Assembly: GCA_902797625.1 (NCBI GenBank)
Contig: CADBTU010000016.1
Coordinates: forward strand, 630-64,629
Origin: an uncultured Bacteroidota bacterium
GTDB taxonomy: Bacteria; Bacteroidota; Bacteroidia; Bacteroidales; WCHB1-69
Direction: 5' to 3'
DNA length: 64,000 nt
The position numbers and the translations under genes were made by a program. Of this stretch, positions 1-64,000 are shown in pieces. The notes beneath the pieces were generated by a model. It did not search any database. It was not told the origin of the DNA and saw only the letters and a program-made list of their open reading frames with translations. Every line of letters starts with the position of its first letter. Positions within the stretch are counted from its first letter, which is position 1.

Positions 1-41
1 TCATGATCTTGAGAATACTTCAAATTTTCAGGAATATTCAT
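1..41 (-). CDS. gcvH: Glycine cleavage system H protein, N-terminal 13 codons only (gene runs off window start)
   Basis: Minus-strand ATG at 41..39 translates MNIPENLKYSQDH(E), matching the conserved GcvH N-terminus (..P..LKY(S/T)..HEW). Only 13 codons are visible. Confidence 0.5.
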   Translation of the reverse strand, partial: MNIPENLKYSQDH

Positions 42-67
42 ATTTTTAATTTTAATAGTGATTATTG

Positions 68-625
68 TTATACTGTCATAATTTCTTTTTCTTTAGCTTC
101 CATGATTTTGTCAACCTTGCTGATTGCTTCATCGGTAGCTTTCTGAATATCGGCTTCTAATTTTTTTATAGCATCTTCTTCTACGCCATCATCTTTTAAT
201 TTTTTAGCGTCATCGTTAGCAGAGCGGCGAATATTGCGAATAGCCACTTTTGTTTGTTCAGCATCTTGTTTAGCCTTCTTTACGAGTTCTTTTCTACGTT
301 CTTCAGTAGGAGCTGGGATAACAAGGCGTATAAATTCGCCATTATTTTGAGGGGTAACGCCTAAATTAGCGGCTAATATTGCTTTCTCAATAATAGGTAG
401 CATATTGCGTTCCCAAGGTTGAATTACAATTTGATGTGCATCTGGAGTGTTGATATTCGCTACTTGGTCAATAGGAGTTGGATTTCCATAATAGTCAACT
501 TTAAGACCATCTAACATTTGGGGTGAAGCTTTACCAGCGCGAACCTTTTGTAACTCTTTGTCAAAATGCGCTACAGTCGCATTCATACTCTCTTTTGCTT
601 GTTTTAAGCAGTTTTGTGTATCCAT
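68..625 (-). CDS. frr: Ribosome recycling factor
   Basis: 185 aa, full-length family-typical sequence (RAGKASPQMLD..VDYYG..TP..Q.A..N.PDA..I.I.PW; C-terminal coiled KK/EE region). Lies near pyrH. Confidence 0.95.
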   Translation of the reverse strand: MDTQNCLKQAKESMNATVAHFDKELQKVRAGKASPQMLDGLKVDYYGNPTPIDQVANINTPDAHQIVIQPWERNMLPIIEKAILAANLGVTPQNNGEFIRLVIPAPTEERRKELVKKAKQDAEQTKVAIRNIRRSANDDAKKLKDDGVEEDAIKKLEADIQKATDEAISKVDKIMEAKEKEIMTV

Positions 626-640
626 TTTTATGATTTTAAT

Positions 641-1036
641 CTAATTAATACTATTTTTATTATTTTCGGGAATTGAATCCGTTATATTGTCTTGCAGTTC
701 TTTTTTTAGGTTTTCAATATCATTCATTTGTTGCAAAAGTTGTTGTTTCAATGATGAAAGTTCTTTTTCTTTTAGGTTTTTGGTCCAATTATATGCAATA
801 AGATAGTGAATTATCAAACCTAAAAGCCAAACAATCAAAACGAAAAGTATAGCAGTGAGAAAAGTTTGGTCATCTTTGCCTTTGAAAAGAAATAGCCAAA
901 CAACCCATAAAAAAGCATTGGTTAACAAGAAGATTGTTAAGTGCATTTTGAAAGATGTTCTGCGTGCAGCAATTCTGTTGAGCTTAGCTTCTTCTTCAGG
1001 GATAAGGTTAGGATTATTTATGATGCTGTCTGCCAT
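641..1036 (-). CDS. 2TM-domain small membrane protein with C-terminal coiled-coil
   Basis: Two adjacent hydrophobic helices (HLTIFLLTNAFLWVVWLFLF, FLTAILFVLIVWLLGLIIHYLI) followed by a heptad-like tail, like Bacteroidota 2TM (PF13239-like) proteins. Start moved to MADSII (1036) because the track start at 1066 overlaps the pyrH 3' end. Confidence 0.55.
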   Translation of the reverse strand: MADSIINNPNLIPEEEAKLNRIAARRTSFKMHLTIFLLTNAFLWVVWLFLFKGKDDQTFLTAILFVLIVWLLGLIIHYLIAYNWTKNLKEKELSSLKQQLLQQMNDIENLKKELQDNITDSIPENNKNSIN

Positions 1037-1046
1037 AATTTTAGGT

Positions 1047-1751
1047 TTAATATAAAAGAGTACCAATCTTTTCTCCAGAGAGAACTTTCAGAAGATTTCC
1101 TTTAGTATTAGCGTCATAAACATATATAGACATCTTATTATCTTGGCAGAGTGCGAAAGCAGTCATATCCATGATTTTAAGATTTTTTTGATATGCGTCT
1201 GCGAGGGATATTTCGGAGAATTTAGCAGCTGTTGGATTTTTTTCAGGGTCAGCGGAATAAACACCATCAACGCGAGTGCCCTTTATTAGTAGGTCAGCTT
1301 TAATTTCTAAGGCGCGAAGGGCAGCACCAGTGTCGGTTGTAAAGAAAGGGTTGCCAGTTCCTCCACCTATGAAAACCACATAGCCATTTTCTAAGTATTC
1401 TATAGCTTTTCGCCACGACGTTTTTTCGCTGACGCCTTCAATATCAACGGCAGAGAGAACTTTAGCTTTTACGTTCATACTCTCTAAAACTCCTTGCACA
1501 GCAAGAGCATTGATAATAGTTGCCAACATACCCATTTGGTCGCCTTGACGTCTTTCGAAGCCTGAAGATGCGCCTTGCACCCCACGGAAGATATTGCCAC
1601 CGCCTATAACAACAGCAACTTGTACGCCAGCATCAACAGCATCTTTTATTTCGTTAGCGTAATGCAGAATATGATCGTAGCTTACGCCATAGCCATCGTC
1701 GCCAGTTAGCGATTCACCGCTGAGTTTTAATAGTATTCTGCGATATTTCAT
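1047..1751 (-). CDS. pyrH: UMP kinase
   Basis: 234 aa. Has KLSGE, GGGNIFRG and TTDTGAALRA motifs typical of the PyrH amino-acid-kinase fold. Confidence 0.95.
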   Translation of the reverse strand: MKYRRILLKLSGESLTGDDGYGVSYDHILHYANEIKDAVDAGVQVAVVIGGGNIFRGVQGASSGFERRQGDQMGMLATIINALAVQGVLESMNVKAKVLSAVDIEGVSEKTSWRKAIEYLENGYVVFIGGGTGNPFFTTDTGAALRALEIKADLLIKGTRVDGVYSADPEKNPTAAKFSEISLADAYQKNLKIMDMTAFALCQDNKMSIYVYDANTKGNLLKVLSGEKIGTLLY

Positions 1752-1768
1752 ATTACAAATTTAGGTTG

Positions 1769-1776
1769 CAAAGATA
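1769..1776 (-). promoter_or_regulatory. Bacteroides-type -7 promoter box (TATCTTTG) for pyrH
   Basis: Exact match to TAnnTTTG on the minus strand, 18 nt upstream of the pyrH ATG. Confidence 0.5.
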
Positions 1777-2021
1777 TAAAAAAACCAAATTATTCCTTAT
1801 TAGTCTTGTAAAAAAGATATTATTAGATAGGTGAATATTTTCGAATTTTGGTTTACTGATACACACAAACATATTAAAATATTCCCAAAAAAGATACTAA
1901 TGTTGCATGTACATAATTGTTTTGTCTGATTAAAAATGCTGATTCTTGTGCTTGCAACTATAGCTTTTGCAGAATTTATAAGTCATATTTTTACAAAATA
2001 GATTGTCTAATAATAAAGAAG

Positions 2022-2041
2022 TAACCGAAATCAATCGGTTA
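2022..2041 (-). terminator. Hairpin (TAACCGA-N6-TCGGTTA) downstream of the small ORF 2070..2276
   Basis: 7-bp perfect stem, 6-nt loop. On the minus strand it is followed by CTTCTTTATTATT. The T-tract is weak. Confidence 0.3.
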
Positions 2042-2069
2042 TTTAAGAATTTAGTGGATTTAGAACAAT

Positions 2070-2276
2070 TTAATCTACTTGCTTGCATTTAACATCTTGG
2101 GTCATTGTTAAGTGATCTCCAAGCGCACCTGTTGACGAGGCATTTATATCTTCACATTTGCCCTTTTCAATTATTTGAGTAAATTGGGAAAAAGTAGAAC
2201 TTGTTTCACCAAACTCAAGCTCAGTCATTGTTTGTACTGCGGTGCAATCACAAGTTTTTGTCTTGGAGCATCCCAA
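2070..2276 (-). CDS. Hypothetical small protein (68 aa, 5 Cys); coding status uncertain
   Basis: Only ORF of 60 aa or more lying wholly inside the 618-bp pyrH/pyrC divergent gap. A hairpin lies about 30 nt downstream. No family recognised by eye. Confidence 0.3.
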   Translation of the reverse strand: MGCSKTKTCDCTAVQTMTELEFGETSSTFSQFTQIIEKGKCEDINASSTGALGDHLTMTQDVKCKQVD

Positions 2277-2335
2277 TTTTACACCATATTGTTAGATATT
2301 TCAAAAAATATTACGTAGTTTATTGTAATATTAAC

Positions 2336-2343
2336 TATTTTTG
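2336..2343 (+). promoter_or_regulatory. -7 promoter box (TATTTTTG) for pyrC
   Basis: Exact TAnnTTTG 27 nt upstream of the ATG at 2370. Confidence 0.5.
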
Positions 2344-2369
2344 CTCTCCGAAAGAAATCGTATTTTCGT

Positions 2370-3722
2370 ATGAGATATTATATTAAGGGTGCAAATATTG
2401 TTAACGAGGGAAATTGTTTTTTTGGAAATATTCTAATCGTTGATGGTTTTATTAAAAAAATATACCAAAAAGATAGAGAATATGAATTTAATGATGCTAT
2501 AATAATAGATGCAAAAGGAAAATATTTATTACCTGGAATCATTGATGAGCATGTTCATTTTCGTGAACCAGGAATGACAGAAAAAGCTGATATTCTTTCT
2601 GAAAGTCGAGCGGCTATTGCAGGTGGTGTTACATCTTTTATGGATATGCCTAATACTATTCCTCAAACAACTTCTAAGGAGTTGATTGTTCAGAAAAATG
2701 ATATTGCAGCAGAAAACTCACTTGCTAACTACTCTTTTTATATAGGAGCCACTAACGATAATATTTCAGAGATAGAGTCCATAAATCCTTCCGATATATG
2801 TGGTATAAAGTTATTTATGGGCTCAAGCACTGGTAATATGTTGGTGAATGACAATATTGTTCTTGAGCGTCTTTTCAGAAATGCACCTTGTATAATAGCT
2901 GCTCATTGCGAAGATGAAGAGATTATTAATCATAACACTCAAAAATACAAGGATTTAGTATTAAATGGTGTGTGTGTTCCCGACGCCACATTACATTCCA
3001 AAATTCGTACCACAGAAGCTTGTTATAAATCTTCTGCAAAAGCTGTAGAATTAGCAGTAAAAACAGGAGCAAAGTTGCATATTATGCACATTTCTACCGC
3101 AAAAGAATTATCGCTTTTTAGTAATAATTTACCTTTAAAGGAGAAACGTATAACGGCGGAGACTTGTCCGCATTATCTTATATTTTGTAACGAAGATTAC
3201 AAAAATTTAGGTTTTGAAATAAAATGTAATCCTGCCATTAAAACCTCTGCAGATCGTGCAGCTTTATTAAATGCTTTAAACACAGGAATAATAGATACAA
3301 TAGGTACAGATCATGCCCCACACCTTAATGGTGAAAAATTTACTAACGATTATTTTAGGTCTAAATCAGGTTTCCCATCTATTCAAAATGCTCTCAATAT
3401 AATGCTTAATTTTGAGAAAAAAGGTGTTGTATCTTTACCTAAAATAGTAGAACTTATGAGCCACAATCCTGCCATCTTATATCAAATTGATAGGAGAGGT
3501 TTTATAAGGGAAAATTACCATGCTGACGTTATTTTGGTTGACATAAATACAGACAGTACAATCAATAATGATGATATTCTATACAAATGTGGCTGGACTC
3601 CTTATTCAGGAACAGCAATACATTCAAAAATCACACACACATTTGTTAATGGAAACCTCGTTTTTGAGAATGGTAGAATAAACGAAAATTTTAGAGGCGA
3701 GAAGTTACAATTTTGCAGATAG
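2370..3722 (+). CDS. pyrC: Dihydroorotase (amidohydrolase superfamily, long type)
   Basis: 450 aa. Has DEHVHFREPG (HxH metal site), a later MHIS segment, and GTDHAPH near the C-terminal third. Confidence 0.9.
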   Translation: MRYYIKGANIVNEGNCFFGNILIVDGFIKKIYQKDREYEFNDAIIIDAKGKYLLPGIIDEHVHFREPGMTEKADILSESRAAIAGGVTSFMDMPNTIPQTTSKELIVQKNDIAAENSLANYSFYIGATNDNISEIESINPSDICGIKLFMGSSTGNMLVNDNIVLERLFRNAPCIIAAHCEDEEIINHNTQKYKDLVLNGVCVPDATLHSKIRTTEACYKSSAKAVELAVKTGAKLHIMHISTAKELSLFSNNLPLKEKRITAETCPHYLIFCNEDYKNLGFEIKCNPAIKTSADRAALLNALNTGIIDTIGTDHAPHLNGEKFTNDYFRSKSGFPSIQNALNIMLNFEKKGVVSLPKIVELMSHNPAILYQIDRRGFIRENYHADVILVDINTDSTINNDDILYKCGWTPYSGTAIHSKITHTFVNGNLVFENGRINENFRGEKLQFCR

Positions 3723-3817
3723 AAACATGTTTTGCTCCCGCTCTGTCTCACAATGTCGGCCTGCCCGATGCACGATTCGCCGCAAAACTCTCCGCTCTTT
3801 TGAAATTTTACCAGACA

Positions 3818-5356
3818 CTAACAATTCTTATTATCGTTTTTTATTCTTAACGTTTTTTCTATCAATCTGTTAACATCTAATGATATATTCCATTTGTAAG
3901 TTATAGTTAAAGCTATTGCAGCCAATAAGAGAGATTTCACAAAGGCATCTATGATGTTCACATACAAACCATTCAAAGGTAAATTTGAAAGATTTTGAGA
4001 AACAAGGTGAGCCCAAGTATAATTGGAGACTAAAAGAATTATTATCAATGCAATAATTTTTAATTGTGCTTTTGAAAATATTTGAATATTCAGTTTAAAC
4101 TTTACAACAAACAATAATGAGACATAGAAAAATATGTACGATATAAGATTTGATAGAGCCGCACCGTTAATTCCAAAATTAGGTATTAATACAAGATTTA
4201 GAACAATTGCCAAGGTTGTTAATAGAATAGTAAAAAATAACGACCAATAGTAATGTTTTGAATAATTTAAGATACTTGAACTTACAAATAAAGTAGAATT
4301 AATGAAATTAGAAATACCAAGAATAAGCACAACGCTTTTACCTACTTCATAATTAGCACCATTTGGCAAAATCTGAAATAAAACATCAATATTAATCCAA
4401 ATGAAAATAAAAATTAAAGCACTTGAGAGCATTAAATGCAGAGATACAGATTTACAAATATTTTCAGCACGTTGGAAATCACCATTTTTAATTGATTCGG
4501 AAATATTGGGCTGAACTATTGCATTTAATGAGCGATTAGGAATATTAACTACTGTTGCTACGTAATTAGCTATAGTGTAAATACCAGTGAAAGAAAGTCC
4601 CATCCCTGCACTCACAAAAAATGTATTTAACAAGGGCATAACAGAGACTGTAATGGCATTCAAGAATAAGAATATCGTATAAAAAAGAATGTCTTTCAAT
4701 AAAGGCTTTGTTAATATTGAGAAATCAGGTTTTAAGGATATTTTATCAAGATAAAACAGATAGAAAAAATCGACCAGAGCAGCCAAAAAATAGATAGCAC
4801 AGAATAAGATTATTAAACCATTTAGATCAATTAAATGAAAATATCCATACAATAGATAACCAATAAGAATGCCAAGTCGTACCCCTACTTCACGCACAAA
4901 TTTAGGCACCACTATTCGCATTAAAACATTCGCATTTGCCTCAAAAACAAGTTGATAAAGCATAAAAAGCGAAAGAGGGAAAACATACTTATAGTATTGT
5001 ACAAATAGGCTCGAATTTTTTGAAAAAGTTGTAACAATAACCCCGTGAAATATTTTTTCTACTAAACAAAAGATAAAGAAACCTACAATAGGTATTACAA
5101 GAGTCCAGAAGAAAAAACCATGGTGGTTAGATTTTTCATCTTTAAAAAATGGGAAAAACCGAATAATAGATGAGCTTGTTCCAAGTTGGGCAAAGCTTGA
5201 AAAGAGGATAGCTGTATCAATAAGCACTCGTGTCAAGCCTACCTCTTCTTGTGTAAGATATGCTGTTATAATAAAGAAAGTTGTTAAGAATCCTATAGCA
5301 ACTCCAAGATAATTTACAATAGTACCTTTGATACTTTGTCTAATAACAAGTCCCAT
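3818..5356 (-). CDS. Oligosaccharide/polysaccharide flippase family membrane protein (Wzx/MOP-like)
   Basis: 512 aa, about 12-14 predicted TM helices. The N-terminal RQSIKGT..NYLG motif is typical of MOP flippases. Confidence 0.7.
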   Translation of the reverse strand: MGLVIRQSIKGTIVNYLGVAIGFLTTFFIITAYLTQEEVGLTRVLIDTAILFSSFAQLGTSSSIIRFFPFFKDEKSNHHGFFFWTLVIPIVGFFIFCLVEKIFHGVIVTTFSKNSSLFVQYYKYVFPLSLFMLYQLVFEANANVLMRIVVPKFVREVGVRLGILIGYLLYGYFHLIDLNGLIILFCAIYFLAALVDFFYLFYLDKISLKPDFSILTKPLLKDILFYTIFLFLNAITVSVMPLLNTFFVSAGMGLSFTGIYTIANYVATVVNIPNRSLNAIVQPNISESIKNGDFQRAENICKSVSLHLMLSSALIFIFIWINIDVLFQILPNGANYEVGKSVVLILGISNFINSTLFVSSSILNYSKHYYWSLFFTILLTTLAIVLNLVLIPNFGINGAALSNLISYIFFYVSLLFVVKFKLNIQIFSKAQLKIIALIIILLVSNYTWAHLVSQNLSNLPLNGLYVNIIDAFVKSLLLAAIALTITYKWNISLDVNRLIEKTLRIKNDNKNC

Positions 5357-5374
5357 TTTTAAACAGTTAAGTTA

Positions 5375-6091
5375 TTATTGATTTTCAATAATGATAGGTT
5401 TTATTGCATCATTCACATTGAAGCATCCGATATTAGTGCGTTTCAGTGCAGACAAATATGCACCACTTTTCAAAGTAAATCCAAAATCGCGAGCGATAGC
5501 ACGTATATAAGTTCCTTTCGAGCATTGTATTAGAAAATCTATTTCTGGAAGTTCGAAGCGTGTGATTTTAAAATCGTAGATTGTAATATTTTTAGCTTCA
5601 AGTTGAGCATTTTCACCGCGTCTTGCAATCTCGTAGGAGCGTTGTCCCTGAAACTTTACAGCGGAAAACACAGGTGGAATTTGTTCTATTTCACCAATAA
5701 AAGATTTTGCGGCACGTTCAGCATCATCAAGTGTTATATGATTATAAGGAAATACAGCGTCTATTGGTTTTTCGAGATCATAACTTGGAGTTGTAGCTCC
5801 TAAAGTGAAAGTGCCAATGTATGTTTTGTCTTGAGCTTGAATTTGGTCAACGGATTTAGTCATTTTTCCGACACAGATTATCAGAAGTCCTGTTGCTAAG
5901 GGATCTAATGTTCCAGCATGACCAACTTTCACTTTTTTGTTGGCAGCGCGCTGCACTTGTCGGCGAATTTTTCCTACAACATCAAAAGAAGTACATTTAT
6001 AGGGCTTGTCGATTAACAATAAATCACCTTCTGGATTGATATTTAAATCAGGAAAATCAAAAGTTACGTCGTGAACCATTTTTTTTAACAT
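5375..6091 (-). CDS. truB: tRNA pseudouridine(55) synthase
   Basis: Has LLIDKP..TSFDVV and GHAGTLDPLATGLL (catalytic Asp). Start taken at MLKKMVHD (6091; 6079 also possible) instead of 6130, which overlaps uppP by 46 nt. Confidence 0.9.
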   Translation of the reverse strand: MLKKMVHDVTFDFPDLNINPEGDLLLIDKPYKCTSFDVVGKIRRQVQRAANKKVKVGHAGTLDPLATGLLIICVGKMTKSVDQIQAQDKTYIGTFTLGATTPSYDLEKPIDAVFPYNHITLDDAERAAKSFIGEIEQIPPVFSAVKFQGQRSYEIARRGENAQLEAKNITIYDFKITRFELPEIDFLIQCSKGTYIRAIARDFGFTLKSGAYLSALKRTNIGCFNVNDAIKPIIIENQ

Positions 6092-6879
6092 AGTCCAGTA
6101 ATTATTGCAACCAAACCGACAATTATACAATAGACAGAAAACCAGATAAGATTAGCTTTTTTAACCACTTGAATCATAAATTTACAAGCAGCTAAGCCAG
6201 ACAAGAAAGCCGCAAAAAAACCACAAAAAAGGGATAATGCTGGTATTCCACATTGAGTAACAGAAAATTCGCCACTAATAAGATCTAAGAAAGCCTCTCC
6301 TAAGATAGGGATTATCACCATCAAAAAAGAGAATTGTGCAATTTCTTCTCTCTTAACACCTGCTAATAATCCAGTTGCAATAGTACTTCCAGAGCGCGAC
6401 AGACCTGGCAAAACTGCAATAGCTTGTGCGCAACCAATTAAGAAAGCGTTTCCAAAAGTGATACCATGTCGTTCTTTAAATTTCACAAACTGAGTCAAAG
6501 CAAGCAATAAGGCCGTAATCAATAGCATTGCACCAACTAAAATTATACTATTGTCAAAAAAAGACTCTACAGTATCTTTAAAGAAAAGTCCAACCACCAG
6601 CACTGGAATCATAGAAATAAAGATTTTACAAGCGTATTGCATCTCTTCATTCCATTTAAATTTAAAAAATCCGCTAAGAATTTGCCATATTTCTTTGCCA
6701 AAAACAGTAATAGTACTTAAAACTGTTGCAGCATGAACCATAACCTCAAAAGTTACATTTCCAGAATATGGGACTCCGAGAATTTCTTTTGCTAAAATAA
6801 GATGACCGCTACTACTAACTGGCAAAAACTCGGTCAAGCCTTGCACAAAACCCAAGATGATAGCTTCTAACCAGCTCAT
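6085..6879 (-). CDS. uppP: Undecaprenyl-diphosphate phosphatase
   Basis: 264 aa. Has QGLTEFLPVSSSGH and PGLSRSGSTI signature motifs, and is polytopic. Confidence 0.95.
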   Translation of the reverse strand: MSWLEAIILGFVQGLTEFLPVSSSGHLILAKEILGVPYSGNVTFEVMVHAATVLSTITVFGKEIWQILSGFFKFKWNEEMQYACKIFISMIPVLVVGLFFKDTVESFFDNSIILVGAMLLITALLLALTQFVKFKERHGITFGNAFLIGCAQAIAVLPGLSRSGSTIATGLLAGVKREEIAQFSFLMVIIPILGEAFLDLISGEFSVTQCGIPALSLFCGFFAAFLSGLAACKFMIQVVKKANLIWFSVYCIIVGLVAIITGLC

Positions 6880-6886
6880 TGATTAC

Positions 6887-7168
6887 TTAATTGTTATCTT
6901 TTTGGGGTACGCGAGGACGCCACATGATAGCAACAGCTTCTGTAACTAATCCTAAAAATATGAGAATAGGTGCTATTACAAGTCTGCGAGTGTTGAAGAT
7001 TTCTCCGTCAAAAACCTCGTCAGGAACTTTACCACCACTCAAACATATATAACCAATGAATAGCAGCAAAACGCCAACACCCATCAAGATATAATTTGTA
7101 ATTCGGAATAAAGGTGCACGTTCCATTTTTTTATTTTTATCTACTTGATAATCTGTTTCTGTAGCCAT
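6887..7168 (-). CDS. DUF3098-like small membrane protein
   Basis: 93 aa with two TM helices. Occupies the conserved Bacteroidota position between ftsX-like and uppP. Confidence 0.55.
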   Translation of the reverse strand: MATETDYQVDKNKKMERAPLFRITNYILMGVGVLLLFIGYICLSGGKVPDEVFDGEIFNTRRLVIAPILIFLGLVTEAVAIMWRPRVPQKDNN

Positions 7169-7185
7169 ATTTTAATTATTAAATT

Positions 7186-8070
7186 TTACAAATAAAGACG
7201 TTCGTCATTGATTCGAATATATCTATTAACAGAGATTGCAGAAATAATCATCGTGAATAGCATACCGAGAATGAGTATTGCTGAAAATATAATCACAATG
7301 TAGAGCATAGCCGAGAAATCCACAAAATCAGGGGCTACTCTATTTCCATAAAGTAAGAGAATGGCTATAAAAATAATAGCTATAATTCCTCCCCAAACAC
7401 CTTGAAGTAATCCTTTGCGAACAAAAGGTCGCCTTACAAAACTCGGTGTTGCTCCTACCAAAAGCATACTCTTAATATTGAAACGCTTAGCATATATATT
7501 AAGTCGCACGCTATTTGCCACTAACAACATAGAAATAATCATAAAAACAGTACATATAATCAGGATAATCATCTGTATTTTTCTAAAATTATTGCTAATA
7601 GATTTAACAATAAAATCAGGATAATCAACATCTTGAACTATAGGATTTTTTTTGAGTTCTTTAGAAATTTTACTCAGGGAATCAGAATTTGCGTATTCGG
7701 GTTTGACATTGATCAATATAGATGCATTAATCGGATTTTGAATTATTTCGGTAAAGTTGCTGCCCACAATTTGTTGAGCGGTGAGCGTATTTTCTTCACG
7801 AGATGATACCCGCGAGGATTCAATGAAAGGTTTTAGCTTCATAACTTTTTCGAAAGCATCAATGTCAGCTTCTTTAATATCTGAGTAGAATAAGACTTCT
7901 ATTTCAATTTTTTGCGACAAATTATGGAGATACCTCATCGAAAAGAATGCAAAGAAACATAGGGCTCCAATAAAAAACATTGTGAGAGCAATGCTAAAGA
8001 CAGAGCCAAAGGCCGAAAGCCTTAATCGAGCTTTTGTAATCCTATCTATTGAATCTGGATATTTTGTCAT
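7186..8070 (-). CDS. ftsX: FtsX-like cell-division permease
   Basis: 294 aa. One N-terminal TM helix, a periplasmic domain, then three C-terminal TM helices (FtsX topology). No ftsE is adjacent. Confidence 0.75.
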   Translation of the reverse strand: MTKYPDSIDRITKARLRLSAFGSVFSIALTMFFIGALCFFAFFSMRYLHNLSQKIEIEVLFYSDIKEADIDAFEKVMKLKPFIESSRVSSREENTLTAQQIVGSNFTEIIQNPINASILINVKPEYANSDSLSKISKELKKNPIVQDVDYPDFIVKSISNNFRKIQMIILIICTVFMIISMLLVANSVRLNIYAKRFNIKSMLLVGATPSFVRRPFVRKGLLQGVWGGIIAIIFIAILLLYGNRVAPDFVDFSAMLYIVIIFSAILILGMLFTMIISAISVNRYIRINDERLYL

Positions 8071-8085
8071 ATTGATAAACTTGGA

Positions 8086-9498
8086 TTAGTATCTGTAAGT
8101 ATCAGGTTTGAAAGGGCCTTCTACTTTTACACCGATATAATCGGCCTGTTTTTTAGTCAAAGTTGTTAATTTAACACCTATTTTTTCGAGGTGAAGGCGT
8201 GCAACCTCTTCATCTAAATATTTAGGTAAATTATAAACTCCTATTGGATATTTATTTTGCCATAGGTCAAGTTGAGCCATAACCTGATTGGTAAAAGAGT
8301 TGCTCATTACAAAAGAAGGATGCCCAGTTGCACAGCCTAAATTAACAAGACGACCTTCTGCAAGGATAAAAATAGAGTGCCCATCTGGGAAAATATATTC
8401 ATCTACTTGCGGTTTAATATTTCGCTTAGTAATATTAGTATCTGACTGTTTTTCAAAAGCTTCAACCTGAATTTCATTATCAAAATGTCCTATATTACAT
8501 ACAATAGATTGATCTTTCATTTTGTTAAGATGTTCAACAGTGATAACATCGCAATTTCCTGTGCAAGTAACATATATATTTCCTTCCTCAAGGGCTTCTT
8601 CAACAGTTTTAACTTCATAACCTTCCATAGCGGCTTGAAGAGCACAAATAGGATCTATTTCTGTAACAATCACGCGAGCACCGTAAGCACGCATAGCTTG
8701 TGCACAGCCTTTGCCAACATCGCCATAACCACAAACTACCACAACTTTTCCTGCAACCATAACATCAGTGGCGCGTTTAATTCCATCTGCCAAAGATTCA
8801 CGACAACCATATTTATTATCAAATTTTGATTTTGTAACAGAATCGTTTACATTTATTGCGGGGAATAGGAGTTCACCTTTTTCCATCATTTGATAAAGGC
8901 GATGAACGCCTGTGGTTGTCTCTTCTGAAACGCCACTAATTTCTTTAACCATTTTGTGCCAATGCTGCGGATCTTCTTTTAATACTTGTTTCAAAGTTTG
9001 AAAAATAACAGCTTGTTCATGAGATTCGGGTTCCGCATCAAGTATTGAAGGGTCGTCTTCTGCTTTATATCCAAGGTGAATAAGCAGAGTTGCATCTCCA
9101 CCATCATCAACAATTAATTGCGGACCTTTGCCATCAGGAAAAGTGAGAGCATTAACGGTGCACCACCAGTAATCTTCAAGAGTTTCGCCTTTCCAAGCGA
9201 ACACAGAAACACCATTGTCAGCTATAGCTGCAGCGGCGTGATCTTGTGTTGAAAAAATGTTGCAACTGCACCAGCGAACCTCAGCACCTAAATGTACCAA
9301 TGTCTCAATCAATACTGCTGTTTGAACGGTCATGTGAAGCGAACCAGAAATTCTTACCCCCTTCAAAGGCTTACTATTTCCATACTTTTCTCTTATAGAA
9401 AGAAGTCCTGGCATCTCTTTTTGTGATACATCAATATCTTTATGTCCCCATTCTGCGAGACTTATATCTGCGATTTTGTATTTAATATTATCTAACAT
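8086..9498 (-). CDS. ahcY: Adenosylhomocysteinase
   Basis: 470 aa. Has the [13 protein letters not shown]-terminus, [11 protein letters not shown] site and a C-terminal ..PFKPDTYRY tail. Confidence 0.95.
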
Positions 9499-9531
9499 TA
9501 TTGTTTATAATTTATTCTCTGTAATCATTTT

Positions 9532-12500
9532 TTAATTTTGGACAGAGGTTTCATCTTCCATTTGACGGCCAAAATTCAAATACAAGTTTTTTAATGCGGC
9601 TCCTAACTCAGGAGAGATGTTGTTTATTATATTTATTTGACTGTCAACAACTTGTTGTATTTTATTATCGGTATTTGAATCACCGATAAGTTTAGCAATT
9701 ACCTGAATTTGATAGAAATCATTAAAAGAACGGGCGATTGCCTGCTGATCGAGGTCTGGTCTGCGTAGTTGTGAAGCTATTGACGATTGTAAAGTATTTA
9801 TATAGTAAGAGGCAACTTTGTCAATTTTGATATCTTTAAAACGTTTAGTTATTGATTTATCAGGATAGTTCTTAGTCAATAACATATTCAAAAACGCAAA
9901 ATCAGTACTCAAATCAGAACTTCTATAGTCTAAAGTTCTTTCATCTGTATTATTATACCAATTAAAGAGTTCGATTTCTCCATCTAACATAGCGTTGGCC
10001 ATCTTCATTCCTTCTTTATTAGCTGCGTCTGTTCTAATTCCAAAGAAACTATCCAAATAACCAAGACAAGAATATGTATAACCATAATTGAGGGACATAA
10101 CAGCTATATAAGGGAAATTTTCATTAGGAAGAATCTCATTTCCACGCTTTAGAACCTCAAGAGCTTTTTCGCTTTTTCCTTCAGAGATAAGTTGATTAGC
10201 CAAACGAGAATATAGACGTCTTATCAAAGATGTGAGTCGGATATTGTCTTCATTTTGATAAACGTTAGGATCGTTAAAACCACCCCAAAGATATTTATAA
10301 GATTCATGATTAGTAGTGTTGTTATTGCTAACTGCATCAACACGACTATGATCATTGAAAACATTCATAAGATTATGGTAAAGGCGATCAGAGTTGATAC
10401 GACCAGTTTCACCCATTTGACGACTATTATTACGAATTGGTACCAATTTATAAGCAAAACCTTCGAGTTGGAAATAATCTTCAAGTCCAAGATATGCCTC
10501 AGAGCCAGATGTAGAAGCGTAGTAAATAGGACGATCCCAGTTATTGTTAACCAAAATATCCATCATCACAATATAGGCTTTAGAGAAGAAGTTGACACGA
10601 TCAGACTTAAGATTCCACATCATTTTATCAACTATTAGAGCGGAGTCTTCAGGAGAAACTATACCATTTTCCAACACTTTTTTCTTATCAACAGACAAAG
10701 AAAAACTTCCAGGTATAGCCATGCCTGTGCTTCTATAACCGTTATTAGGATTAAGAAGCATAACGTGACGTTGATTATCAAATGTAGGAGATTTGATATA
10801 ATCAACCACAGCTTTTAGATCAACAAATTGATTTTTAGCGGGTTCTAAATATAGAGCATCGCGTGTTCCATCTCTATATTGTTCCCAAGTCATAGAAATA
10901 GGCAATGGGTCTGATTCGTAAGCTTTACGTTTCATTTGGTCAACGTACCAACTTGCACTTAACAGCATTAAATTGCAGACTCTCACATCTGTGCGATAGC
11001 CTTCAACTTCTTGAGCATACCACAATGGAAAAGTATCATTGTCGCCTAATGTAAACAAGATAGCATTAGGTTCACAAGAGTCGAGATAATTTTTAGCAAT
11101 AGCTAAAGCAGTATATCTATCGGATCTATCGTGGTCGTTCCAGTTTTCTTTAGCCATAACGCAAGGTACAAGAGCTAAACAAACAACAGTTGTTAGTACC
11201 GCTCCTGACAGTTGGATACCTTTGTTTTCAATCTTTTCAAATAGACGATATATTGCTAAAACGCCGAAGCCTACCCACATAGAGAAAGCGTAGAAAGAGG
11301 CAGCAAAAGCGTAGTCGCGTTCACGAGGTTGGAAAGCGTACATATTCAAATAAACAGCAATAGCTAAGCCTGTCATAATGAAAAGCATAAACACCACAAA
11401 GCTATGTTTAGAATCTTGTTTTGTTTGGAAAATTAAGCCTATTAAGCCTAAGAGTAGAGGTAATAAATAGTATTTATTGTGTCCTGGGCGTTCCATAGCT
11501 GCTGGGAGGTTATTAAGATCTCCAACCATTGGTTTGTCTATAGCTCCAATTCCAGAAATCCAGTTACCATTTTGGTATTCTCCGTGTCCCTGTATATCAT
11601 TCTGACGACCAGCAAAATTCCACATAAAATAACGCCAGTACATATACCCTAACTGATAGGTGTGGAAAAATTTTATATTTTGCTGCCAAGTTGGAAGATT
11701 ACCTCTTGCCAAAGACCTACGATTTTCTTTATCCGAAGGACTATCGGAGTTGTAACGATTATTCAACCAATCAATATATAGGTTTTGTTTTTCGGATGAC
11801 CACATACGTGGAAAAAACATACTTCCCTTAGTATCGTATATGGGTATTTCGCCTTTACGAGGGTTGGATACCACATATTTTTTTGATACTTCATCGCGGT
11901 AATAAACAGGATTACCGTCTTCGGTTCCTACTACTTTTGTGTTATAACTTTGACCATAAAGCAAAGGATTTGAACCATATTGTTCACGATTCAAATAAGA
12001 CAGGAGCGAAACGGCATCTTCTGGGCTATTTTCATCAATAGTTGGATTGGCATTTGAGCGAATTACAAGAGTCATAAATGTTGAATATCCTATGATAAGC
12101 ATCAACAGTGAGTAAGTGCTAATAGTTATTACTGGACGTTTTTTCTTATTTCCATACCAAATACCAAAGCCAATAATAGCAGCAATAAGCAAGAAAAAGA
12201 AAATAACACCAGAATTGAAAGGTAAGCCCAAGGAATTAACAAAGAAAAGATCGAATTTTCCTGATAAGTTAACCATCTGAGGAACTATACCCCAAAGAAT
12301 AAAACCGAGAAGTATCACCGAGATTATTAAAGTAAATAAAACTCCCCATTCAGCCATAGATGATAATGTGCCCCTTTTTGCGCAAAGCACTAATAATGGA
12401 ATTGTGATAAAAGCCCAAATCAGAATCATCAATATTGGTGAACAGAATATGCTGAAGCCAAAAGAGAGAATAGCAAAAGCGAGAATAGCTCCCATTTTTG

Positions 12501-13161
12501 TAGCTTTGGGATTAAGACGATAATAGATTATTAAACCAATAGCTGGGAGAGTTAAAAGATTTAATAGGTGAACACCTATAGAAAGACCCACTAAATATGC
12601 TATAAGAACAATCCAACGATTTGGATTCACGCCTTGAATAGGATTTGCATATTCTTCATCCCACTTAAGAATACACCAAAATACTAAAGCGGTGAAAAAC
12701 GAAGACATAGCATAAACCTCTCCTTCAACTGCAGAAAACCAGAATGTATCTGTGAAAGTATAGGTCAAAGCTCCCACGAGAGCAGTTCCTAATACTGCTA
12801 CAAATCTCGGAGTGTTGAGTTCGCCCCATTTAGACACTAATTTACGAGCAAGGCGCACTATTGTAAAATAGAGCAGCATTATTGTCAAACCGCTACAAAC
12901 GGCCGACATACAGTTTACGCAAAAAGCCATCTTAGTAACATCGCCTCCTGCGAAAAGAGTTGCAATACGCCCAATTATCTGGAATGTTGGTGCTCCAGGT
13001 GGATGCCCTATTAACAGTTTTGATGTGGTAGCGATATATTCACCACAATCCCACCACGAAACTGAAGGTTCAGCAGTCATGATATATACGGCAGAAGCCA
13101 CAACACCAATTATTAAGCCGATAAGATTGTTAATCCTTTTCTGATTTTTTGTCATATTCAA
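9532..13161 (-). CDS. DUF2723-family large membrane protein (GT-C-like glycosyltransferase fold) with long soluble C-terminal region
   Basis: 1209 aa. N-terminal WWDCGEY..GHPPGAP motif and about 11 or more TM helices typical of DUF2723, plus a C-terminal alpha-rich region. Confidence 0.7.
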   Translation of the reverse strand: MNMTKNQKRINNLIGLIIGVVASAVYIMTAEPSVSWWDCGEYIATTSKLLIGHPPGAPTFQIIGRIATLFAGGDVTKMAFCVNCMSAVCSGLTIMLLYFTIVRLARKLVSKWGELNTPRFVAVLGTALVGALTYTFTDTFWFSAVEGEVYAMSSFFTALVFWCILKWDEEYANPIQGVNPNRWIVLIAYLVGLSIGVHLLNLLTLPAIGLIIYYRLNPKATKMGAILAFAILSFGFSIFCSPILMILIWAFITIPLLVLCAKRGTLSSMAEWGVLFTLIISVILLGFILWGIVPQMVNLSGKFDLFFVNSLGLPFNSGVIFFFLLIAAIIGFGIWYGNKKKRPVITISTYSLLMLIIGYSTFMTLVIRSNANPTIDENSPEDAVSLLSYLNREQYGSNPLLYGQSYNTKVVGTEDGNPVYYRDEVSKKYVVSNPRKGEIPIYDTKGSMFFPRMWSSEKQNLYIDWLNNRYNSDSPSDKENRRSLARGNLPTWQQNIKFFHTYQLGYMYWRYFMWNFAGRQNDIQGHGEYQNGNWISGIGAIDKPMVGDLNNLPAAMERPGHNKYYLLPLLLGLIGLIFQTKQDSKHSFVVFMLFIMTGLAIAVYLNMYAFQPRERDYAFAASFYAFSMWVGFGVLAIYRLFEKIENKGIQLSGAVLTTVVCLALVPCVMAKENWNDHDRSDRYTALAIAKNYLDSCEPNAILFTLGDNDTFPLWYAQEVEGYRTDVRVCNLMLLSASWYVDQMKRKAYESDPLPISMTWEQYRDGTRDALYLEPAKNQFVDLKAVVDYIKSPTFDNQRHVMLLNPNNGYRSTGMAIPGSFSLSVDKKKVLENGIVSPEDSALIVDKMMWNLKSDRVNFFSKAYIVMMDILVNNNWDRPIYYASTSGSEAYLGLEDYFQLEGFAYKLVPIRNNSRQMGETGRINSDRLYHNLMNVFNDHSRVDAVSNNNTTNHESYKYLWGGFNDPNVYQNEDNIRLTSLIRRLYSRLANQLISEGKSEKALEVLKRGNEILPNENFPYIAVMSLNYGYTYSCLGYLDSFFGIRTDAANKEGMKMANAMLDGEIELFNWYNNTDERTLDYRSSDLSTDFAFLNMLLTKNYPDKSITKRFKDIKIDKVASYYINTLQSSIASQLRRPDLDQQAIARSFNDFYQIQVIAKLIGDSNTDNKIQQVVDSQINIINNISPELGAALKNLYLNFGRQMEDETSVQN

Positions 13162-13190
13162 AATTATTACTTATTATCTAAAAATAGTTA

Positions 13191-14216
13191 CTATTTTGTA
13201 GCTGCTTTGAATTGTTGTAAAAACCTGACGTCGTTCTCAAAATAGAGGCGAATATCATTGGTTTTATATTTCAACATAGTCATTCTTTCAATTCCGAGAC
13301 CAAAAGCGAAACCACTATATTTGTTGCTATCTATTCCACAATTTTCGAGTACGTTTGGGTCAACCATACCACAACCAAGAATTTCCACCCAACCAGTATG
13401 TTTACAAAGATTGCAACCAGCACCTCCACAGATATTGCAAGATATGTCCACCTCTGCTGAAGGTTCTGTAAAAGGAAAATAAGAAGGGCGTAAACGAATC
13501 TTAACCTCATTTCCAAACATCCTTTGTGCAAAATACAAGAGAGTCTGTTTCATATCAGCAAAAGAGACATTTTCTGCTATGTATAGACCTTCAACCTGGT
13601 GAAATATACAATGAGCGCGTGAAGTTATTGCCTCGTTACGAAATACTCTACCAGGACAAATAACACGAATTGGAGGTTGTTGGCTTTCCATCGTACGCAC
13701 TTGCAACGACGAGGTATGAGTGCGTAAAAGCACATCTGGGCGAACTTTTATAAAAAATGTATCTTGCATGTCGCGAGCGGGATGTTCTTCAGCAAAATTC
13801 AACGCTGTAAACACATGCCAATCGTCTTCAATATCAGGGCCTTCAACGGCAGAAAATCCTATCTCTTCAAAAATCTGACGCACCTCATTCATCATAATCG
13901 AAATTGGATGCATAGAGCCTACTGTTTGGCGTGCGGCAGGGCGAGTAATATCAGGAATCTCTACTGTTTTTGTGTTTGTCGTTGATTCAATGACAGCCTT
14001 ATACCTATTATAACTATTTTGCGCAAGGTCGCGAAGATCATTAACTAATTGCCCGAACTCTTTTCGATTCTCTTGTGCTATATTTTTAATCTGACCAAAA
14101 AGCGATTGTATCTCGCTTTTCTTGCTCAGAAATTGAAGACGAAACTGTTCTAATGACTCTGCGTTCTCAACTTTGAAATTCTCAATCTCCGCTTTTATCT
14201 CTTCTATACTTTTCAT
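13191..14216 (-). CDS. pheS: Phenylalanine--tRNA ligase alpha subunit
   Basis: 341 aa with class II aaRS motifs (HPARDMQDTF, FRNE, GFAFGLGIERM). Confidence 0.95.
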   Translation of the reverse strand: MKSIEEIKAEIENFKVENAESLEQFRLQFLSKKSEIQSLFGQIKNIAQENRKEFGQLVNDLRDLAQNSYNRYKAVIESTTNTKTVEIPDITRPAARQTVGSMHPISIMMNEVRQIFEEIGFSAVEGPDIEDDWHVFTALNFAEEHPARDMQDTFFIKVRPDVLLRTHTSSLQVRTMESQQPPIRVICPGRVFRNEAITSRAHCIFHQVEGLYIAENVSFADMKQTLLYFAQRMFGNEVKIRLRPSYFPFTEPSAEVDISCNICGGAGCNLCKHTGWVEILGCGMVDPNVLENCGIDSNKYSGFAFGLGIERMTMLKYKTNDIRLYFENDVRFLQQFKAATK

Positions 14217-14259
14217 ACGTAATTTGTTGTTTTCGATTGATGTATAATCACCAAAATCT

Positions 14260-14985
14260 CTATTTCAGAATGGTGGCACTTATAATCTTAATGTCTTGTA
14301 TAGGTCTGTCTGAAGCATCTTTTTGCTGTTCTGCTATTTTATCAACAACATCCATGCCTTCTAAAACCTCACCAAAAACAGTGTAGTCTCCATCCAAGAA
14401 AGGAGCACCACCTACTGTTGTATAGATTGCAATCTGTTCGGGTGTAAAAGTTTTACCTGTACGTTGCGAAATCATATTCATATAATTGTTGTCGCAAACA
14501 GTTCCATCAACTATATAAAATTGGCAGCCTGAAGACTCCTTTTTAGGATTTACATTATCGCCCATACGAGCAGCAGCAACAGCTCCGCGTTTATGATAAT
14601 GATTTGATCTAAATTCTGCAGGAATTGTGTAACCAATATCACCACTGCCAAGGTGCTGACCTGATTTTGCATTCTTGGAATCTGGATCGCCTCCTTGAAT
14701 CATAAATCCTTTGATTATTCTATGAAATAAAACACCATCATAAAATTTCTCGTTCACCAATTTTTCAAAATTTGCCTTGTGATTAGGAGTGTCGTCATAC
14801 AATGCTATCGTAATATCTCCCATAGATGTTTTTAACAAAACTTTTGTCATCTTTTCGGTATTATTTTCTGATATATTTTTCTCTGTTTTATTAACTTCAT
14901 TTTCTGTTTTTACTTTTTTTGGTGAATTACAAGCAGTAAAAACAACAACAGTCAAAATTATTGATAATATTATATACTTTCTCAT
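14260..14985 (-). CDS. Cyclophilin-type peptidyl-prolyl isomerase, lipoprotein
   Basis: Signal peptide plus Cys (VVFTAC). Has FHRIIKGFMIQGGDP and SGCQFYI motifs. Confidence 0.9.
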   Translation of the reverse strand: MRKYIILSIILTVVVFTACNSPKKVKTENEVNKTEKNISENNTEKMTKVLLKTSMGDITIALYDDTPNHKANFEKLVNEKFYDGVLFHRIIKGFMIQGGDPDSKNAKSGQHLGSGDIGYTIPAEFRSNHYHKRGAVAAARMGDNVNPKKESSGCQFYIVDGTVCDNNYMNMISQRTGKTFTPEQIAIYTTVGGAPFLDGDYTVFGEVLEGMDVVDKIAEQQKDASDRPIQDIKIISATILK

Positions 14986-15013
14986 TTTAGTATGAATAAA
15001 ACATTACAAGCCG

Positions 15014-15021
15014 CAAAAATA
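15014..15021 (-). promoter_or_regulatory. -7 promoter box (TATTTTTG) for the PPIase/pheS transcription unit
   Basis: Exact TAnnTTTG on the minus strand, 29 nt upstream of the ATG at 14985. Confidence 0.45.
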
Positions 15022-15216
15022 CAAAAAAATACAAAGAAGCGAGGATAATTGTTATCAACCATTTTTTATCAATAACAATTGTATTTTTAATTGTTAAACA
15101 TTGCTGTCAGCTAAAACAAAAAGTAAACTTTTAGCGCATGCGGGGAAAACTTTATAACAGACAATAATAATTGCTAACATTTCATCTTAAGTTAGACACT
15201 TTTTGCAGAACTTCAA

Positions 15217-16353
15217 CTAAATTTGTTCTCTTTTAGCTAATTCGTAAAACATATTTGCACCACTTTCGATAATATCATCTGGAAAATCATAATCTGGATG
15301 ATGTAGTGGCGGTTGCTCTGTCCCCGAACCTAATCCAAATAAAGCTCCATTATAATGCTGCGTGAAGAGCCCAAAATCCTCTCCCCAAAAGAAAGGATTC
15401 TTTTTCTCAACATATTTTATACCAAGGCTTTCAGCACTTTCTTTTACTCTTGATACAGCCGTCTCAGAGTTGTTCGAAGCTGCAAAATATTCAAGCCAAG
15501 AAATTTTACTTTTTAAGCCCATAGTTTTTTTCGTTTCTTGTTTTACAATTTCTTCAATATCTTTTTTGATATTTAGAAGTTTTTTGTCAACAGTTGTTCT
15601 TATCGTAAATCTTAATATACCTTGTCCTGCGGCAACACCGTAAGCTTCTCTACCAACCCTAAATTCTATGAGGGTAGTAATACAGAAATCAGAAGATAAT
15701 ATGTCGTGATTATTATATGAACTAATTTTCTTTGTTATTGCTTGTGCTGCATCGTAAGGAGAAACAGAGTTCCAAGGTTCTGCCGCGTGTGATGTTTTCC
15801 CTAATAATATAATCTCACAACTTATTACAGAACAAGTAAAACTTCCTAATTTACAAATTATTGCATTTTTTTCTTCTCCTGGAATATTATGCAAAGCGTA
15901 AACTCTTTCTATCTCATAATCATCTAATAAAGACTCTTTTAAGATCTCAATAGCACCCTTGCCTGTTTCTTCAGCTCCCTGAAATAGAAGCAGTATTTTG
16001 CCTCTATTTAACGGATTTTGATGTAACATTTCAGCTAATTTTAATAAAATTGTACAGTGTCCATCATGACCGCATTTATGCGAAACTCCGTCATTTTTAG
16101 AGTGATAATTTAAATCTATTGCTTCATCCACTTTTATTGCATCCATATCAGCACGGAAAAGTACAATTTTTCCGTCGTTACCAAAGCTAAATTCTGCTAA
16201 AATATGATTTCCATTTGAAAACTTGAGGATTTTTGTTGGTTTAGTCTCTTTCAATTTATCAACAATGAACGCTGAAGTTTTTGTTTCGCAGCCTGAAATT
16301 TCGGCTATCGAGTGTAGCTGATGACGTATTTCTGTAAAATTCATAAATTTCAA
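15217..16353 (-). CDS. M20D-family amidohydrolase (N-acyl-amino-acid amidohydrolase-like)
   Basis: 378 aa. Has RADMDA, HKCGHDGH and QGAEE metal-ligand motifs. Confidence 0.8.
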   Translation of the reverse strand: MKFMNFTEIRHQLHSIAEISGCETKTSAFIVDKLKETKPTKILKFSNGNHILAEFSFGNDGKIVLFRADMDAIKVDEAIDLNYHSKNDGVSHKCGHDGHCTILLKLAEMLHQNPLNRGKILLLFQGAEETGKGAIEILKESLLDDYEIERVYALHNIPGEEKNAIICKLGSFTCSVISCEIILLGKTSHAAEPWNSVSPYDAAQAITKKISSYNNHDILSSDFCITTLIEFRVGREAYGVAAGQGILRFTIRTTVDKKLLNIKKDIEEIVKQETKKTMGLKSKISWLEYFAASNNSETAVSRVKESAESLGIKYVEKKNPFFWGEDFGLFTQHYNGALFGLGSGTEQPPLHHPDYDFPDDIIESGANMFYELAKREQI

Positions 16354-16355
16354 TT

Positions 16356-16826
16356 TTAATGGTGATAAGGTTCATTGTTCAGAATTGTGCATACTCTGTA
16401 CAATTGCTCTGCAAAAATTAGTCGCACCATAATATGTGGAAAGGTAAACTTTGATAAAGCTATTTGTGAATTTTGGCGAGCATATACATCATTGGAAAAC
16501 CCATACGCTCCACCTATTACAAAAGTCAGAACTTTACGTCCAGAATTAGCACATTGCTGTACAAAATTTGCAAATTGCACAGAGGTGTACTCTTTACCTC
16601 GTTCATCTAACAATATCACAAGTTCGTCTTTTTCTATTTTTTTTAGAATTGCTTCACCTTCTCGTTTTTTTTGTTCCTCTTCCGACATATTTTTAGCGTT
16701 CTTCAGATATGGTATAGCAACTATTTCGTAAGGAAAATATGAAACTATTTTCTTAGTGTAAGATTTTATTGCCTCATCGAACATATCACCGTCAGGCTTT
16801 CCCACCCATATTAGTTTTATTTTCAT
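16356..16826 (-). CDS. rlmH: 23S rRNA (pseudouridine1915-N3)-methyltransferase
   Basis: 156 aa SPOUT fold. Has FVIGGAYG and HH at the C-terminus. Confidence 0.9.
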   Translation of the reverse strand: MKIKLIWVGKPDGDMFDEAIKSYTKKIVSYFPYEIVAIPYLKNAKNMSEEEQKKREGEAILKKIEKDELVILLDERGKEYTSVQFANFVQQCANSGRKVLTFVIGGAYGFSNDVYARQNSQIALSKFTFPHIMVRLIFAEQLYRVCTILNNEPYHH

Positions 16827-16850
16827 AATGTATTACTTGTTTTATGGGCG

Positions 16851-16858
16851 CAAAAGTA
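16851..16858 (-). promoter_or_regulatory. -7 promoter box (TACTTTTG) for rlmH
   Basis: Exact TAnnTTTG on the minus strand, 25 nt upstream of the ATG at 16826. Confidence 0.45.
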
Positions 16859-16879
16859 GTATTTTTGAGATAATTTTTC

Positions 16880-16887
16880 TATTTTTG
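16880..16887 (+). promoter_or_regulatory. -7 promoter box (TATTTTTG) for ybjQ-like gene
   Basis: Exact TAnnTTTG 69 nt upstream of the ATG at 16956. Confidence 0.4.
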
Positions 16888-16955
16888 CGACCATGTTTGT
16901 GAGAGGAAATTTGAAACAATAGCAAGTATTTTTAATTATATAATCAAGTTCTGTT

Positions 16956-17276
16956 ATGATTTTAACAACAACATCCATTGTAGAAGGAAAGCAAATTGTA
17001 AACTATCATGGCGTAGTTTTCGGAGAAGTTATTTCTGGAGTAAATTTTGTTAAAGATTTCTTTGCAAGTATAAGAAATGTAATTGGCGGGCGGTCAGGTT
17101 CTTATGAAAACGAACTAATGAATGCTCGTAATAAGGCGTTGCAAGAACTCGAAGACCGTGCCCTAAAATTAGGTGCTAATGCTGTTATAGGTATTGATAT
17201 AGACTACGAAGTTTTAGGAGAAAATAACGGTATGTTAATGGTTACAGCATCAGGTACTGCCGTAACTATCGTATAA
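16956..17276 (+). CDS. YbjQ/UPF0145 family protein
   Basis: 106 aa. Has GGRSG.YE, ..A..L...A..LGANAV.G.D.DYE and ..V.A.GTAV, typical of UPF0145. Confidence 0.85.
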
Positions 17277-17325
17277 TTGTTACAAATGTTTTAATAAAAC
17301 CATGTCTCCACATCAAAAAAAAGTA

Positions 17326-17333
17326 TATCTTTG
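17326..17333 (+). promoter_or_regulatory. -7 promoter box (TATCTTTG) for TPR-ribH-fmt unit
   Basis: Exact TAnnTTTG 27 nt upstream of the ATG at 17360. Confidence 0.5.
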
Positions 17334-17359
17334 CGACCCTAAAAATTTATGTAAAGAAT

Positions 17360-18064
17360 ATGACAAACAGTGAAAAATTAGGCTCAAAGAAAGAAGAGCA
17401 AGTGCAAGAAAATGAAAATTTTGTAACTAAAATTCTCTCCTTTTTCAATAAATACCAGAACATTATTTATGGTATTATTACTGGTATTCTTGTTGTAATT
17501 ATAGCACTGATGGCTTTCAATAGATTCTATTTGCAAAAGAAGAACGCCGAAGCTTCCGCTCAAATAACACAACCTATTCAATGGCTTTCACAAGGTGATA
17601 CAGCATCTCTCAAATTAGCTCTTGAGGGAGATGGCGAAAATGAAGGATTTATAGATATTGCAAATAACTATAAGATTACAAAAACCGCTAACACTGCAAA
17701 TTATTACGCAGGTTTAACGTATCTTAAACTTGGCAAAAAAGATGAAGCCCTTGATTATTTGAAAAAATTCAAAAAGAAAGAGGATGTTCTATGGTATGCT
17801 TGTCAAGCAGTTATAGGCGATATTTACGATGATATGGGCGAAGAAGATAAAGCTATCAGCCAATATGAGAAATCTGTTAAGGGTCAAGATCCTTATTTTA
17901 CTCCTATTAACCTTTTCAAACTTGGTCAAATGTACGAAAGAAAAGAAGATTGGAACAAAGCTCTTAATGCTTACCAAAGAATTGAAAATGAATTCTATAC
18001 TGAATATAATAGAATGAGCGTTGCTCAATATGTAGAAAGAGCAAAATCAAAAGCTTCAAAATAA
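17360..18064 (+). CDS. Membrane-anchored tetratricopeptide-repeat protein
   Basis: 234 aa. One N-terminal TM helix, then TPR-like repeats (YYAGLTYLKLGKKDEAL, GDIYDDMGEEDKAI, LGQMYERKEDWNKAL). Confidence 0.65.
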   Translation: MTNSEKLGSKKEEQVQENENFVTKILSFFNKYQNIIYGIITGILVVIIALMAFNRFYLQKKNAEASAQITQPIQWLSQGDTASLKLALEGDGENEGFIDIANNYKITKTANTANYYAGLTYLKLGKKDEALDYLKKFKKKEDVLWYACQAVIGDIYDDMGEEDKAISQYEKSVKGQDPYFTPINLFKLGQMYERKEDWNKALNAYQRIENEFYTEYNRMSVAQYVERAKSKASK

Positions 18065-18068
18065 AATT

Positions 18069-18557
18069 ATGATTGAAAAGAAGAAAAACTTATCGGAATT
18101 TATTCCTTTTGAGTTTTCTTCCGCAAAAGATAAAAGAATCGGTATTGTGGTTAGTGAATGGAATAACCACATTACCGATTCGCTTTTGAATGGTGCGGTA
18201 GATTGCTTGAAAGAATACGGATTTACACAAGAAAATATAATTATTCACAATGTTCCAGGTAGTTTTGAACTTCCACTTGGCGCAAAATGGCTCCTTCAAA
18301 ATTCTTCTGTTGATGCTGTTATTTGCGTAGGTTGTGTTATTCAAGGTGAAACTCGACATTTTGATTTTATTTCTCAAGCTGTTGCTGATGGCATTATGAA
18401 TGTAGGATTAGATTTTGCAAAGCCTGTTGTTTTTAGTGTTTTAACAACTAATGATATGCAGCAAGCCGAAGAGCGTGCAGGTGGCAAACATGGTAATAAA
18501 GGAGTTGAAGGTGCTATTACCTGCTTGAAAATGCTTAAAATGCACGATTCGCTATGA
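18069..18557 (+). CDS. ribH: 6,7-dimethyl-8-ribityllumazine synthase
   Basis: 162 aa. Has VPG.FELP, G.VI.GET.HF and GNKG motifs. Confidence 0.95.
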   Translation: MIEKKKNLSEFIPFEFSSAKDKRIGIVVSEWNNHITDSLLNGAVDCLKEYGFTQENIIIHNVPGSFELPLGAKWLLQNSSVDAVICVGCVIQGETRHFDFISQAVADGIMNVGLDFAKPVVFSVLTTNDMQQAEERAGGKHGNKGVEGAITCLKMLKMHDSL

Positions 18558-19516
18558 AAAAATTAAGAGTAGTTTTTATGGGAACCCCAGAATTTGCGGT
18601 TTCAACACTTGATGCTATTCGTAAGAGCGGACATGACGTTGTTTGCGTTGTAACTACCCCTGATAAACCTGCTGGACGTGGACAACAGATACGCTTCTCT
18701 GATGTTAAAAAATATGCCTTGGAACATAATTTACCTCTTCTTCAACCCGAAAAATTGAAAGATGATGGATTTGTTGAAGACCTGCGCGACTATTTAGCAG
18801 ATGTTTTTGTGGTTGTGGCTTTCAGGATGTTGCCAAAATGTGTTTATCAAATTCCACCTTTGGGAACTTTTAATGTACACGCATCACTTCTTCCTCAATA
18901 TCGCGGTGCTGCTCCAATTCAACGCGCCATTATAAACGGGGAAACGAAAACTGGCGTAACAACTTTTCTCTTAGATGAACATACCGATACAGGTGCCATT
19001 TTAAATCAAACTTCGGTTGATATTCAATCCGACGACAACGCTGGTTCTCTTCATGATAAATTGATGATCGCTGGAGCTGAAATAGCTGTTCAAACTCTTG
19101 AACAATTAGCTAATAATTCAGCCTCCCCAAAACCTCAAAACTCTGTCGAACCTCTTAAAAGTGCTCCTAAAATTTTCAAAGATGATATGCATATCAATTG
19201 GAATAATCCTGCTTCTCAAATTCTAAACCTAATACGAGGATTGTCTCCATACCCCGCTGCGTTTTCTATCTTAAAACTTAAAAATGATAATTATAGGCAA
19301 ATTACACTGAAAATTTACGATGCGGAAGTCTCTTCTTCTAAAAGTGATGATAATCCAGGTAAAATTATTGTCGATTCTTCAAAAAAAATGCAAATTTGCA
19401 CCCAAAATTTCAATATTATAGTCAAATCTTTACAAATTGAAGGTAAAAGGCGTATGAATATTGAAGATTTTTTAATCGGATTTCGTTTGGAAAATTACAT
19501 TGATTGTTTATTTTGA
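18554..19516 (+). CDS. fmt: Methionyl-tRNA formyltransferase
   Basis: 320 aa. Has FMGTPEFAV, NVHASLLP.YRGAAPI and ..D.G. motifs. Overlaps ribH by 4 nt. Confidence 0.95.
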   Translation: MKKLRVVFMGTPEFAVSTLDAIRKSGHDVVCVVTTPDKPAGRGQQIRFSDVKKYALEHNLPLLQPEKLKDDGFVEDLRDYLADVFVVVAFRMLPKCVYQIPPLGTFNVHASLLPQYRGAAPIQRAIINGETKTGVTTFLLDEHTDTGAILNQTSVDIQSDDNAGSLHDKLMIAGAEIAVQTLEQLANNSASPKPQNSVEPLKSAPKIFKDDMHINWNNPASQILNLIRGLSPYPAAFSILKLKNDNYRQITLKIYDAEVSSSKSDDNPGKIIVDSSKKMQICTQNFNIIVKSLQIEGKRRMNIEDFLIGFRLENYIDCLF

Positions 19517-19608
19517 TGTAAATACTAATAGTTAATCAGATTAAATATAAACAATATCAACATTTTATCCACAATCAATAAACAATACCTATATTTAACA
19601 AAATTTAC

Positions 19609-19616
19609 TAAATTTG
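19609..19616 (+). promoter_or_regulatory. -7 promoter box (TAAATTTG) for HU gene
   Basis: Exact TAnnTTTG 39 nt upstream of the ATG at 19655. Confidence 0.45.
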
Positions 19617-19654
19617 TGGCTCAAATTAAATACTAACTTTTTAAATCAAAAAAC

Positions 19655-19924
19655 ATGAACAAGAGTGAATTAATTAGTGCAATGGCTGAAAAAGCCAATT
19701 TGACAAAAGTTCAAGCTAAAGCTGCTTTAGAATCTTTCATTGCTTCTACAGAAGAAACTTTGAAAAAAGGTGATAAGATTTCTTTGATCGGATTCGGTAC
19801 ATTCAGCGTAGCTGACCGCAAAGCAAGAACTGGTCACAATCCACAAACTGGCAAAAAAATTAAAATTGCTGCTAAGAAAGTCGTTAAATTCAAAGCTGGT
19901 TCAGCTTTCGACAATATGAAATAA
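19655..19924 (+). CDS. HU-family DNA-binding protein
   Basis: 89 aa. Has MNKSELI, ..GFG.F.V..R.AR.G.NP.TG..I.I.A motifs. Confidence 0.95.
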
Positions 19925-19948
19925 CGAATTTTTTATTCTTTATTTACT

Positions 19949-19975
19949 AAAAGCCCTTGTATAGGGCTTTTTTGT
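19949..19975 (+). terminator. Intrinsic terminator after HU gene
   Basis: AAAGCCCT-TGTAT-AGGGCTTT followed by TTTT. Confidence 0.7.
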
Positions 19976-19981
19976 TATATA

Positions 19982-20683
19982 ATGATGAAAAAGATAGAAG
20001 ATAAAGTATTGAGAAAAAAGTTAGTTGGATATTTGGAAACATTTGTTTCAGATGATCGTAAAGCAACACTTCAAAGAGTTTTGAAAAATAGAACAAGACA
20101 TATCACTGTTGTGCTTGAGGATCTGTATCAAACACAAAACATAAGTGCAGTGCTTAGAACTTGTGATTGTTATGGAATACAAGATGTTCACGTTTTACAA
20201 AATCGCAATGAATTTGAAATACACAAAGACATTAGCATGGGAGCTGATAAATGGTTATCAATAAGTGAGTATAGATTTGACGAGGACACTGAAAATGTAA
20301 AACATTGTATTAACAGTTTGCACGAGAAAGGTTATTTAGTTGCAGCAACTCTTCCAGATGAAAGACAGCGTACAATTTTTGATATTCCTACGGAACAAAA
20401 AGTTGCTTTTCTTTTTGGTACCGAACTTACTGGTTTATCAAATGAGGCCAAAAAATATGCTGATATAAATGTATTAATTCCTATGTATGGTTTTACAGAA
20501 AGTTTCAATATTTCAAATTCTGCTGCAATAATTTTGTCGCATACTTCAGAAAAATTACGCAAATCAAATACCCTGTGGCAACTCTCGGAAGATGAATCTG
20601 AGGAGCTTTATTTTGAGTGGTTACAAAAAAGTGTCAGAAATCCTGATGCTATGATAAGACATTATCTTTCTAAGTTATATTAG
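19982..20683 (+). CDS. trmH: SpoU/TrmH-family tRNA/rRNA 2'-O-methyltransferase (likely tRNA Gm18)
   Basis: 233 aa. Has NISAVLRTCD, FG.E..G.S and SFN(I/V)S.. motifs. Confidence 0.8.
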   Translation: MMKKIEDKVLRKKLVGYLETFVSDDRKATLQRVLKNRTRHITVVLEDLYQTQNISAVLRTCDCYGIQDVHVLQNRNEFEIHKDISMGADKWLSISEYRFDEDTENVKHCINSLHEKGYLVAATLPDERQRTIFDIPTEQKVAFLFGTELTGLSNEAKKYADINVLIPMYGFTESFNISNSAAIILSHTSEKLRKSNTLWQLSEDESEELYFEWLQKSVRNPDAMIRHYLSKLY

Positions 20684-21291
20684 CTAAGAACTTTTGTGTT
20701 CATAAGATCTTCATTGTAGAGTTTTCGCCATTTAATAAATCCTAAGCAGGCAACTACCGTATATATACAATATAGCACAGCGGTAGGGTGGAGGCCTTTC
20801 CAAAAATATAAACCAACACTTACCACATTAACAACAATCCATAGGATCCACTGTTCGAGGTATTTCTGTGATAGCATCCACATTGCTATAATACTTAGCG
20901 ATGTTGTAAAGGAGTCGCCAATTGGTACGGGACTATCTGTAAACTTATATAATATCAAATAAATAACTATCCACAAAATAACTGCCACTAAGATTATTGG
21001 CAAAATTTTTTTTGATGGAGTTTTAGAAATTTTAAAATCTTCCCTTTTTTTAATTTGTTCTTTTTTACGCAGCTTATAGCTCCAAACAGCAAGTCCATAA
21101 ATATTTGCCAAGATATAGTACATATTAAGGAAAGCATCTGCATAAAACTTGCCATTTAAATATATCACAACATAAAATATGGACATTAAAATTCCCACAG
21201 GCCAGAGCCAAACATTAGCTTTATATTCTAAAAACAGATATAATAATCCTATACACGCTCCAATTATCTCTACAATTTCCATTATCAACAA
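20680..21291 (-). CDS. pnuC: Nicotinamide riboside transporter PnuC family
   Basis: 203 aa, 7-8 TM helices, W-rich motifs (WLWPVG, WILWIVVN). Its stop codon overlaps the trmH stop on the opposite strand. Confidence 0.8.
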   Translation of the reverse strand: MLIMEIVEIIGACIGLLYLFLEYKANVWLWPVGILMSIFYVVIYLNGKFYADAFLNMYYILANIYGLAVWSYKLRKKEQIKKREDFKISKTPSKKILPIILVAVILWIVIYLILYKFTDSPVPIGDSFTTSLSIIAMWMLSQKYLEQWILWIVVNVVSVGLYFWKGLHPTAVLYCIYTVVACLGFIKWRKLYNEDLMNTKVLS

Positions 21292-21363
21292 ATTTTACAG
21301 AACATCAACGATTATTTGTTAATAATTATTACTGTGAAATAAAAAAAAAATAATAATAACTGT

Positions 21364-21371
21364 TACCTTTG
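21364..21371 (+). promoter_or_regulatory. -7 promoter box (TACCTTTG) for M23 peptidase/engB/META unit
   Basis: Exact TAnnTTTG 20 nt upstream of the ATG at 21391. Confidence 0.5.
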
Positions 21372-21390
21372 CAGCAAAATAAAGTTTAGA

Positions 21391-22692
21391 ATGAGGTCTT
21401 TATATAGAGGATTTTTTAAAATCCTAACATCCATAATCGTAATAATATGCGTAGCAAATACAGGTGTACTTAGTGCACAATCTGGAAAAAGCAGTGCGCA
21501 GTTAAAAAAAGACCGACAAAAAATAGAATCAGATATAGCCAACACTCAAAAACTACTCAAGAAAACAGAATCTAATCAAAAAGCTGCTGTTCAACAGGCC
21601 GCTCTTATTCGTCAACAAATTCGCAACCGCGAAGAGATGATTACAAACCTCAACTCCCAAATCATTAAAATGGATGATGAACAGGAACAAAACGAACGCG
21701 AAATAAAACAGTTAAACAAGAGGCTTTCTTATATGAAAGCTGATTACGCTCAAATTGTTTACAATGCCTATAGAAATAGACGATTATTAGACAAAATCAC
21801 TTTTATCTTATCTGCAGAAGATTTTTCTCAGATGTTCAGACGAATGCGTTACTATAGCATATTTGCCAAAAATATAAGAGAGCAATCAGAACAAATAACC
21901 AAAACATCTGAAGATTTAACAAAGAAAAACGAAGAAATCGAAGAATTACGAAGCGATAAACTTAATACATTATCAACCAAAGAGAAAGAAATTAAAAATT
22001 TAGAGTCAGATAGAAAGAAAAAGACTCAAAATGCAGAACAATTAAAAAAAGAATCTCAAAAGTTGAGTGCAGAACTCAAAAAGAAACAGCATAAACGTAA
22101 AGAGATTGATGCCGCAATCCAAAAAGCAGTAAAAGATGAAATTGCAAAAGCAAATGCTGAAAGAAAGAAAACTGCTAAAGAAAATGCAAAAAAACCTTCA
22201 ACTGAAACAGCTACAACAGCTTCATCAAAATCACGCGCAACAACAACAATCTCGATGACCCCCGAAGAAAAGAACCTTAATACATCTTTCGTAAACAATA
22301 AAGGGAATCTTCCTTGGCCTGTGGCAAAAGGCGCAAAAGTTAGCGACTTTGGAAATTATTCGCATCCAGATGTACCTTCAGTTCAAATTGAAAATCACGG
22401 AATTGATATAATGGTTGAATCTGGAACTTCAGCTCGAGCCGTATTCGATGGTGTTGTTACGAGCGTGATGAATATTATGGGCACAACAGTTGTAATGATT
22501 CGTCACGGTGAGTATCTCACGGTTTATCAGAATCTTGCAAATACAAAAGTTAACAAAGGAGATAAAGTAACCACTAAACAAACTATTGGAACTATTGCTA
22601 AAAGTGCAACATCTAATACCCATGAGCTTCATTTTGAAATATGGAAAAACGACAAATACGTCAATCCTAATGAATGGTTAGCAAGAAGATAA
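21391..22692 (+). CDS. EnvC-like coiled-coil M23 family metallopeptidase
   Basis: 433 aa. Signal peptide, about 250 aa of coiled coil, a T/S-rich linker, then a C-terminal M23/LytM domain (HGIDI, ..H.EIW). Confidence 0.85.
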   Translation: MRSLYRGFFKILTSIIVIICVANTGVLSAQSGKSSAQLKKDRQKIESDIANTQKLLKKTESNQKAAVQQAALIRQQIRNREEMITNLNSQIIKMDDEQEQNEREIKQLNKRLSYMKADYAQIVYNAYRNRRLLDKITFILSAEDFSQMFRRMRYYSIFAKNIREQSEQITKTSEDLTKKNEEIEELRSDKLNTLSTKEKEIKNLESDRKKKTQNAEQLKKESQKLSAELKKKQHKRKEIDAAIQKAVKDEIAKANAERKKTAKENAKKPSTETATTASSKSRATTTISMTPEEKNLNTSFVNNKGNLPWPVAKGAKVSDFGNYSHPDVPSVQIENHGIDIMVESGTSARAVFDGVVTSVMNIMGTTVVMIRHGEYLTVYQNLANTKVNKGDKVTTKQTIGTIAKSATSNTHELHFEIWKNDKYVNPNEWLARR

Positions 22693-22696
22693 GACA

Positions 22697-23302
22697 ATGA
22701 TTATTAAAACAGCTTCATATATTCAGAGCGAATGCGACTGGAGGAAATGTCCAGCACCAATATTTCCAGAGTATGCTTTCATTGGACGTTCTAACGTGGG
22801 AAAATCTTCCCTTATCAATATGCTTGTAAACAACAAAAGCTTAGCTAAAACGTCATCAAAACCTGGAAAAACTCAAACCATCAACCATTTTATAATCAAT
22901 AATAATTGGTACCTCGTTGATTTACCAGGATATGGGTTTGCTAAAATATCTAAATCAATGCGCGAAAAATGGCAAAAAATGATTTCTGATTATCTCCTTT
23001 TTCGCGAGAATCTCCAACTTGTTTTCGTTCTTGTGGACTCTAGAATAGAACCTCAACAAATAGATATAAACTTTATAAATAATCTTGGTGAAAGCGGTAT
23101 TCCTTTTGCAATTATTTATACAAAAACAGACAAAATATCTAAAGCTAAAACAGATTCTACTATCCAAAAAATGAAAAATGTTCTTTCAGAAACTTGGGAA
23201 GAACTTCCTCCTATATTTAAATCTTCTGCTATTGAAAGTGCTGGAAAAGAAGAAATTTTGAATTATATAGAAAAAATTAATAACAATTTTAATAATATCT
23301 AA
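22697..23302 (+). CDS. engB: Ribosome-biogenesis GTPase YsxC/EngB
   Basis: Has GRSNVGKSSLIN (G1), DLPGYG (G3) and TKTDK (G4). Confidence 0.9.
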   Translation: MIIKTASYIQSECDWRKCPAPIFPEYAFIGRSNVGKSSLINMLVNNKSLAKTSSKPGKTQTINHFIINNNWYLVDLPGYGFAKISKSMREKWQKMISDYLLFRENLQLVFVLVDSRIEPQQIDINFINNLGESGIPFAIIYTKTDKISKAKTDSTIQKMKNVLSETWEELPPIFKSSAIESAGKEEILNYIEKINNNFNNI

Positions 23303-23303
23303 A

Positions 23304-23750
23304 ATGCAAAAAATAGCATATTCCTTGATTTTTGTATCTTTAATTATGGCTTTTTCTTGCTGTAAATCTTCAAAATCAACCAAATCTTTAAATAAATTAC
23401 AACTTGTTGCTACTCAATGGAATCTAACCCATATTGAAAACGAGGATATTAAAAATGAATTTGCTCTTAGACCTTTTATAATTTTTGATTCAGCAGGAAC
23501 GCTTCGAGGTAATTTAGGTTGCAACTCTTTTTTTGGAGAATATCAATTATTTAGAAAAAACAAAATTAAAATAGATTATAAAGGTGCTACTAAACGTCTT
23601 TGCGACAAGATGGAAGTAGAAAAGATATTTATTAATGCTATGAAAAAAGATATAACCAACTATAAAATAGAGAAAAATGAACTCATTCTGTTTTCAGATA
23701 AAACTGAAATTATGAGATTCACGGGAGTAGATTTTAGGGAAGTTGAATAA
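23304..23750 (+). CDS. META-domain (HslJ-like) lipoprotein
   Basis: Lipobox-like MAFSCC. Has W.L..I and GCNSFFG.Y motifs of META domains. Confidence 0.7.
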   Translation: MQKIAYSLIFVSLIMAFSCCKSSKSTKSLNKLQLVATQWNLTHIENEDIKNEFALRPFIIFDSAGTLRGNLGCNSFFGEYQLFRKNKIKIDYKGATKRLCDKMEVEKIFINAMKKDITNYKIEKNELILFSDKTEIMRFTGVDFREVE

Positions 23751-23752
23751 TA

Positions 23753-25135
23753 TTAGAGCATTGGTACACAGGTTATTACATCATATAAACTGTCTATTTC
23801 AAAATCATTTTTCATAGGCTTAATTAAAGCTTTATCTTTTTCTGTATTTCCAGTTCCTAGATCCAAATCGCTTGTGAATTCAACTTTTATAGCTGTTTCT
23901 TTATAACCGAATTTTGAATAGAAATTTGTTAAAGCTTTATCTTCGGGTATTAAAAACGCAAAATTAAAGTCTTCTTTTTTACATCTTTCAAAAAAAGTAT
24001 TCATTAGTTTTGTTGAAATCCCTTGATTTTGATATTTTGGATCAGTTGCAACACCATAAATATATGCTGCCTTACCAATATTTGTTTGGCATGGAATTAC
24101 AAATAACATTGCAACTATATGACCATCAACTCTTTCGACAAAAGAACAATGATTAAAATAGTATCTTGACAAGAATTGAAAAACTGTAGTATCATCCTTT
24201 CCAAAACATTTTTTCCACACGCTAATAATGTCGCACATATCGTTGTTTTTAAAGAGTGCTGTTGTTTTAAAATTCATTTTCTCTGGATTATACGACATTT
24301 TAGACTTTCTTAAACCTGGCAATCCAAGGTCCTCTTCTCTATTAATGTAAACATATTTTTCTGGAAGGTGTTGAGTAAAAAGATAATTTATCATTTGATA
24401 AACTCCTTCATACTTTATATCGCCTTTTTCAACGTGAGTACAAAAAGTTTCAGGGTTAATTTCACTTCCATAGGTAAAGGCAACAATTTCATTATCTACA
24501 AAAAGTGCGCCTCCAATAAGACCTAATGAATCAAAATTATCGAAAGCTCCCTTTATTGCAACATACTCTGAAACAGCAGATTCGTCGTTACAATGTTGCT
24601 TAACCCATTTTTCCTCTAATTTTAAGCAATGATGAATATTATTTTTTGTAATCGGTTCATATTCATAGGAATATAACGATTTAAATTTGTTTATATGATT
24701 CCGTTTTTGTGCTAATTTTTTTCCCTTTAAGGTTTTTAAAGATTCAGATAAATATATATAATCAGCAAAATCACGATTTTTATCAAAAATAAAACAATTG
24801 TTACAAGAAGCTTCTACCAACTCACATTCATCTTCACTTAAGCCCATCAGAGTGAGAGTTTGATTAAATTGAAGAGCATCTTCAAGAAGAACAGGTAATA
24901 TTTCTTTATAATCAGGTTTAATTTGCTGAGAAACAGGGATATACGCCATTCTTCTTTCTCCATTTATATAAGCACGAATAATAAGCCAGTTTCTATATTC
25001 AACCCATTGAGTTTTGTAAAAATGTTGCCAACAAAACAGATTAACAAAAGCTCTGTCGCAGGTTTTAGAATTTTTTTTCAAATAGAGATCAAAGAGACTC
25101 TTATTGTCGATTAGTATAGATTTGAAATTTAGCAT
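23753..25135 (-). CDS. DUF2156 (MprF C-terminal-like) domain fused to a C-terminal GNAT acetyltransferase domain
   Basis: N-terminal ~300 aa show DUF2156 features (FVNLFCWQHFY, KRNHINKF, EDLGLPGLRKSK). The C-terminal ~150 aa have the GNAT motif A (YGVATDPKYQNQGIST.LM). Start moved to ATG 25135 because codons 1-5 of the track ORF are the U-tract of the gldJ terminator. Confidence 0.65.
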   Translation of the reverse strand: MLNFKSILIDNKSLFDLYLKKNSKTCDRAFVNLFCWQHFYKTQWVEYRNWLIIRAYINGERRMAYIPVSQQIKPDYKEILPVLLEDALQFNQTLTLMGLSEDECELVEASCNNCFIFDKNRDFADYIYLSESLKTLKGKKLAQKRNHINKFKSLYSYEYEPITKNNIHHCLKLEEKWVKQHCNDESAVSEYVAIKGAFDNFDSLGLIGGALFVDNEIVAFTYGSEINPETFCTHVEKGDIKYEGVYQMINYLFTQHLPEKYVYINREEDLGLPGLRKSKMSYNPEKMNFKTTALFKNNDMCDIISVWKKCFGKDDTTVFQFLSRYYFNHCSFVERVDGHIVAMLFVIPCQTNIGKAAYIYGVATDPKYQNQGISTKLMNTFFERCKKEDFNFAFLIPEDKALTNFYSKFGYKETAIKVEFTSDLDLGTGNTEKDKALIKPMKNDFEIDSLYDVITCVPML

Positions 25136-25138
25136 AAT

Positions 25139-25178
25139 AAAAGAAAACAAGCCCTTCCGTATTTTTCAGAAGAGCTTG
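25139..25178 (-). terminator. Intrinsic terminator after gldJ
   Basis: Minus-strand RNA CAAGCUCUUC-N11-GAAGGGCUUG (10 bp including one G.U pair) followed by UUUUCUUUU. Confidence 0.55.
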
Positions 25179-25199
25179 CAGGTTATATTAAAGAACGAT

Positions 25200-26699
25200 T
25201 TATCTGCGTTTTCCTTGCGTTTGAGAGCCTACGCGAGCCATGGCACAGCGGAATCCGATATAGTCAGTAGATTCATCTTCGTCTAAATAGCGACGCGTGC
25301 CTGGTGAAGACCAATAAGGAATGTCTCTCCAAGATCCACCTTTATATACTCGGGCGTAGTCACTAACGAGTGAATAATCGTAATTGGTATTTATGTTCTT
25401 TGAGTACATCATGTTTGTAGATTCAGTATTAGTAGTTGCATTTTTCCAGTCATCCATATCTTTTAGAGACTGCCAATCGCCATCAAGATAGTTTTTATTA
25501 TCGGCGGCGCGGTAATTACGTCTTCTATCATTTTTAAAGTCTGATACAGGAACCATAGGTATTTTACCTACGCTGTCGCGTTCAGCAACCGTACCATCTT
25601 CTAATAATTTTTTAGTTTCGAAATAGTTACCACGGAATGGGTTAAATTCTGTAGCATCATCATGAGAAGTTTGTCTATAAACGTCCATTACCCATTCGGC
25701 AACATTACCAGCCATTTGATACAATCCATAGTCATTAGGCCAATCTGTTTTAACTTCTTTAGTTTTGAAGCCAGCGTCGTTAAGTGCACTTGCAACACCC
25801 ATCAAATCACCCCTACCACGACGGATATTAGTCATAAAGTCGCCGTAATATCTTTTATCTTCAGTACGTAACTGTTGTCCGTTCCAAGGATAAACTTTAC
25901 GTTCAAGAACGCGTTCATTGAGAGTGTTACCAACAGTGCTATAAGCTGCATATTCCCATTCTGCTTCGGTAGGAAGTCTATATTTTGGTAATAGAATACC
26001 GTCTTCCATCTTAACATTACGATATTCACCACTTGATATATATCTTAGACGTTTTTGTCCTTCTGCTTCGTATGATTCATAGGTAAGATACGCATCAGTA
26101 TTGAAATAACCTTCCGCAGATGGTGTTTCAGCAAATTCGATATAGCCACGGTCAACGAGAATTTGCTCATTCACACGGTCGGTGCGCCAAGCAGCATAAT
26201 TTGTTGCTTGCAGCCAACTTACACCCACAACAGGATAGTACCTATAAGCAGGATGGCGGAAATAGTATTCAACATCTGGCTCATTATAACCGAGACGATC
26301 GCGCCAAACATTTTCATCAGGAAGAGCGTTATCATAAACCACTTTCAAATCCTGAGGAATAAAAACGCGTTCCAGCCAATGGAGATACTCCAAATAGTCC
26401 ACATTGGCAATTTCGCATTCATCCATATAGAAAGAAGCAACAGAAACTCTACGAGGAGTGTTGTTCCAATCTTTCATCACATCTTCTTCCATCTGCCCCA
26501 TCACAAAAGTGCCACCTTCAATAAAAACAAGACCTGGGCCTGTTGCCTGTTCTTCGAATGGTGCTACTTCAAAACCGCCATTCTTTGCATCATTATAATT
26601 CCAACCTGTCGTAGCAGATTGTTGTTTTTTACAGCTCGACATTCCTATCAATATAGCTGCAATAGTAAATAAACCAATTATTTTTTTTGTTGTATTCAT
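25200..26699 (-). CDS. gldJ: Gliding-motility/T9SS lipoprotein GldJ (SUMF1/FGE-like fold)
   Basis: 499 aa. Lipobox GMSSC, early TGWNYND, GLVFIEGGTF.MG and YGLY.M.GNV.EW (FGE-sulfatase-like). Adjacent to porU-porV, as reported for Flavobacterium. Not GldK, since no gldLMN follows. Confidence 0.75.
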   Translation of the reverse strand: MNTTKKIIGLFTIAAILIGMSSCKKQQSATTGWNYNDAKNGGFEVAPFEEQATGPGLVFIEGGTFVMGQMEEDVMKDWNNTPRRVSVASFYMDECEIANVDYLEYLHWLERVFIPQDLKVVYDNALPDENVWRDRLGYNEPDVEYYFRHPAYRYYPVVGVSWLQATNYAAWRTDRVNEQILVDRGYIEFAETPSAEGYFNTDAYLTYESYEAEGQKRLRYISSGEYRNVKMEDGILLPKYRLPTEAEWEYAAYSTVGNTLNERVLERKVYPWNGQQLRTEDKRYYGDFMTNIRRGRGDLMGVASALNDAGFKTKEVKTDWPNDYGLYQMAGNVAEWVMDVYRQTSHDDATEFNPFRGNYFETKKLLEDGTVAERDSVGKIPMVPVSDFKNDRRRNYRAADNKNYLDGDWQSLKDMDDWKNATTNTESTNMMYSKNINTNYDYSLVSDYARVYKGGSWRDIPYWSSPGTRRYLDEDESTDYIGFRCAMARVGSQTQGKRR

Positions 26700-26723
26700 T
26701 GTTATAATATTTTTCTATGTTGA

Positions 26724-27812
26724 TTAAAATGATGGACAAATAAGGTCTTTAACGGCTTTACGTTTATTTGGACAAGGAAGTAAAATTTGCATTGATACTT
26801 CGTGGCTTCCTCCAGTAGCATTTTTTAATTTACTAATTGTTGCATCATAAGAATATGCAACTTTAAACCAACTATACTCCAATCCAAACATAAAAATGAG
26901 AGCATCCATATTATGGAAAGATTGATCAGTATAAATTGGATTATTATTTTCATCTATGCCATTATAAACATGACCTTTGTAAGTAAGACCATGACGCAAC
27001 CACATACCTACTGTGAAAGGATAAAAATTTAAGTAACAACCTTCACTAAAATAGTTAAAATTTTGTTGATGTTGATAAATAAAATTAGGACTTATGGATA
27101 TATCTCCAAAAGATGTCTCTTTCTTACTCTTACGTTTTAAATCAAAATATCCTCCTACGTGAGCAGTATATTTAACAGGGCGGTATTCGTAAGGGTCGCC
27201 TGGATTGTTAGAAGAAAGAAAACCATGAGCTCCAGTAATCGGAACCATGTGATGAACAGCGAGACCAAAATACAAATGCGGAGTGTAACCCAAGAAACCA
27301 GCTGCCATATCAAAAGAGTGGATTTTACCAGACTTTCCATCAAAATTTTCAGATGTTTGGTAAACAAAACCATACCTAGGGTCTATCATATCTCCAAAAG
27401 TGAGTTTTTCCCAAGAAATACCGCGAAACTCGTATGATGCTTGAAGAGCGAAACGCAAATTAAACTTGCGAGCTACTTTCAATTTGAATGAATACATTGC
27501 GCTTGCAGAATATGTATTGATAATTCCTCCCTCTCCCGCACGATCACCAAAAAGGAGTACACCTATTCCTCCTGAAATCTTATCAAAATGCTCGTCATAA
27601 GACGCGGTGTATGTCATAAATGTGCCAGGAGCTGCAGGCCATTGGTCGCGAAAATGAAGTGAAACTCGTGGACAAATATTTGTTCCTGCGAAAGCTGGGT
27701 TTAAATACAATGGATTTGCAAAATATTGCGAAAACATTGCATCCTGTGCTTTCACAGACACTCCCGAGACTGTCAGCACAATGGTCAATATGGCAATTAT
27801 CTTTCTTTTCAT
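26724..27812 (-). CDS. Type IX secretion system membrane protein, PorP/SprF family
   Basis: 362 aa. Signal peptide then QDAMFSQYFANPLYLNPAFAG, the family-defining N-terminal motif. Beta-barrel-like alternating sequence. Confidence 0.85.
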   Translation of the reverse strand: MKRKIIAILTIVLTVSGVSVKAQDAMFSQYFANPLYLNPAFAGTNICPRVSLHFRDQWPAAPGTFMTYTASYDEHFDKISGGIGVLLFGDRAGEGGIINTYSASAMYSFKLKVARKFNLRFALQASYEFRGISWEKLTFGDMIDPRYGFVYQTSENFDGKSGKIHSFDMAAGFLGYTPHLYFGLAVHHMVPITGAHGFLSSNNPGDPYEYRPVKYTAHVGGYFDLKRKSKKETSFGDISISPNFIYQHQQNFNYFSEGCYLNFYPFTVGMWLRHGLTYKGHVYNGIDENNNPIYTDQSFHNMDALIFMFGLEYSWFKVAYSYDATISKLKNATGGSHEVSMQILLPCPNKRKAVKDLICPSF

Positions 27813-27834
27813 ACTACTTTATAATATAAGCGGG

Positions 27835-27842
27835 CAAAGATA
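27835..27842 (-). promoter_or_regulatory. -7 promoter box (TATCTTTG) for porP-like/gldJ unit
   Basis: Exact TAnnTTTG on the minus strand, 23 nt upstream of the ATG at 27812. Confidence 0.5.
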
Positions 27843-27885
27843 CAAAAATATCTTCTACTTTAAACGTCTGTAATTTTAGTTTTGT

Positions 27886-27893
27886 TACATTTG
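27886..27893 (+). promoter_or_regulatory. -7 promoter box (TACATTTG) for porU
   Basis: Exact TAnnTTTG 68 nt upstream of the ATG at 27961. Confidence 0.4.
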
Positions 27894-27960
27894 CACCGCA
27901 ATAATTTTAACGGCATTCCGTTTAAAAAATTGCATTACGGTTTAACTAAATTAACGATAA

Positions 27961-30900
27961 ATGAAGTTTCTTTCTTGGGTGAAAATTTTTCTTTTTTTTG
28001 TGTTGTTGTTGTATATTGTTGATATTCAATCACAAACAATAAGAAAAACTTATTATTTTTCTTGGACTGACCCTATCTCTTTTACCTTTTCTGATGGTTA
28101 TACTATTTCGTGCTTGAATTTTGAAAATGCGATTTTTCTCAAAGAAAATCCCAAATTACCCTCTTTTTATGAAAAATTACCTGTTGATAAAAATTTTTCA
28201 AATTATTCCGTAAAAGTTATCTCTCAAGAACTCTCAGATTTAGATTTTGAGTTATCTAAACTTATTCCCGATGATTTTGACTCTAAGGATATTTCTTTTG
28301 ATGTTAAGACAGTTACAGAAAAACATAAAAAATATACTCAAATATCCTTTGTCCCGATTATTAAAACTTCAAAAGACAGATATAAAATCGTTACTTCTAT
28401 AACCTTAGAAATTGAAAGTATCGAAGAAGAAGCTCTTCGACCCTTAAAATCTTATGTTTCTCAATCGGTGCTTGCAACAGGACAATGGTATAATTTTATT
28501 GTTAATGAAACAGGTATTTTCAAAGTTACACATAGTGATTTATTAGCTATGGGGATGAGCGATCCTATAAGTTCAAATCAATTAGCTCTTTTTGGAAACG
28601 GGGGTTCTATGCTTCCTGAAGATAATTCCATTAAACGTATTGACGATTTAAGAGAAATTCCTATACACATTTTTGATGGTGGTGATGGTAAAATTGACAA
28701 TAACGACTATTTTATCTTTTATGGAGAATCGCCACACACCATTAAATTTGACACTATAAATCATCAATTTTCTCACGTATTCAACATGTATTCTAATTAT
28801 TCTCATTATTTTGTAACACAAACACCTGGAATTGGTGAAAAAAAACGAGTTCAAAGTGTTGATAACAGTACTCTTCAAGAAAATAAAACAGTTGATGATT
28901 TCACTTTTTTCGATTTTGTAGAAAAAGATCTTTACAATTTATGTGAATCTGGAAAAGATTGGTTTGGAGATCGTTTCGATATAACTCTAAATAGAGACTA
29001 TACAGTACAATTACCTTCAGTTCCTACTGGTGCTGGGCGTATTTCAGTGCGCGGTGCTTCCACGGCTACAACGGTATCTCAATTTAAAATATTCGTCAAT
29101 CAAAGTCAATTGGGCAACATTACTCTTGTTGCGCCTAATAGCAGTGCTATTGCTCGTATCTCTTCGGGAACTCTGCCGCTGAATGTTGCATCTTCAAATC
29201 TAAAAATAGGCATCAATTACACTAAACCAACAACGTCAGCAACAGCTTATTTGGATTGGATAGAAGTTGAAATTCCCTGTAAGATAGCATTATATTCAGG
29301 ACAAACACCTTTTCGTAATTTCTCTACAGTAGGTTCCAATAATGTTACCAAATTTATAATCACAAATGCTTATGAATCAGCGTATTTATGGGATGTTACC
29401 GATCCCGCTGAAACAAGTAGGATTTTATTAAAAAAAGAGGATCAAACACTTTTTTTTAAAGCCAAAACAGAAAAATTGCGTGAATTTATAATATTTGATG
29501 GTTCTAATTATAAAACTATCACTCCCTTATCTTCAGTTCCAAATCAAAATCTTCACTCAACAACCAATGTAGATATGGTGATTGTGGCACATCCCGATTT
29601 TTTGACGCAGGCTAATAAACTTGCCACATTTAGAACTGAAAATGACGGTTTAAGTGTAAAAGTTGTAACACCTCAGCAGATTTATAATGAATTTTCAAGC
29701 GGCTCTCAAGACCCTATTGCAATTCGTGATTATGTTAAAATGATCTATGATAAAACTAACAAAGCTTACCCGCAATTTCTACTCCTTTTCGGTCGGCCAA
29801 GTTACGACTATCGCGGTATCGTAAAAGGGACTTCAATATATGTTCCTAATTATCAATATTACTCTTCTAATGGTGTAATCTCTGAGTATTATCTTTATTC
29901 TAATGATGATAATTTAGGATTGTTAGACGACGACGAAGGTGATAACGCTTCAGGATTATACGATATCTCTATAGGTCGTATTCCTTGCACAAATCAAGCA
30001 CAAGCAGATATAGCTGTTGATAAATGTATTCGCTACACCGAAAAAAGAAATCTCATATCTCCAAATTCTTCTCAAATTTCAAATCTTGGAGATTGGCGCA
30101 ACATGATGGCTTTTGTGGCTGACGATGAGAATGCTAACGATTTTGTTGTCAATGCTGAAAAATTCTCTAAAATTATTGAAAATCAAAATGCTAATATCAA
30201 TTTCGATAAGATTTATTTAGATGCTTATCAACAAGTTTCTAATGCTGGAGGTCAACGTTATCCAGCTGCTGTTAGCGATATTAACAATCGTATGAATAGA
30301 GGTGCTCTTTTCTACACCTACATCGGGCATAGCGGTAAAGATGGTTGGGCAGCTGAACGAGTTTTAGAAAATTCGGACATTAACAAGTGGACCAATAAAT
30401 TCAACTTAACTATACTACTTTCATTATCTTGCACTTTTGGTTACTACGATAGAAATGTTTTGTCGCCCGCAGACTTGATTCTTTTTAACAATAATGGCGG
30501 TGCTGCCGCAGTTATCGCCGCGGATCGTGAAGCATGGTCTGCTCCTAACAATAGCTACGGAGGGCACCTATTCTCTGCATTCTTTGGTGAGGAATTAGGA
30601 AGAAAAATGACTGTAGGTGATCTCAATAGAGTTGCGAAAAATAAATATGGTGGAAGCAAAACTAATCTCGCAATGTTTGTGGTTTTTGGCGATCCTTCGA
30701 TGTCTCTCGCAATCCCTAAATACTCTGTCGTTACCGATTCTATTAACCATAACCCCTCCTCAAAAATTGATACAATTCGCGCTCTATCAAAAGTTAACGT
30801 GTGTGGACATTTGGAGGATATTAACGGTAATGTTTTGTCTGATTTTAACGGCAATATTTATCCTTCAGTTTATGATAAAGCTTTAATAGCTAAAACTTTA

Positions 30901-31794
30901 GCTAACGATCCTGAAAGCGATCAATTTGAATTTTCTACTCAAAAAAACATTCTTTTCAAAGGTAATGTCTCGGTTAAAAATGGTTATTTTAATTTCTCTT
31001 TCTTTGTTCCTAAAGATATTGACTATACTTTTGGAAACGGCAAAATAAGTTATTATGCACACAATAATACTGAGGACGCAGCTGGAGCTTTTTCTAACTT
31101 TATCATTGGCGGTACAGATACTTCAGGAATAAAAGATAATGAAAAACCTAAAATAGAGCTCTTCCTCAATGATATGAACTTTGTAAATGGGGGTGTTACA
31201 AACCCTGATCCTACTCTCATAGCCAAAATATCTGATAATTTTGGCATTAACACTACAGGTAATGGTATAGGACACGACCTCGTAGCTATATTAGACAATG
31301 CTTCAAACAACAAAATAATTTTGAACGACTATTATGAAACTGAAAAAGATAGCTTTAATTGCGGTGTTGTTAGATATAGTTTACAAAATCTTGAACCTGG
31401 AGATCACACCTTAACGGTGCGAGCTTGGGATATTAACAACAATAACTCTGAACAGACCCTATCTTTTCGTGTTGCTCATGACAATAATTTGGAACTCCAT
31501 CATGTTTTAAATTATCCAAATCCTTTTACAACTCACACAGATTTCTTCTTCGAACACAATCAAGGGGCTGGTAATTTCGAAATAAAGATACAAATTTATA
31601 CAATCTCAGGCAAACTCGTAAAAACAATTTTCGATAACCAATATTTAAATGGAAATCGTAGTAGAGCGATTCCTTGGAATGGCTTAGATGATTTTGGTGA
31701 TAAAGTTGCAAAAGGAACATATCTCTATAAAATAACTGTTAAAAACTCCGAAAATAAATCTGCACAAACTATTGAAAAATTGGTAATACTTTAG
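27961..31794 (+). CDS. porU: Type IX secretion system sortase PorU (C25 peptidase-like)
   Basis: 1277 aa. Central gingipain/C25-like region (VIVAHPDF.., GHSG..GWA, LSCTFG) and its own C-terminal T9SS-type beta-sandwich (LNYPNPF...GTYLYKI). porV lies immediately downstream. Confidence 0.85.
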   Translation: MKFLSWVKIFLFFVLLLYIVDIQSQTIRKTYYFSWTDPISFTFSDGYTISCLNFENAIFLKENPKLPSFYEKLPVDKNFSNYSVKVISQELSDLDFELSKLIPDDFDSKDISFDVKTVTEKHKKYTQISFVPIIKTSKDRYKIVTSITLEIESIEEEALRPLKSYVSQSVLATGQWYNFIVNETGIFKVTHSDLLAMGMSDPISSNQLALFGNGGSMLPEDNSIKRIDDLREIPIHIFDGGDGKIDNNDYFIFYGESPHTIKFDTINHQFSHVFNMYSNYSHYFVTQTPGIGEKKRVQSVDNSTLQENKTVDDFTFFDFVEKDLYNLCESGKDWFGDRFDITLNRDYTVQLPSVPTGAGRISVRGASTATTVSQFKIFVNQSQLGNITLVAPNSSAIARISSGTLPLNVASSNLKIGINYTKPTTSATAYLDWIEVEIPCKIALYSGQTPFRNFSTVGSNNVTKFIITNAYESAYLWDVTDPAETSRILLKKEDQTLFFKAKTEKLREFIIFDGSNYKTITPLSSVPNQNLHSTTNVDMVIVAHPDFLTQANKLATFRTENDGLSVKVVTPQQIYNEFSSGSQDPIAIRDYVKMIYDKTNKAYPQFLLLFGRPSYDYRGIVKGTSIYVPNYQYYSSNGVISEYYLYSNDDNLGLLDDDEGDNASGLYDISIGRIPCTNQAQADIAVDKCIRYTEKRNLISPNSSQISNLGDWRNMMAFVADDENANDFVVNAEKFSKIIENQNANINFDKIYLDAYQQVSNAGGQRYPAAVSDINNRMNRGALFYTYIGHSGKDGWAAERVLENSDINKWTNKFNLTILLSLSCTFGYYDRNVLSPADLILFNNNGGAAAVIAADREAWSAPNNSYGGHLFSAFFGEELGRKMTVGDLNRVAKNKYGGSKTNLAMFVVFGDPSMSLAIPKYSVVTDSINHNPSSKIDTIRALSKVNVCGHLEDINGNVLSDFNGNIYPSVYDKALIAKTLANDPESDQFEFSTQKNILFKGNVSVKNGYFNFSFFVPKDIDYTFGNGKISYYAHNNTEDAAGAFSNFIIGGTDTSGIKDNEKPKIELFLNDMNFVNGGVTNPDPTLIAKISDNFGINTTGNGIGHDLVAILDNASNNKIILNDYYETEKDSFNCGVVRYSLQNLEPGDHTLTVRAWDINNNNSEQTLSFRVAHDNNLELHHVLNYPNPFTTHTDFFFEHNQGAGNFEIKIQIYTISGKLVKTIFDNQYLNGNRSRAIPWNGLDDFGDKVAKGTYLYKITVKNSENKSAQTIEKLVIL

Positions 31795-31967
31795 AAAAGT
31801 AATTTTATTAACAAATAAACATTATTGAAAATCAAGTATTTATATCAAATATACCAACTTAAAAATATTTTTTCTTAAAAACAATAATAAAAACAATAAA
31901 AATGCGTTTATGCTTTGTCTAATTTTTGAAAATAACTAAAGAAAAAAATAACAAACTTAATCTCAAA

Positions 31968-33215
31968 ATGAAAAAAATAAAATTTGCTTTACCATCAATT
32001 ATCATCTCGTTCTTACTAATTATTCACTTTCAAGCTCAATCACAGAAAGGAATGACCTATTTGGGGCAGGATTTAAATGCAATAACAACAGCTGTACCAT
32101 TTTTAAGTATAGCACCTGATTCACGCGCTGGTGCCATGGGAGATATCGGTTGTGCAACATCAGCCGACGGAAACTCACAAAGTTACAATCCTGCAAAATA
32201 TGTTTTCAACGATAATAAATTTGGTTTTAGTGTTTCCTATAGCCCTTGGATTAAACACTTGGTTAGCGATATTAATCTCGCATATTTAACAGGTTATTGT
32301 AAAATCACAGATAATGATGCTATTGCTGCGTCTCTTCGCTATTTTTCTTTAGGTAATATTGATTTTATGGACGAAGGTGGAAGCTTTATAAGTAGTCAAA
32401 ATCCTAATGAATTTGCTATTGATTTTACATATTCTCGCAAACTTATCGACCAGTTATCACTCGCTATTACTCCTCGTTTCATATATTCAAACCTTACTTC
32501 TGGACAGTATGTTGGTGGAGAAGAGACAAAACCAGGTTTGGCAGGAGCAGCAGACATCTCTTTGTTCTACGAACAAGATTTTGATGTTAGATCTTTCAAT
32601 AACAGCACTTTGCGAGCTGGTTTAGCTATATCCAATATGGGTAATAAAATGTCTTACTCTTCTGGTACTCTACGCCGCGACTTCTTACCAACAAATTTAA
32701 AACTCGGTCTTGGCTATGAAATGGATTTCGATGGATATAACAAATTGACTATCAATGGTGAAATTAATAAATTGTTAGTACCTACCAATCCTGTTTACTT
32801 GCTAGAAGATTCTACTAATCGTATAGCATATAATGAAGCTGGCGACCCAATTATCGCTTTCGGTAAGAATCCAGATGTTTCTGTTCCTGTTGGAATGATT
32901 CAATCTTTTTATGACGCTCCAGGCGGTTTTAAAGAAGAAATGAGAGAAATTATCTGGGCTGTTGGTGCTGAATATAGTTACCGCGACCTCTTCTTTGTCC
33001 GTTTAGGTTATTTCCACGAAAGCCAATATAAAGGAAATCGCCAATTTATTTCTGTAGGTGCAGGTATTAAATATACTGTTTTTGGTATCGATATTTCATA
33101 TCTGATAGCAACAAAACAACAACATCCATTAGCAAATACCCTACGCTTTACCTTAAATCTTGATTTCGTTTCTACAAATAAAAATGAGATCAAACAACAA
33201 GGAAGATTCAGATAA
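31968..33215 (+). CDS. porV: Type IX secretion system outer-membrane shuttle protein PorV (LptO)
   Basis: AVPFLSIAPDSRAGAMGD motif, beta-barrel. Start moved from the TTG at 31926 to ATG 31968 (MKKIKFALPS signal peptide). Confidence 0.85.
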   Translation: MKKIKFALPSIIISFLLIIHFQAQSQKGMTYLGQDLNAITTAVPFLSIAPDSRAGAMGDIGCATSADGNSQSYNPAKYVFNDNKFGFSVSYSPWIKHLVSDINLAYLTGYCKITDNDAIAASLRYFSLGNIDFMDEGGSFISSQNPNEFAIDFTYSRKLIDQLSLAITPRFIYSNLTSGQYVGGEETKPGLAGAADISLFYEQDFDVRSFNNSTLRAGLAISNMGNKMSYSSGTLRRDFLPTNLKLGLGYEMDFDGYNKLTINGEINKLLVPTNPVYLLEDSTNRIAYNEAGDPIIAFGKNPDVSVPVGMIQSFYDAPGGFKEEMREIIWAVGAEYSYRDLFFVRLGYFHESQYKGNRQFISVGAGIKYTVFGIDISYLIATKQQHPLANTLRFTLNLDFVSTNKNEIKQQGRFR

Positions 33216-33216
33216 T

Positions 33217-33696
33217 ATGACTGATTTTCGCATAGGTTTTGGTTATGATTCACATAAGTTTGCCCCCGACCGTCCTTTGATAATCGGGGGCATTGCTATA
33301 CCTTTTCATTTAGGTTTGTTGGCTCACTCAGACGGTGATGTTCTTATTCATGCCATCTGCGATTCATTACTCGGAGCCGCTGGTATGAAAGACATAGGTA
33401 CACTATTTCCCGATAATGATAAACAATGGGAAAATATTGATAGTTCTGTATTTCTGTCAAACATTCTCCAACTTCTCGAAAATGAAAATTGGAAGGTAAA
33501 TAATTTAGATTGTACTTTAATTTTGGAGTTACCAAAAATGAAGCCTTACATAGATATGATAGTTAAAAATTTAGCTAAGCTGTTGAAAACACCTTCTGAT
33601 AGAATCTCTGTTAAAGCAAAAACAAACGAAAAAATGGGTTTTACAGGGCATGGCGAAGGTGTTGCTGCCGTTGCTGCCGTAACTATTGTGAAGTGA
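33217..33696 (+). CDS. ispF: 2-C-methyl-D-erythritol 2,4-cyclodiphosphate synthase
   Basis: Has FRIGFGYDSH, HSDGDV..HA and D.TLI.E.PK motifs. Start moved to ATG 33217, because the track start at 33160 overlaps porV. Confidence 0.95.
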   Translation: MTDFRIGFGYDSHKFAPDRPLIIGGIAIPFHLGLLAHSDGDVLIHAICDSLLGAAGMKDIGTLFPDNDKQWENIDSSVFLSNILQLLENENWKVNNLDCTLILELPKMKPYIDMIVKNLAKLLKTPSDRISVKAKTNEKMGFTGHGEGVAAVAAVTIVK

Positions 33697-33730
33697 TTTT
33701 CAAAAGTTCGACTTAATTTTTAGAAATTTG

Positions 33731-33738
33731 TATTTTTG
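33731..33738 (+). promoter_or_regulatory. -7 promoter box (TATTTTTG) for DUF6089-uppS unit
   Basis: Exact TAnnTTTG. It lies inside the track's TTG-initiated ORF (33728), which argues for a downstream ATG start. Confidence 0.45.
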
Positions 33739-33748
33739 CCGTTCAATA

Positions 33749-34621
33749 ATGACACAAAAGATGAAACATAAAAAATTATTCGTAGCAATAGCTTTTATTG
33801 TATTTTTACTTGTTCCATTAAAGAATTTTGCGCAAAATTCAGAGATTGGTGCTTGTGTAGGTACTACTTTCTACCTCGGAGATTTAAACCCATCAAAATT
33901 ATTCGCTAAATCAAAATTAGCTGGAGGTATTGTTTATAGATATAATCTCTCTCCTCGTTGGGCTATCAAAGCTGATTTTCTCTTTGGAAAAGTGGAAGGT
34001 AGTGATGCCATAACTAACGGAGGCTACGAAAGAAATCTCAGCTTCTGGTCTCCTATCACGGAATTTTCTGTTACAGGAGAACTTAACTTTTTAAAACTCT
34101 ATAATACAACAGGAAAAAATCATTTCTCACCATATATTTTTGCGGGTATTACTCTCTTTTCTTTCAATCCAAAAGTGGAATATAATGGAACAACTTATGA
34201 ATTACAGAGTATGGGAACTGAGGGTCAGGGCTTGGAGGGAATGCCCAAAAAATATTCACTTACCCACGTTGCGTTGCCGTTTGGTATTGGCTTACGAGTG
34301 AATATTGGTCGCTTTTTCTGTTTAGGTGCAGAATGGGGTTTCCGCTATACATTTACTGATTATTTAGACGATGTAGGAAGATTTTATTATGACAATGATA
34401 TTTTACGGGAGACGCGTGGCGACTTAGTTGCAAATCTTGCAGATAGAACTCCTGAACTCTTAACAAAAGAGGGCATACCTCTTCCTCTCCATAGAGATGG
34501 CGACCAGCGCGGTAACTTTACAACTTTTGACCTCTACTCTTTTGCTGGTGTCTTCCTAACAGTAAAATTTGGAAATGTTAATACTACCTGCGACCTTAAA
34601 AAACGTCGTAAAAAAAGATAA
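33749..34621 (+). CDS. DUF6089-like outer-membrane beta-barrel protein
   Basis: Signal peptide (KKLFVAIAFIVFLLVPLKNFAQ) and alternating beta-strand pattern. Occupies the conserved position upstream of uppS-bamA. Start is 33749 or 33761. Confidence 0.6.
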   Translation: MTQKMKHKKLFVAIAFIVFLLVPLKNFAQNSEIGACVGTTFYLGDLNPSKLFAKSKLAGGIVYRYNLSPRWAIKADFLFGKVEGSDAITNGGYERNLSFWSPITEFSVTGELNFLKLYNTTGKNHFSPYIFAGITLFSFNPKVEYNGTTYELQSMGTEGQGLEGMPKKYSLTHVALPFGIGLRVNIGRFFCLGAEWGFRYTFTDYLDDVGRFYYDNDILRETRGDLVANLADRTPELLTKEGIPLPLHRDGDQRGNFTTFDLYSFAGVFLTVKFGNVNTTCDLKKRRKKR

Positions 34622-34624
34622 AAA

Positions 34625-35347
34625 ATGGAACAATCTCTTAAACATATAGCTATCATTATGGATGGCAATGGCAGGTGGGCTCAACGACAAGGAAAAGATC
34701 GCTCTTTTGGTCATAAACAAGGCATTGAATCCGTTAGAAATGTTGTGGAAGGTGCATCACAAAAACAAATCCCTTTCCTAACCCTTTATGCTTTTTCAAC
34801 AGAAAATTGGAATCGACCCGAAGAAGAAATAGATTTACTTATGCAACTCCTCGCCTCTGCTATTGTTAACGAAGTGCCCACATTGATGAAAAACAATGTA
34901 CGACTTAAAACGTCAGGTAGAATAGATACTCTTCCTGTTGACTGCCAAAATTCATTACAAAAAGCTGTAGTTCAAACTTCTACAAATACTGGCTTAACTC
35001 TTGTATTAGCCTTAAGTTATAGCGGAAGATCTGAATTAGTTGACGCCGCAAAGAAAATCTCCGAGAAAGTTAAGTTTGGAACATTAAATCCTGATGATAT
35101 TTCCGAAGAAACTTTTTCTCAAAATCTTTATAATCCCGATGTTCCCGATGTTGATTTGATGATTAGAACAGGTGGAGATACCCGAATTAGCAATTTTTTA
35201 TTATGGCAAATAGCCTATTCAGAACTATTTTTCACGCCTATTATGTGGCCAGATTTTAAAAAAGAGAATCTTTTTGATATTATTGAACTATTTTATACTC
35301 GAGAAAGAAGATTTGGAAAAACGGGAGAACAAGTCCAAACACAATAA
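34625..35347 (+). CDS. uppS: Isoprenyl transferase (undecaprenyl diphosphate synthase)
   Basis: Has HIAIIMDGNGRWA, TLYAFSTENW.RP and RTGG..R.SNFLLWQ.AY.E motifs. Confidence 0.95.
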   Translation: MEQSLKHIAIIMDGNGRWAQRQGKDRSFGHKQGIESVRNVVEGASQKQIPFLTLYAFSTENWNRPEEEIDLLMQLLASAIVNEVPTLMKNNVRLKTSGRIDTLPVDCQNSLQKAVVQTSTNTGLTLVLALSYSGRSELVDAAKKISEKVKFGTLNPDDISEETFSQNLYNPDVPDVDLMIRTGGDTRISNFLLWQIAYSELFFTPIMWPDFKKENLFDIIELFYTRERRFGKTGEQVQTQ

Positions 35348-35356
35348 AAAAAACAC

Positions 35357-35364
35357 TATCTTTG
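35357..35364 (+). promoter_or_regulatory. -7 promoter box (TATCTTTG) upstream of bamA
   Basis: Exact TAnnTTTG. It overlaps the track's TTG start (35362), so bamA more likely starts at ATG 35380. Confidence 0.45.
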
Positions 35365-35379
35365 CCGACTTTTTCTAAG

Positions 35380-37995
35380 ATGCGATTATTTCAAAAAATA
35401 GCGATATTGATGGTGCTTTGTTTCACGTTCCTTGTGGGACAATCGCAGGTTATTATAGGCGGTGGTTCTGATACTATTGTGAAAATCGATTATTCGTCGC
35501 CAAAATCCTATGAAGTTGGAGGTATTACTTCCACAGGAACTGCACCTTTAGAACCTCGTCTGCTATCTTTTCATGTTGGAGAAGTTATTGAAATTCCAGG
35601 TGAAGCAATCTCTAAATCTATTAAGAATCTTTGGAATACTGGTCTTTACGAAGATGTTGAAATTTCTGCAACACGCGTGCAAGGTAACCTTATTTTCTTG
35701 AATGTACATCTTCAAGATCGCGCTCGACTTAGTGCTTTCGGTTTCAAAGGTACTACAAAGTCTGAAGAAAATGAACTTCGAGAGAAACTTAAAATATCTC
35801 AAGGTAATATCGTTAATGACAATATGAAAATTACTTGCAAAAATATTATCCGCAAGTATTTTATAGATAAGGGTTTTTATAGCTGCGATATAGACATTAA
35901 GGAGCTTCCTGACGAAAAAATTAAAAATGCTGTAACTCTTCTATTCGATATTAAGAAGTCTAAAAAAGTTAAGATTGATAGAATTAATATTTATGGCAAT
36001 AAAAATGTAGCCGACGTTGTTCTCCTTCGTTCTATGAAAGAGACGAAAGAAAGATTCCGTTTTATGCCTCTTCATAAAGCCGATACGGCTTTAAAATATA
36101 CTTTAACTCACAAAGGTTATTACGAGTCAAAAGATATTAAAGACCATCTTGACGAATATTTTGCAGATCGCGTGAAATTAAGAATCTTTAAACCATCGAA
36201 ATTTATTAAAGAGAGTTACGAAAAGGACAAAGTTAATATCATTAATAAATATAATGAACTCGGTTACCGTGATGCTGTAATTATTAGAGATACTTATTAT
36301 TTGAAGAAAAATAATATGTATATTGACATAGATGTTAACGAAGGCCCTCAATACTATTTTAGAAATATCTCCTTTGTTGGAAATACGTTATATCCCACTT
36401 CTCTCCTACAGCAACTGCTTGGAATAAGTAAAGGCGATGTATATAACCAAACTCTACTTACTAAGAATTTGACAATGAAAGAAGACGGAGAAGATATAGC
36501 TTCGCTCTATATGAATAATGGATATCTTTTCTTTAGTGCAAATCCTGTCGAAGTTGGTATTGTTAATGATTCTATTGATATAGAAATTCGTATCCGCGAA
36601 GGAAAACAAGCAAAATATAACAAAATTAGAGTTTTAGGCAATACTAAAACTAACGATAATGTTATTTTAAGAGAATTAACAACTATACCTGGGCAACTTT
36701 TCAATCGTGCAGATATTATCCGTTCTCAACAAGTCTTAATGTCTATGGGCTATTTTAACCAAGAAAAAATGGACGTTCAACCGCGTCCAAATGAGACAGA
36801 CGGAACTGTTGATATAAATTACGTTGTTGAAGAGACAACTTCCGACCAACTCTCTTTGTCGGCTGGATATGGTGCAACAGGATTTGTAGTTACAGCTGGC
36901 GTTACTTTTAACAATTTTTCTACTAAGAAATTTTTTAAGAAAGACGCTTGGACTCCTATTCCTGGAGGCGACGGACAACGAATTTCGCTCAATGTATCAG
37001 TGAGCTCTAAATGGTATCAGTACTATAATTTTTCTTTTACCGAACCTTGGTTAGGAGGCAAAAAACCTAATGCTTTGACTTTTGGACTCTATTACCAAAA
37101 ACAGACAAATGGAAGACCGAAAAAGCACGAATCTTACCAATGCAGTCGTATCGCTGGTGCATCGTTATCATTGGCAAGCAAACTTAAATGGCCAGACGAT
37201 TATTTCCAAATGTCGCATACTCTCTCTTATGAATATTACAATGTTAAAAATTGGGGATCTTATTTCATATTCCCAACAGGATATGCTCATAGTATAAGTT
37301 ACATATTCTCTATTTCAAGAAATTCAGTAAACGCACCTATTTATCCTCGTGAAGGTTCTGAAATTTCTTTCACAATGCAACTCACCCCTCCATACTCGTT
37401 GTTTAACCATAAAGATTACTCAAAAGTTACAGATCAAGAAAAATATAAATTGTTAGAATTTCATAAATGGAAGTTCAATCTCTCTTGGTTTACAAGGATT
37501 TATGACAATTTAGTTTTAAATGTGCGTCTGAAATCTGGATTTATGGGTTGCTACAACAAAGATGTCGGAGTTTCACCGTTTGGAAGATTTTACCTCGGTG
37601 GAGACGGAATGTCAACATTTACGTATGATGGTCGCGAAATTGTTGGTATGCGCGGTTATGAAGATGGTGTTCTATCTCCTAATATTAATGGAAGCAGTGT
37701 TGGTGCAGCGTTCTTCCATAAGTTTACTGCAGAATTACGCTATCCTATTACTCTTAATCCTTCTGCAACCATATATTTACTAGCTTTCACCGAAGCAGGT
37801 AAAGGTTGGCTAAATGTCCGCGATTACAATCCGTTTGATATGTATAAGTCTGCTGGTCTTGGTGTAAGAGTTTATCTCCCAATGTTCGGATTACTTGGCT
37901 TCGATTGGGGATATGGCTTTGATCCTGTTCCTGGCCTCTCATCAAAAAATTGGGGTAGTCAATTCCATATTTCTATTAACCAATCTATAGATTAA
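35380..37995 (+). CDS. bamA: Outer membrane protein assembly factor BamA
   Basis: About 870 aa. Signal peptide, POTRA-like repeats, and a C-terminal Omp85 barrel ending ..G.QFHISI.Q. Confidence 0.9.
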   Translation: MRLFQKIAILMVLCFTFLVGQSQVIIGGGSDTIVKIDYSSPKSYEVGGITSTGTAPLEPRLLSFHVGEVIEIPGEAISKSIKNLWNTGLYEDVEISATRVQGNLIFLNVHLQDRARLSAFGFKGTTKSEENELREKLKISQGNIVNDNMKITCKNIIRKYFIDKGFYSCDIDIKELPDEKIKNAVTLLFDIKKSKKVKIDRINIYGNKNVADVVLLRSMKETKERFRFMPLHKADTALKYTLTHKGYYESKDIKDHLDEYFADRVKLRIFKPSKFIKESYEKDKVNIINKYNELGYRDAVIIRDTYYLKKNNMYIDIDVNEGPQYYFRNISFVGNTLYPTSLLQQLLGISKGDVYNQTLLTKNLTMKEDGEDIASLYMNNGYLFFSANPVEVGIVNDSIDIEIRIREGKQAKYNKIRVLGNTKTNDNVILRELTTIPGQLFNRADIIRSQQVLMSMGYFNQEKMDVQPRPNETDGTVDINYVVEETTSDQLSLSAGYGATGFVVTAGVTFNNFSTKKFFKKDAWTPIPGGDGQRISLNVSVSSKWYQYYNFSFTEPWLGGKKPNALTFGLYYQKQTNGRPKKHESYQCSRIAGASLSLASKLKWPDDYFQMSHTLSYEYYNVKNWGSYFIFPTGYAHSISYIFSISRNSVNAPIYPREGSEISFTMQLTPPYSLFNHKDYSKVTDQEKYKLLEFHKWKFNLSWFTRIYDNLVLNVRLKSGFMGCYNKDVGVSPFGRFYLGGDGMSTFTYDGREIVGMRGYEDGVLSPNINGSSVGAAFFHKFTAELRYPITLNPSATIYLLAFTEAGKGWLNVRDYNPFDMYKSAGLGVRVYLPMFGLLGFDWGYGFDPVPGLSSKNWGSQFHISINQSID

Positions 37996-38045
37996 ACTTG
38001 CCACTATTAACAATTGTCTTACAACACGCATAAAAAACAAAAGAG

Positions 38046-38579
38046 ATGAAAAAACAACTTCTTTTAACGGTATTATTTTCAATGGCGATGTTCTTCGGTT
38101 TTGCGCAAAAATACGCCTATATCAACTCCGAGTACATCTTATCTCAAATTCCTGAATATAAGGAAGCTCAAGCTGAATTAGATCGTGTGGCAGTTCAATG
38201 GCAAAAAGAAATTGAATCTAAATTTGCATCTATAGATTCAATGTATAAACGCTATCAAGTTGAATCTATAACCCTTCCTGAACAAATTAAAAGAAGCCGC
38301 GAGGAAGCAATTATCGCTCAGGAAAAGGCTGCCAAAGATTTGCAGAAAAAACGCTTTGGTCAAAGTGGCGATTTGTTTAAAAAACGCGAAGAACTTGTAA
38401 AACCTATTCAAGACCGCGTCATAAATGCTGTAAATGATTATGCAAAAGAGAGAGGCTACGCTTTTGTTTTTGATACTGCGGGCGATCTTACCATTATTTA
38501 TGCCGACCCTAAATGGGATATCAACGACGCAGTACTCCAAAAAATGGGAATCTCTGCAAATAAAAATTTAAATGACTAA
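38046..38579 (+). CDS. OmpH/Skp-family periplasmic chaperone (paralog 1)
   Basis: Signal peptide, AQKYAYINSEYIL start, coiled-coil arms, ..YAFVFD.. core. Confidence 0.85.
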   Translation: MKKQLLLTVLFSMAMFFGFAQKYAYINSEYILSQIPEYKEAQAELDRVAVQWQKEIESKFASIDSMYKRYQVESITLPEQIKRSREEAIIAQEKAAKDLQKKRFGQSGDLFKKREELVKPIQDRVINAVNDYAKERGYAFVFDTAGDLTIIYADPKWDINDAVLQKMGISANKNLND

Positions 38580-38601
38580 TAACTAAATTGTATAGAAAAA
38601 A

Positions 38602-39099
38602 ATGAAAAAATCCTTATTGATTCTCGCGATTATCGCATTGTGTTCTTTTCAGGTTGCAAATGCCCAAAAATACGGACACGTAAACTCTGGAGAAATTTTA
38701 GAAGTTATGCCTGGTATTGACTCTTTGCAAATAAAATTGCAAAATTTTCAACAAGAACTTCAAGGTATGTATGAAAGTATGGTAACCGAATTCCAAGCTA
38801 AAAAGGATAAATTTGACCGTGAAGTTGGAACTATGTCGCCTGCTGTTAGACAAGTACGCGAGAAGGAATTGCAAGATTTAGGTACACGCATTCAAGAATT
38901 TCAGGCAAATGTTCAAGAAGATCTCGAAAATAAACAATATGAACTTGCTAAACCTTTCCAAGATAAAATCCAAAATGCTATAAACAAAGTGGCAAAAAAT
39001 AGTGGATATTCTTATATTTTCGACACTAAAACTCTGTTATACTATGCCGATAGTGAGGATATTACTCCTTTGGTGAAAAAAGAGTTAGGAATTAAATAA
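38602..39099 (+). CDS. OmpH/Skp-family periplasmic chaperone (paralog 2)
   Basis: Signal peptide, AQKYGHVNSGEIL, MPGIDSLQ, YSYIFD, C-terminal KKELGIK. Confidence 0.85.
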   Translation: MKKSLLILAIIALCSFQVANAQKYGHVNSGEILEVMPGIDSLQIKLQNFQQELQGMYESMVTEFQAKKDKFDREVGTMSPAVRQVREKELQDLGTRIQEFQANVQEDLENKQYELAKPFQDKIQNAINKVAKNSGYSYIFDTKTLLYYADSEDITPLVKKELGIK

Positions 39100-39112
39100 T
39101 ATCTTTACGACT

Positions 39113-39616
39113 ATGAAGAAAATATTTTTAACGTGTACCCTTATTTTGTGCTTTGCCTTTTGGGGATACTCTCAAAAAGCTAAATTTGCACACGTGGATT
39201 ACGGTACAATAATGAAGGAGATGCCTGGCATTGATTCGCTTCAACAAAGTCTTCTCGATTATCAACAAGAACTCGAAGCTGTTGGTCAACAAATGGCTGA
39301 TGAGTTTAAATCTAAACAAGAAGAATATGCAAGGTTGGCCAATGGATCTACCTCTACTGCTATTCTTAAAGTTAAAGAAGATGAAATTAGAAAACTTTAT
39401 GAAAGACTTCAAGATTTTGTGTCTACAAGCGAATTGGACTTACAACGAAAGCAATTAGAGTTAATTCAACCTTTTCAAGATAAAATTAAGGAAGCTATTA
39501 AGAAAGTTGCAGAAAACGGTAAATATATTTACGTTTTCGATATTACAATGTGCTCATATCATACTGATAATGACGATTTAACAGATGCAGTGAAAAAAGA
39601 ATTAGGTATCAAATAA
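39113..39616 (+). CDS. OmpH/Skp-family periplasmic chaperone (paralog 3)
   Basis: Signal peptide, MPGIDSLQ, YIYVFD, C-terminal KKELGIK. Clearly paralogous to 38602..39099. Confidence 0.85.
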   Translation: MKKIFLTCTLILCFAFWGYSQKAKFAHVDYGTIMKEMPGIDSLQQSLLDYQQELEAVGQQMADEFKSKQEEYARLANGSTSTAILKVKEDEIRKLYERLQDFVSTSELDLQRKQLELIQPFQDKIKEAIKKVAENGKYIYVFDITMCSYHTDNDDLTDAVKKELGIK

Positions 39617-39809
39617 CCTTTCTTTTTGCATTTTTTAATGAAAAAATTTTCTTCTTTTTGGTAAACATCTTATTTTTAAGTGTTTTCCTTTTTTATCAAA
39701 CTGATGTTTAAACAGGCGACTTACTTTTTGTAGGATTACCCTTTGACTTAGTATAGATGGGGATAATACATCATTAGCAAGTATTCTCTTTACCAGCAAA
39801 AAAGATGCC

Positions 39810-40523
39810 TTAAGTATGTTGGAAATTTAATATATTAGCTATAAAACACCCGTAAAGGCCTGCTGTTTCAGTTCGCAACCGTCTATAACCTAATTTCACC
39901 TCTTTATAATTTTCTCTTCTCGCCATCTCGATCTCATTTCCACTAAAATCTCCTTCTGGACCGATAAGCAGAATCATCTCCTGATTATTACGGTTAAAAT
40001 CTGTTAATTGAACATTATTTTTATCATCACACCATGCTATAAATTTATCGGCGTTAGTATCGTGATTAACATCGATAAATTGACTAAAATTAGAGATTGC
40101 AATATCTGGAAGCCATTTAGTTTGAGATTGTTTTAACGCAGCAATAGATAGCCGTTGAAGCCTATCAAGATTTATGTGGGTTCTTTCAGAGTGCTCACAA
40201 TTTAAGAAAGTTAGTTTATAAATACCTATTTCTATTGCCTTTTCGAGCAACCATTCCATTCTATTAATGTTTTTGGTAGGTGCTATAGCTAAGTGCAAAC
40301 CATTATGATTAGGCAACTCATCGATAATAAATTCAGAAATTTGAAGAGAACATCTTTTGGGATTATCGTTTATGATATTGGCCAAACAGGCAGTTCCTTT
40401 TCCATTTGTTAAACGAACAGAATCGCCGTTACGATGTCTCAAAACTCTAATACAATGTTCAGATTCTTCGGTGTTTAACTCTATAAAATCTTGGGTTAAG
40501 TCAGGATGATAGAAATAATGCAT
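39810..40523 (-). CDS. rsmE: 16S rRNA (uracil1498-N3)-methyltransferase
   Basis: 237 aa. Has HCIRVLR (PUA-like N-terminus), LLIGPEGDFS and LG.R.LR.ETA motifs. Confidence 0.9.
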   Translation of the reverse strand: MHYFYHPDLTQDFIELNTEESEHCIRVLRHRNGDSVRLTNGKGTACLANIINDNPKRCSLQISEFIIDELPNHNGLHLAIAPTKNINRMEWLLEKAIEIGIYKLTFLNCEHSERTHINLDRLQRLSIAALKQSQTKWLPDIAISNFSQFIDVNHDTNADKFIAWCDDKNNVQLTDFNRNNQEMILLIGPEGDFSGNEIEMARRENYKEVKLGYRRLRTETAGLYGCFIANILNFQHT

Positions 40524-40525
40524 AA

Positions 40526-42415
40526 TTAATTTTCTTTTTCTGAAAGTTCTATCCAGCGCTCGGTTTTAGTTTCTAAAAGTTCTTCTATTTCATTGTAACG
40601 TTTCCCCCAATGCGCGAACTCTTCGGGAGTTCCTTCGCCCGCGGTCATTTTTTCTTCAATAATTTTTTTTTCAATTTCAAGATTGGCAATATCTATTTCT
40701 AAAGATTCTAATTCACGCTTTTCTTTGTATGTAAGTTTATTAGATGGTTGATGTTTTTGTGTTTTCACGGGTTCGGGTTTTGAAGCTTTCTCTATGCGTT
40801 TTTGTATGCGTGCAATTTTCTCGCGTTCTTGCCTATAGTCTTCATAATTACCCCAACAATCGCTAATTTTACCATCTCCATCAAAGACGAAAAGATGGTC
40901 AACTAATTTATTCATTAGCCATCTATCGTGCGAAACTATCAATAAACAACCTTCAAAATTTGAGAGAAAATCTTCTAATAGATTCAATGTATCGATGTCA
41001 AAATCGTTAGTAGGCTCATCTAAAATTAGAAAATTAGGATTTTTTAACAGAGTTATTAGAAGATGTAATTTTCTTTTTTCACCACCACTTAGGTCGTCAT
41101 AGTAAGTATATTGCAGACTATAAGGAAATCCGAAATGATTAAGAAAATTAGATGCGCTGAGGTAGTTTCCGTTTTCCATACGAATGACCTCAGCGTGCTC
41201 TTTAACTAAATCTAGCACAATTTTATTACCTGAATAAACCATTCCATTTTGAGAAAAGTAACCAAATTTTATAGTTTGTCCAGGAGTTATTTTACCCCCA
41301 TCGGGAGTAATTTCTCCCATAATCATCTTTAAAAATGTGCTTTTTCCTGAGCCATTTTTACCCACGATTCCGCATTTTTCTCCTTTTTTAAAAATGTAAG
41401 AGAAATCTTTTACTATGTCTTGATTAGGATAAGAGAAATCTAAATGGCTTATTTCCAATATTTTATGACCTATTCTTTCAGATTGAACTTTAAAAGCCTC
41501 GGGTGTGGATTCGGTGCGAACATTTATTTGTTCATGCAACTTTTCGAAGTTGTTGATACGAGCCCTCGCCTTAGAAGTTCGTGCTTGAGGCGAGGTATGA
41601 ACCCAAGCAAGCTCTTTGCGATATAGTTGTTTCAACTTTTCTTGTTCTGCTGCAGCATTTGCAAGTCTTTCAGCTTTTTTTTCTAAAAAATAGTCGTATT
41701 TTCCTTTATAATGATACAAATTTCCATTAGAGAGCTCAAAAATATCATTACATACACTATCTAAAAACGACCTATCGTGAGTTACCATCAATAAAGTGAT
41801 ATTTGCAGAAGATAGGTAATTTTCAAGCCATTCGGTCATCTCAATATCAAGATGGTTAGTCGGCTCATCTAAGATCAGAAGATCAGTATCAGCTATAAGA
41901 GTTTTTGCAAGAGCAGCCTTTTTACGCTGACCTCCAGAAAGTTCTCTTACATTTTTTAGCACATCGTGAATTCCAAATTTTGAGAGAATCTCCTTAATTT
42001 TAGTCTCATAATCCCAAGCCTGTAACCTATCAAGATCAGAAATAGCTTTTTCCATACGCTCTTGTGAAACCTCGTCTGCACGACCGTTTTCCAACAAGAA
42101 CATACAAGTTTCGTACTCCTTAATTGCTTTCAAAACTGGCGTTTCTGCATCGAATAGTGCATTTAACACACTATCATCTTCCTGAAAATCATCTCTTTGA
42201 GGAAGATATGAAACAACAATATCATTACGGATTATAACTTGACCTTCGTCTGGAGAGTCTAATCCTGCTATAATATTTAGAAGTGTACTCTTTCCAGTGC
42301 CATTACGAGCTATAAGAGCACTCTTTTGACCTTTTTCAAGACCAAAAGTTATTTTGTGAAAAAGTTCCTTCTCGCCAACAGACTTAGAAACTTTATCAAC
42401 TGTGAGATAGTTCAT
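40526..42415 (-). CDS. ABC-F family ATPase (Uup/EttA-like, with C-terminal coiled coil)
   Basis: 629 aa. Two Walker A sites (GRNGTGKST, GKNGSGKST), two LSGG signatures, no TM domain. Confidence 0.9.
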   Translation of the reverse strand: MNYLTVDKVSKSVGEKELFHKITFGLEKGQKSALIARNGTGKSTLLNIIAGLDSPDEGQVIIRNDIVVSYLPQRDDFQEDDSVLNALFDAETPVLKAIKEYETCMFLLENGRADEVSQERMEKAISDLDRLQAWDYETKIKEILSKFGIHDVLKNVRELSGGQRKKAALAKTLIADTDLLILDEPTNHLDIEMTEWLENYLSSANITLLMVTHDRSFLDSVCNDIFELSNGNLYHYKGKYDYFLEKKAERLANAAAEQEKLKQLYRKELAWVHTSPQARTSKARARINNFEKLHEQINVRTESTPEAFKVQSERIGHKILEISHLDFSYPNQDIVKDFSYIFKKGEKCGIVGKNGSGKSTFLKMIMGEITPDGGKITPGQTIKFGYFSQNGMVYSGNKIVLDLVKEHAEVIRMENGNYLSASNFLNHFGFPYSLQYTYYDDLSGGEKRKLHLLITLLKNPNFLILDEPTNDFDIDTLNLLEDFLSNFEGCLLIVSHDRWLMNKLVDHLFVFDGDGKISDCWGNYEDYRQEREKIARIQKRIEKASKPEPVKTQKHQPSNKLTYKEKRELESLEIDIANLEIEKKIIEEKMTAGEGTPEEFAHWGKRYNEIEELLETKTERWIELSEKEN

Positions 42416-42430
42416 TAAATAGAAATAGTA

Positions 42431-42811
42431 TTAAGCAGTTTTTATAGCAATAGCTTCAATCTCAACCATAACACCCTTGGGAAGGTCGCGAACAGCAAAT
42501 GCGGCACGAGCAGGAGGGTTAACAGTAAACGATTTAGCATATACTTCATTCATAGAAGCAAAATTTGCTATATCACTGAGAAGACAAGTAGTTTTTACTA
42601 CATCATTTAAAGTATAACCTGCTTCATTGAGAATTGCAGTTAAATTTGACATAACTTGTTCAGTTTGAGCTGTAATACCTTCTGGAATAGTACCATCAAC
42701 TGGATTAACTGGAATTTGTCCTGAAATAAAAAGCATTCCATTTATTTCAATTGCTTGACTATATGGTCCTATTGCTGCAGGAGCATTTGTGGTATGTATA
42801 ACTTTTTTCAT
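42431..42811 (-). CDS. ridA: RidA family reactive-intermediate deaminase
   Basis: 126 aa. Has APAAIGPYSQA, SGQIP and ..R.A..V..LP.G..VEIEAIA motifs. Confidence 0.9.
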   Translation of the reverse strand: MKKVIHTTNAPAAIGPYSQAIEINGMLFISGQIPVNPVDGTIPEGITAQTEQVMSNLTAILNEAGYTLNDVVKTTCLLSDIANFASMNEVYAKSFTVNPPARAAFAVRDLPKGVMVEIEAIAIKTA

Positions 42812-42832
42812 AGGAAATTATTTTACAAAGCG

Positions 42833-42840
42833 CAAAGATA
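42833..42840 (-). promoter_or_regulatory. -7 promoter box (TATCTTTG) for ridA/ABC-F/rsmE unit
   Basis: Exact TAnnTTTG on the minus strand, 22 nt upstream of the ATG at 42811. Confidence 0.5.
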
Positions 42841-43053
42841 CAATTTATACAATTTAATCACCAATATTTTTACTTAAAAAAAACGTGGAATTTTTGTTTT
42901 ATTCAGTGAATAATAGGTGTTTTAATAGAAAAAAATAGTTGAAAAATATTAAAAATAACTCCTTGTATGTGCACGCGTGAGAAAATATACAATATAGACT
43001 ATTAAAGAATTTTAAAATAACGCATTTTTATCTGAATATCTCAAAAATATTTA

Positions 43054-43061
43054 TATCTTTG
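43054..43061 (+). promoter_or_regulatory. -7 promoter box (TATCTTTG) for rho
   Basis: Exact TAnnTTTG 116 nt upstream of the rho ATG, implying a leader of about 105-110 nt. Confidence 0.45.
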
Positions 43062-43085
43062 CGCCGCTGTTTGCTACAGTAATTT

Positions 43086-43134
43086 TAACGACAACGATTG
43101 ATATTTGCAATCGTTTCACTCATTCCTGTCGTTA
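43086..43134 (+). promoter_or_regulatory. Nested stem-loop in the rho 5' leader
   Basis: Outer stem TAACGACA/TGTCGTTA (8 bp) encloses inner stem ACGATTG/CAATCGT (7-8 bp, loop ATATTTG). A C-containing unpaired 3' segment (TCACTCATTCC) lies between them. Confidence 0.4.
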
Positions 43135-43176
43135 CATGATAAATCCCTAAAAGTTATATAATAAAGACAAAAAACT

Positions 43177-44976
43177 ATGTCAGAATCTACTGAGATTAAA
43201 CCTAAGAGAAAGAGAGTATCAAGAGGAACAGAAAATTTAGTTGCAACCTCTAATGAACTTAAAATGAAGGAAAAAACCAAAGTTGCTAAAAAGAAGAAAG
43301 AAACACCACTTTTTTCCTCAATTTCTAAAGCATCAAAAAAAGAAAATCAAGAACATAAGAATGTTTCTCAAAGCGAAAAAGAAAATTCACTAACATTAGA
43401 AAATAAGATAGAGATCTCTTCTGTGGATATTAAAAAGGATTCTCTTACTACAGAAAATACAGAAATTGCAGCGGAAAAACCCGAAACAAAACGTCGTGCA
43501 AAAACAAAAAAATCTGATAAAGAGAGTGTTAAAAATGAGCAAAAAGTAGAAGTAAAAGAGAAAGTTAAAGATACAGAATATACAGATACTGCCCAAATTT
43601 CTCTTTTTGAAGAAACTGAAAATCTTGAAAACGAAGCTGAAAATAAGTCAACAAAACATAAAAAAACGAAGAAAGCGGTTTCTCAAAAAAAATCTGATGA
43701 TAATAAATCAGAATTTTCTACGAATGAAGCTGAAAGTAAAAACAATCATCAGCATAGTGAAACACGAAAAGCAGAAAAAGGAGTTTATACTTCTGAGAAT
43801 GATAGTGAAACACAAGAGGTTTCATCACCTATAAATAACTATCTTTCAAATCCTCTGTATGATGGTACTGTTATGGCTGAGGGAGTTTTAGAAATCACTG
43901 GTGAGAATTGCGGGTTTTTGAGGTCCTCAGATTATAATTACTTATCTTCTCCAGATGATATTTATGTTTCAATGTCGCAAATTAAACTCTTTGGGCTTAA
44001 AAATGGAGATACAGTTTATGGAGCTATACGTCCGCCGAAGCCAGGCGAAAAATATTTTCCACTGACGAAAGTAGAGAAAATAAATGGTTGTTTGCCAGAA
44101 GAGATTAGAGATAGAATACCATTCGACTATCTTACTCCGATGTTTCCTGATGAAAAAATAGATATAACATCGCATCCTGATTGTAAATTATCAACAAGAA
44201 TAATAGATCTTTTTGCACCTATAGGAAAGGGGCAACGTGGATTGATAGTTGCTCAACCAAAAACAGGAAAAACAGTATTATTGAAGGATTTAGCAAATGC
44301 TATTGCATACAATCATCCAGAAATATACCTTATAATACTTTTGATAGATGAGCGCCCAGAAGAGGTTACAGATATGCAAAGAAGCGTTAATGCAGAGGTG
44401 ATTTCATCAACTTTTGATGAACCAGCGGAGCGTCATGTAAAAATTGCAAATATGGTATTAGATAAAGCGAAAAGAATGGTTGAATGCGGACACGATGTGT
44501 GTATTCTTCTCGACTCAATAACTCGCTTAGCTCGTGCTTTCAATACTATGGCACCAGCGTCAGGTAAGGTTCTCTCAGGTGGTGTGGAAGCTAACGCACT
44601 ACAAAAACCAAAGCGATTCTTCGGGGCTGCCCGAAATGTTGAAAATGGCGGCTCACTTACTATTATCTCTACGGCCCTCATAGATACTGGTTCTCGTATG
44701 GATGAAGTGATCTTCGAAGAGTTCAAAGGCACAGGTAATATGGAACTTCAATTAGATCGAAAATTGTCTAATAAGCGTATTTATCCTGCTGTGGATATTG
44801 TTGCATCAAGTACTCGCCGTGATGATCTTCTTCAAGATGCAGTTACCCTTCAGAAAATATGGATCCTTAGAAATCATATTGCTGATATGACTACAGTGGA
44901 GGCAATGAATCTCGTAATCGGAAATATGCAAGATACTAAAACCAACGAGGAATTTCTTAGCTTGATGAATAGCTAA
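43177..44976 (+). CDS. rho: Transcription termination factor Rho with ~225-aa low-complexity N-terminal extension
   Basis: The C-terminal ~370 aa align by eye with canonical Rho ([72 protein letters not shown]). The N-terminus is K/E/S/T/N-rich. Confidence 0.95.
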
Positions 44977-44978
44977 TT

Positions 44979-46229
44979 ATGAAAATCGTGAGGATTTTAA
45001 CACTATTATTGACTCTTTTCTCGGCTTCTATTACTCTAAAAGCTGACACAGTTCCGTATAAATTTTCAGATGAAGAGATCGAAAGATTTCGTTTCGAATC
45101 TTTGAAAGACCGCTACGATATTGAAGGTTTGGAATACTACGCTAATGAAATGTCGAAAAAATTGAACGGCGCAATCCTTATCGCAGTTAAAGATACTATT
45201 CTTGTGGAACATTCTTACGGCGAAAGGCGATTAAAATCCGAGCCACCAATTTGGAATCCAGCAGATTATAACAAAATTTGCGATACTACTCTTTTCGACT
45301 TAGCTTCTGTATCTAAGCAATTTACTGCAGTAGCAGTACTGAAACTCTGTATGCAAGGTAAAGTTGATCTTTACGATACTATTACAAAATATTTTCCAAA
45401 CCTACCATATAGAGATGTAACAGTAAAAAATCTTCTGACACATACTTCAGGTTTACCCGAATATTTTAATTTTAAATACAATCTCTTTGGTTCTTCAGCA
45501 TTTATTGATAATAAACTGTTAATTAGAGTTTTAGAAAAACAGAAACCCAAAAGAAATTTTCCAGTTGGGACTCGCTTCGAATATGTAAATACTAATTATG
45601 CTATTCTTGCGGAGTTAGTGAAAAAAGTATCAGGAAATTCTTTTGAACAATATGTTAGAGAAAATATTTTCGAACCTGCTGGAATGAAAAATTCTTTCTT
45701 TTTTACAGAAATTGTAGGATTGGACAAGGATACAAAATTTCCGCCTGTTTCTCCTGAGAGCGAAACCACAGAAATAAAACCTCTTCCTAAATTCATAGAT
45801 AAAGTTGCATACGGTCATAAAAAAGGACGAAAATTTGCAAAATATGATAGAATGAATGGAGTTCTTGGCGACAAAGGTGTTTATTCTAATATTGAAGATT
45901 TGTTGCGGTGGGCTAATGCGTTTTTTATCGATTATAAAATTCTACCTAAAGAGTGGGTTGAACTTGCTTCCACACGTAAAAATCAACTTTTAGATGGAAC
46001 TTCACCTCAGAGTATTTATGGTTATGGTCTTCGTATAGAAGAGAGTAAAGAGCACGGAAAATTAGTTTATCACGGTGGTTTGTGGAATGGTTTTCAGCAT
46101 CTTTTTTTATATCGGCCTTCCGACAATGTTATTATTATCTATTTAAGCAATTATTATAACAAAGCTCATTCAGGATATAGTGATAAAGTGCTAAATATTT
46201 TTGACGGAATTTTAGAAACAGAAGAATAA
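44979..46229 (+). CDS. Serine hydrolase, beta-lactamase/transpeptidase-like (class C/PBP4* type)
   Basis: Signal peptide, SVSK (S-x-x-K) motif, YVNTNY (Y-x-N). Start is 2 nt after the rho stop. Confidence 0.8.
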   Translation: MKIVRILTLLLTLFSASITLKADTVPYKFSDEEIERFRFESLKDRYDIEGLEYYANEMSKKLNGAILIAVKDTILVEHSYGERRLKSEPPIWNPADYNKICDTTLFDLASVSKQFTAVAVLKLCMQGKVDLYDTITKYFPNLPYRDVTVKNLLTHTSGLPEYFNFKYNLFGSSAFIDNKLLIRVLEKQKPKRNFPVGTRFEYVNTNYAILAELVKKVSGNSFEQYVRENIFEPAGMKNSFFFTEIVGLDKDTKFPPVSPESETTEIKPLPKFIDKVAYGHKKGRKFAKYDRMNGVLGDKGVYSNIEDLLRWANAFFIDYKILPKEWVELASTRKNQLLDGTSPQSIYGYGLRIEESKEHGKLVYHGGLWNGFQHLFLYRPSDNVIIIYLSNYYNKAHSGYSDKVLNIFDGILETEE

Positions 46230-46231
46230 AT

Positions 46232-47071
46232 ATGGATCTTTTCAAAGCCAATTATCATACACATAGTCTGTATTGCGACGGAAAATGTAAACTTTCAGAG
46301 CATATAAAAGAGGCCGAAAAATTAAATTATAAACAATTGGGATTTTCCTCCCATGCACCTGTTCCTTTCGAGAATAAATTTGCAATATCTATGGATAATC
46401 TTTCTAAATATTGTGAAGAGATTGATGATTTGCAGGCAACAACTAATGTAAAACTTCTCAAAGCTTTAGAATGTGATTTTGTTCCAAATCTTACTTTTGA
46501 TTTTTTTCATTTACAGCAAGAAAATAATTTAGATTATATTATAGGAGGCATTCATTTGGTAAAGCCTACAAATGGTGATGAACTATGGTTTATTGATGGT
46601 TCTAAACGTGAGATTTACGATGAAGGTTTGGAAAAACTTTTTAACAATGACATACGAAAAGCTGTAACTACTTTTTGGGAGCAAACGTTTGAAATGTTAG
46701 AAACCCAAAAAATGGACATTATTGCTCATGTTGACAAAATAAAGATGCATAATGCTGATAGATTTTTTACTGAGGACGAAAGTTGGTATAAAACTTTAGC
46801 TAACAAAGCTTTACAGCTTATAAAAAAATACGATATAGTGATGGAAATAAACACTCGAGGTCTTTACAAAAAACGTTGTAACTCTTTTTATCCTTCAATA
46901 GAAATATTGAGGAATGCGCGAAAAATGGATATTCCTGTTGTGGTAAGCAGTGATGCTCATGATGCTCCAGAACTCTCGCTTTTCATCCAGGAAGCAACTT
47001 TCGCATTAGCACAATGTGGATACGACCACACCGCCCGCTATGACATAGAGCGCAAGTGTTTTATCTTCTGA
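46232..47071 (+). CDS. HisJ-family PHP-domain phosphatase (histidinol-phosphatase-like)
   Basis: Has YHTHS..CDG, SSHAP, GG.H, HVD and SSDAH metal-ligand motifs. Confidence 0.8.
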   Translation: MDLFKANYHTHSLYCDGKCKLSEHIKEAEKLNYKQLGFSSHAPVPFENKFAISMDNLSKYCEEIDDLQATTNVKLLKALECDFVPNLTFDFFHLQQENNLDYIIGGIHLVKPTNGDELWFIDGSKREIYDEGLEKLFNNDIRKAVTTFWEQTFEMLETQKMDIIAHVDKIKMHNADRFFTEDESWYKTLANKALQLIKKYDIVMEINTRGLYKKRCNSFYPSIEILRNARKMDIPVVVSSDAHDAPELSLFIQEATFALAQCGYDHTARYDIERKCFIF

Positions 47072-47126
47072 TGATTATAATTGGTATATGAGCAATCTTT
47101 TTAGAAAGATATTATAACAGGAAATA

Positions 47127-48272
47127 TCATCTAAAAAATTGTCTTACTCTTGAGAACACACTTTTTTCGTTTTTTTCAGGTTTTGGTATGAAATTTTCGT
47201 GAGTGCTCAATTTTTCAAGTATTTCTTTTTCTTCTTTGGTAAGGTTTTTTGGTGTCCAAACGTTAATGTTAACAATCAAGTCGCCAATAATGCGGGAGTT
47301 AAGTTGTGGCAACCCTTTACCTTGCAAGCGTAAAATTTGTCCACTTTGAGTTCCAGCAGCAATTTTAAATTTAGCTTTACCAGTTAGGGTCGGGATTTCT
47401 ACAGATGAGCCAAGGGCGGCTTGAGGGATACTAACGTAATAGTTAAGATAGAGATTGTTGCCATCGCGCTCGAATATTTCGTGTTCTTTAACTTTAAAAT
47501 GAACCAACAAGTTGCCATTAATGCCGCCTTTGCGAGTGGCATCGCCTTTGCCGCTGATGGTCATTTGCATTCCGTTATCAACTCCCGCAGGAATGTTGAT
47601 ATTTATAATTTCTTCGCCTTCAACAACACCTTCACCATGACAGTGAGAACATGGTTCTTTGATGATTTCGCCAGTTCCGTGACATTTTTGGCAGGTTGCA
47701 GTTTGTTGAATATATCCAAAAACGCTGCGTTGTTGGCGCACAACGTGCCCACTACCATTGCAATCGGGGCAAGTAGTTACGCTTTGAGGATTATTAGTGC
47801 CTTCGCCGTTGCAATGAGGGCAAGTTACCATTTTACGCACTTTATATTTTTTTTCGGTTGTAGCGGCAACTTCTTCTAAAGTTAGTTCAACGGGAATACG
47901 TCTATCGCCACCGCGTGGAACCCGACGTTGTTGTGTGCCACCAAATCCACTAAATCCGCTAAAACCACCGAATCCACCGCCAAAAATATCTGCAAAATGA
48001 CTGATGATGTCGCCGAGGTCAACCCCTGAAAAGTCTGAAGCTTGGTTGCCCATACCAGCGTGACCAAAACGATCGTAACGCTCTTTTTTCTCAGGATTGC
48101 TCAATACATCGTATGCCTCTGCAGCCTCTTTGAATTTTTCCTCCGCTTCTTTGTCGCCAGGATTTCTGTCAGGATGGTATTTCATAGCCAACTTCCTATA
48201 AGCTTTCTTAATTTCATCGGCTGAAGCTGATTTTCCTACTCCTAAAACCTCATAGTAATCTCGTTTTTCCAT
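47127..48272 (-). CDS. dnaJ: Molecular chaperone DnaJ
   Basis: J domain (YYEVLGV, HPD), G/F region, four CxxCxGxG zinc motifs. Confidence 0.95.
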
Positions 48273-48288
48273 AAATAATTCTCCTAAT

Positions 48289-48915
48289 TTATTGTCCTAC
48301 AACGACTTTAGCGTACCTTATTACTTTATCTTTTAACTTGTAACCCTTTTGTGTTACTTCTATAACTTTTCCTTTCTCTTCTTCGTTCTGAGTGGGAAAA
48401 TGTGTAACCGCTTCGTGAAAATCGGTATTAAAATCCTCCCCTTTAGCTTCTATTTCTTCTACATCAAACCGTTTGAGGGTTTGTGCTAATTTATTATGAA
48501 TCAATTCAAAACCTTCTTTTACAGAATTTATATCATTAACTTTTTCATTAGCTGAAATCGCCCTTTCAAAATCATCAATAATGGGCAAAATATTTACAAT
48601 AACATTTTCTGATGCAGTAGAAATCAAATCTAATTTTTCTTTACTTACCCTCTTTTTGTAATTATCAAACTCTGAAAATAGACGAAGAAATCGGTCGTTC
48701 AACTCAGCTTTTTCAGTTTTTAAATTTTCAATTTCCGCTTCTAACTCTTTAATTTTTGAATTGTCCTTGTTTTTTTTTCTTGAAAAAAGTCCATTTTTTT
48801 TGTCAGTATTATTGATTTCTTCGGTCAAATTGTCAGTATTTTGTTTTAAATTTTCTTGTTCATCAATGTTTTGAACCTTTTCATCATAGTTCAATTCTTT
48901 ATCTTCCTGTTTCAT
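48289..48915 (-). CDS. grpE: Nucleotide exchange factor GrpE
   Basis: 208 aa. Coiled-coil N-terminus, R..AEFDN.KKR-like ([12 protein letters not shown]), C-terminal beta domain ..R.A.V.V. Confidence 0.9.
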
Positions 48916-49173
48916 ATCTATTTGAATTTCAATATATTATCGAGATGTGTAACATGTTATCTCACTGTTAAAAAACAACGAGTATTTACTTCATTGCAAA
49001 AAATTTGCCAAATTTTATCTTAAGAGAAAAATTCTTTTTTAATATGGCGAAAGACAATATTAATATTATGGTTTCTGAAGAAAACAATATGAGTATAAAA
49101 ATATATTCAACTTATTGGTTCTACAATTTGTGAATATTGACCGAAAAGTTCGTCTTTTTTAGCGAAAAAAGTG

Positions 49174-49181
49174 TATTTTTG
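49174..49181 (+). promoter_or_regulatory. -7 promoter box (TATTTTTG) for tRNA-Arg
   Basis: Exact TAnnTTTG ending 10 nt before the tRNA 5' end. Confidence 0.55.
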
Positions 49182-49190
49182 CGGCGCGTT

Positions 49191-49262
49191 GGCCTTGTAG
49201 TTCAATGGATAGAACGGAAGTTTCCTAAACTTTTGATTCGGGTTCGATTCCCGGCGAGGCTA
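49191..49262 (+). tRNA. tRNA-Arg (anticodon CCT)
   Basis: Manual cloverleaf: acceptor GGCCTTG/CGAGGCT (G1.U72 wobble), D stem GTTC/GAAC, anticodon stem GAAGT/ACTTT with loop TTCCTAA, T arm TCGGG-TTCGATT-CCCGG. 72 nt, CCA not encoded. Confidence 0.8.
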
Positions 49263-49334
49263 CTCTCATTCGTGATACATTACCATAACTTTGCTTGTTG
49301 AACCTATACTCTACAGATTTTTTTTATTTTTTTT

Positions 49335-49360
49335 CAAGATAAAAAAACAAGATAAAAAAA
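49335..49360 (+). repeat. Exact tandem 13-mer x2 (CAAGATAAAAAAA) abutting the promoter of the T9SS cargo gene
   Basis: Direct reading. The two copies are contiguous and end 6 nt before the -7 box at 49367. Confidence 0.8.
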
Positions 49361-49366
49361 AAATAT

Positions 49367-49374
49367 TATCTTTG
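49367..49374 (+). promoter_or_regulatory. -7 promoter box (TATCTTTG) for T9SS cargo gene
   Basis: Exact TAnnTTTG 44 nt upstream of the ATG at 49418. Confidence 0.5.
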
Positions 49375-49417
49375 CGGGCTTAAAAGAAATTATTCTAAAA
49401 ACTAAAAAAAATAAAAA

Positions 49418-50677
49418 ATGAAAAAAGTTTACATGTTATTAGTTGCTGTAATGATTTTTGCTACAGCAGTTGCGCAAGAGACATTAAAAACAGTTAATGT
49501 TGAAAAAGGTCGTCAGGTTCCTTACACAGTGGTTAGGGAAAATCCTCTTCATGGAAAGATGCGTTCAACTATGTCTGATGAGCTTTGGATGTTCTATCCT
49601 CATTTCGATGCTTTATATCAAGGTGCGCAAGAACTCCATTCAGGTGGATTAACATATCTTAAGAGTAATACAAAAGGTCTTCAGACCTACTCTGATGGAT
49701 ACGGTCATTCTTGGGTACATTCAGTAAGTCAAACATTTGATCTTACAAGTTCTTTTTTTGATGACGTTATTGGTGACGGAAGAATGTCTTTCAAATATAC
49801 GGAAAATCTTACTATAGACAGTATTGAGATTACAGGTGTTTATATTCGTGATGAAGATTACGAAGGTGTTGATACTCTTCTTATAGGCATTATGACTTTT
49901 GAAAATAATGCACCAGTATACACTTTGCTAAACGAAGATGGTTCTACATTAGCAAATAGCTGCTTTTTAGGAGTATTTCCAGATACACTTACAGGCTTAC
50001 AAGAAGGTGTTCAAAATGTGTTTAAAATACCTTTGACAGCAGACGATATATCTCAACCTGGTGACCAACCTAACTCCGTTAGAATTGTTTCTTTCGCTGT
50101 TCCTGTAAATGTTACTACAAGCAAAAAATTATGGAATGTAGCTTACACATTCAAATCAGGTCAAGGAGAAGCTTATGATGATACTCTCAAATCTCGTTTC
50201 AATGCCTATTTTGTAGTAAGTGCAGATCCTAACTATTTCTTTGGTTATGACAATCCACTCCGTTGCAGTAATATTAGTCATGGACAATTATGTTTGTCTA
50301 AATCAAATGGAGAATACATCAGTTTCTACTATCCTGGATTTGCTCTTGGTTCAAATGTTGAAGATTCTGATATGCATTTCTCTGAAAACATTTATGTAAA
50401 AGTTTCTTGCTCAGAGTGTGAAATCGTTAACGTTCCTGAAATCGAAAAAACAAATCCTACAATCTATCCTAACCCTGCAACTGAAAAATTCACAGTTAAC
50501 TTAGGTAACGATGAAACTGCAAGCCTTCAACTTTTCAATATTGTTGGCCAACAAGTATATAGCGGTGTTGTAACTGGTTCAGCTGAAATCAACACTTCTC
50601 GCCTCAATAGCGGTGTTTATATGCTCAAGATTAACCAAAATGGTAAAGTTTATACTTCTAAAGTTGTTGTAAAATAA
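49418..50677 (+). CDS. Secreted protein of unknown function with T9SS type-A C-terminal sorting domain
   Basis: Signal peptide (MLLVAVMIFATAVAQ). The last ~75 aa (IYPNPATEKFTV..LQLFNIVGQQVY..SGVYMLKI..KVVVK) match the por-secretion-tail pattern. The N-terminal ~330 aa are unrecognised. Confidence 0.8.
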   Translation: MKKVYMLLVAVMIFATAVAQETLKTVNVEKGRQVPYTVVRENPLHGKMRSTMSDELWMFYPHFDALYQGAQELHSGGLTYLKSNTKGLQTYSDGYGHSWVHSVSQTFDLTSSFFDDVIGDGRMSFKYTENLTIDSIEITGVYIRDEDYEGVDTLLIGIMTFENNAPVYTLLNEDGSTLANSCFLGVFPDTLTGLQEGVQNVFKIPLTADDISQPGDQPNSVRIVSFAVPVNVTTSKKLWNVAYTFKSGQGEAYDDTLKSRFNAYFVVSADPNYFFGYDNPLRCSNISHGQLCLSKSNGEYISFYYPGFALGSNVEDSDMHFSENIYVKVSCSECEIVNVPEIEKTNPTIYPNPATEKFTVNLGNDETASLQLFNIVGQQVYSGVVTGSAEINTSRLNSGVYMLKINQNGKVYTSKVVVK

Positions 50678-50701
50678 TTTTAAGTATTTCATAACTCAAA
50701 A

Positions 50702-50734
50702 GGGGGGATAATCGCAAGATTATTCCCTTTTTTT
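50702..50734 (+). terminator. Intrinsic terminator after T9SS cargo gene
   Basis: GGGGGGATAAT-CGCAAG-ATTATTCCC (one bulge) followed by TTTTTTT. Confidence 0.6.
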
Positions 50735-50753
50735 GAATAAAAAATTTAAACAG

Positions 50754-51569
50754 ATGTTTAATTTTAGAGGAATAATTTACGACAAGAAACCTCTTATTAT
50801 GGGGATTCTCAATGTAACTGCGGATTCTTTCTTTGATGGTGGAAAATATAATTCTGACAAGCAGATAGCAGAGCGCGCTTGCGAGATATTAGATGAAGGA
50901 GGTGATATTATTGATATAGGTGCTATGTCAACTCGCCCCAATGCTCTTGAAATTCCAGAAAAAGAAGAAATTAGCAGAATAGAAAAATCTGTAAAACTGA
51001 TACGAAAATTATTTCCTAACGCAGTGATTTCAATTGATACATATCGAGCAAGCGTTGCAGAAGTGGCTATTAACGAAGGCGCAGATATGATTAACGACAT
51101 CTCAGGCGGCACTTTCGACTCTGAAATGATTCCTACAATTGGAAAATTTCAGGTTCCTTATTGTGTTATGCACACGCCCGCACCCCCAGAAACTATGCAA
51201 AACAATACAAATTACGACGATATTATTGCTGACATTATGCGCTTTTTTAGTCAGCAAATTGATAAATTACACGCCCATTTTGTACACGATATTATCTTGG
51301 ATATAGGTTTTGGCTTCGGCAAAACTTTGGAGCAAAATTATCTACTAATAAAAAATATGGAAACATTTAAACAATTAGGATTTCCATTACTCGTTGGAAT
51401 TTCTAGAAAATCAATGATTTATAAACTTCTTGAAACGGATGCTAATAATGCTCTAAATGGTACAACAGTTCTTAACACTATCGCACTTATGAAAGGTGCT
51501 TCAATATTACGGGTTCACGATGTGAAAGAAGCAGATGAGGTTCGCAAAATTTTTCTCCAACAAAAATAA
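50754..51569 (+). CDS. folP: Dihydropteroate synthase
   Basis: Has MGILNVT.DSF.DGG, DIGA.STRP, IS.DT, ND.SGG and GFGFGKT motifs. The track start (TTG 50733) lies in the terminator T-tract, so ATG 50754 is preferred. Confidence 0.9.
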   Translation: MFNFRGIIYDKKPLIMGILNVTADSFFDGGKYNSDKQIAERACEILDEGGDIIDIGAMSTRPNALEIPEKEEISRIEKSVKLIRKLFPNAVISIDTYRASVAEVAINEGADMINDISGGTFDSEMIPTIGKFQVPYCVMHTPAPPETMQNNTNYDDIIADIMRFFSQQIDKLHAHFVHDIILDIGFGFGKTLEQNYLLIKNMETFKQLGFPLLVGISRKSMIYKLLETDANNALNGTTVLNTIALMKGASILRVHDVKEADEVRKIFLQQK

Positions 51570-51570
51570 T

Positions 51571-51578
51571 TATCTTTG
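51571..51578 (+). promoter_or_regulatory. -7 promoter box (TATCTTTG) for lipoprotein/tilS unit
   Basis: Exact TAnnTTTG 12 nt upstream of the ATG at 51590. Confidence 0.45.
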
Positions 51579-51589
51579 CAAAAAAAAAT

Positions 51590-52576
51590 ATGCTGAAAAA
51601 TAATAGTTATTTATTTTTAATAGTTGCCATAATTATAATTGTAAGTGGTTGTAAATCAAAAAATAACGATGTTGTTTTTGATAAAGGAGAAAAGGATTTT
51701 AACTATCCTTTTGAAATGATTAGCGATACTTTGGTAGCCGATGTTCACGATAATTGTAAGCTTTTTCCGCTTCAAGATGCGGTTCTTGAATCTTTTTTGG
51801 AAAAATCACAGCAGTTTGAAGGTAGGAAATGGACAGCCAAAGTTGACTTTCCTGATGAGTGGGGTGTAAAATGTATAGAGCGTCTCCAAGAAGGAAAAGA
51901 ATTATGGGAATTTGTTTCAGCTAATCGTGAAATGATATACCTTGTAACTACTTCTGGCTACGGCACTCAGCGTATTTTAGATCTGTTACCCGTAGCAATC
52001 AATATCACTAATCAAAAAAATGATGACCTCGAAACAGAGAAATGGACAACAACTCGCCTCCCAGATGGTCAATTTATTACGGTAAAAGAGTACGAGTGGA
52101 TACACTCGATGACAAAAGCTACAAAACAAGATTTTATAAATAATCCTGAGAAATTTCACAAAAAAACAAAACATACAGAGCAGTTTTTCATCAACGATCA
52201 AGGGAGATTTGAAAAATCTGAAATAGTTGATACAATGCCCGACTACAGAGCTGTTATATTCTTTTTTAATCCTAACGAAAAACCTTTACTTTGGGACGAA
52301 AATATTCCTCGTCTGCAAGCTTTTTGTGAAGAAAATTCAGTACTATTTGAAGAAGTTTTCCAAAATTTTGATAGGGTAACTGTTCGTGATTTTGAATTAA
52401 CATTTGCCTTAGATGTTGATATTACACCCTATGCTGAAGACGTGGAAAGCGGAATGCTTATGATGACTAAAGGATATGAACCAAAAGTAGTGCATTTCGG
52501 TTCTTTTGAATATATGCAAATGGAAATTCGCAGATACTTCAAATTGCGTTCTAATTACGAAGAATCTGAAAGTTAA
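51590..52576 (+). CDS. Hypothetical lipoprotein
   Basis: 328 aa. Signal peptide plus lipobox (IVSGC). No recognisable domain. Confidence 0.55.
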   Translation: MLKNNSYLFLIVAIIIIVSGCKSKNNDVVFDKGEKDFNYPFEMISDTLVADVHDNCKLFPLQDAVLESFLEKSQQFEGRKWTAKVDFPDEWGVKCIERLQEGKELWEFVSANREMIYLVTTSGYGTQRILDLLPVAINITNQKNDDLETEKWTTTRLPDGQFITVKEYEWIHSMTKATKQDFINNPEKFHKKTKHTEQFFINDQGRFEKSEIVDTMPDYRAVIFFFNPNEKPLLWDENIPRLQAFCEENSVLFEEVFQNFDRVTVRDFELTFALDVDITPYAEDVESGMLMMTKGYEPKVVHFGSFEYMQMEIRRYFKLRSNYEESES

Positions 52577-52592
52577 TGTTTTGTAAGTTGCT

Positions 52593-53921
52593 ATGTTACA
52601 AAGATTTGTAGAATCATTACGCGAGATAGTAGGCGACGATTTTGCGCAAAAAAAATATCTTTTAGCGGTGAGTGGCGGTGCTGATTCAACCGTAATGGCG
52701 CAACTTTTCAACTGCGTAAATCTTAATTTTTCGATTGCTCATTGCAATTTTCATCTCCGCGGCAAGGATTCTGATAGAGATATGAAATTTGTAGAAAATC
52801 TTTCTCAAAATCTTAATACTCTGTTGTTTGTAAAAGAATTTGACACCTTAGAAATTCAAAAAAAATCAAAAAAATCTGTTGAAATGGTTGCACGCGAGTT
52901 GCGCTATAACTGGTTCTGTGAAATTATAGAAGGTTACGATTTTTTAGTTACAGCTCATAATGCTAATGATGCAGCCGAAACTCTGCTTATTAATATCAAT
53001 AGAGGAACAGGATTAAAAGGACTACGTTCTATTCCTAAGAAAAATGGTAATATTATTCGTCCTATGCTCGCTTTCTCTGCTAAAGAAATACGAGATTGGG
53101 CAAAAAATAATAAAATTAACTTTGTAGAAGATTATACTAATTCTGATGAAACTATTAAAAGAAATCGTATAAGACACTCAGTTCTCCCAATTTTTGAAGA
53201 ATTGAACCCCAATTTCTTGCAAACTATCCAAAAAACTATTCACCTTTTGACTAAACAATACGATTTTTACAATCATTATCTTCAATCAGAAATAGAAAAA
53301 GTATCTATTATTGGGGATAATGAAATTAAAATAGATAGAAAAAAACTTGCTAACTTGCCTGATTCTCAGATAGTTTTGTATGAAATTCTATCTAAATTTA
53401 ATTTTTCAGACGATTCTTGTAACAAATTAGTATCTGACAAAAAGTTGCACACTGGCAAAATATTCAACTCTAATTCGCATACATTGCTTGTTGAAAGAGA
53501 GTGTTTTTTAATTAAAAAAAACATAGAAAATCTTAGTCAAGAAATCGTTATAAACAATCTATCTGAACTAAAAAAATATTTCAAAGTGGAAGAATATATC
53601 AACAATAATGATATTATTTTTGATAAAAATCCACTTGTTTTTTTCATTCCTAAAGAAAAATTACAATTTCCGCTAACTATTCGGCATTGGAGAAAAGGCG
53701 ACTATTTTTATCCGTTTGGAGCCAAAGGTAAAAAGAAGTTGAGTGATTTCTTTATAAACAATAAAATAAATCTATTTGAGAAAAATAAAATTAAGTTATT
53801 ATGTTGCGAAAATCAGATAATGTGGATTATTGGTTACCGTTCAGACGAGAGATTTAAAATCAATAAATACTCAAAAACATACTATAAAATTACATTTTTT
53901 GAACAAATAAATGAAAAATAA
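52593..53921 (+). CDS. tilS: tRNA(Ile)-lysidine synthetase
   Basis: Has LLAVSGGADS (PP-loop) and later TAHNANDAAET. 442 aa. Confidence 0.9.
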   Translation: MLQRFVESLREIVGDDFAQKKYLLAVSGGADSTVMAQLFNCVNLNFSIAHCNFHLRGKDSDRDMKFVENLSQNLNTLLFVKEFDTLEIQKKSKKSVEMVARELRYNWFCEIIEGYDFLVTAHNANDAAETLLININRGTGLKGLRSIPKKNGNIIRPMLAFSAKEIRDWAKNNKINFVEDYTNSDETIKRNRIRHSVLPIFEELNPNFLQTIQKTIHLLTKQYDFYNHYLQSEIEKVSIIGDNEIKIDRKKLANLPDSQIVLYEILSKFNFSDDSCNKLVSDKKLHTGKIFNSNSHTLLVERECFLIKKNIENLSQEIVINNLSELKKYFKVEEYINNNDIIFDKNPLVFFIPKEKLQFPLTIRHWRKGDYFYPFGAKGKKKLSDFFINNKINLFEKNKIKLLCCENQIMWIIGYRSDERFKINKYSKTYYKITFFEQINEK

Positions 53922-55035
53922 ATTCGCATTTATGATATTTTCAATACTATTTTCTGTAATGATAGCAGGTGTTCTTTACTTAGGAGTGCGATCTGCTTTT
54001 ATCTTTCAGTGTAAACCATACATTTTCTTTTTGCTTTATGGTTTGATGTTGTTTTTTTCTTTCGGGATGATGATGGCAGGGATGAACATGAAAAACTCGG
54101 GGCTCTTTATGCATACATTATATATCTTAGGAAATATTTTGGTTGGCGTATTGTTGTATCTACTATTTTCATTTGTGTTTTTTGATATTATAAATATTTT
54201 TGTTCATTTTAAACCAAAAGTGTTTGGTATCATGGCATTTTCAGTGGCATTTAGTCTTTCGATATGTTCAATGATAATAGCAGCTTCACCACGGATTAAA
54301 AACGTGAATATAAGTTTAAAAAATCTTTCAGAACCGTTAAAAGTTGTTCATCTTACAGATATTCATTTAGGACATTATAGAGGAAAACAAAATTTAGAGA
54401 GGATTGTAAAATTAACCAAAGAGCAAAATCCAGATTTTGTAGTTATAACAGGCGATCTATTTGAAAGTGAATATAATTTGAATGAAGAGACGTTGAAACC
54501 ATTAAAAGAGATACAAGTTCCAATCTATTTTGTGGACGGGAATCATGATTTATATACTAACGATGCAAAAATTAAGGAATTAGTAACAAAAAGTGGAGTA
54601 ATAGTTCTCGAAAATCAGAAGATAGAAAATAACGGTATTCAAATTATAGGTTTAGATTATATGGATGCTGACAATAATAGCACAGAAGATGTTGTTCCGC
54701 ACGAAGCAAAATCTCAAACAATACGAAACACAATGCCTCTATTTGCTATAGATTCTACAAAACCGACAATAGTATTGCATCATTCTCCAATAGGTGGAAA
54801 GTTTATTGCAGAAGCGGGGGCAGACCTTTTTCTTGCGGGACACACTCACGGTGGACAACTTTTTCCTCTCACAATTATAAATAGTTACCTTTTTGAATTT
54901 AACAAAGGTTTATACAATAAGTATGGTATGCAAATTTATGTTTCTTGTGGAACGGGTACTTTTGGTCCACCAATGCGACTATGTACAGCAAGTGAGATTT
55001 CTGTATTAAATCTCAATCCTGCGAATAACAGATAA
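53911..55035 (+). CDS. Membrane-anchored metallophosphoesterase (YkuE/calcineurin-like)
   Basis: About 4 N-terminal TM helices. Has LTDIHLG, TGDL, GNHD, HHSP and GHTHGGQ motifs. Overlaps tilS by 11 nt. Confidence 0.85.
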   Translation: MKNKFAFMIFSILFSVMIAGVLYLGVRSAFIFQCKPYIFFLLYGLMLFFSFGMMMAGMNMKNSGLFMHTLYILGNILVGVLLYLLFSFVFFDIINIFVHFKPKVFGIMAFSVAFSLSICSMIIAASPRIKNVNISLKNLSEPLKVVHLTDIHLGHYRGKQNLERIVKLTKEQNPDFVVITGDLFESEYNLNEETLKPLKEIQVPIYFVDGNHDLYTNDAKIKELVTKSGVIVLENQKIENNGIQIIGLDYMDADNNSTEDVVPHEAKSQTIRNTMPLFAIDSTKPTIVLHHSPIGGKFIAEAGADLFLAGHTHGGQLFPLTIINSYLFEFNKGLYNKYGMQIYVSCGTGTFGPPMRLCTASEISVLNLNPANNR

Positions 55036-55041
55036 AAACAC

Positions 55042-55049
55042 TATTTTTG
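55042..55049 (+). promoter_or_regulatory. -7 promoter box (TATTTTTG)
   Basis: Exact TAnnTTTG 38 nt upstream of the ATG at 55087. Confidence 0.45.
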
Positions 55050-55086
55050 CGGCACTTTTTAAAATTTACAAATAATTTTATAACTA

Positions 55087-55560
55087 ATGGAATCTACTTC
55101 TGCAAACAACTTGGAAAACACACCACGTAGAACTCCAATATTATGGATTCTATCAATTTTCACTATGTTAAATACATTTTTTTCTACAATCTCCTATGTT
55201 GCTTGGGCTATAAATGCTGATGTGATGCAAAAATCGTTGGAGATAATAAAGAAAGTGGAGACGTTCTCAGAAGAGCAAGTAAATCAAATAGTTGGCATTT
55301 ATTCTTCAATTAGTAGTTGGCAATATTTTCTGTTAGCAATAATACAGTTAATAATTTTTGCAGGGGCTTTCATAATGCTATCAAAACTGAATAAGATAGG
55401 TTTTCATTTTTATACAATAGGACAAATATTGCAGTTTTGTGTATTGAATTTTGTGATAGGTGGGGTAGTGGCAATGGGAACAAATGCGATAGTAACAACA
55501 ATACTTTGGGTTCTAATGTATTCTACGCAATTGCGGTTTATGCGAAAAGTTGAAGAATAA
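55087..55560 (+). CDS. Hypothetical 4-TM membrane protein
   Basis: 157 aa with four hydrophobic segments. A promoter box lies upstream. No family recognised. Confidence 0.5.
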   Translation: MESTSANNLENTPRRTPILWILSIFTMLNTFFSTISYVAWAINADVMQKSLEIIKKVETFSEEQVNQIVGIYSSISSWQYFLLAIIQLIIFAGAFIMLSKLNKIGFHFYTIGQILQFCVLNFVIGGVVAMGTNAIVTTILWVLMYSTQLRFMRKVEE

Positions 55561-55584
55561 TTAGGATAGTAAATTTTCAAGAAA

Positions 55585-56787
55585 ATGAACAGAGAAGATT
55601 TTTCTATTTTAGATCAAAAGGTTTATGGCAAAGCTTTAGTATATTTAGACAATGCAGCAACAACACAAAAACCCAATGTGGTAATTGATACATTGTCGAA
55701 ATATTATTTAGAACAGAATAGCAATATACACCGAGGAGTACACTATTTGAGTTCCTCTGCTACTGCCGAATTTGAGAATGCGAGAAGGTCGGTACAAACT
55801 TTTATCAACGCCACATCTGATTGTGAAATTATTTTTACACGCGGAACAACAGAATCTATAAATCTTGTATCTTCATCGTTTGGTAAAACATTCATAAAAG
55901 AGGGCGACGAAATTATTATTTCGGAAATGGAACATCATTCAAATATTGTACCTTGGCAGTTTGTTTGTAATGAGCGTGATGCAAATTTGAAAGTACTGAA
56001 ATTTAATGAAAAAGGAGAAATTTCAGTTAAAGAATTTACTAAAATGCTAACGAATAAAACTAAAATCGTGGCTATTACGCATATATCAAACTCATTAGGA
56101 ACTATAAATCCAATAAAAGATATAATCGATATTGCTCATAAACACAATGTATTAGTATTGATTGATGGGGCGCAGGCTGTGGCGCATTGCAAAGTAGATG
56201 TTCAAGAATTAGATTGCGATTTTTATTGTTTTTCAGGACATAAGATGTATGCTCCAATGGGTGTTGGTGTGCTATATGGCAAGAAAAATATATTAGAAGA
56301 AATGCATCCATACCAAGGTGGTGGCGAAATGATTAAAGAGGTAACTTTTGAGAAAACTACCTATAATGAGTTGCCTTTTAAATTTGAAGCTGGAACACCT
56401 TCAGTAGGTGACGTTCTCGGATTGCAAAGAGCTATTGAATACATGAGAAATATTGGATTAGATAATATTGCGCAGCATGAACATAAGCTTATGGAGTTCA
56501 CTCTTGCAGAACTGCGTAAGATTGAGGGTGTTCGCATCATCGGAGAGGCCTCTCAAAGAGCGGGAGTAATCTCATTTCTCATTGGGGATATTCATCCTTA
56601 CGATTTGGGAGTTTTGCTTGATCGTCAAGGAGTTGCTGTAAGAACAGGACATCACTGCACCCAACCCGTTATGGAACATTTTGGAATACCAGGAACTGTG
56701 CGAGTCTCTTTTGCTATGTATAATACTATTGATGAAATCAAAATTTTTATAAACGCAGTTAAAAAAGCGAAGGAGATGCTCTCATGA
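55585..56787 (+). CDS. sufS: Cysteine desulfurase, SufS/class V aminotransferase
   Basis: Has NIHRG.H, SGHKMY.P.G.G.LYG (PLP Lys) and RTGHHC (catalytic Cys). Confidence 0.9.
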   Translation: MNREDFSILDQKVYGKALVYLDNAATTQKPNVVIDTLSKYYLEQNSNIHRGVHYLSSSATAEFENARRSVQTFINATSDCEIIFTRGTTESINLVSSSFGKTFIKEGDEIIISEMEHHSNIVPWQFVCNERDANLKVLKFNEKGEISVKEFTKMLTNKTKIVAITHISNSLGTINPIKDIIDIAHKHNVLVLIDGAQAVAHCKVDVQELDCDFYCFSGHKMYAPMGVGVLYGKKNILEEMHPYQGGGEMIKEVTFEKTTYNELPFKFEAGTPSVGDVLGLQRAIEYMRNIGLDNIAQHEHKLMEFTLAELRKIEGVRIIGEASQRAGVISFLIGDIHPYDLGVLLDRQGVAVRTGHHCTQPVMEHFGIPGTVRVSFAMYNTIDEIKIFINAVKKAKEMLS

Positions 56788-57563
56788 AAACAAATACATT
56801 TGCATTAGTAACAGGAGGAAGTTCAGGAATAGGCTTTGCTTACGCTGTAGAATGGGCTCGAAAAGGCTATAATATATTTATTGTTAGTAATAATGAGGAT
56901 TTAAACAGAGATGCGGTAGCGCGTTTACATAATTTATTCAAAGAGTTGCGTATCATTTCGCTTTACAAAGATTTGTCTCATCCTTTAGCAGCTCAGGAAC
57001 TATTTAATTATTGCAAAAGCGAGAATATTGAAGTTGAGATTTTGGTAAACAATGCAGGAATGTTTTACTTTGGTGCAGCTGTTGACAAGCCTGTAGAGTT
57101 AAGTGCAACAATGACGGCATTGCATTGCAATACGCCAGTTACACTTTGCATACTCTTTGGCAACGAGATGAAGCGACGCGGCAGAGGTTATGTCATAAAT
57201 GCAAGTTCAATAACAGCATTCATGTGCTTTCCAACTATCGCTGTATATCAAGCTTCAAAAGCATTCCTATACAAGTTCTCTAAAGGACTTGCTTTTGAAC
57301 TTTCATATTATGGTGTACAAGTTTGTTGCGTTTGTCCAGGTGCTGTAGATACAGATCTTTACAATCTGCCTTTGAAAATTAGAAAAATTTTGCGTTCTAT
57401 AGGAATTATGCTCACGCCAGAACAAGTAGCAAAACGAGGTGTTAAAGCTGTTTTAAGAGGCAGAAAAGTAAAGATTCCTGGACTAATCAACTATATATTC
57501 ATCTTACTTTGCTTTCTTATTCCAGATTTTATAATTAATATTCTCAAGAAGAAGTTTGTATAA
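56784..57563 (+). CDS. Short-chain dehydrogenase/reductase with C-terminal hydrophobic tail
   Basis: Has TGGSSGIG, NNAG and YQASK motifs. Overlaps sufS by 4 nt. Confidence 0.85.
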   Translation: MKTNTFALVTGGSSGIGFAYAVEWARKGYNIFIVSNNEDLNRDAVARLHNLFKELRIISLYKDLSHPLAAQELFNYCKSENIEVEILVNNAGMFYFGAAVDKPVELSATMTALHCNTPVTLCILFGNEMKRRGRGYVINASSITAFMCFPTIAVYQASKAFLYKFSKGLAFELSYYGVQVCCVCPGAVDTDLYNLPLKIRKILRSIGIMLTPEQVAKRGVKAVLRGRKVKIPGLINYIFILLCFLIPDFIINILKKKFV

Positions 57564-57581
57564 CAAACATCTCTCCGCATA

Positions 57582-58814
57582 CTATTTTAATGCAAGAACT
57601 GCCTCTTTGATACGGCGGCAAGCCTCTTTCAGATTTTCTTCAGAAGTTGCATAGGATAATCTTATGCAATCATCGTCTCCAAATGCTGTACCTTGAACTG
57701 TTGAAACATTGGCGTCTAATAGAAAATAGAATGCTAAATCCGTAGAATTATCAATAGTAGTTTTATTATATTGAGCTGCGAAATTGGAATTTGCAGGAGT
57801 GTTTTTACCAAATAATGAACTAATTTTTGGGAAGAAATAGAATGCACCCTGAGGAAGATGAACTTCAAAACCTGGAATTTCCTGCAAAAGAGCGAAAACT
57901 AAATTGCGGCGTGTTTTGAAGACATTACGCATATTTAAAATCTCTTCAGAAGTTTTAGGATCCATTTCCATAGCTTTCAAGGCAGCTCTTTGTGAAATGG
58001 AACCTGTAGCAGATGTTATTTGTCCTTGAAGTTTATTGCAAGCTTTTGCCACCTCTATTGGTGCGCCTATGAAACCAATTCTCCAACCTGTCATAGCAAA
58101 TCCTTTTGCAACACCGTTAACAGTAACAACCTGATTTTTAATAAAGTCAAATTGAGCAATACTTTCATGATGACCGACAAAGTTGATATGTTCATATATT
58201 TCGTCAGACATAATCATCATCTGAGGATGTTGAGCCACAATTTCAGCAATAGCTTTCAGTTCCTCTTTTGAGTAGATCATACCTGTAGGGTTAGAAGGGC
58301 TGCTAAACATCATTAATTTTGTTTTAGGAGTAATAGCTGCCCTAAGTTGTTCAGGTGTAATTTTAAAGTCATTTTCAATTTTACCTGGAATGTAAATTAT
58401 CTTAGCTTCAGCCATTTGCGCAATTGCACGATAAGAAACCCAGTAAGGAGTTGGAATGATAACTTCATCGCCTGGATTAACAAGAGCCATTACTGTTTGG
58501 TAAATAGCTTGTTTTCCTCCTGTTGACACAACAATTTGTTGTGAGGAATAATCCAAATTATTATCTCTTTTAAACTTATTGCTTATAGCATTTAGCAAAT
58601 CGGCATATCCAGGAACAGGCGGATAATGTGTAAAATTATCGTCTATAGATTGTTTAGCGAAATCTTTTACCTCTTCAGGTGTGTTAAAATCGGGCTCACC
58701 AATACTTAAACTTATTACATCTTGACCTTTTTCTTTCAATTCGCGTGCTAATGCGGTCATGGCTAAAGTTTCAGAAGCCGGCATATCGAGCACTCTCTTT
58801 GATATTCTTTCCAT
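57582..58814 (-). CDS. PLP-dependent aminotransferase class I (aspartate aminotransferase-like)
   Basis: 410 aa. Has SIGEPDF, NP.NPTG and SKGFAMTGWRIG (PLP Lys) motifs. Confidence 0.85.
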   Translation of the reverse strand: MERISKRVLDMPASETLAMTALARELKEKGQDVISLSIGEPDFNTPEEVKDFAKQSIDDNFTHYPPVPGYADLLNAISNKFKRDNNLDYSSQQIVVSTGGKQAIYQTVMALVNPGDEVIIPTPYWVSYRAIAQMAEAKIIYIPGKIENDFKITPEQLRAAITPKTKLMMFSSPSNPTGMIYSKEELKAIAEIVAQHPQMMIMSDEIYEHINFVGHHESIAQFDFIKNQVVTVNGVAKGFAMTGWRIGFIGAPIEVAKACNKLQGQITSATGSISQRAALKAMEMDPKTSEEILNMRNVFKTRRNLVFALLQEIPGFEVHLPQGAFYFFPKISSLFGKNTPANSNFAAQYNKTTIDNSTDLAFYFLLDANVSTVQGTAFGDDDCIRLSYATSEENLKEACRRIKEAVLALK

Positions 58815-58846
58815 ATTATGTTTTATTTTTTACAAAAATGAGAGTG

Positions 58847-58854
58847 CAAAAATA
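58847..58854 (-). promoter_or_regulatory. -7 promoter box (TATTTTTG) for aminotransferase
   Basis: Exact TAnnTTTG on the minus strand, 33 nt upstream of the ATG at 58814. Confidence 0.45.
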
Positions 58855-58895
58855 CAAAAGTTATCGCTCAATTTTTTGCTTAAATCGAACTTATA

Positions 58896-58931
58896 ACAAA
58901 AAAAGATACGCAATGGTTGCATATCTTTTTT
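58896..58931 (-). terminator. Hairpin terminator after tRNA-Phe
   Basis: AGATAUGC-N7-GCGUAUCU (8 bp including one G.U pair), extendable by A-U pairs and followed by a U-run on the minus strand. Confidence 0.5.
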
Positions 58932-58935
58932 GTTG

Positions 58936-59008
<73 letters not shown>

Positions 59009-59028
59009 ATCGCTGCTTTTAACGGCTG

Positions 59029-59036
59029 CAAATATA
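59029..59036 (-). promoter_or_regulatory. -7 promoter box (TATATTTG) for tRNA-Phe
   Basis: Exact TAnnTTTG on the minus strand, 21 nt upstream of the tRNA 5' end. Confidence 0.55.
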
Positions 59037-59121
59037 CATTTTTTTTTAATTGTCAGTTATATTTTTGAAAAAAAATATAAGCATCTTAAAATCAATATTA
59101 TACAATAAATAATTTCTCTAT

Positions 59122-59889
59122 TTATGACCAAAATTTAGACACAGGGAAATTATTTCTTAGTATTTTTAGGTAATTAAGGTTGCAAGAATGTATTAAAACA
59201 CCCTCTTCATGGAGAGCAAATTCAGTTTCAATTTCTCCGTGTGGGTTAACAATAAATGTACCGCCAGAATAACTTTTTCCAAATCCATCGTTACCAATTC
59301 TATTTGCCACGATGACATAACATTGATTTTCAATCGCCCGCGCTGAGGCCAAGATTTTTAGTTCGTTTTCACGCGGAGAGGGAAAGTTTGTTGAGAAAAT
59401 GAGGCAATCGTAAGCAAAAGCGTTATTATTTATAGTATTGCGGCACCATTCAGGGAATCTTACGTCAAAACAAATTAAAGGTAGAAATTTATAACCTTTG
59501 CTTTCAACAATATTTTTTTCTTTACCTGAACTAAAAAACTTCTCTTCTCCTATAAAAAGGTGATGTTTATCATATTGCGAAATTACTTTTCCTGAGGAGA
59601 ACCAAAGTAATCTATTATATAATTTATTCTCCTCAAAAATAGGTAGAGTTCCAACAACATCACAATTATATTCTAAAGAAATATCACATAAAAAAGAGTA
59701 GCTAATTCCATTATTTTGTTCTGCATTTTGAAAAACATTTGAAGAAAATCCGCAATTGAACATTTCTGGTAGCACAAGTATATCAATGTTTTCAGAAATA
59801 TTTTCGCTTAGCAATTGTTTATAATGTTGAAGATTTTGTTCTTTATTATCGGGGATAATATTAGATTGAACAACAGCGATTTTTAACAT
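59122..59889 (-). CDS. Carbon-nitrogen hydrolase (nitrilase superfamily; YafV/omega-amidase-like)
   Basis: 255 aa. Has LPEMFN (Glu), a catalytic Lys region and ICFDVRFPEW (Cys). Confidence 0.85.
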   Translation of the reverse strand: MLKIAVVQSNIIPDNKEQNLQHYKQLLSENISENIDILVLPEMFNCGFSSNVFQNAEQNNGISYSFLCDISLEYNCDVVGTLPIFEENKLYNRLLWFSSGKVISQYDKHHLFIGEEKFFSSGKEKNIVESKGYKFLPLICFDVRFPEWCRNTINNNAFAYDCLIFSTNFPSPRENELKILASARAIENQCYVIVANRIGNDGFGKSYSGGTFIVNPHGEIETEFALHEEGVLIHSCNLNYLKILRNNFPVSKFWS

Positions 59890-59890
59890 T

Positions 59891-60658
59891 TCAGTAAGTT
59901 ATAACTATCCTATCGTAAGGTTTTAAATCAGCAATAATTGAAACATCAGATTGATAAGAAGCGATTTCAATAAAACCTAATCCATTTTCTGTTAAAAACA
60001 TTTCATTATTTAAAGATTGGTAATTATTGGAAAATTTCTCTATTGTCCAGTCTCCATTGGAGTAAACAATTGCAGAAAAAGGTTGGTTTCCTACCATTTT
60101 TTTGAATTTATCAGCAGAAATATCGGTTATGGCGTTATTAAAAGCGTCAATATAGACTATTTGTCCTTCAATTCTTCGATTTTCGGATGAATATTCTGGA
60201 TATTGAACAAACATTCTTTTGAAGTTTTTAAATACAGACAAATTCTCATTAACAGTATTATTTTTTATATTTTCGATAATTTTAAACATATCGGATATAG
60301 AACTGCCAGAAGAAACGTTGAGTTTAAATCCAGAGAGCTGGGTGTCTTCACCGAACATCATAAAAAACACGCCATTATCATCACCAATAAAAAAGTGTTC
60401 ATTATGAATAAAAAGCACAGGTTCAAAAGAAGAAGAAAATGTGGTATTTGTTAGAATCAGGTGAATTGAGCCTTCAGAAAATGATGAAAAGGAGTTTTTT
60501 AAGATGAAAGCAGTTTGCAGAGTATCGAATTTATCGGTATAATGAGTAATATCAACTATTTCAGTTTTAGGAAAATAGTTTCTAATTTTTCCTTTAAGCA
60601 TTGCAACATAGGGGTCTCGCAGACGCCAATCGCTTATTAAGGTAATAATATCATTCAT
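59891..60658 (-). CDS. SAM hydrolase / SAM-dependent halogenase family protein (DUF62)
   Basis: Has LISDW...DPYVA..KG and ..YID.F.N.IT motifs. Start moved to MNDIITL (60658). Its stop lies 1 nt from the nitrilase start. Confidence 0.75.
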   Translation of the reverse strand: MNDIITLISDWRLRDPYVAMLKGKIRNYFPKTEIVDITHYTDKFDTLQTAFILKNSFSSFSEGSIHLILTNTTFSSSFEPVLFIHNEHFFIGDDNGVFFMMFGEDTQLSGFKLNVSSGSSISDMFKIIENIKNNTVNENLSVFKNFKRMFVQYPEYSSENRRIEGQIVYIDAFNNAITDISADKFKKMVGNQPFSAIVYSNGDWTIEKFSNNYQSLNNEMFLTENGLGFIEIASYQSDVSIIADLKPYDRIVITY

Positions 60659-60741
60659 AATTTTCTTTAAAAAACTCAAAAAAGATCCCTCCAAATACAA
60701 AAAAATCTTGAAGGGATAAGTAATATATAAGAACAAACAGA

Positions 60742-62235
60742 TTACATTACCACACGTACTCCGTTGATAAAATCTATAGATTTCTGGATTAATTCGTGCA
60801 TATAGGTATCATTTTCAACGAAAGGCACAAACTCACGGTAGCATTTAACAAAATCTTCTAAAAATTCAGAAGATTTTAGAGGTTTTCTAAAATCTAAAGC
60901 TTGGGCTGCGTTGAAAAGCTCAATTCCGAGAATTTTTTCTACATTATTAATAACGAGGTAACACTTAGTTGCTGCATTTGCACCCATGCTAACATGGTCT
61001 TCTTGGCCTTGTGAAGATTCTATTGAGTCTGTAGAGCAAGGCATTGTGAATGCCTTATTTTGATTAACAATAGAGGCGGCAGTATATTGAGGAATCATAA
61101 AACCAGAGTTAAGACCTGGATTTTTAACAAGGAAAGAAGGAAGACCACGTTTTCCTGAAATAAGTTGATATATACGACGTTCAGATATATTTCCCAACTC
61201 AGCCAATGCAATAGAGAGAAAATCGAGAACTAAAGCTAAAGGTTGTCCGTGGAAATTACCAGCAGAAACGATAATATCTTCATCTGGAAATACAGTTGGG
61301 TTATCGGTTACTGAGTTGATTTCTGTTTCCACAACATGTTGTACGTGTTCAATAGCGTCTTTTGAAGCACCGTGAACTTGCGGAATGCAGCGGAAAGAGT
61401 AAGGATCTTGAACGTGTTCTTTATGTTGAGTAATTATTTCAGAGCCTTCAAGAAGTTGAGTAAAGTGTGCAGCGGTGGTTATCTGTCCTGCGTGAGGGCG
61501 GACGATATGAACTAACATATTGAAAGGTTCTATACGTCCATCAAAGGCTTCGAGGGAAATAGCTGCAATAATATCTGCAAGCCAAGATAGTTTACGAGCT
61601 TTCATAAGGAGCCACACAGCGTATGAGCTCATAAATTGAGTTCCGTTAAGAAGTGCAAGACCTTCTTTAGATTTGAGAGTAATAGGTTTCCAGCCAAATT
61701 TTTCATTTATTTCAGTAGCAGAATATTTTTTATTTCTATAATAAACCTCCCCCATTCCGATGAGCGGCAACGATAGGTGGGCTAAAGGAGCCAAATCACC
61801 AGAAGCACCGAGAGAACCTTGTTGATAAACCACAGGATAAACACCTTTATTATAAAAATCTACTAAACGTTGAATAGTATCAAGTTGCACACCAGAGTGA
61901 CCATACGAGAGAGATTGAATTTTCATCAAGAGCATAATTTGTACAATTTCTTGTGGAACTTCTTCTCCAACTCCACATGCGTGGGAGATTACGAGGTTTC
62001 GCTGCAAGGTGGAAAGGTCGTCTGCTGATATATGCTTGTTACACAAGGAGCCAAAACCAGTTGTTACTCCATAGATAGGTTCAGGAGACTCTATAGCTTT
62101 TTTATCAAGGTAATCACGACATTTTTTAATAGCTTCGACAGCCTCATTAGAAAGCTCAATTTTTTGTTTACGTTCTATTATTTTTTGAACCTTTTCAATA
62201 CAGAGAAAATCTTGTGAAATCTGATGTTTTTTCAT
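60742..62235 (-). CDS. hutH: Histidine ammonia-lyase
   Basis: 497 aa. Has the MIO-forming GSLGASGDLAPLAH, and the LVISHACG (Ser-His) selectivity motif typical of HAL rather than PAL/TAL. Confidence 0.9.
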   Translation of the reverse strand: MKKHQISQDFLCIEKVQKIIERKQKIELSNEAVEAIKKCRDYLDKKAIESPEPIYGVTTGFGSLCNKHISADDLSTLQRNLVISHACGVGEEVPQEIVQIMLLMKIQSLSYGHSGVQLDTIQRLVDFYNKGVYPVVYQQGSLGASGDLAPLAHLSLPLIGMGEVYYRNKKYSATEINEKFGWKPITLKSKEGLALLNGTQFMSSYAVWLLMKARKLSWLADIIAAISLEAFDGRIEPFNMLVHIVRPHAGQITTAAHFTQLLEGSEIITQHKEHVQDPYSFRCIPQVHGASKDAIEHVQHVVETEINSVTDNPTVFPDEDIIVSAGNFHGQPLALVLDFLSIALAELGNISERRIYQLISGKRGLPSFLVKNPGLNSGFMIPQYTAASIVNQNKAFTMPCSTDSIESSQGQEDHVSMGANAATKCYLVINNVEKILGIELFNAAQALDFRKPLKSSEFLEDFVKCYREFVPFVENDTYMHELIQKSIDFINGVRVVM

Positions 62236-62274
62236 ATCTTTACAGGAATATTATTTGATTATATTATTAGTTTG

Positions 62275-62282
62275 CAAATGTA
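62275..62282 (-). promoter_or_regulatory. -7 promoter box (TACATTTG) for hutH
   Basis: Exact TAnnTTTG on the minus strand, 40 nt upstream of the ATG at 62235. Confidence 0.45.
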
Positions 62283-62327
62283 CACAAATTTCTAATGTCT
62301 TACGCAAAGTCATTTTACTTTTGGTTG

Positions 62328-62391
62328 AAGAAGTTAACATTAACAAAAAAAGCGGCAAAAAAGCCGCTTTTTTTGTTAATGTTAACTTCTT
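62328..62391. terminator. 29-bp perfect inverted repeat (6-nt loop); bidirectional-type intrinsic terminator after serA
   Basis: AAGAAGTTAACATTAACAAAAAAAGCGGC-AAAAAA-GCCGCTTTTTTTGTTAATGTTAACTTCTT. GC core AGCGGC/GCCGCT flanked by A7/T7. Starts 1 nt after the serA stop. Confidence 0.7.
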
Positions 62392-62392
62392 A

Positions 62393-63310
62393 TTATTTGT
62401 TAACTTGGAATTTTTTATCTCCGTTTACGAAGAAATTCACAATTTGATTAGCAGCTGCAAGACCAGCATTGATGTTAGCTTCGGCTGTTTCAGCACCTTG
62501 TTTTTTAGGAGTTGCGAAGAAACGTTTTTCAAATTTGCTAAATTCATCCATAGCATCTGGAGCGATGTCGGTGCAATATTTAATATCGTCTCTTTCTGCC
62601 ATCAAAGCTATGAGTTCTTCCTCGTTTATAACCTCTTTACGAGCGGTGTTAATCACGCAACCGCCTTTAGGCATAAGACCAACGAGAGCTTTGTTGATAG
62701 ACTTTTTGGTTTGATCGTTAGCAGGAATGTGTAAAGAGATATAATTACAATTTTTGTACATATCTTCCAAAGTGTCAGGAACCACTACGCCTTCAGCTTC
62801 CATATTTTCTTTGGGAACGAAAGGATCGAAAGCCCAAACATCCATACCGAGTGCGCGAGCTTTTTCAGCCACGAGGCGACCAACGTTACCATAAGCTTGG
62901 ATACCAATTTTTTTGCCTTTGAGTTCAGAGCCAGTACCTGGTTTGAACGTATTACGAGCCATATAGACCATCATTCCGAGTGCTAATTCAGCAACTGCGT
63001 TAGAATTTTGACCAGGGGTGTTCATAGCTACAATGTTGTTAGCAGAACAAGCTGCGAGGTCGAGGTTATCGAAGCCGGCACCAGCGCGAACTACAACTTT
63101 TAAATTTTTTGCAGCGTCCACAACTTGCGCAGTAACTTTGTCAGAGCGAACGATTAAGGCGTCAACATCTGCAACTGCTGCGTAGAGTTCTTCAGCTGTT
63201 TCATACTTTTCTAACAAAGCCAATTCATATCCGGCTTTTTCCACGATGGCACGAATGCCGTCAACTGCTGCCTTTGCAAAAGGTTTTTGTGTTGCAACTA
63301 ATATTTTCAT
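62393..63310 (-). CDS. serA: D-3-phosphoglycerate dehydrogenase (short, ~305-aa type) / D-2-hydroxyacid dehydrogenase
   Basis: NAD site GIQAYGNVGR and RAGAGFDN motif. Lies downstream of serC. Confidence 0.8.
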   Translation of the reverse strand: MKILVATQKPFAKAAVDGIRAIVEKAGYELALLEKYETAEELYAAVADVDALIVRSDKVTAQVVDAAKNLKVVVRAGAGFDNLDLAACSANNIVAMNTPGQNSNAVAELALGMMVYMARNTFKPGTGSELKGKKIGIQAYGNVGRLVAEKARALGMDVWAFDPFVPKENMEAEGVVVPDTLEDMYKNCNYISLHIPANDQTKKSINKALVGLMPKGGCVINTARKEVINEEELIALMAERDDIKYCTDIAPDAMDEFSKFEKRFFATPKKQGAETAEANINAGLAAANQIVNFFVNGDKKFQVNK

Positions 63311-63332
63311 AAAAGTTTATCTGTTTATTTGT

Positions 63333-63730
63333 TTATTTATTTGTTTGTTTGTTTTCTGATTGTTTATTCGTGATTGCTGACTTCTTCTTAATGAGTTTAT
63401 CTTATTTGTGATCTTTTAACAACTTGTTTCTCAAGTTGCTCATCTGTTTGTTGTCAATATAGCCAAAATCCAAAGACAACATCAGCGAACAATATACTTC
63501 AATTGCTGAACCGAAAGCTATCTCCGTGAAATGCATCTGTTTTTTTAATGAGGAACGTGAAGTTTTTCAGCTATATTCAAAACCCACTGAAGTCGCCGAT
63601 CTGCGAATTTGATCTGTTAGGTTATATCTTTCTTTTTGAGGGAAAGAGTCTATTATTGGATAAATCTCTTAAAAAACTGTCTGGACAATTGCCACACATC
63701 AATTTTTTCAAAAGAGAAGGAATAATCCAT
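63333..63730 (-). pseudogene. Decayed four-helix-bundle protein gene (23S rRNA intervening-sequence protein / Avd-like family)
   Basis: The minus strand reads in successive frames: MDYSFSFEKIDVWQLSRQFFK | EIYPIIDSFPQKERYNLTDQIRRSATSVGF | NIAE | TSRSSLKKQMHFTEIAFGSAIEVYCSLMLSLDFGYIDNKQMSNLRNKLLKDHK* | DKLIKKKSAITNKQSENKQTNK*. Joined, this is a full-length family-like sequence. There are three frame breaks (about 63670, 63578, 63564) and one TAA (63402-63404). Confidence 0.7.
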
Positions 63731-63731
63731 A

Positions 63732-63763
63732 AACGAATCAACAAATCAACGAATTAACGAATC
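63732..63763 (-). repeat. Tandem 8-mer x4 (minus strand GATTCGTT/AATTCGTT/GATTTGTT/GATTCGTT) between serC stop and pseudogene ATG
   Basis: Direct reading of the plus strand: AACGAATC AACAAATC AACGAATT AACGAATC. Confidence 0.75.
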
Positions 63764-63766
63764 ATA

Positions 63767-64000
63767 TTACTTGTTTTTCTTCTCAAATTCCTGCATACAA
63801 GCTACAAGAGCTTCCACGTCTTCTATTGTACAAGCGTTATAAAGGGAAGCGCGGAAACCACCAACAGAACGGTGTCCTTTAATGCCAACCATACCGCATT
63901 CTTTAGCGTATGCCATGAAAGCATCTTGTTTGTCTTCATAACCAGGAGCCATAACCCAGCAATGGTTCATGATAGAACGGTCTTCTTTATTAGCAACTGT
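63767..64000 (-). CDS. serC: Phosphoserine aminotransferase, C-terminal 77 codons (gene continues beyond window end)
   Basis: The frame is open to position 64000 (..[56 protein letters not shown]..). GHRSVGG(F/M)RAS.YNA is the SerC C-terminal signature. Confidence 0.85.

Follow-up and report, generated by a model that had tools for sequence, protein, structure and literature searches.

Near the end of the window (the whole 64-kb stretch of DNA that was analysed), the minus-strand genes serC and serA are separated by a spacer of 456 bp at 63311–63766, with the serC stop at 63767 and the serA ATG at 63310. The serC translation could be aligned with SerC C-termini at 72 related loci, and the SerA of the window is 93–96% identical to SerA from rumen Bacteroidales MAGs. 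The sole sizeable open reading frame (ORF) within the spacer is on the plus strand (63548–63757) and encodes 69 residues. The original prediction had pointed to this spacer length and to the 69-residue ORF as the only one on the six-frame track there, and both were found again. On the minus strand, in the same orientation as serC and serA, the spacer contains a frameshifted gene whose stop codon lies 6 nt upstream of the serA ATG. The features are listed from serC to serA:

63767–64000, minus strand: 3' end of serC, truncated by the window edge; its stop codon adjoins the cassette
63732–63764, minus strand: 5' arm, 4.1 copies of the 8-mer GATTCGTT in tandem (sense strand), from Tandem Repeats Finder; directly before the pseudogene ATG
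63317–63730, minus strand: frameshifted pseudogene of a four-helix-bundle (4HB) protein, PF05635/TIGR02436; ATG at 63730, stop at 63319–63317
63663–63671, minus strand: indel 1, a 1-nt deletion (between AAG and AG) at about 63668, beside a T6 run at 63671–63676
63579–63585, minus strand: indel 2, a 1-nt insertion in GGGTTTT, from alignment to intact relatives
63563–63567, minus strand: indel 3, a 1-nt deletion in an A5 run, from alignment to intact relatives
63413–63425, minus strand: indel 4, a 1-nt insertion (GTTGTTAAAAG) in or beside an A4 run, from alignment to intact relatives
63356–63379, minus strand: section of the 3' arm with complementarity to the 5' arm (CAGCAATCACGAATAAACAATCAG), from duplex prediction; inside the region coding for the C-terminal tail
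63315–63354, minus strand: distal 3' tandem array, five copies of AAATAAAC (sense strand), from Tandem Repeats Finder and intact relatives
62393–63310, minus strand: serA, the downstream operon gene, 305 aa, D-3-phosphoglycerate dehydrogenase type; Pfam 2-Hacid_dh and 2-Hacid_dh_C

In a Pfam profile search, the frame-corrected translation matches PF05635 with 102.3 bits (E = 2e-29); its match to TIGR02436 has 94.8 bits (E = 3e-27), and both are far over the respective cut-offs of 33.8 and 24 bits. The family pattern is spread over all three minus-strand frames: uncorrected single-frame pieces alone reach PF05635 at E ~1e-7, a six-frame profile search picks up the tail fragment at E = 0.028, and the residues N-I-A-E are legible in a shifted frame only. 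Frame correction leaves the conserved polar motif (Q..RR...S...N.AE.....S ... E) in place, and the corrected protein retains every column that is invariant in A1 and A3. Neither tblastn nor the six-frame profile search finds another 4HB copy in the 64-kb window. Because the six-frame search of the whole window returns no other match, the match in the spacer is not a chance one. A 466-bp gap at 19516–19982 was considered as a second cassette site and rejected, as it is an HU gene.

By sequence, the pseudogene product matches the PDB entries 2GSC (E 9e-15) and 2RLD. Its nearest intact homolog, P0006, was modelled as a stand-in. The model is a four-helix bundle (pLDDT 93.3; helices at residues 11–28, 32–58, 62–88 and 94–134) with TM-scores of 0.95 to 2GSC and 0.86 to 2RLD; BT_0352 and bAvd rank next after 2GSC. 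The profile scores, the PDB matches and the fold of the homolog therefore agree with the initial reading of the spacer as a decayed gene of the kind found in 23S rRNA intervening sequences (IVSs) and related to Avd, with a family pattern that emerges when the minus-strand frames are combined.

Such a gene could also be a stranded avd gene left behind by a diversity-generating retroelement (DGR). bAvd structures are among the fold matches, and weak matches are obtained to Avd models (bAvd PF22296, 24 bits; NF033474, 27 bits), but the respective cut-offs of 40 and 80 bits are far from reached. The gene is flanked by serC and serA; a reverse transcriptase and a template/variable repeat pair are missing, long direct repeats are absent, and the close homologs all lie at the same housekeeping junction. 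On the sub-cut-off Avd scores and the serC/serA neighbours we rejected a DGR origin, which we regard as extremely improbable.

When the gene is aligned with the intact copies that seven relatives carry at this locus (L005, L013, L017, L081–L083 and L034) and the coordinates are checked, the damage resolves into four 1-nt indels. Indels 2 and 3 jointly put about five codons out of frame and create a TGA. The apparent in-frame TAA at 63402–63404 is a product of the shift at indel 4, and the true tail runs on in another frame as ITNKINSLRRSQQSRINNQKTNKQINKQINR. The damage had first been described as three frame breaks plus an in-frame TAA, a count that has to be revised accordingly. With four single-base edits the gene becomes an uninterrupted ORF of 137 aa; without them the coding sequence is broken, leaving intact stretches of at most 25 and 44 aa. 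The gene shows no lesion apart from the four indels, three of which fall within or next to homopolymers, a pattern that sequencing errors would also produce.

We asked if the gene might be alive, the indels being artefacts of sequencing or assembly at homopolymers, or else phase variation by reversible slippage. The runs concerned are T6, G3T4, A5 or A4, and a living gene would fit the lack of any substitution-type lesion and the retention of every family-invariant residue in the corrected protein. However, repairing the frame takes four separate events of alternating sign within ~260 bp, and serA and serC are alignable to relatives over their full length. The rest of the 64-kb window is free of frameshift signs: its other large ORFs, up to 1277 aa, are intact, and the suspicious overlapping ORF pairs that were checked are all separate genes with their own Pfam matches, four of them essentially end to end. 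Since the other large ORFs show no sign of frameshifts and the overlapping pairs checked are separate genes, assembly error is an unlikely source of the indels. Moreover, further decayed copies occur at the same serC-serA site in independent assemblies (L022, L035 and L074). A living gene is thus very unlikely.

The serC-serA spacer was compared in 76 related Bacteroidales genomes. It is empty in 34, contains a short ORF-less hairpin of tandem units in 14 and carries a 4HB gene in 25. The 4HB genes at the junction are mostly intact, 4–6 of 26 copies being decayed, and the occupants represent three divergent subfamilies. Within 444 kb of related loci all 4HB matches but one fall inside the serC-serA spacer, and the closest homologs (P0006, P0009 and P0012) are likewise located between serC and serA. 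At L081–L083, the gene upstream of the 4HB gene is Aminotran_5. The original prediction considered an operon-splitting copy unusual; the 25 occupied and 14 hairpin-only spacers instead define a hotspot, where such cassettes repeatedly settle, replace one another and are lost again. Its other expectations fared better: the relatives carry intact coding copies rather than a non-coding spacer, and the arm-ORF-arm build of these copies corresponds to the small inserted cassette that had been proposed.

In all intact relatives, the cassette consists of a tandem-repeat 5' arm, a PF05635 4HB ORF and a complementary tandem-repeat 3' arm. Each has three to five tandem units of 7–9 nt upstream and complementary units downstream; the unit sequence varies from cassette to cassette and pairing is retained. 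Scanning 60/110-nt flanks for duplexes gives 5'/3' z-scores of −1.5 to −9.5, mostly beyond −3. The stems of type A are imperfect (z −1.5 to −3.2), and the ORF-less hairpins give z-scores of −3.2 to −7.1. Predicted duplexes between a cassette's own 5' and 3' arms average −31.0 kcal/mol, compared with −19.2 for non-self pairs, and the own 3' arm is within the top 10% for 39 of 68 cassettes. Arm complementarity is therefore specific to each cassette's own pair. No Rfam family was found for the stems or the ORF-less hairpins, the sub-threshold generic-hairpin matches being confined to the serA terminator.

The 5' arm of the window copy and the TGTTGAAY arrays that intact type A cassettes carry are homologous, and 63734–63763 is predicted to pair with 63356–63379 (−28.3 kcal/mol versus −18.8 when shuffled, z −2.7). 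The distal 3' array has drifted and its complementarity to the 5' units is lost. Tandem Repeats Finder detects no further tandem-unit arms in the whole window beyond these two flanking arrays. An IVS-like terminal helix of at least 20 bp around the ORF is clear in the relatives and only partly kept in the window.

Spacer states are scattered over the serA tree, and the closest relatives (serA dS about 0.2) differ in the presence, absence and type of cassette. The flanks of L046 and L049 are 88–100% identical (mostly 96–100%), but the spacers are just 34–82% identical, and the borders of identity coincide with the stop and start codons, a sharp replacement of the whole spacer. Between L012 and L055, the dS of the cassette is 0.145 and that of serA 0.56. 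L084 and L085–89 share a cassette that is 100% identical, with flanks at 94.5% and 84.5%, and in L045 and L047 the identical tract extends into serC. Ordinary homologous recombination via the conserved serC and serA genes can explain part of this turnover. Cassettes are also found at other sites: L134 and L116/L114 are 86–88% identical over exactly arm-ORF-arm with unrelated flanks, and unrelated operons also harbour cassettes built in this way (rml, DegT-sugar transferase, RND pump, ABC-2 permease and ETF). The collection scans used a type-B-only alignment. None of 20 loci of metagenomic relatives checked has an rRNA context, and no rRNA match is found in the spacer region or at 29 related loci.

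The cassette is a discrete unit with inverted ends (CAATTAAGAATTAAGAG...CTCTTAATTCTTAATTG). This architecture, together with the ORF-less forms and the composite or nested arms of L045, L048 and L049, is also expected of a DNA transposon-like element whose arms are terminal inverted repeats, which would be moved in trans as DNA (the ORF-less form being MITE-like) and for which RNA pairing would be irrelevant. The arm mismatches are compatible with this possibility: G.U (51) and A.C (61) are symmetric, so that they give no indication of selection for pairing in RNA as opposed to DNA. On the other hand, comparison of empty, hairpin-only and occupied junctions reveals no target-site duplications, the cassette encodes no transposase, and the arm sequences vary so widely among cassettes that there is no common transposase site. 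Orientation is also strict. The upstream neighbour is co-oriented at 37 of 39 metagenome loci (p = 1.4e-4), and the serC-serA copies follow host transcription in 26 of 26 cases, which is unexpected for an element indifferent to transcription. We consider a DNA transposon-like element unlikely.

Intact copies are under purifying selection, with dN/dS values of 0.03–0.10 for unsaturated pairs. No -7 box of the Bacteroidetes type (TAnnTTTG) is present on the sense strand of the spacer. Selection on the ORF and placement exactly at cistron junctions could indicate that the cassette works for the host, as an intercistronic hairpin with an RNA- or DNA-binding 4HB protein that tunes serC versus serA, the window copy then being a lost regulator. 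Similar paired tandem repeats at proB/proA and pdhA/pdhB of Geobacter metallireducens have been proposed as sites of a global regulator (PMC2700814). A host device would not be expected, however, to differ in presence, absence and type between genomes as close as those compared above, to recur with the same build in unrelated operons, or to decay so frequently; in distant Bacteroidales, the serC-serA spacer is only 4–40 nt. A regulatory role of this kind thus appears improbable.

Based on these observations, we suggest, with a probability of roughly 75%, that the spacer holds a defunct copy of a small cassette without a promoter of its own, inserted exactly between the serC stop and the serA start in the orientation of the operon. 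The cassette would be a selfish element that hitchhikes on transcription of the host operon. Once transcribed, its arms would pair into a helix of 20–45 bp with the ORF looped out, as in rRNA IVSs, and the looping would bring the serC stop beside the serA start and so keep the insertion harmless. By analogy with the Coxiella 23S rRNA IVS, the arm helix is a likely substrate of RNase III, and the tandem-unit design may allow pairing even after units have slipped. The Avd-like protein would serve the element rather than serine synthesis, by binding its own arms or RNA or by aiding copying. Gain of a cassette, decay, a hairpin-only remnant and an empty site may form a cycle, of which the window copy would be one stage: its ORF appears dead, its arms seem to be eroding, and serA probably now relies on read-through over ~450 nt of mostly untranslated RNA.

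Viewed in isolation, the feature found in the window is a pseudogene from a small, common family, and its context is more useful. Three things that are usually considered separately, namely rRNA IVSs, the numerous orphan genes annotated as 'four helix bundle protein' in Bacteroidota and other phyla, and tandem-repeat hairpins between genes of operons, seem to represent different states of a single type of element. A wider reading, which we put forward tentatively and hold possible rather than probable, is that 23S rRNA IVSs are only the best-known sites of a far larger and widespread class of mobile cassettes that have no transposase, consist of a tandem-unit arm, a PF05635 ORF and a complementary arm, and settle where transcripts tolerate an extra stem-loop, the 4HB protein being the element's own factor and ORF-less hairpins its remnants. 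Such cassettes would then land at the tips of rRNA helices but much more frequently at operon stop/start junctions. The 4HB protein would recognise the repeated arms and promote copying or maintenance, possibly together with a reverse transcriptase like Avd in DGRs, and ORF-less tandem-unit hairpins, including the 'paired sites' of Geobacter, would be non-autonomous remnants. The purpose of IVSs and of their conserved ORF is also addressed by the strong purifying selection, the need for host transcription and the travelling of the ORF with its arms as a discrete unit. The serC-serA junction offers a defined locus with natural empty, hairpin-only and occupied alleles. Arms, ORF-less hairpins and decayed copies like that of the window are missed by annotation pipelines, and cassette inserts may change the coupling of neighbouring operon genes.

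The full-text literature, subscription journals not covered, contained no account of 4HB cassettes bounded by hairpins in operons or elsewhere outside rRNA, and a prior description is possible. The closest known systems are related to the cassette by protein family, by architecture or by both. ORF-containing 23S rRNA intervening sequences were reportedly treated by Ralph and McClelland in 1993. The IVSs of Coxiella burnetii, Leptospira and Xanthomonas share with the cassettes an element of ~430–490 nt whose complementary ends form a helix with a PF05635 (S23p) ORF in its loop, tandem 7–8-nt repeats of strain-variable copy number directly before the start codon, a decay-prone ORF and dependence on host transcription. 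The IVS of Coxiella, with its terminal stem of 28 bp, is excised by RNase III and carries three tandem GACAGAT heptamers just before the S23p start; the role of IVSs and their conserved ORF was described as unclear in that study (Warrier et al., 2016, PMC4990558). In contrast to 23S rRNA IVSs, the host site here is a protein-coding cistron junction rather than helix 25 or 45 of 23S rRNA, purifying selection on intact copies is clear, and the type A 3' arm lies inside the coding tail.

XCC0516 (PDB 2GSC) and BT_0352 (PDB 2RLD), annotated as 'S23 ribosomal protein family', have the same family and fold; these are intact proteins, whereas the window copy is a pseudogene. A homopentameric ring is reported in the literature for both 2GSC and bAvd. 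Avd (PDB 4DWL and 8UBE), likewise a basic four-helix bundle and related to this family, binds nucleic acid and a reverse transcriptase. The window protein falls under the Avd model cut-offs, has neither RT nor TR/VR nearby and lies in a different genomic setting.

Among ORF-less structures, the paired sites of Geobacter metallireducens, pairs of 3–5 tandem 7–9-nt repeats on opposite strands between consecutive genes of operons, for example proB/proA and pdhA/pdhB (Aklujkar et al., 2009, PMC2700814), resemble the ORF-less hairpins by their published description, but were read as protein-binding sites without a link to 4HB genes. MITEs and REP/BIME-type palindromes are likewise short, ORF-less, hairpin-forming sequences between co-transcribed genes whose presence varies among relatives. 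The arms described here differ from these in consisting of tandem short units with an element-specific sequence and in showing no target-site duplication, and the full-length form encodes a 4HB protein rather than a transposase.

The serC-serA spacer of the window measures 456 bp and contains a single sizeable ORF, of 69 aa on the plus strand; coordinates and the ORF track agree with the original prediction on this point. The prediction further proposed a hidden gene of the four-helix-bundle (4HB; IVS-protein/Avd-like) family, whose pattern is legible when three minus-strand frames are combined. The suggested HMM check of the frame-corrected, joined translation places it above both cut-offs: 102 bits for PF05635 (E=2e-29, Pfam profile search; cut-off 33.8 bits) and 94.8 bits for TIGR02436 (E=3e-27; cut-off 24 bits). 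Uncorrected single-frame pieces alone reach E ~1e-7 against PF05635. A profile search over the full 64 kb, translated in all six frames, found no further 4HB copy. Judged by these scores, the 4HB signal is real and unique within the window, and the reconstructed protein is a PF05635/TIGR02436 member, now a pseudogene. The gene is part of a cassette, which we define as a 5' arm of tandem units, the 4HB ORF and a complementary 3' arm.

Features of the window discussed here
19656-19925, plus strand: HU-type DNA-binding protein gene, 89 aa
62393-63310, minus strand: serA (Pfam 2-Hacid_dh), one of the two genes closing the window
63315-63354, minus-strand cassette: drifted 3' array, AAATAAAC x5
63356-63379, minus-strand cassette: 3' partner complementary to the 5' arm
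within 63413-63425, minus-strand pseudogene: indel 4, insertion, placed by alignment
63563-63567, minus-strand pseudogene: indel 3, deletion in an A5 run
63579-63585, minus-strand pseudogene: indel 2, insertion in GGGTTTT
~63668, minus-strand pseudogene: indel 1, deletion adjoining a T6 run
63732-63764, minus-strand cassette: 5' arm, GATTCGTT x4.1
63767-64000, minus strand: 3' end of serC, the other gene closing the window

Lesions were mapped by aligning the window spacer to seven intact homologous spacers, together with a coordinate check. The gene is frame-disrupted as predicted, but the proposed three breaks plus a nonsense codon are replaced by four single-base indels; the TAA at 63402-63404 is in frame because of the fourth frameshift. 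The homologous tail ITNKINSLRRSQQSRINNQKTNKQINKQINR is read in another frame, with its stop at 63319-63317, 6 nt ahead of the serA ATG, and four edits regain a 137-aa ORF. No sign of a frameshift was found in the window's other large ORFs. Where ORF pairs overlap or abut and could conceal one, each ORF matches its own Pfam family and the partners' families differ; for four of these ORFs (AA_kinase, BacA, YgbB and TruB_N) the match covers practically the full length. Since the rest of the window shows no sign of frameshifts, four indels within ~260 bp most likely reflect real decay, not poor assembly. Taken alone, the window pseudogene is ordinary. SerA in the window shares 93-96% identity with its counterparts in many MAGs of uncultured rumen Bacteroidales, and PorV in the window is consistent with Bacteroidota.

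We surveyed the spacer at 76 related loci in which both serC and serA were found. Its length is 4-66 nt at 34 loci, 76-138 nt at 16, 259 nt at one and 321-536 nt at 25. All 25 long spacers encode a 4HB gene, in each case on the operon strand; this comparison, and the occupancy of 25/76 loci, run against the earlier claim that a 4HB copy splitting serC-serA is rare. The occupants fall into three divergent PF05635 subfamilies: type A, which is window-like (L005, L013, L017, L034 and others, these handles denoting loci from related genomes or metagenomes), type B with the motif SIGANIEEASGAQS (17 loci), and type C (L036 and L051). Several copies are decayed: L022 has a frameshift, L035 an internal deletion and L074 a truncation; early stops are possible in L005 and L051. 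Of the database homologues on long contigs, the closest three also lie between Aminotran_5 (serC) and 2-Hacid_dh (serA), with different outer genes. In these loci, 444 kb in total, the serC-serA spacer contains all 4HB matches except one, in L077. With 4HB genes almost confined to this spacer and many relatives occupied, the split is common in this clade and the junction is a hotspot. Apart from the lesion count and the supposed rarity, the original prediction holds in substance.

L077 (MAG EPI_MAG_00100) carries type-B-like 4HB genes at 25-417 and 1390-1749, either side of serA; one of the two lies downstream of serA and before a DUF1015-type gene (by eye), so that two junctions of one operon are filled. 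In the type A copies of the L005 spacer and of protein P0001 (106 aa), a TAA replaces the relatives' GAA (…DQIN*ITNKINALK…) and costs the ~30-aa tail encoding the 3' arm. This tail may be dispensable for the 4HB protein.

In all occupied spacers, three to five tandem 7-9-nt units follow the serC stop and precede the 4HB start, and their reverse complements lie at or past the 4HB stop; in type A the 3' arm falls within the ORF's low-complexity C-terminal tail. Unit sequences vary from cassette to cassette with complementarity preserved, as in the 5'/3' units TTAAGAAAC / TTTCTTAAC, CAGTGAAC / GTTCACAG, ATTAAAT / ATTTAAT and GAGTAAA / TTTACTC. Compared with shuffles, 5'/3' duplex energies give z of -1.5 to -9.5, mostly beyond -3, and the weakest duplexes are type A (window z = -2.7). 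The mean duplex energy is -31.0 for self versus -19.2 kcal/mol for non-self arms (sd 8.0; 68 non-redundant cassettes), and the cassette's own 3' arm ranks within the top 10% for 39/68, where ~7 are expected. This difference is covariation, measured without an alignment. ORF-less hairpins of the same build occupy 14 of the 76-138-nt spacers (stems 17-25 bp, z -3.2 to -7.1; units include AGTTAGC, AGTGAAC, TTGGCTA and TAGTAAT), and the cassette is observed as full, ORF-less or absent. Rfam yielded no family for the cassette stems or the ORF-less hairpins.

The 3' flanks of L045, L047, L048 and L049 are composite arms. Their outer units match a single cassette type, either that of L046 (TTTTTAA/TTAAAAA) or that of L049 (CTTAAC), and the inner units, TTTACTC and TTTCACA, belong to the cassette itself; this suggests that a new cassette is nested in an older hairpin or that units turn over from inside. 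Some "empty" spacers retain short tandem-unit runs (L058, 56 nt; L038 and L039-L042, 28-40 nt), probably one-sided footprints of lost cassettes; L058 AATCAACGATTAAACAAATCAACAAACAAACGAATCAAG is similar to the type A 3' arm and tail, and L038 carries CTAAAC x3.

Intact cassette ORFs are under purifying selection (dN/dS 0.03-0.10, unsaturated pairs). Type A, type B, hairpin-only and empty spacers are interspersed on the serA tree among genomes with serA dS ~0.2, and spacers of more distant Bacteroidales are mostly empty. Flanks of L046 and L049 are 88-100% identical (mostly 96-100%) up to the serC stop and serA ATG, whereas the spacers are only 34-82% identical. Between L012 and L055, cassette dS is 0.145 and serA dS 0.56. 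Outside serC-serA, more distant homologues are similarly placed in different operons: the cassettes of L084-89 lie between rmlB-like and rmlA-like genes, and that of L084 is 100% identical to those of L085-89 with flanks at 94.5% and 84.5%. By these divergences, some cassettes are younger than their own flanks. The identical tract shared by L045 and L047 extends into serC, and this exchange looks like ordinary homologous recombination. The clearest sequence evidence of a discrete arm-ORF-arm unit comes from L134, with apparent RND adaptor and RND pump neighbours, and L116/L114, between two apparent ABC-2 permeases (both by eye from translations). They are 86-88% identical across exactly arm-ORF-arm, ~440 nt, with unrelated flanks and shared unit ends CAATTAAGAATTAAGAG and CTCTTAATTCTTAATTG; the first unit contains the upstream TAA in both L134 and L116, and the downstream ATG comes 2-3 nt past the last. 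No target-site duplication is visible among the empty, hairpin-only and occupied junctions compared.

Cassettes L090-93, likewise from more distant homologues, are flanked by genes for a DegT aminotransferase and a sugar transferase, and the copy number of their AGGTTAT array varies among contigs. Those of L090, L091 and L092 are 99.7-100% identical in nucleotides and carry unequal counts of AGGTTAT-type units in their 5' arms (5' flanks ~110-135 nt), which points to rapid unit slippage. A type B profile scan of metagenomes yielded 80 loci, drawn from a wide range of environments. Upstream tandem heptamers are present in most loci that could be scored (e.g. GAATTAC, GAATTAG, GGTAAGT, GGGATGA), with 5'/3' duplex z down to -10. 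The upstream neighbour is co-oriented with the 4HB gene in 37/39 loci (p=1.4e-4; expected 0.7) and both neighbours in 30/39; gaps are tiny. By eye, L102, L103, L117, L149 and other metagenome loci place type-B-like cassettes at very different operon junctions, such as monooxygenase-like to acyl-CoA-ligase-like, Der GTPase to membrane protein, and ETF-QO to EtfB.

No Bacteroidetes-type promoter was found in the window's serC-serA spacer. We propose that the cassette would ride on the transcript of the host operon, where its arms would pair and loop the ORF out; the upstream stop and downstream start would then lie near each other, making the insertion little harmful. By analogy with the Coxiella 23S IVS, the arm helix would be long enough to serve as an RNase III substrate. 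Tandem units would permit several pairing registers, so the helix should survive unit slippage. Arm mismatches (51 G.U versus 61 A.C) give no sign of selection at the RNA over the DNA level, and on these counts the arms may instead act through a DNA hairpin or a TIR-type mechanism. The 4HB protein can be assigned with confidence to the four-helix-bundle fold, its nearest matches being XCC0516 (PDB 2GSC) and BT_0352 (PDB 2RLD), then bAvd. Our guess, from Avd partnered with a reverse transcriptase, is that it serves the element itself. To judge from its sequence, the window copy has a dead ORF and eroding arms, and serA is reached only by read-through of ~450 nt of RNA that is mostly untranslated.

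Three other features of the window were noted. At 62328-62391, 2 nt past the serA stop, the arms of an inverted repeat (AAGAAGTTAACATTAACAAAAAAAGCGGC / GCCGCTTTTTTTGTTAATGTTAACTTCTT) match perfectly over 29 bp around a 6-nt loop. The repeat resembles a bidirectional intrinsic terminator whose A/T-rich extensions are unusually long; Rfam gave only sub-threshold miRNA-like hairpin matches. The 466-bp gap between two genes of the same orientation at 19516-19982 was considered as a second cassette and rejected, as it contains the ordinary HU-type gene, followed by a terminator-like hairpin. A 9-nt tandem repeat at 47938-47978 (CCACCAAAT x4.6) lies within the minus-strand ORF 47127-48272, and no inverted partner was seen.

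Identity with Avd of diversity-generating retroelements was rejected: scores are far under the Avd cut-offs, and no RT or TR/VR lies nearby. 4HB genes occur inside cas operons (PMC3936711) and between gmk and nadD in Flavobacterium columnare (PMC5524665), and paired opposite-strand tandem 7-9-nt repeats in the proB/proA and pdhA/pdhB gaps of Geobacter metallireducens were interpreted as regulator sites (PMC2700814). None of these reports connects arms, ORF and rRNA IVS, nor did full-text searches of non-subscription literature yield an account linking them. The Coxiella 23S IVS, 428 nt long, is closed by a 28-bp terminal stem and has three tandem heptamers immediately before the S23p start; its RNase III processing is demonstrated, its repeat number is strain-variable and its ORF is decaying (PMC4990558). 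By analogy, the cassette would work like such an ORF-containing rRNA IVS, but it lacks the defining feature, location in rRNA. Operon-riding 4HB cassettes of this kind, bounded by a hairpin and with serC-serA as a hotspot, appear to be an undescribed and widespread variant of the IVS.
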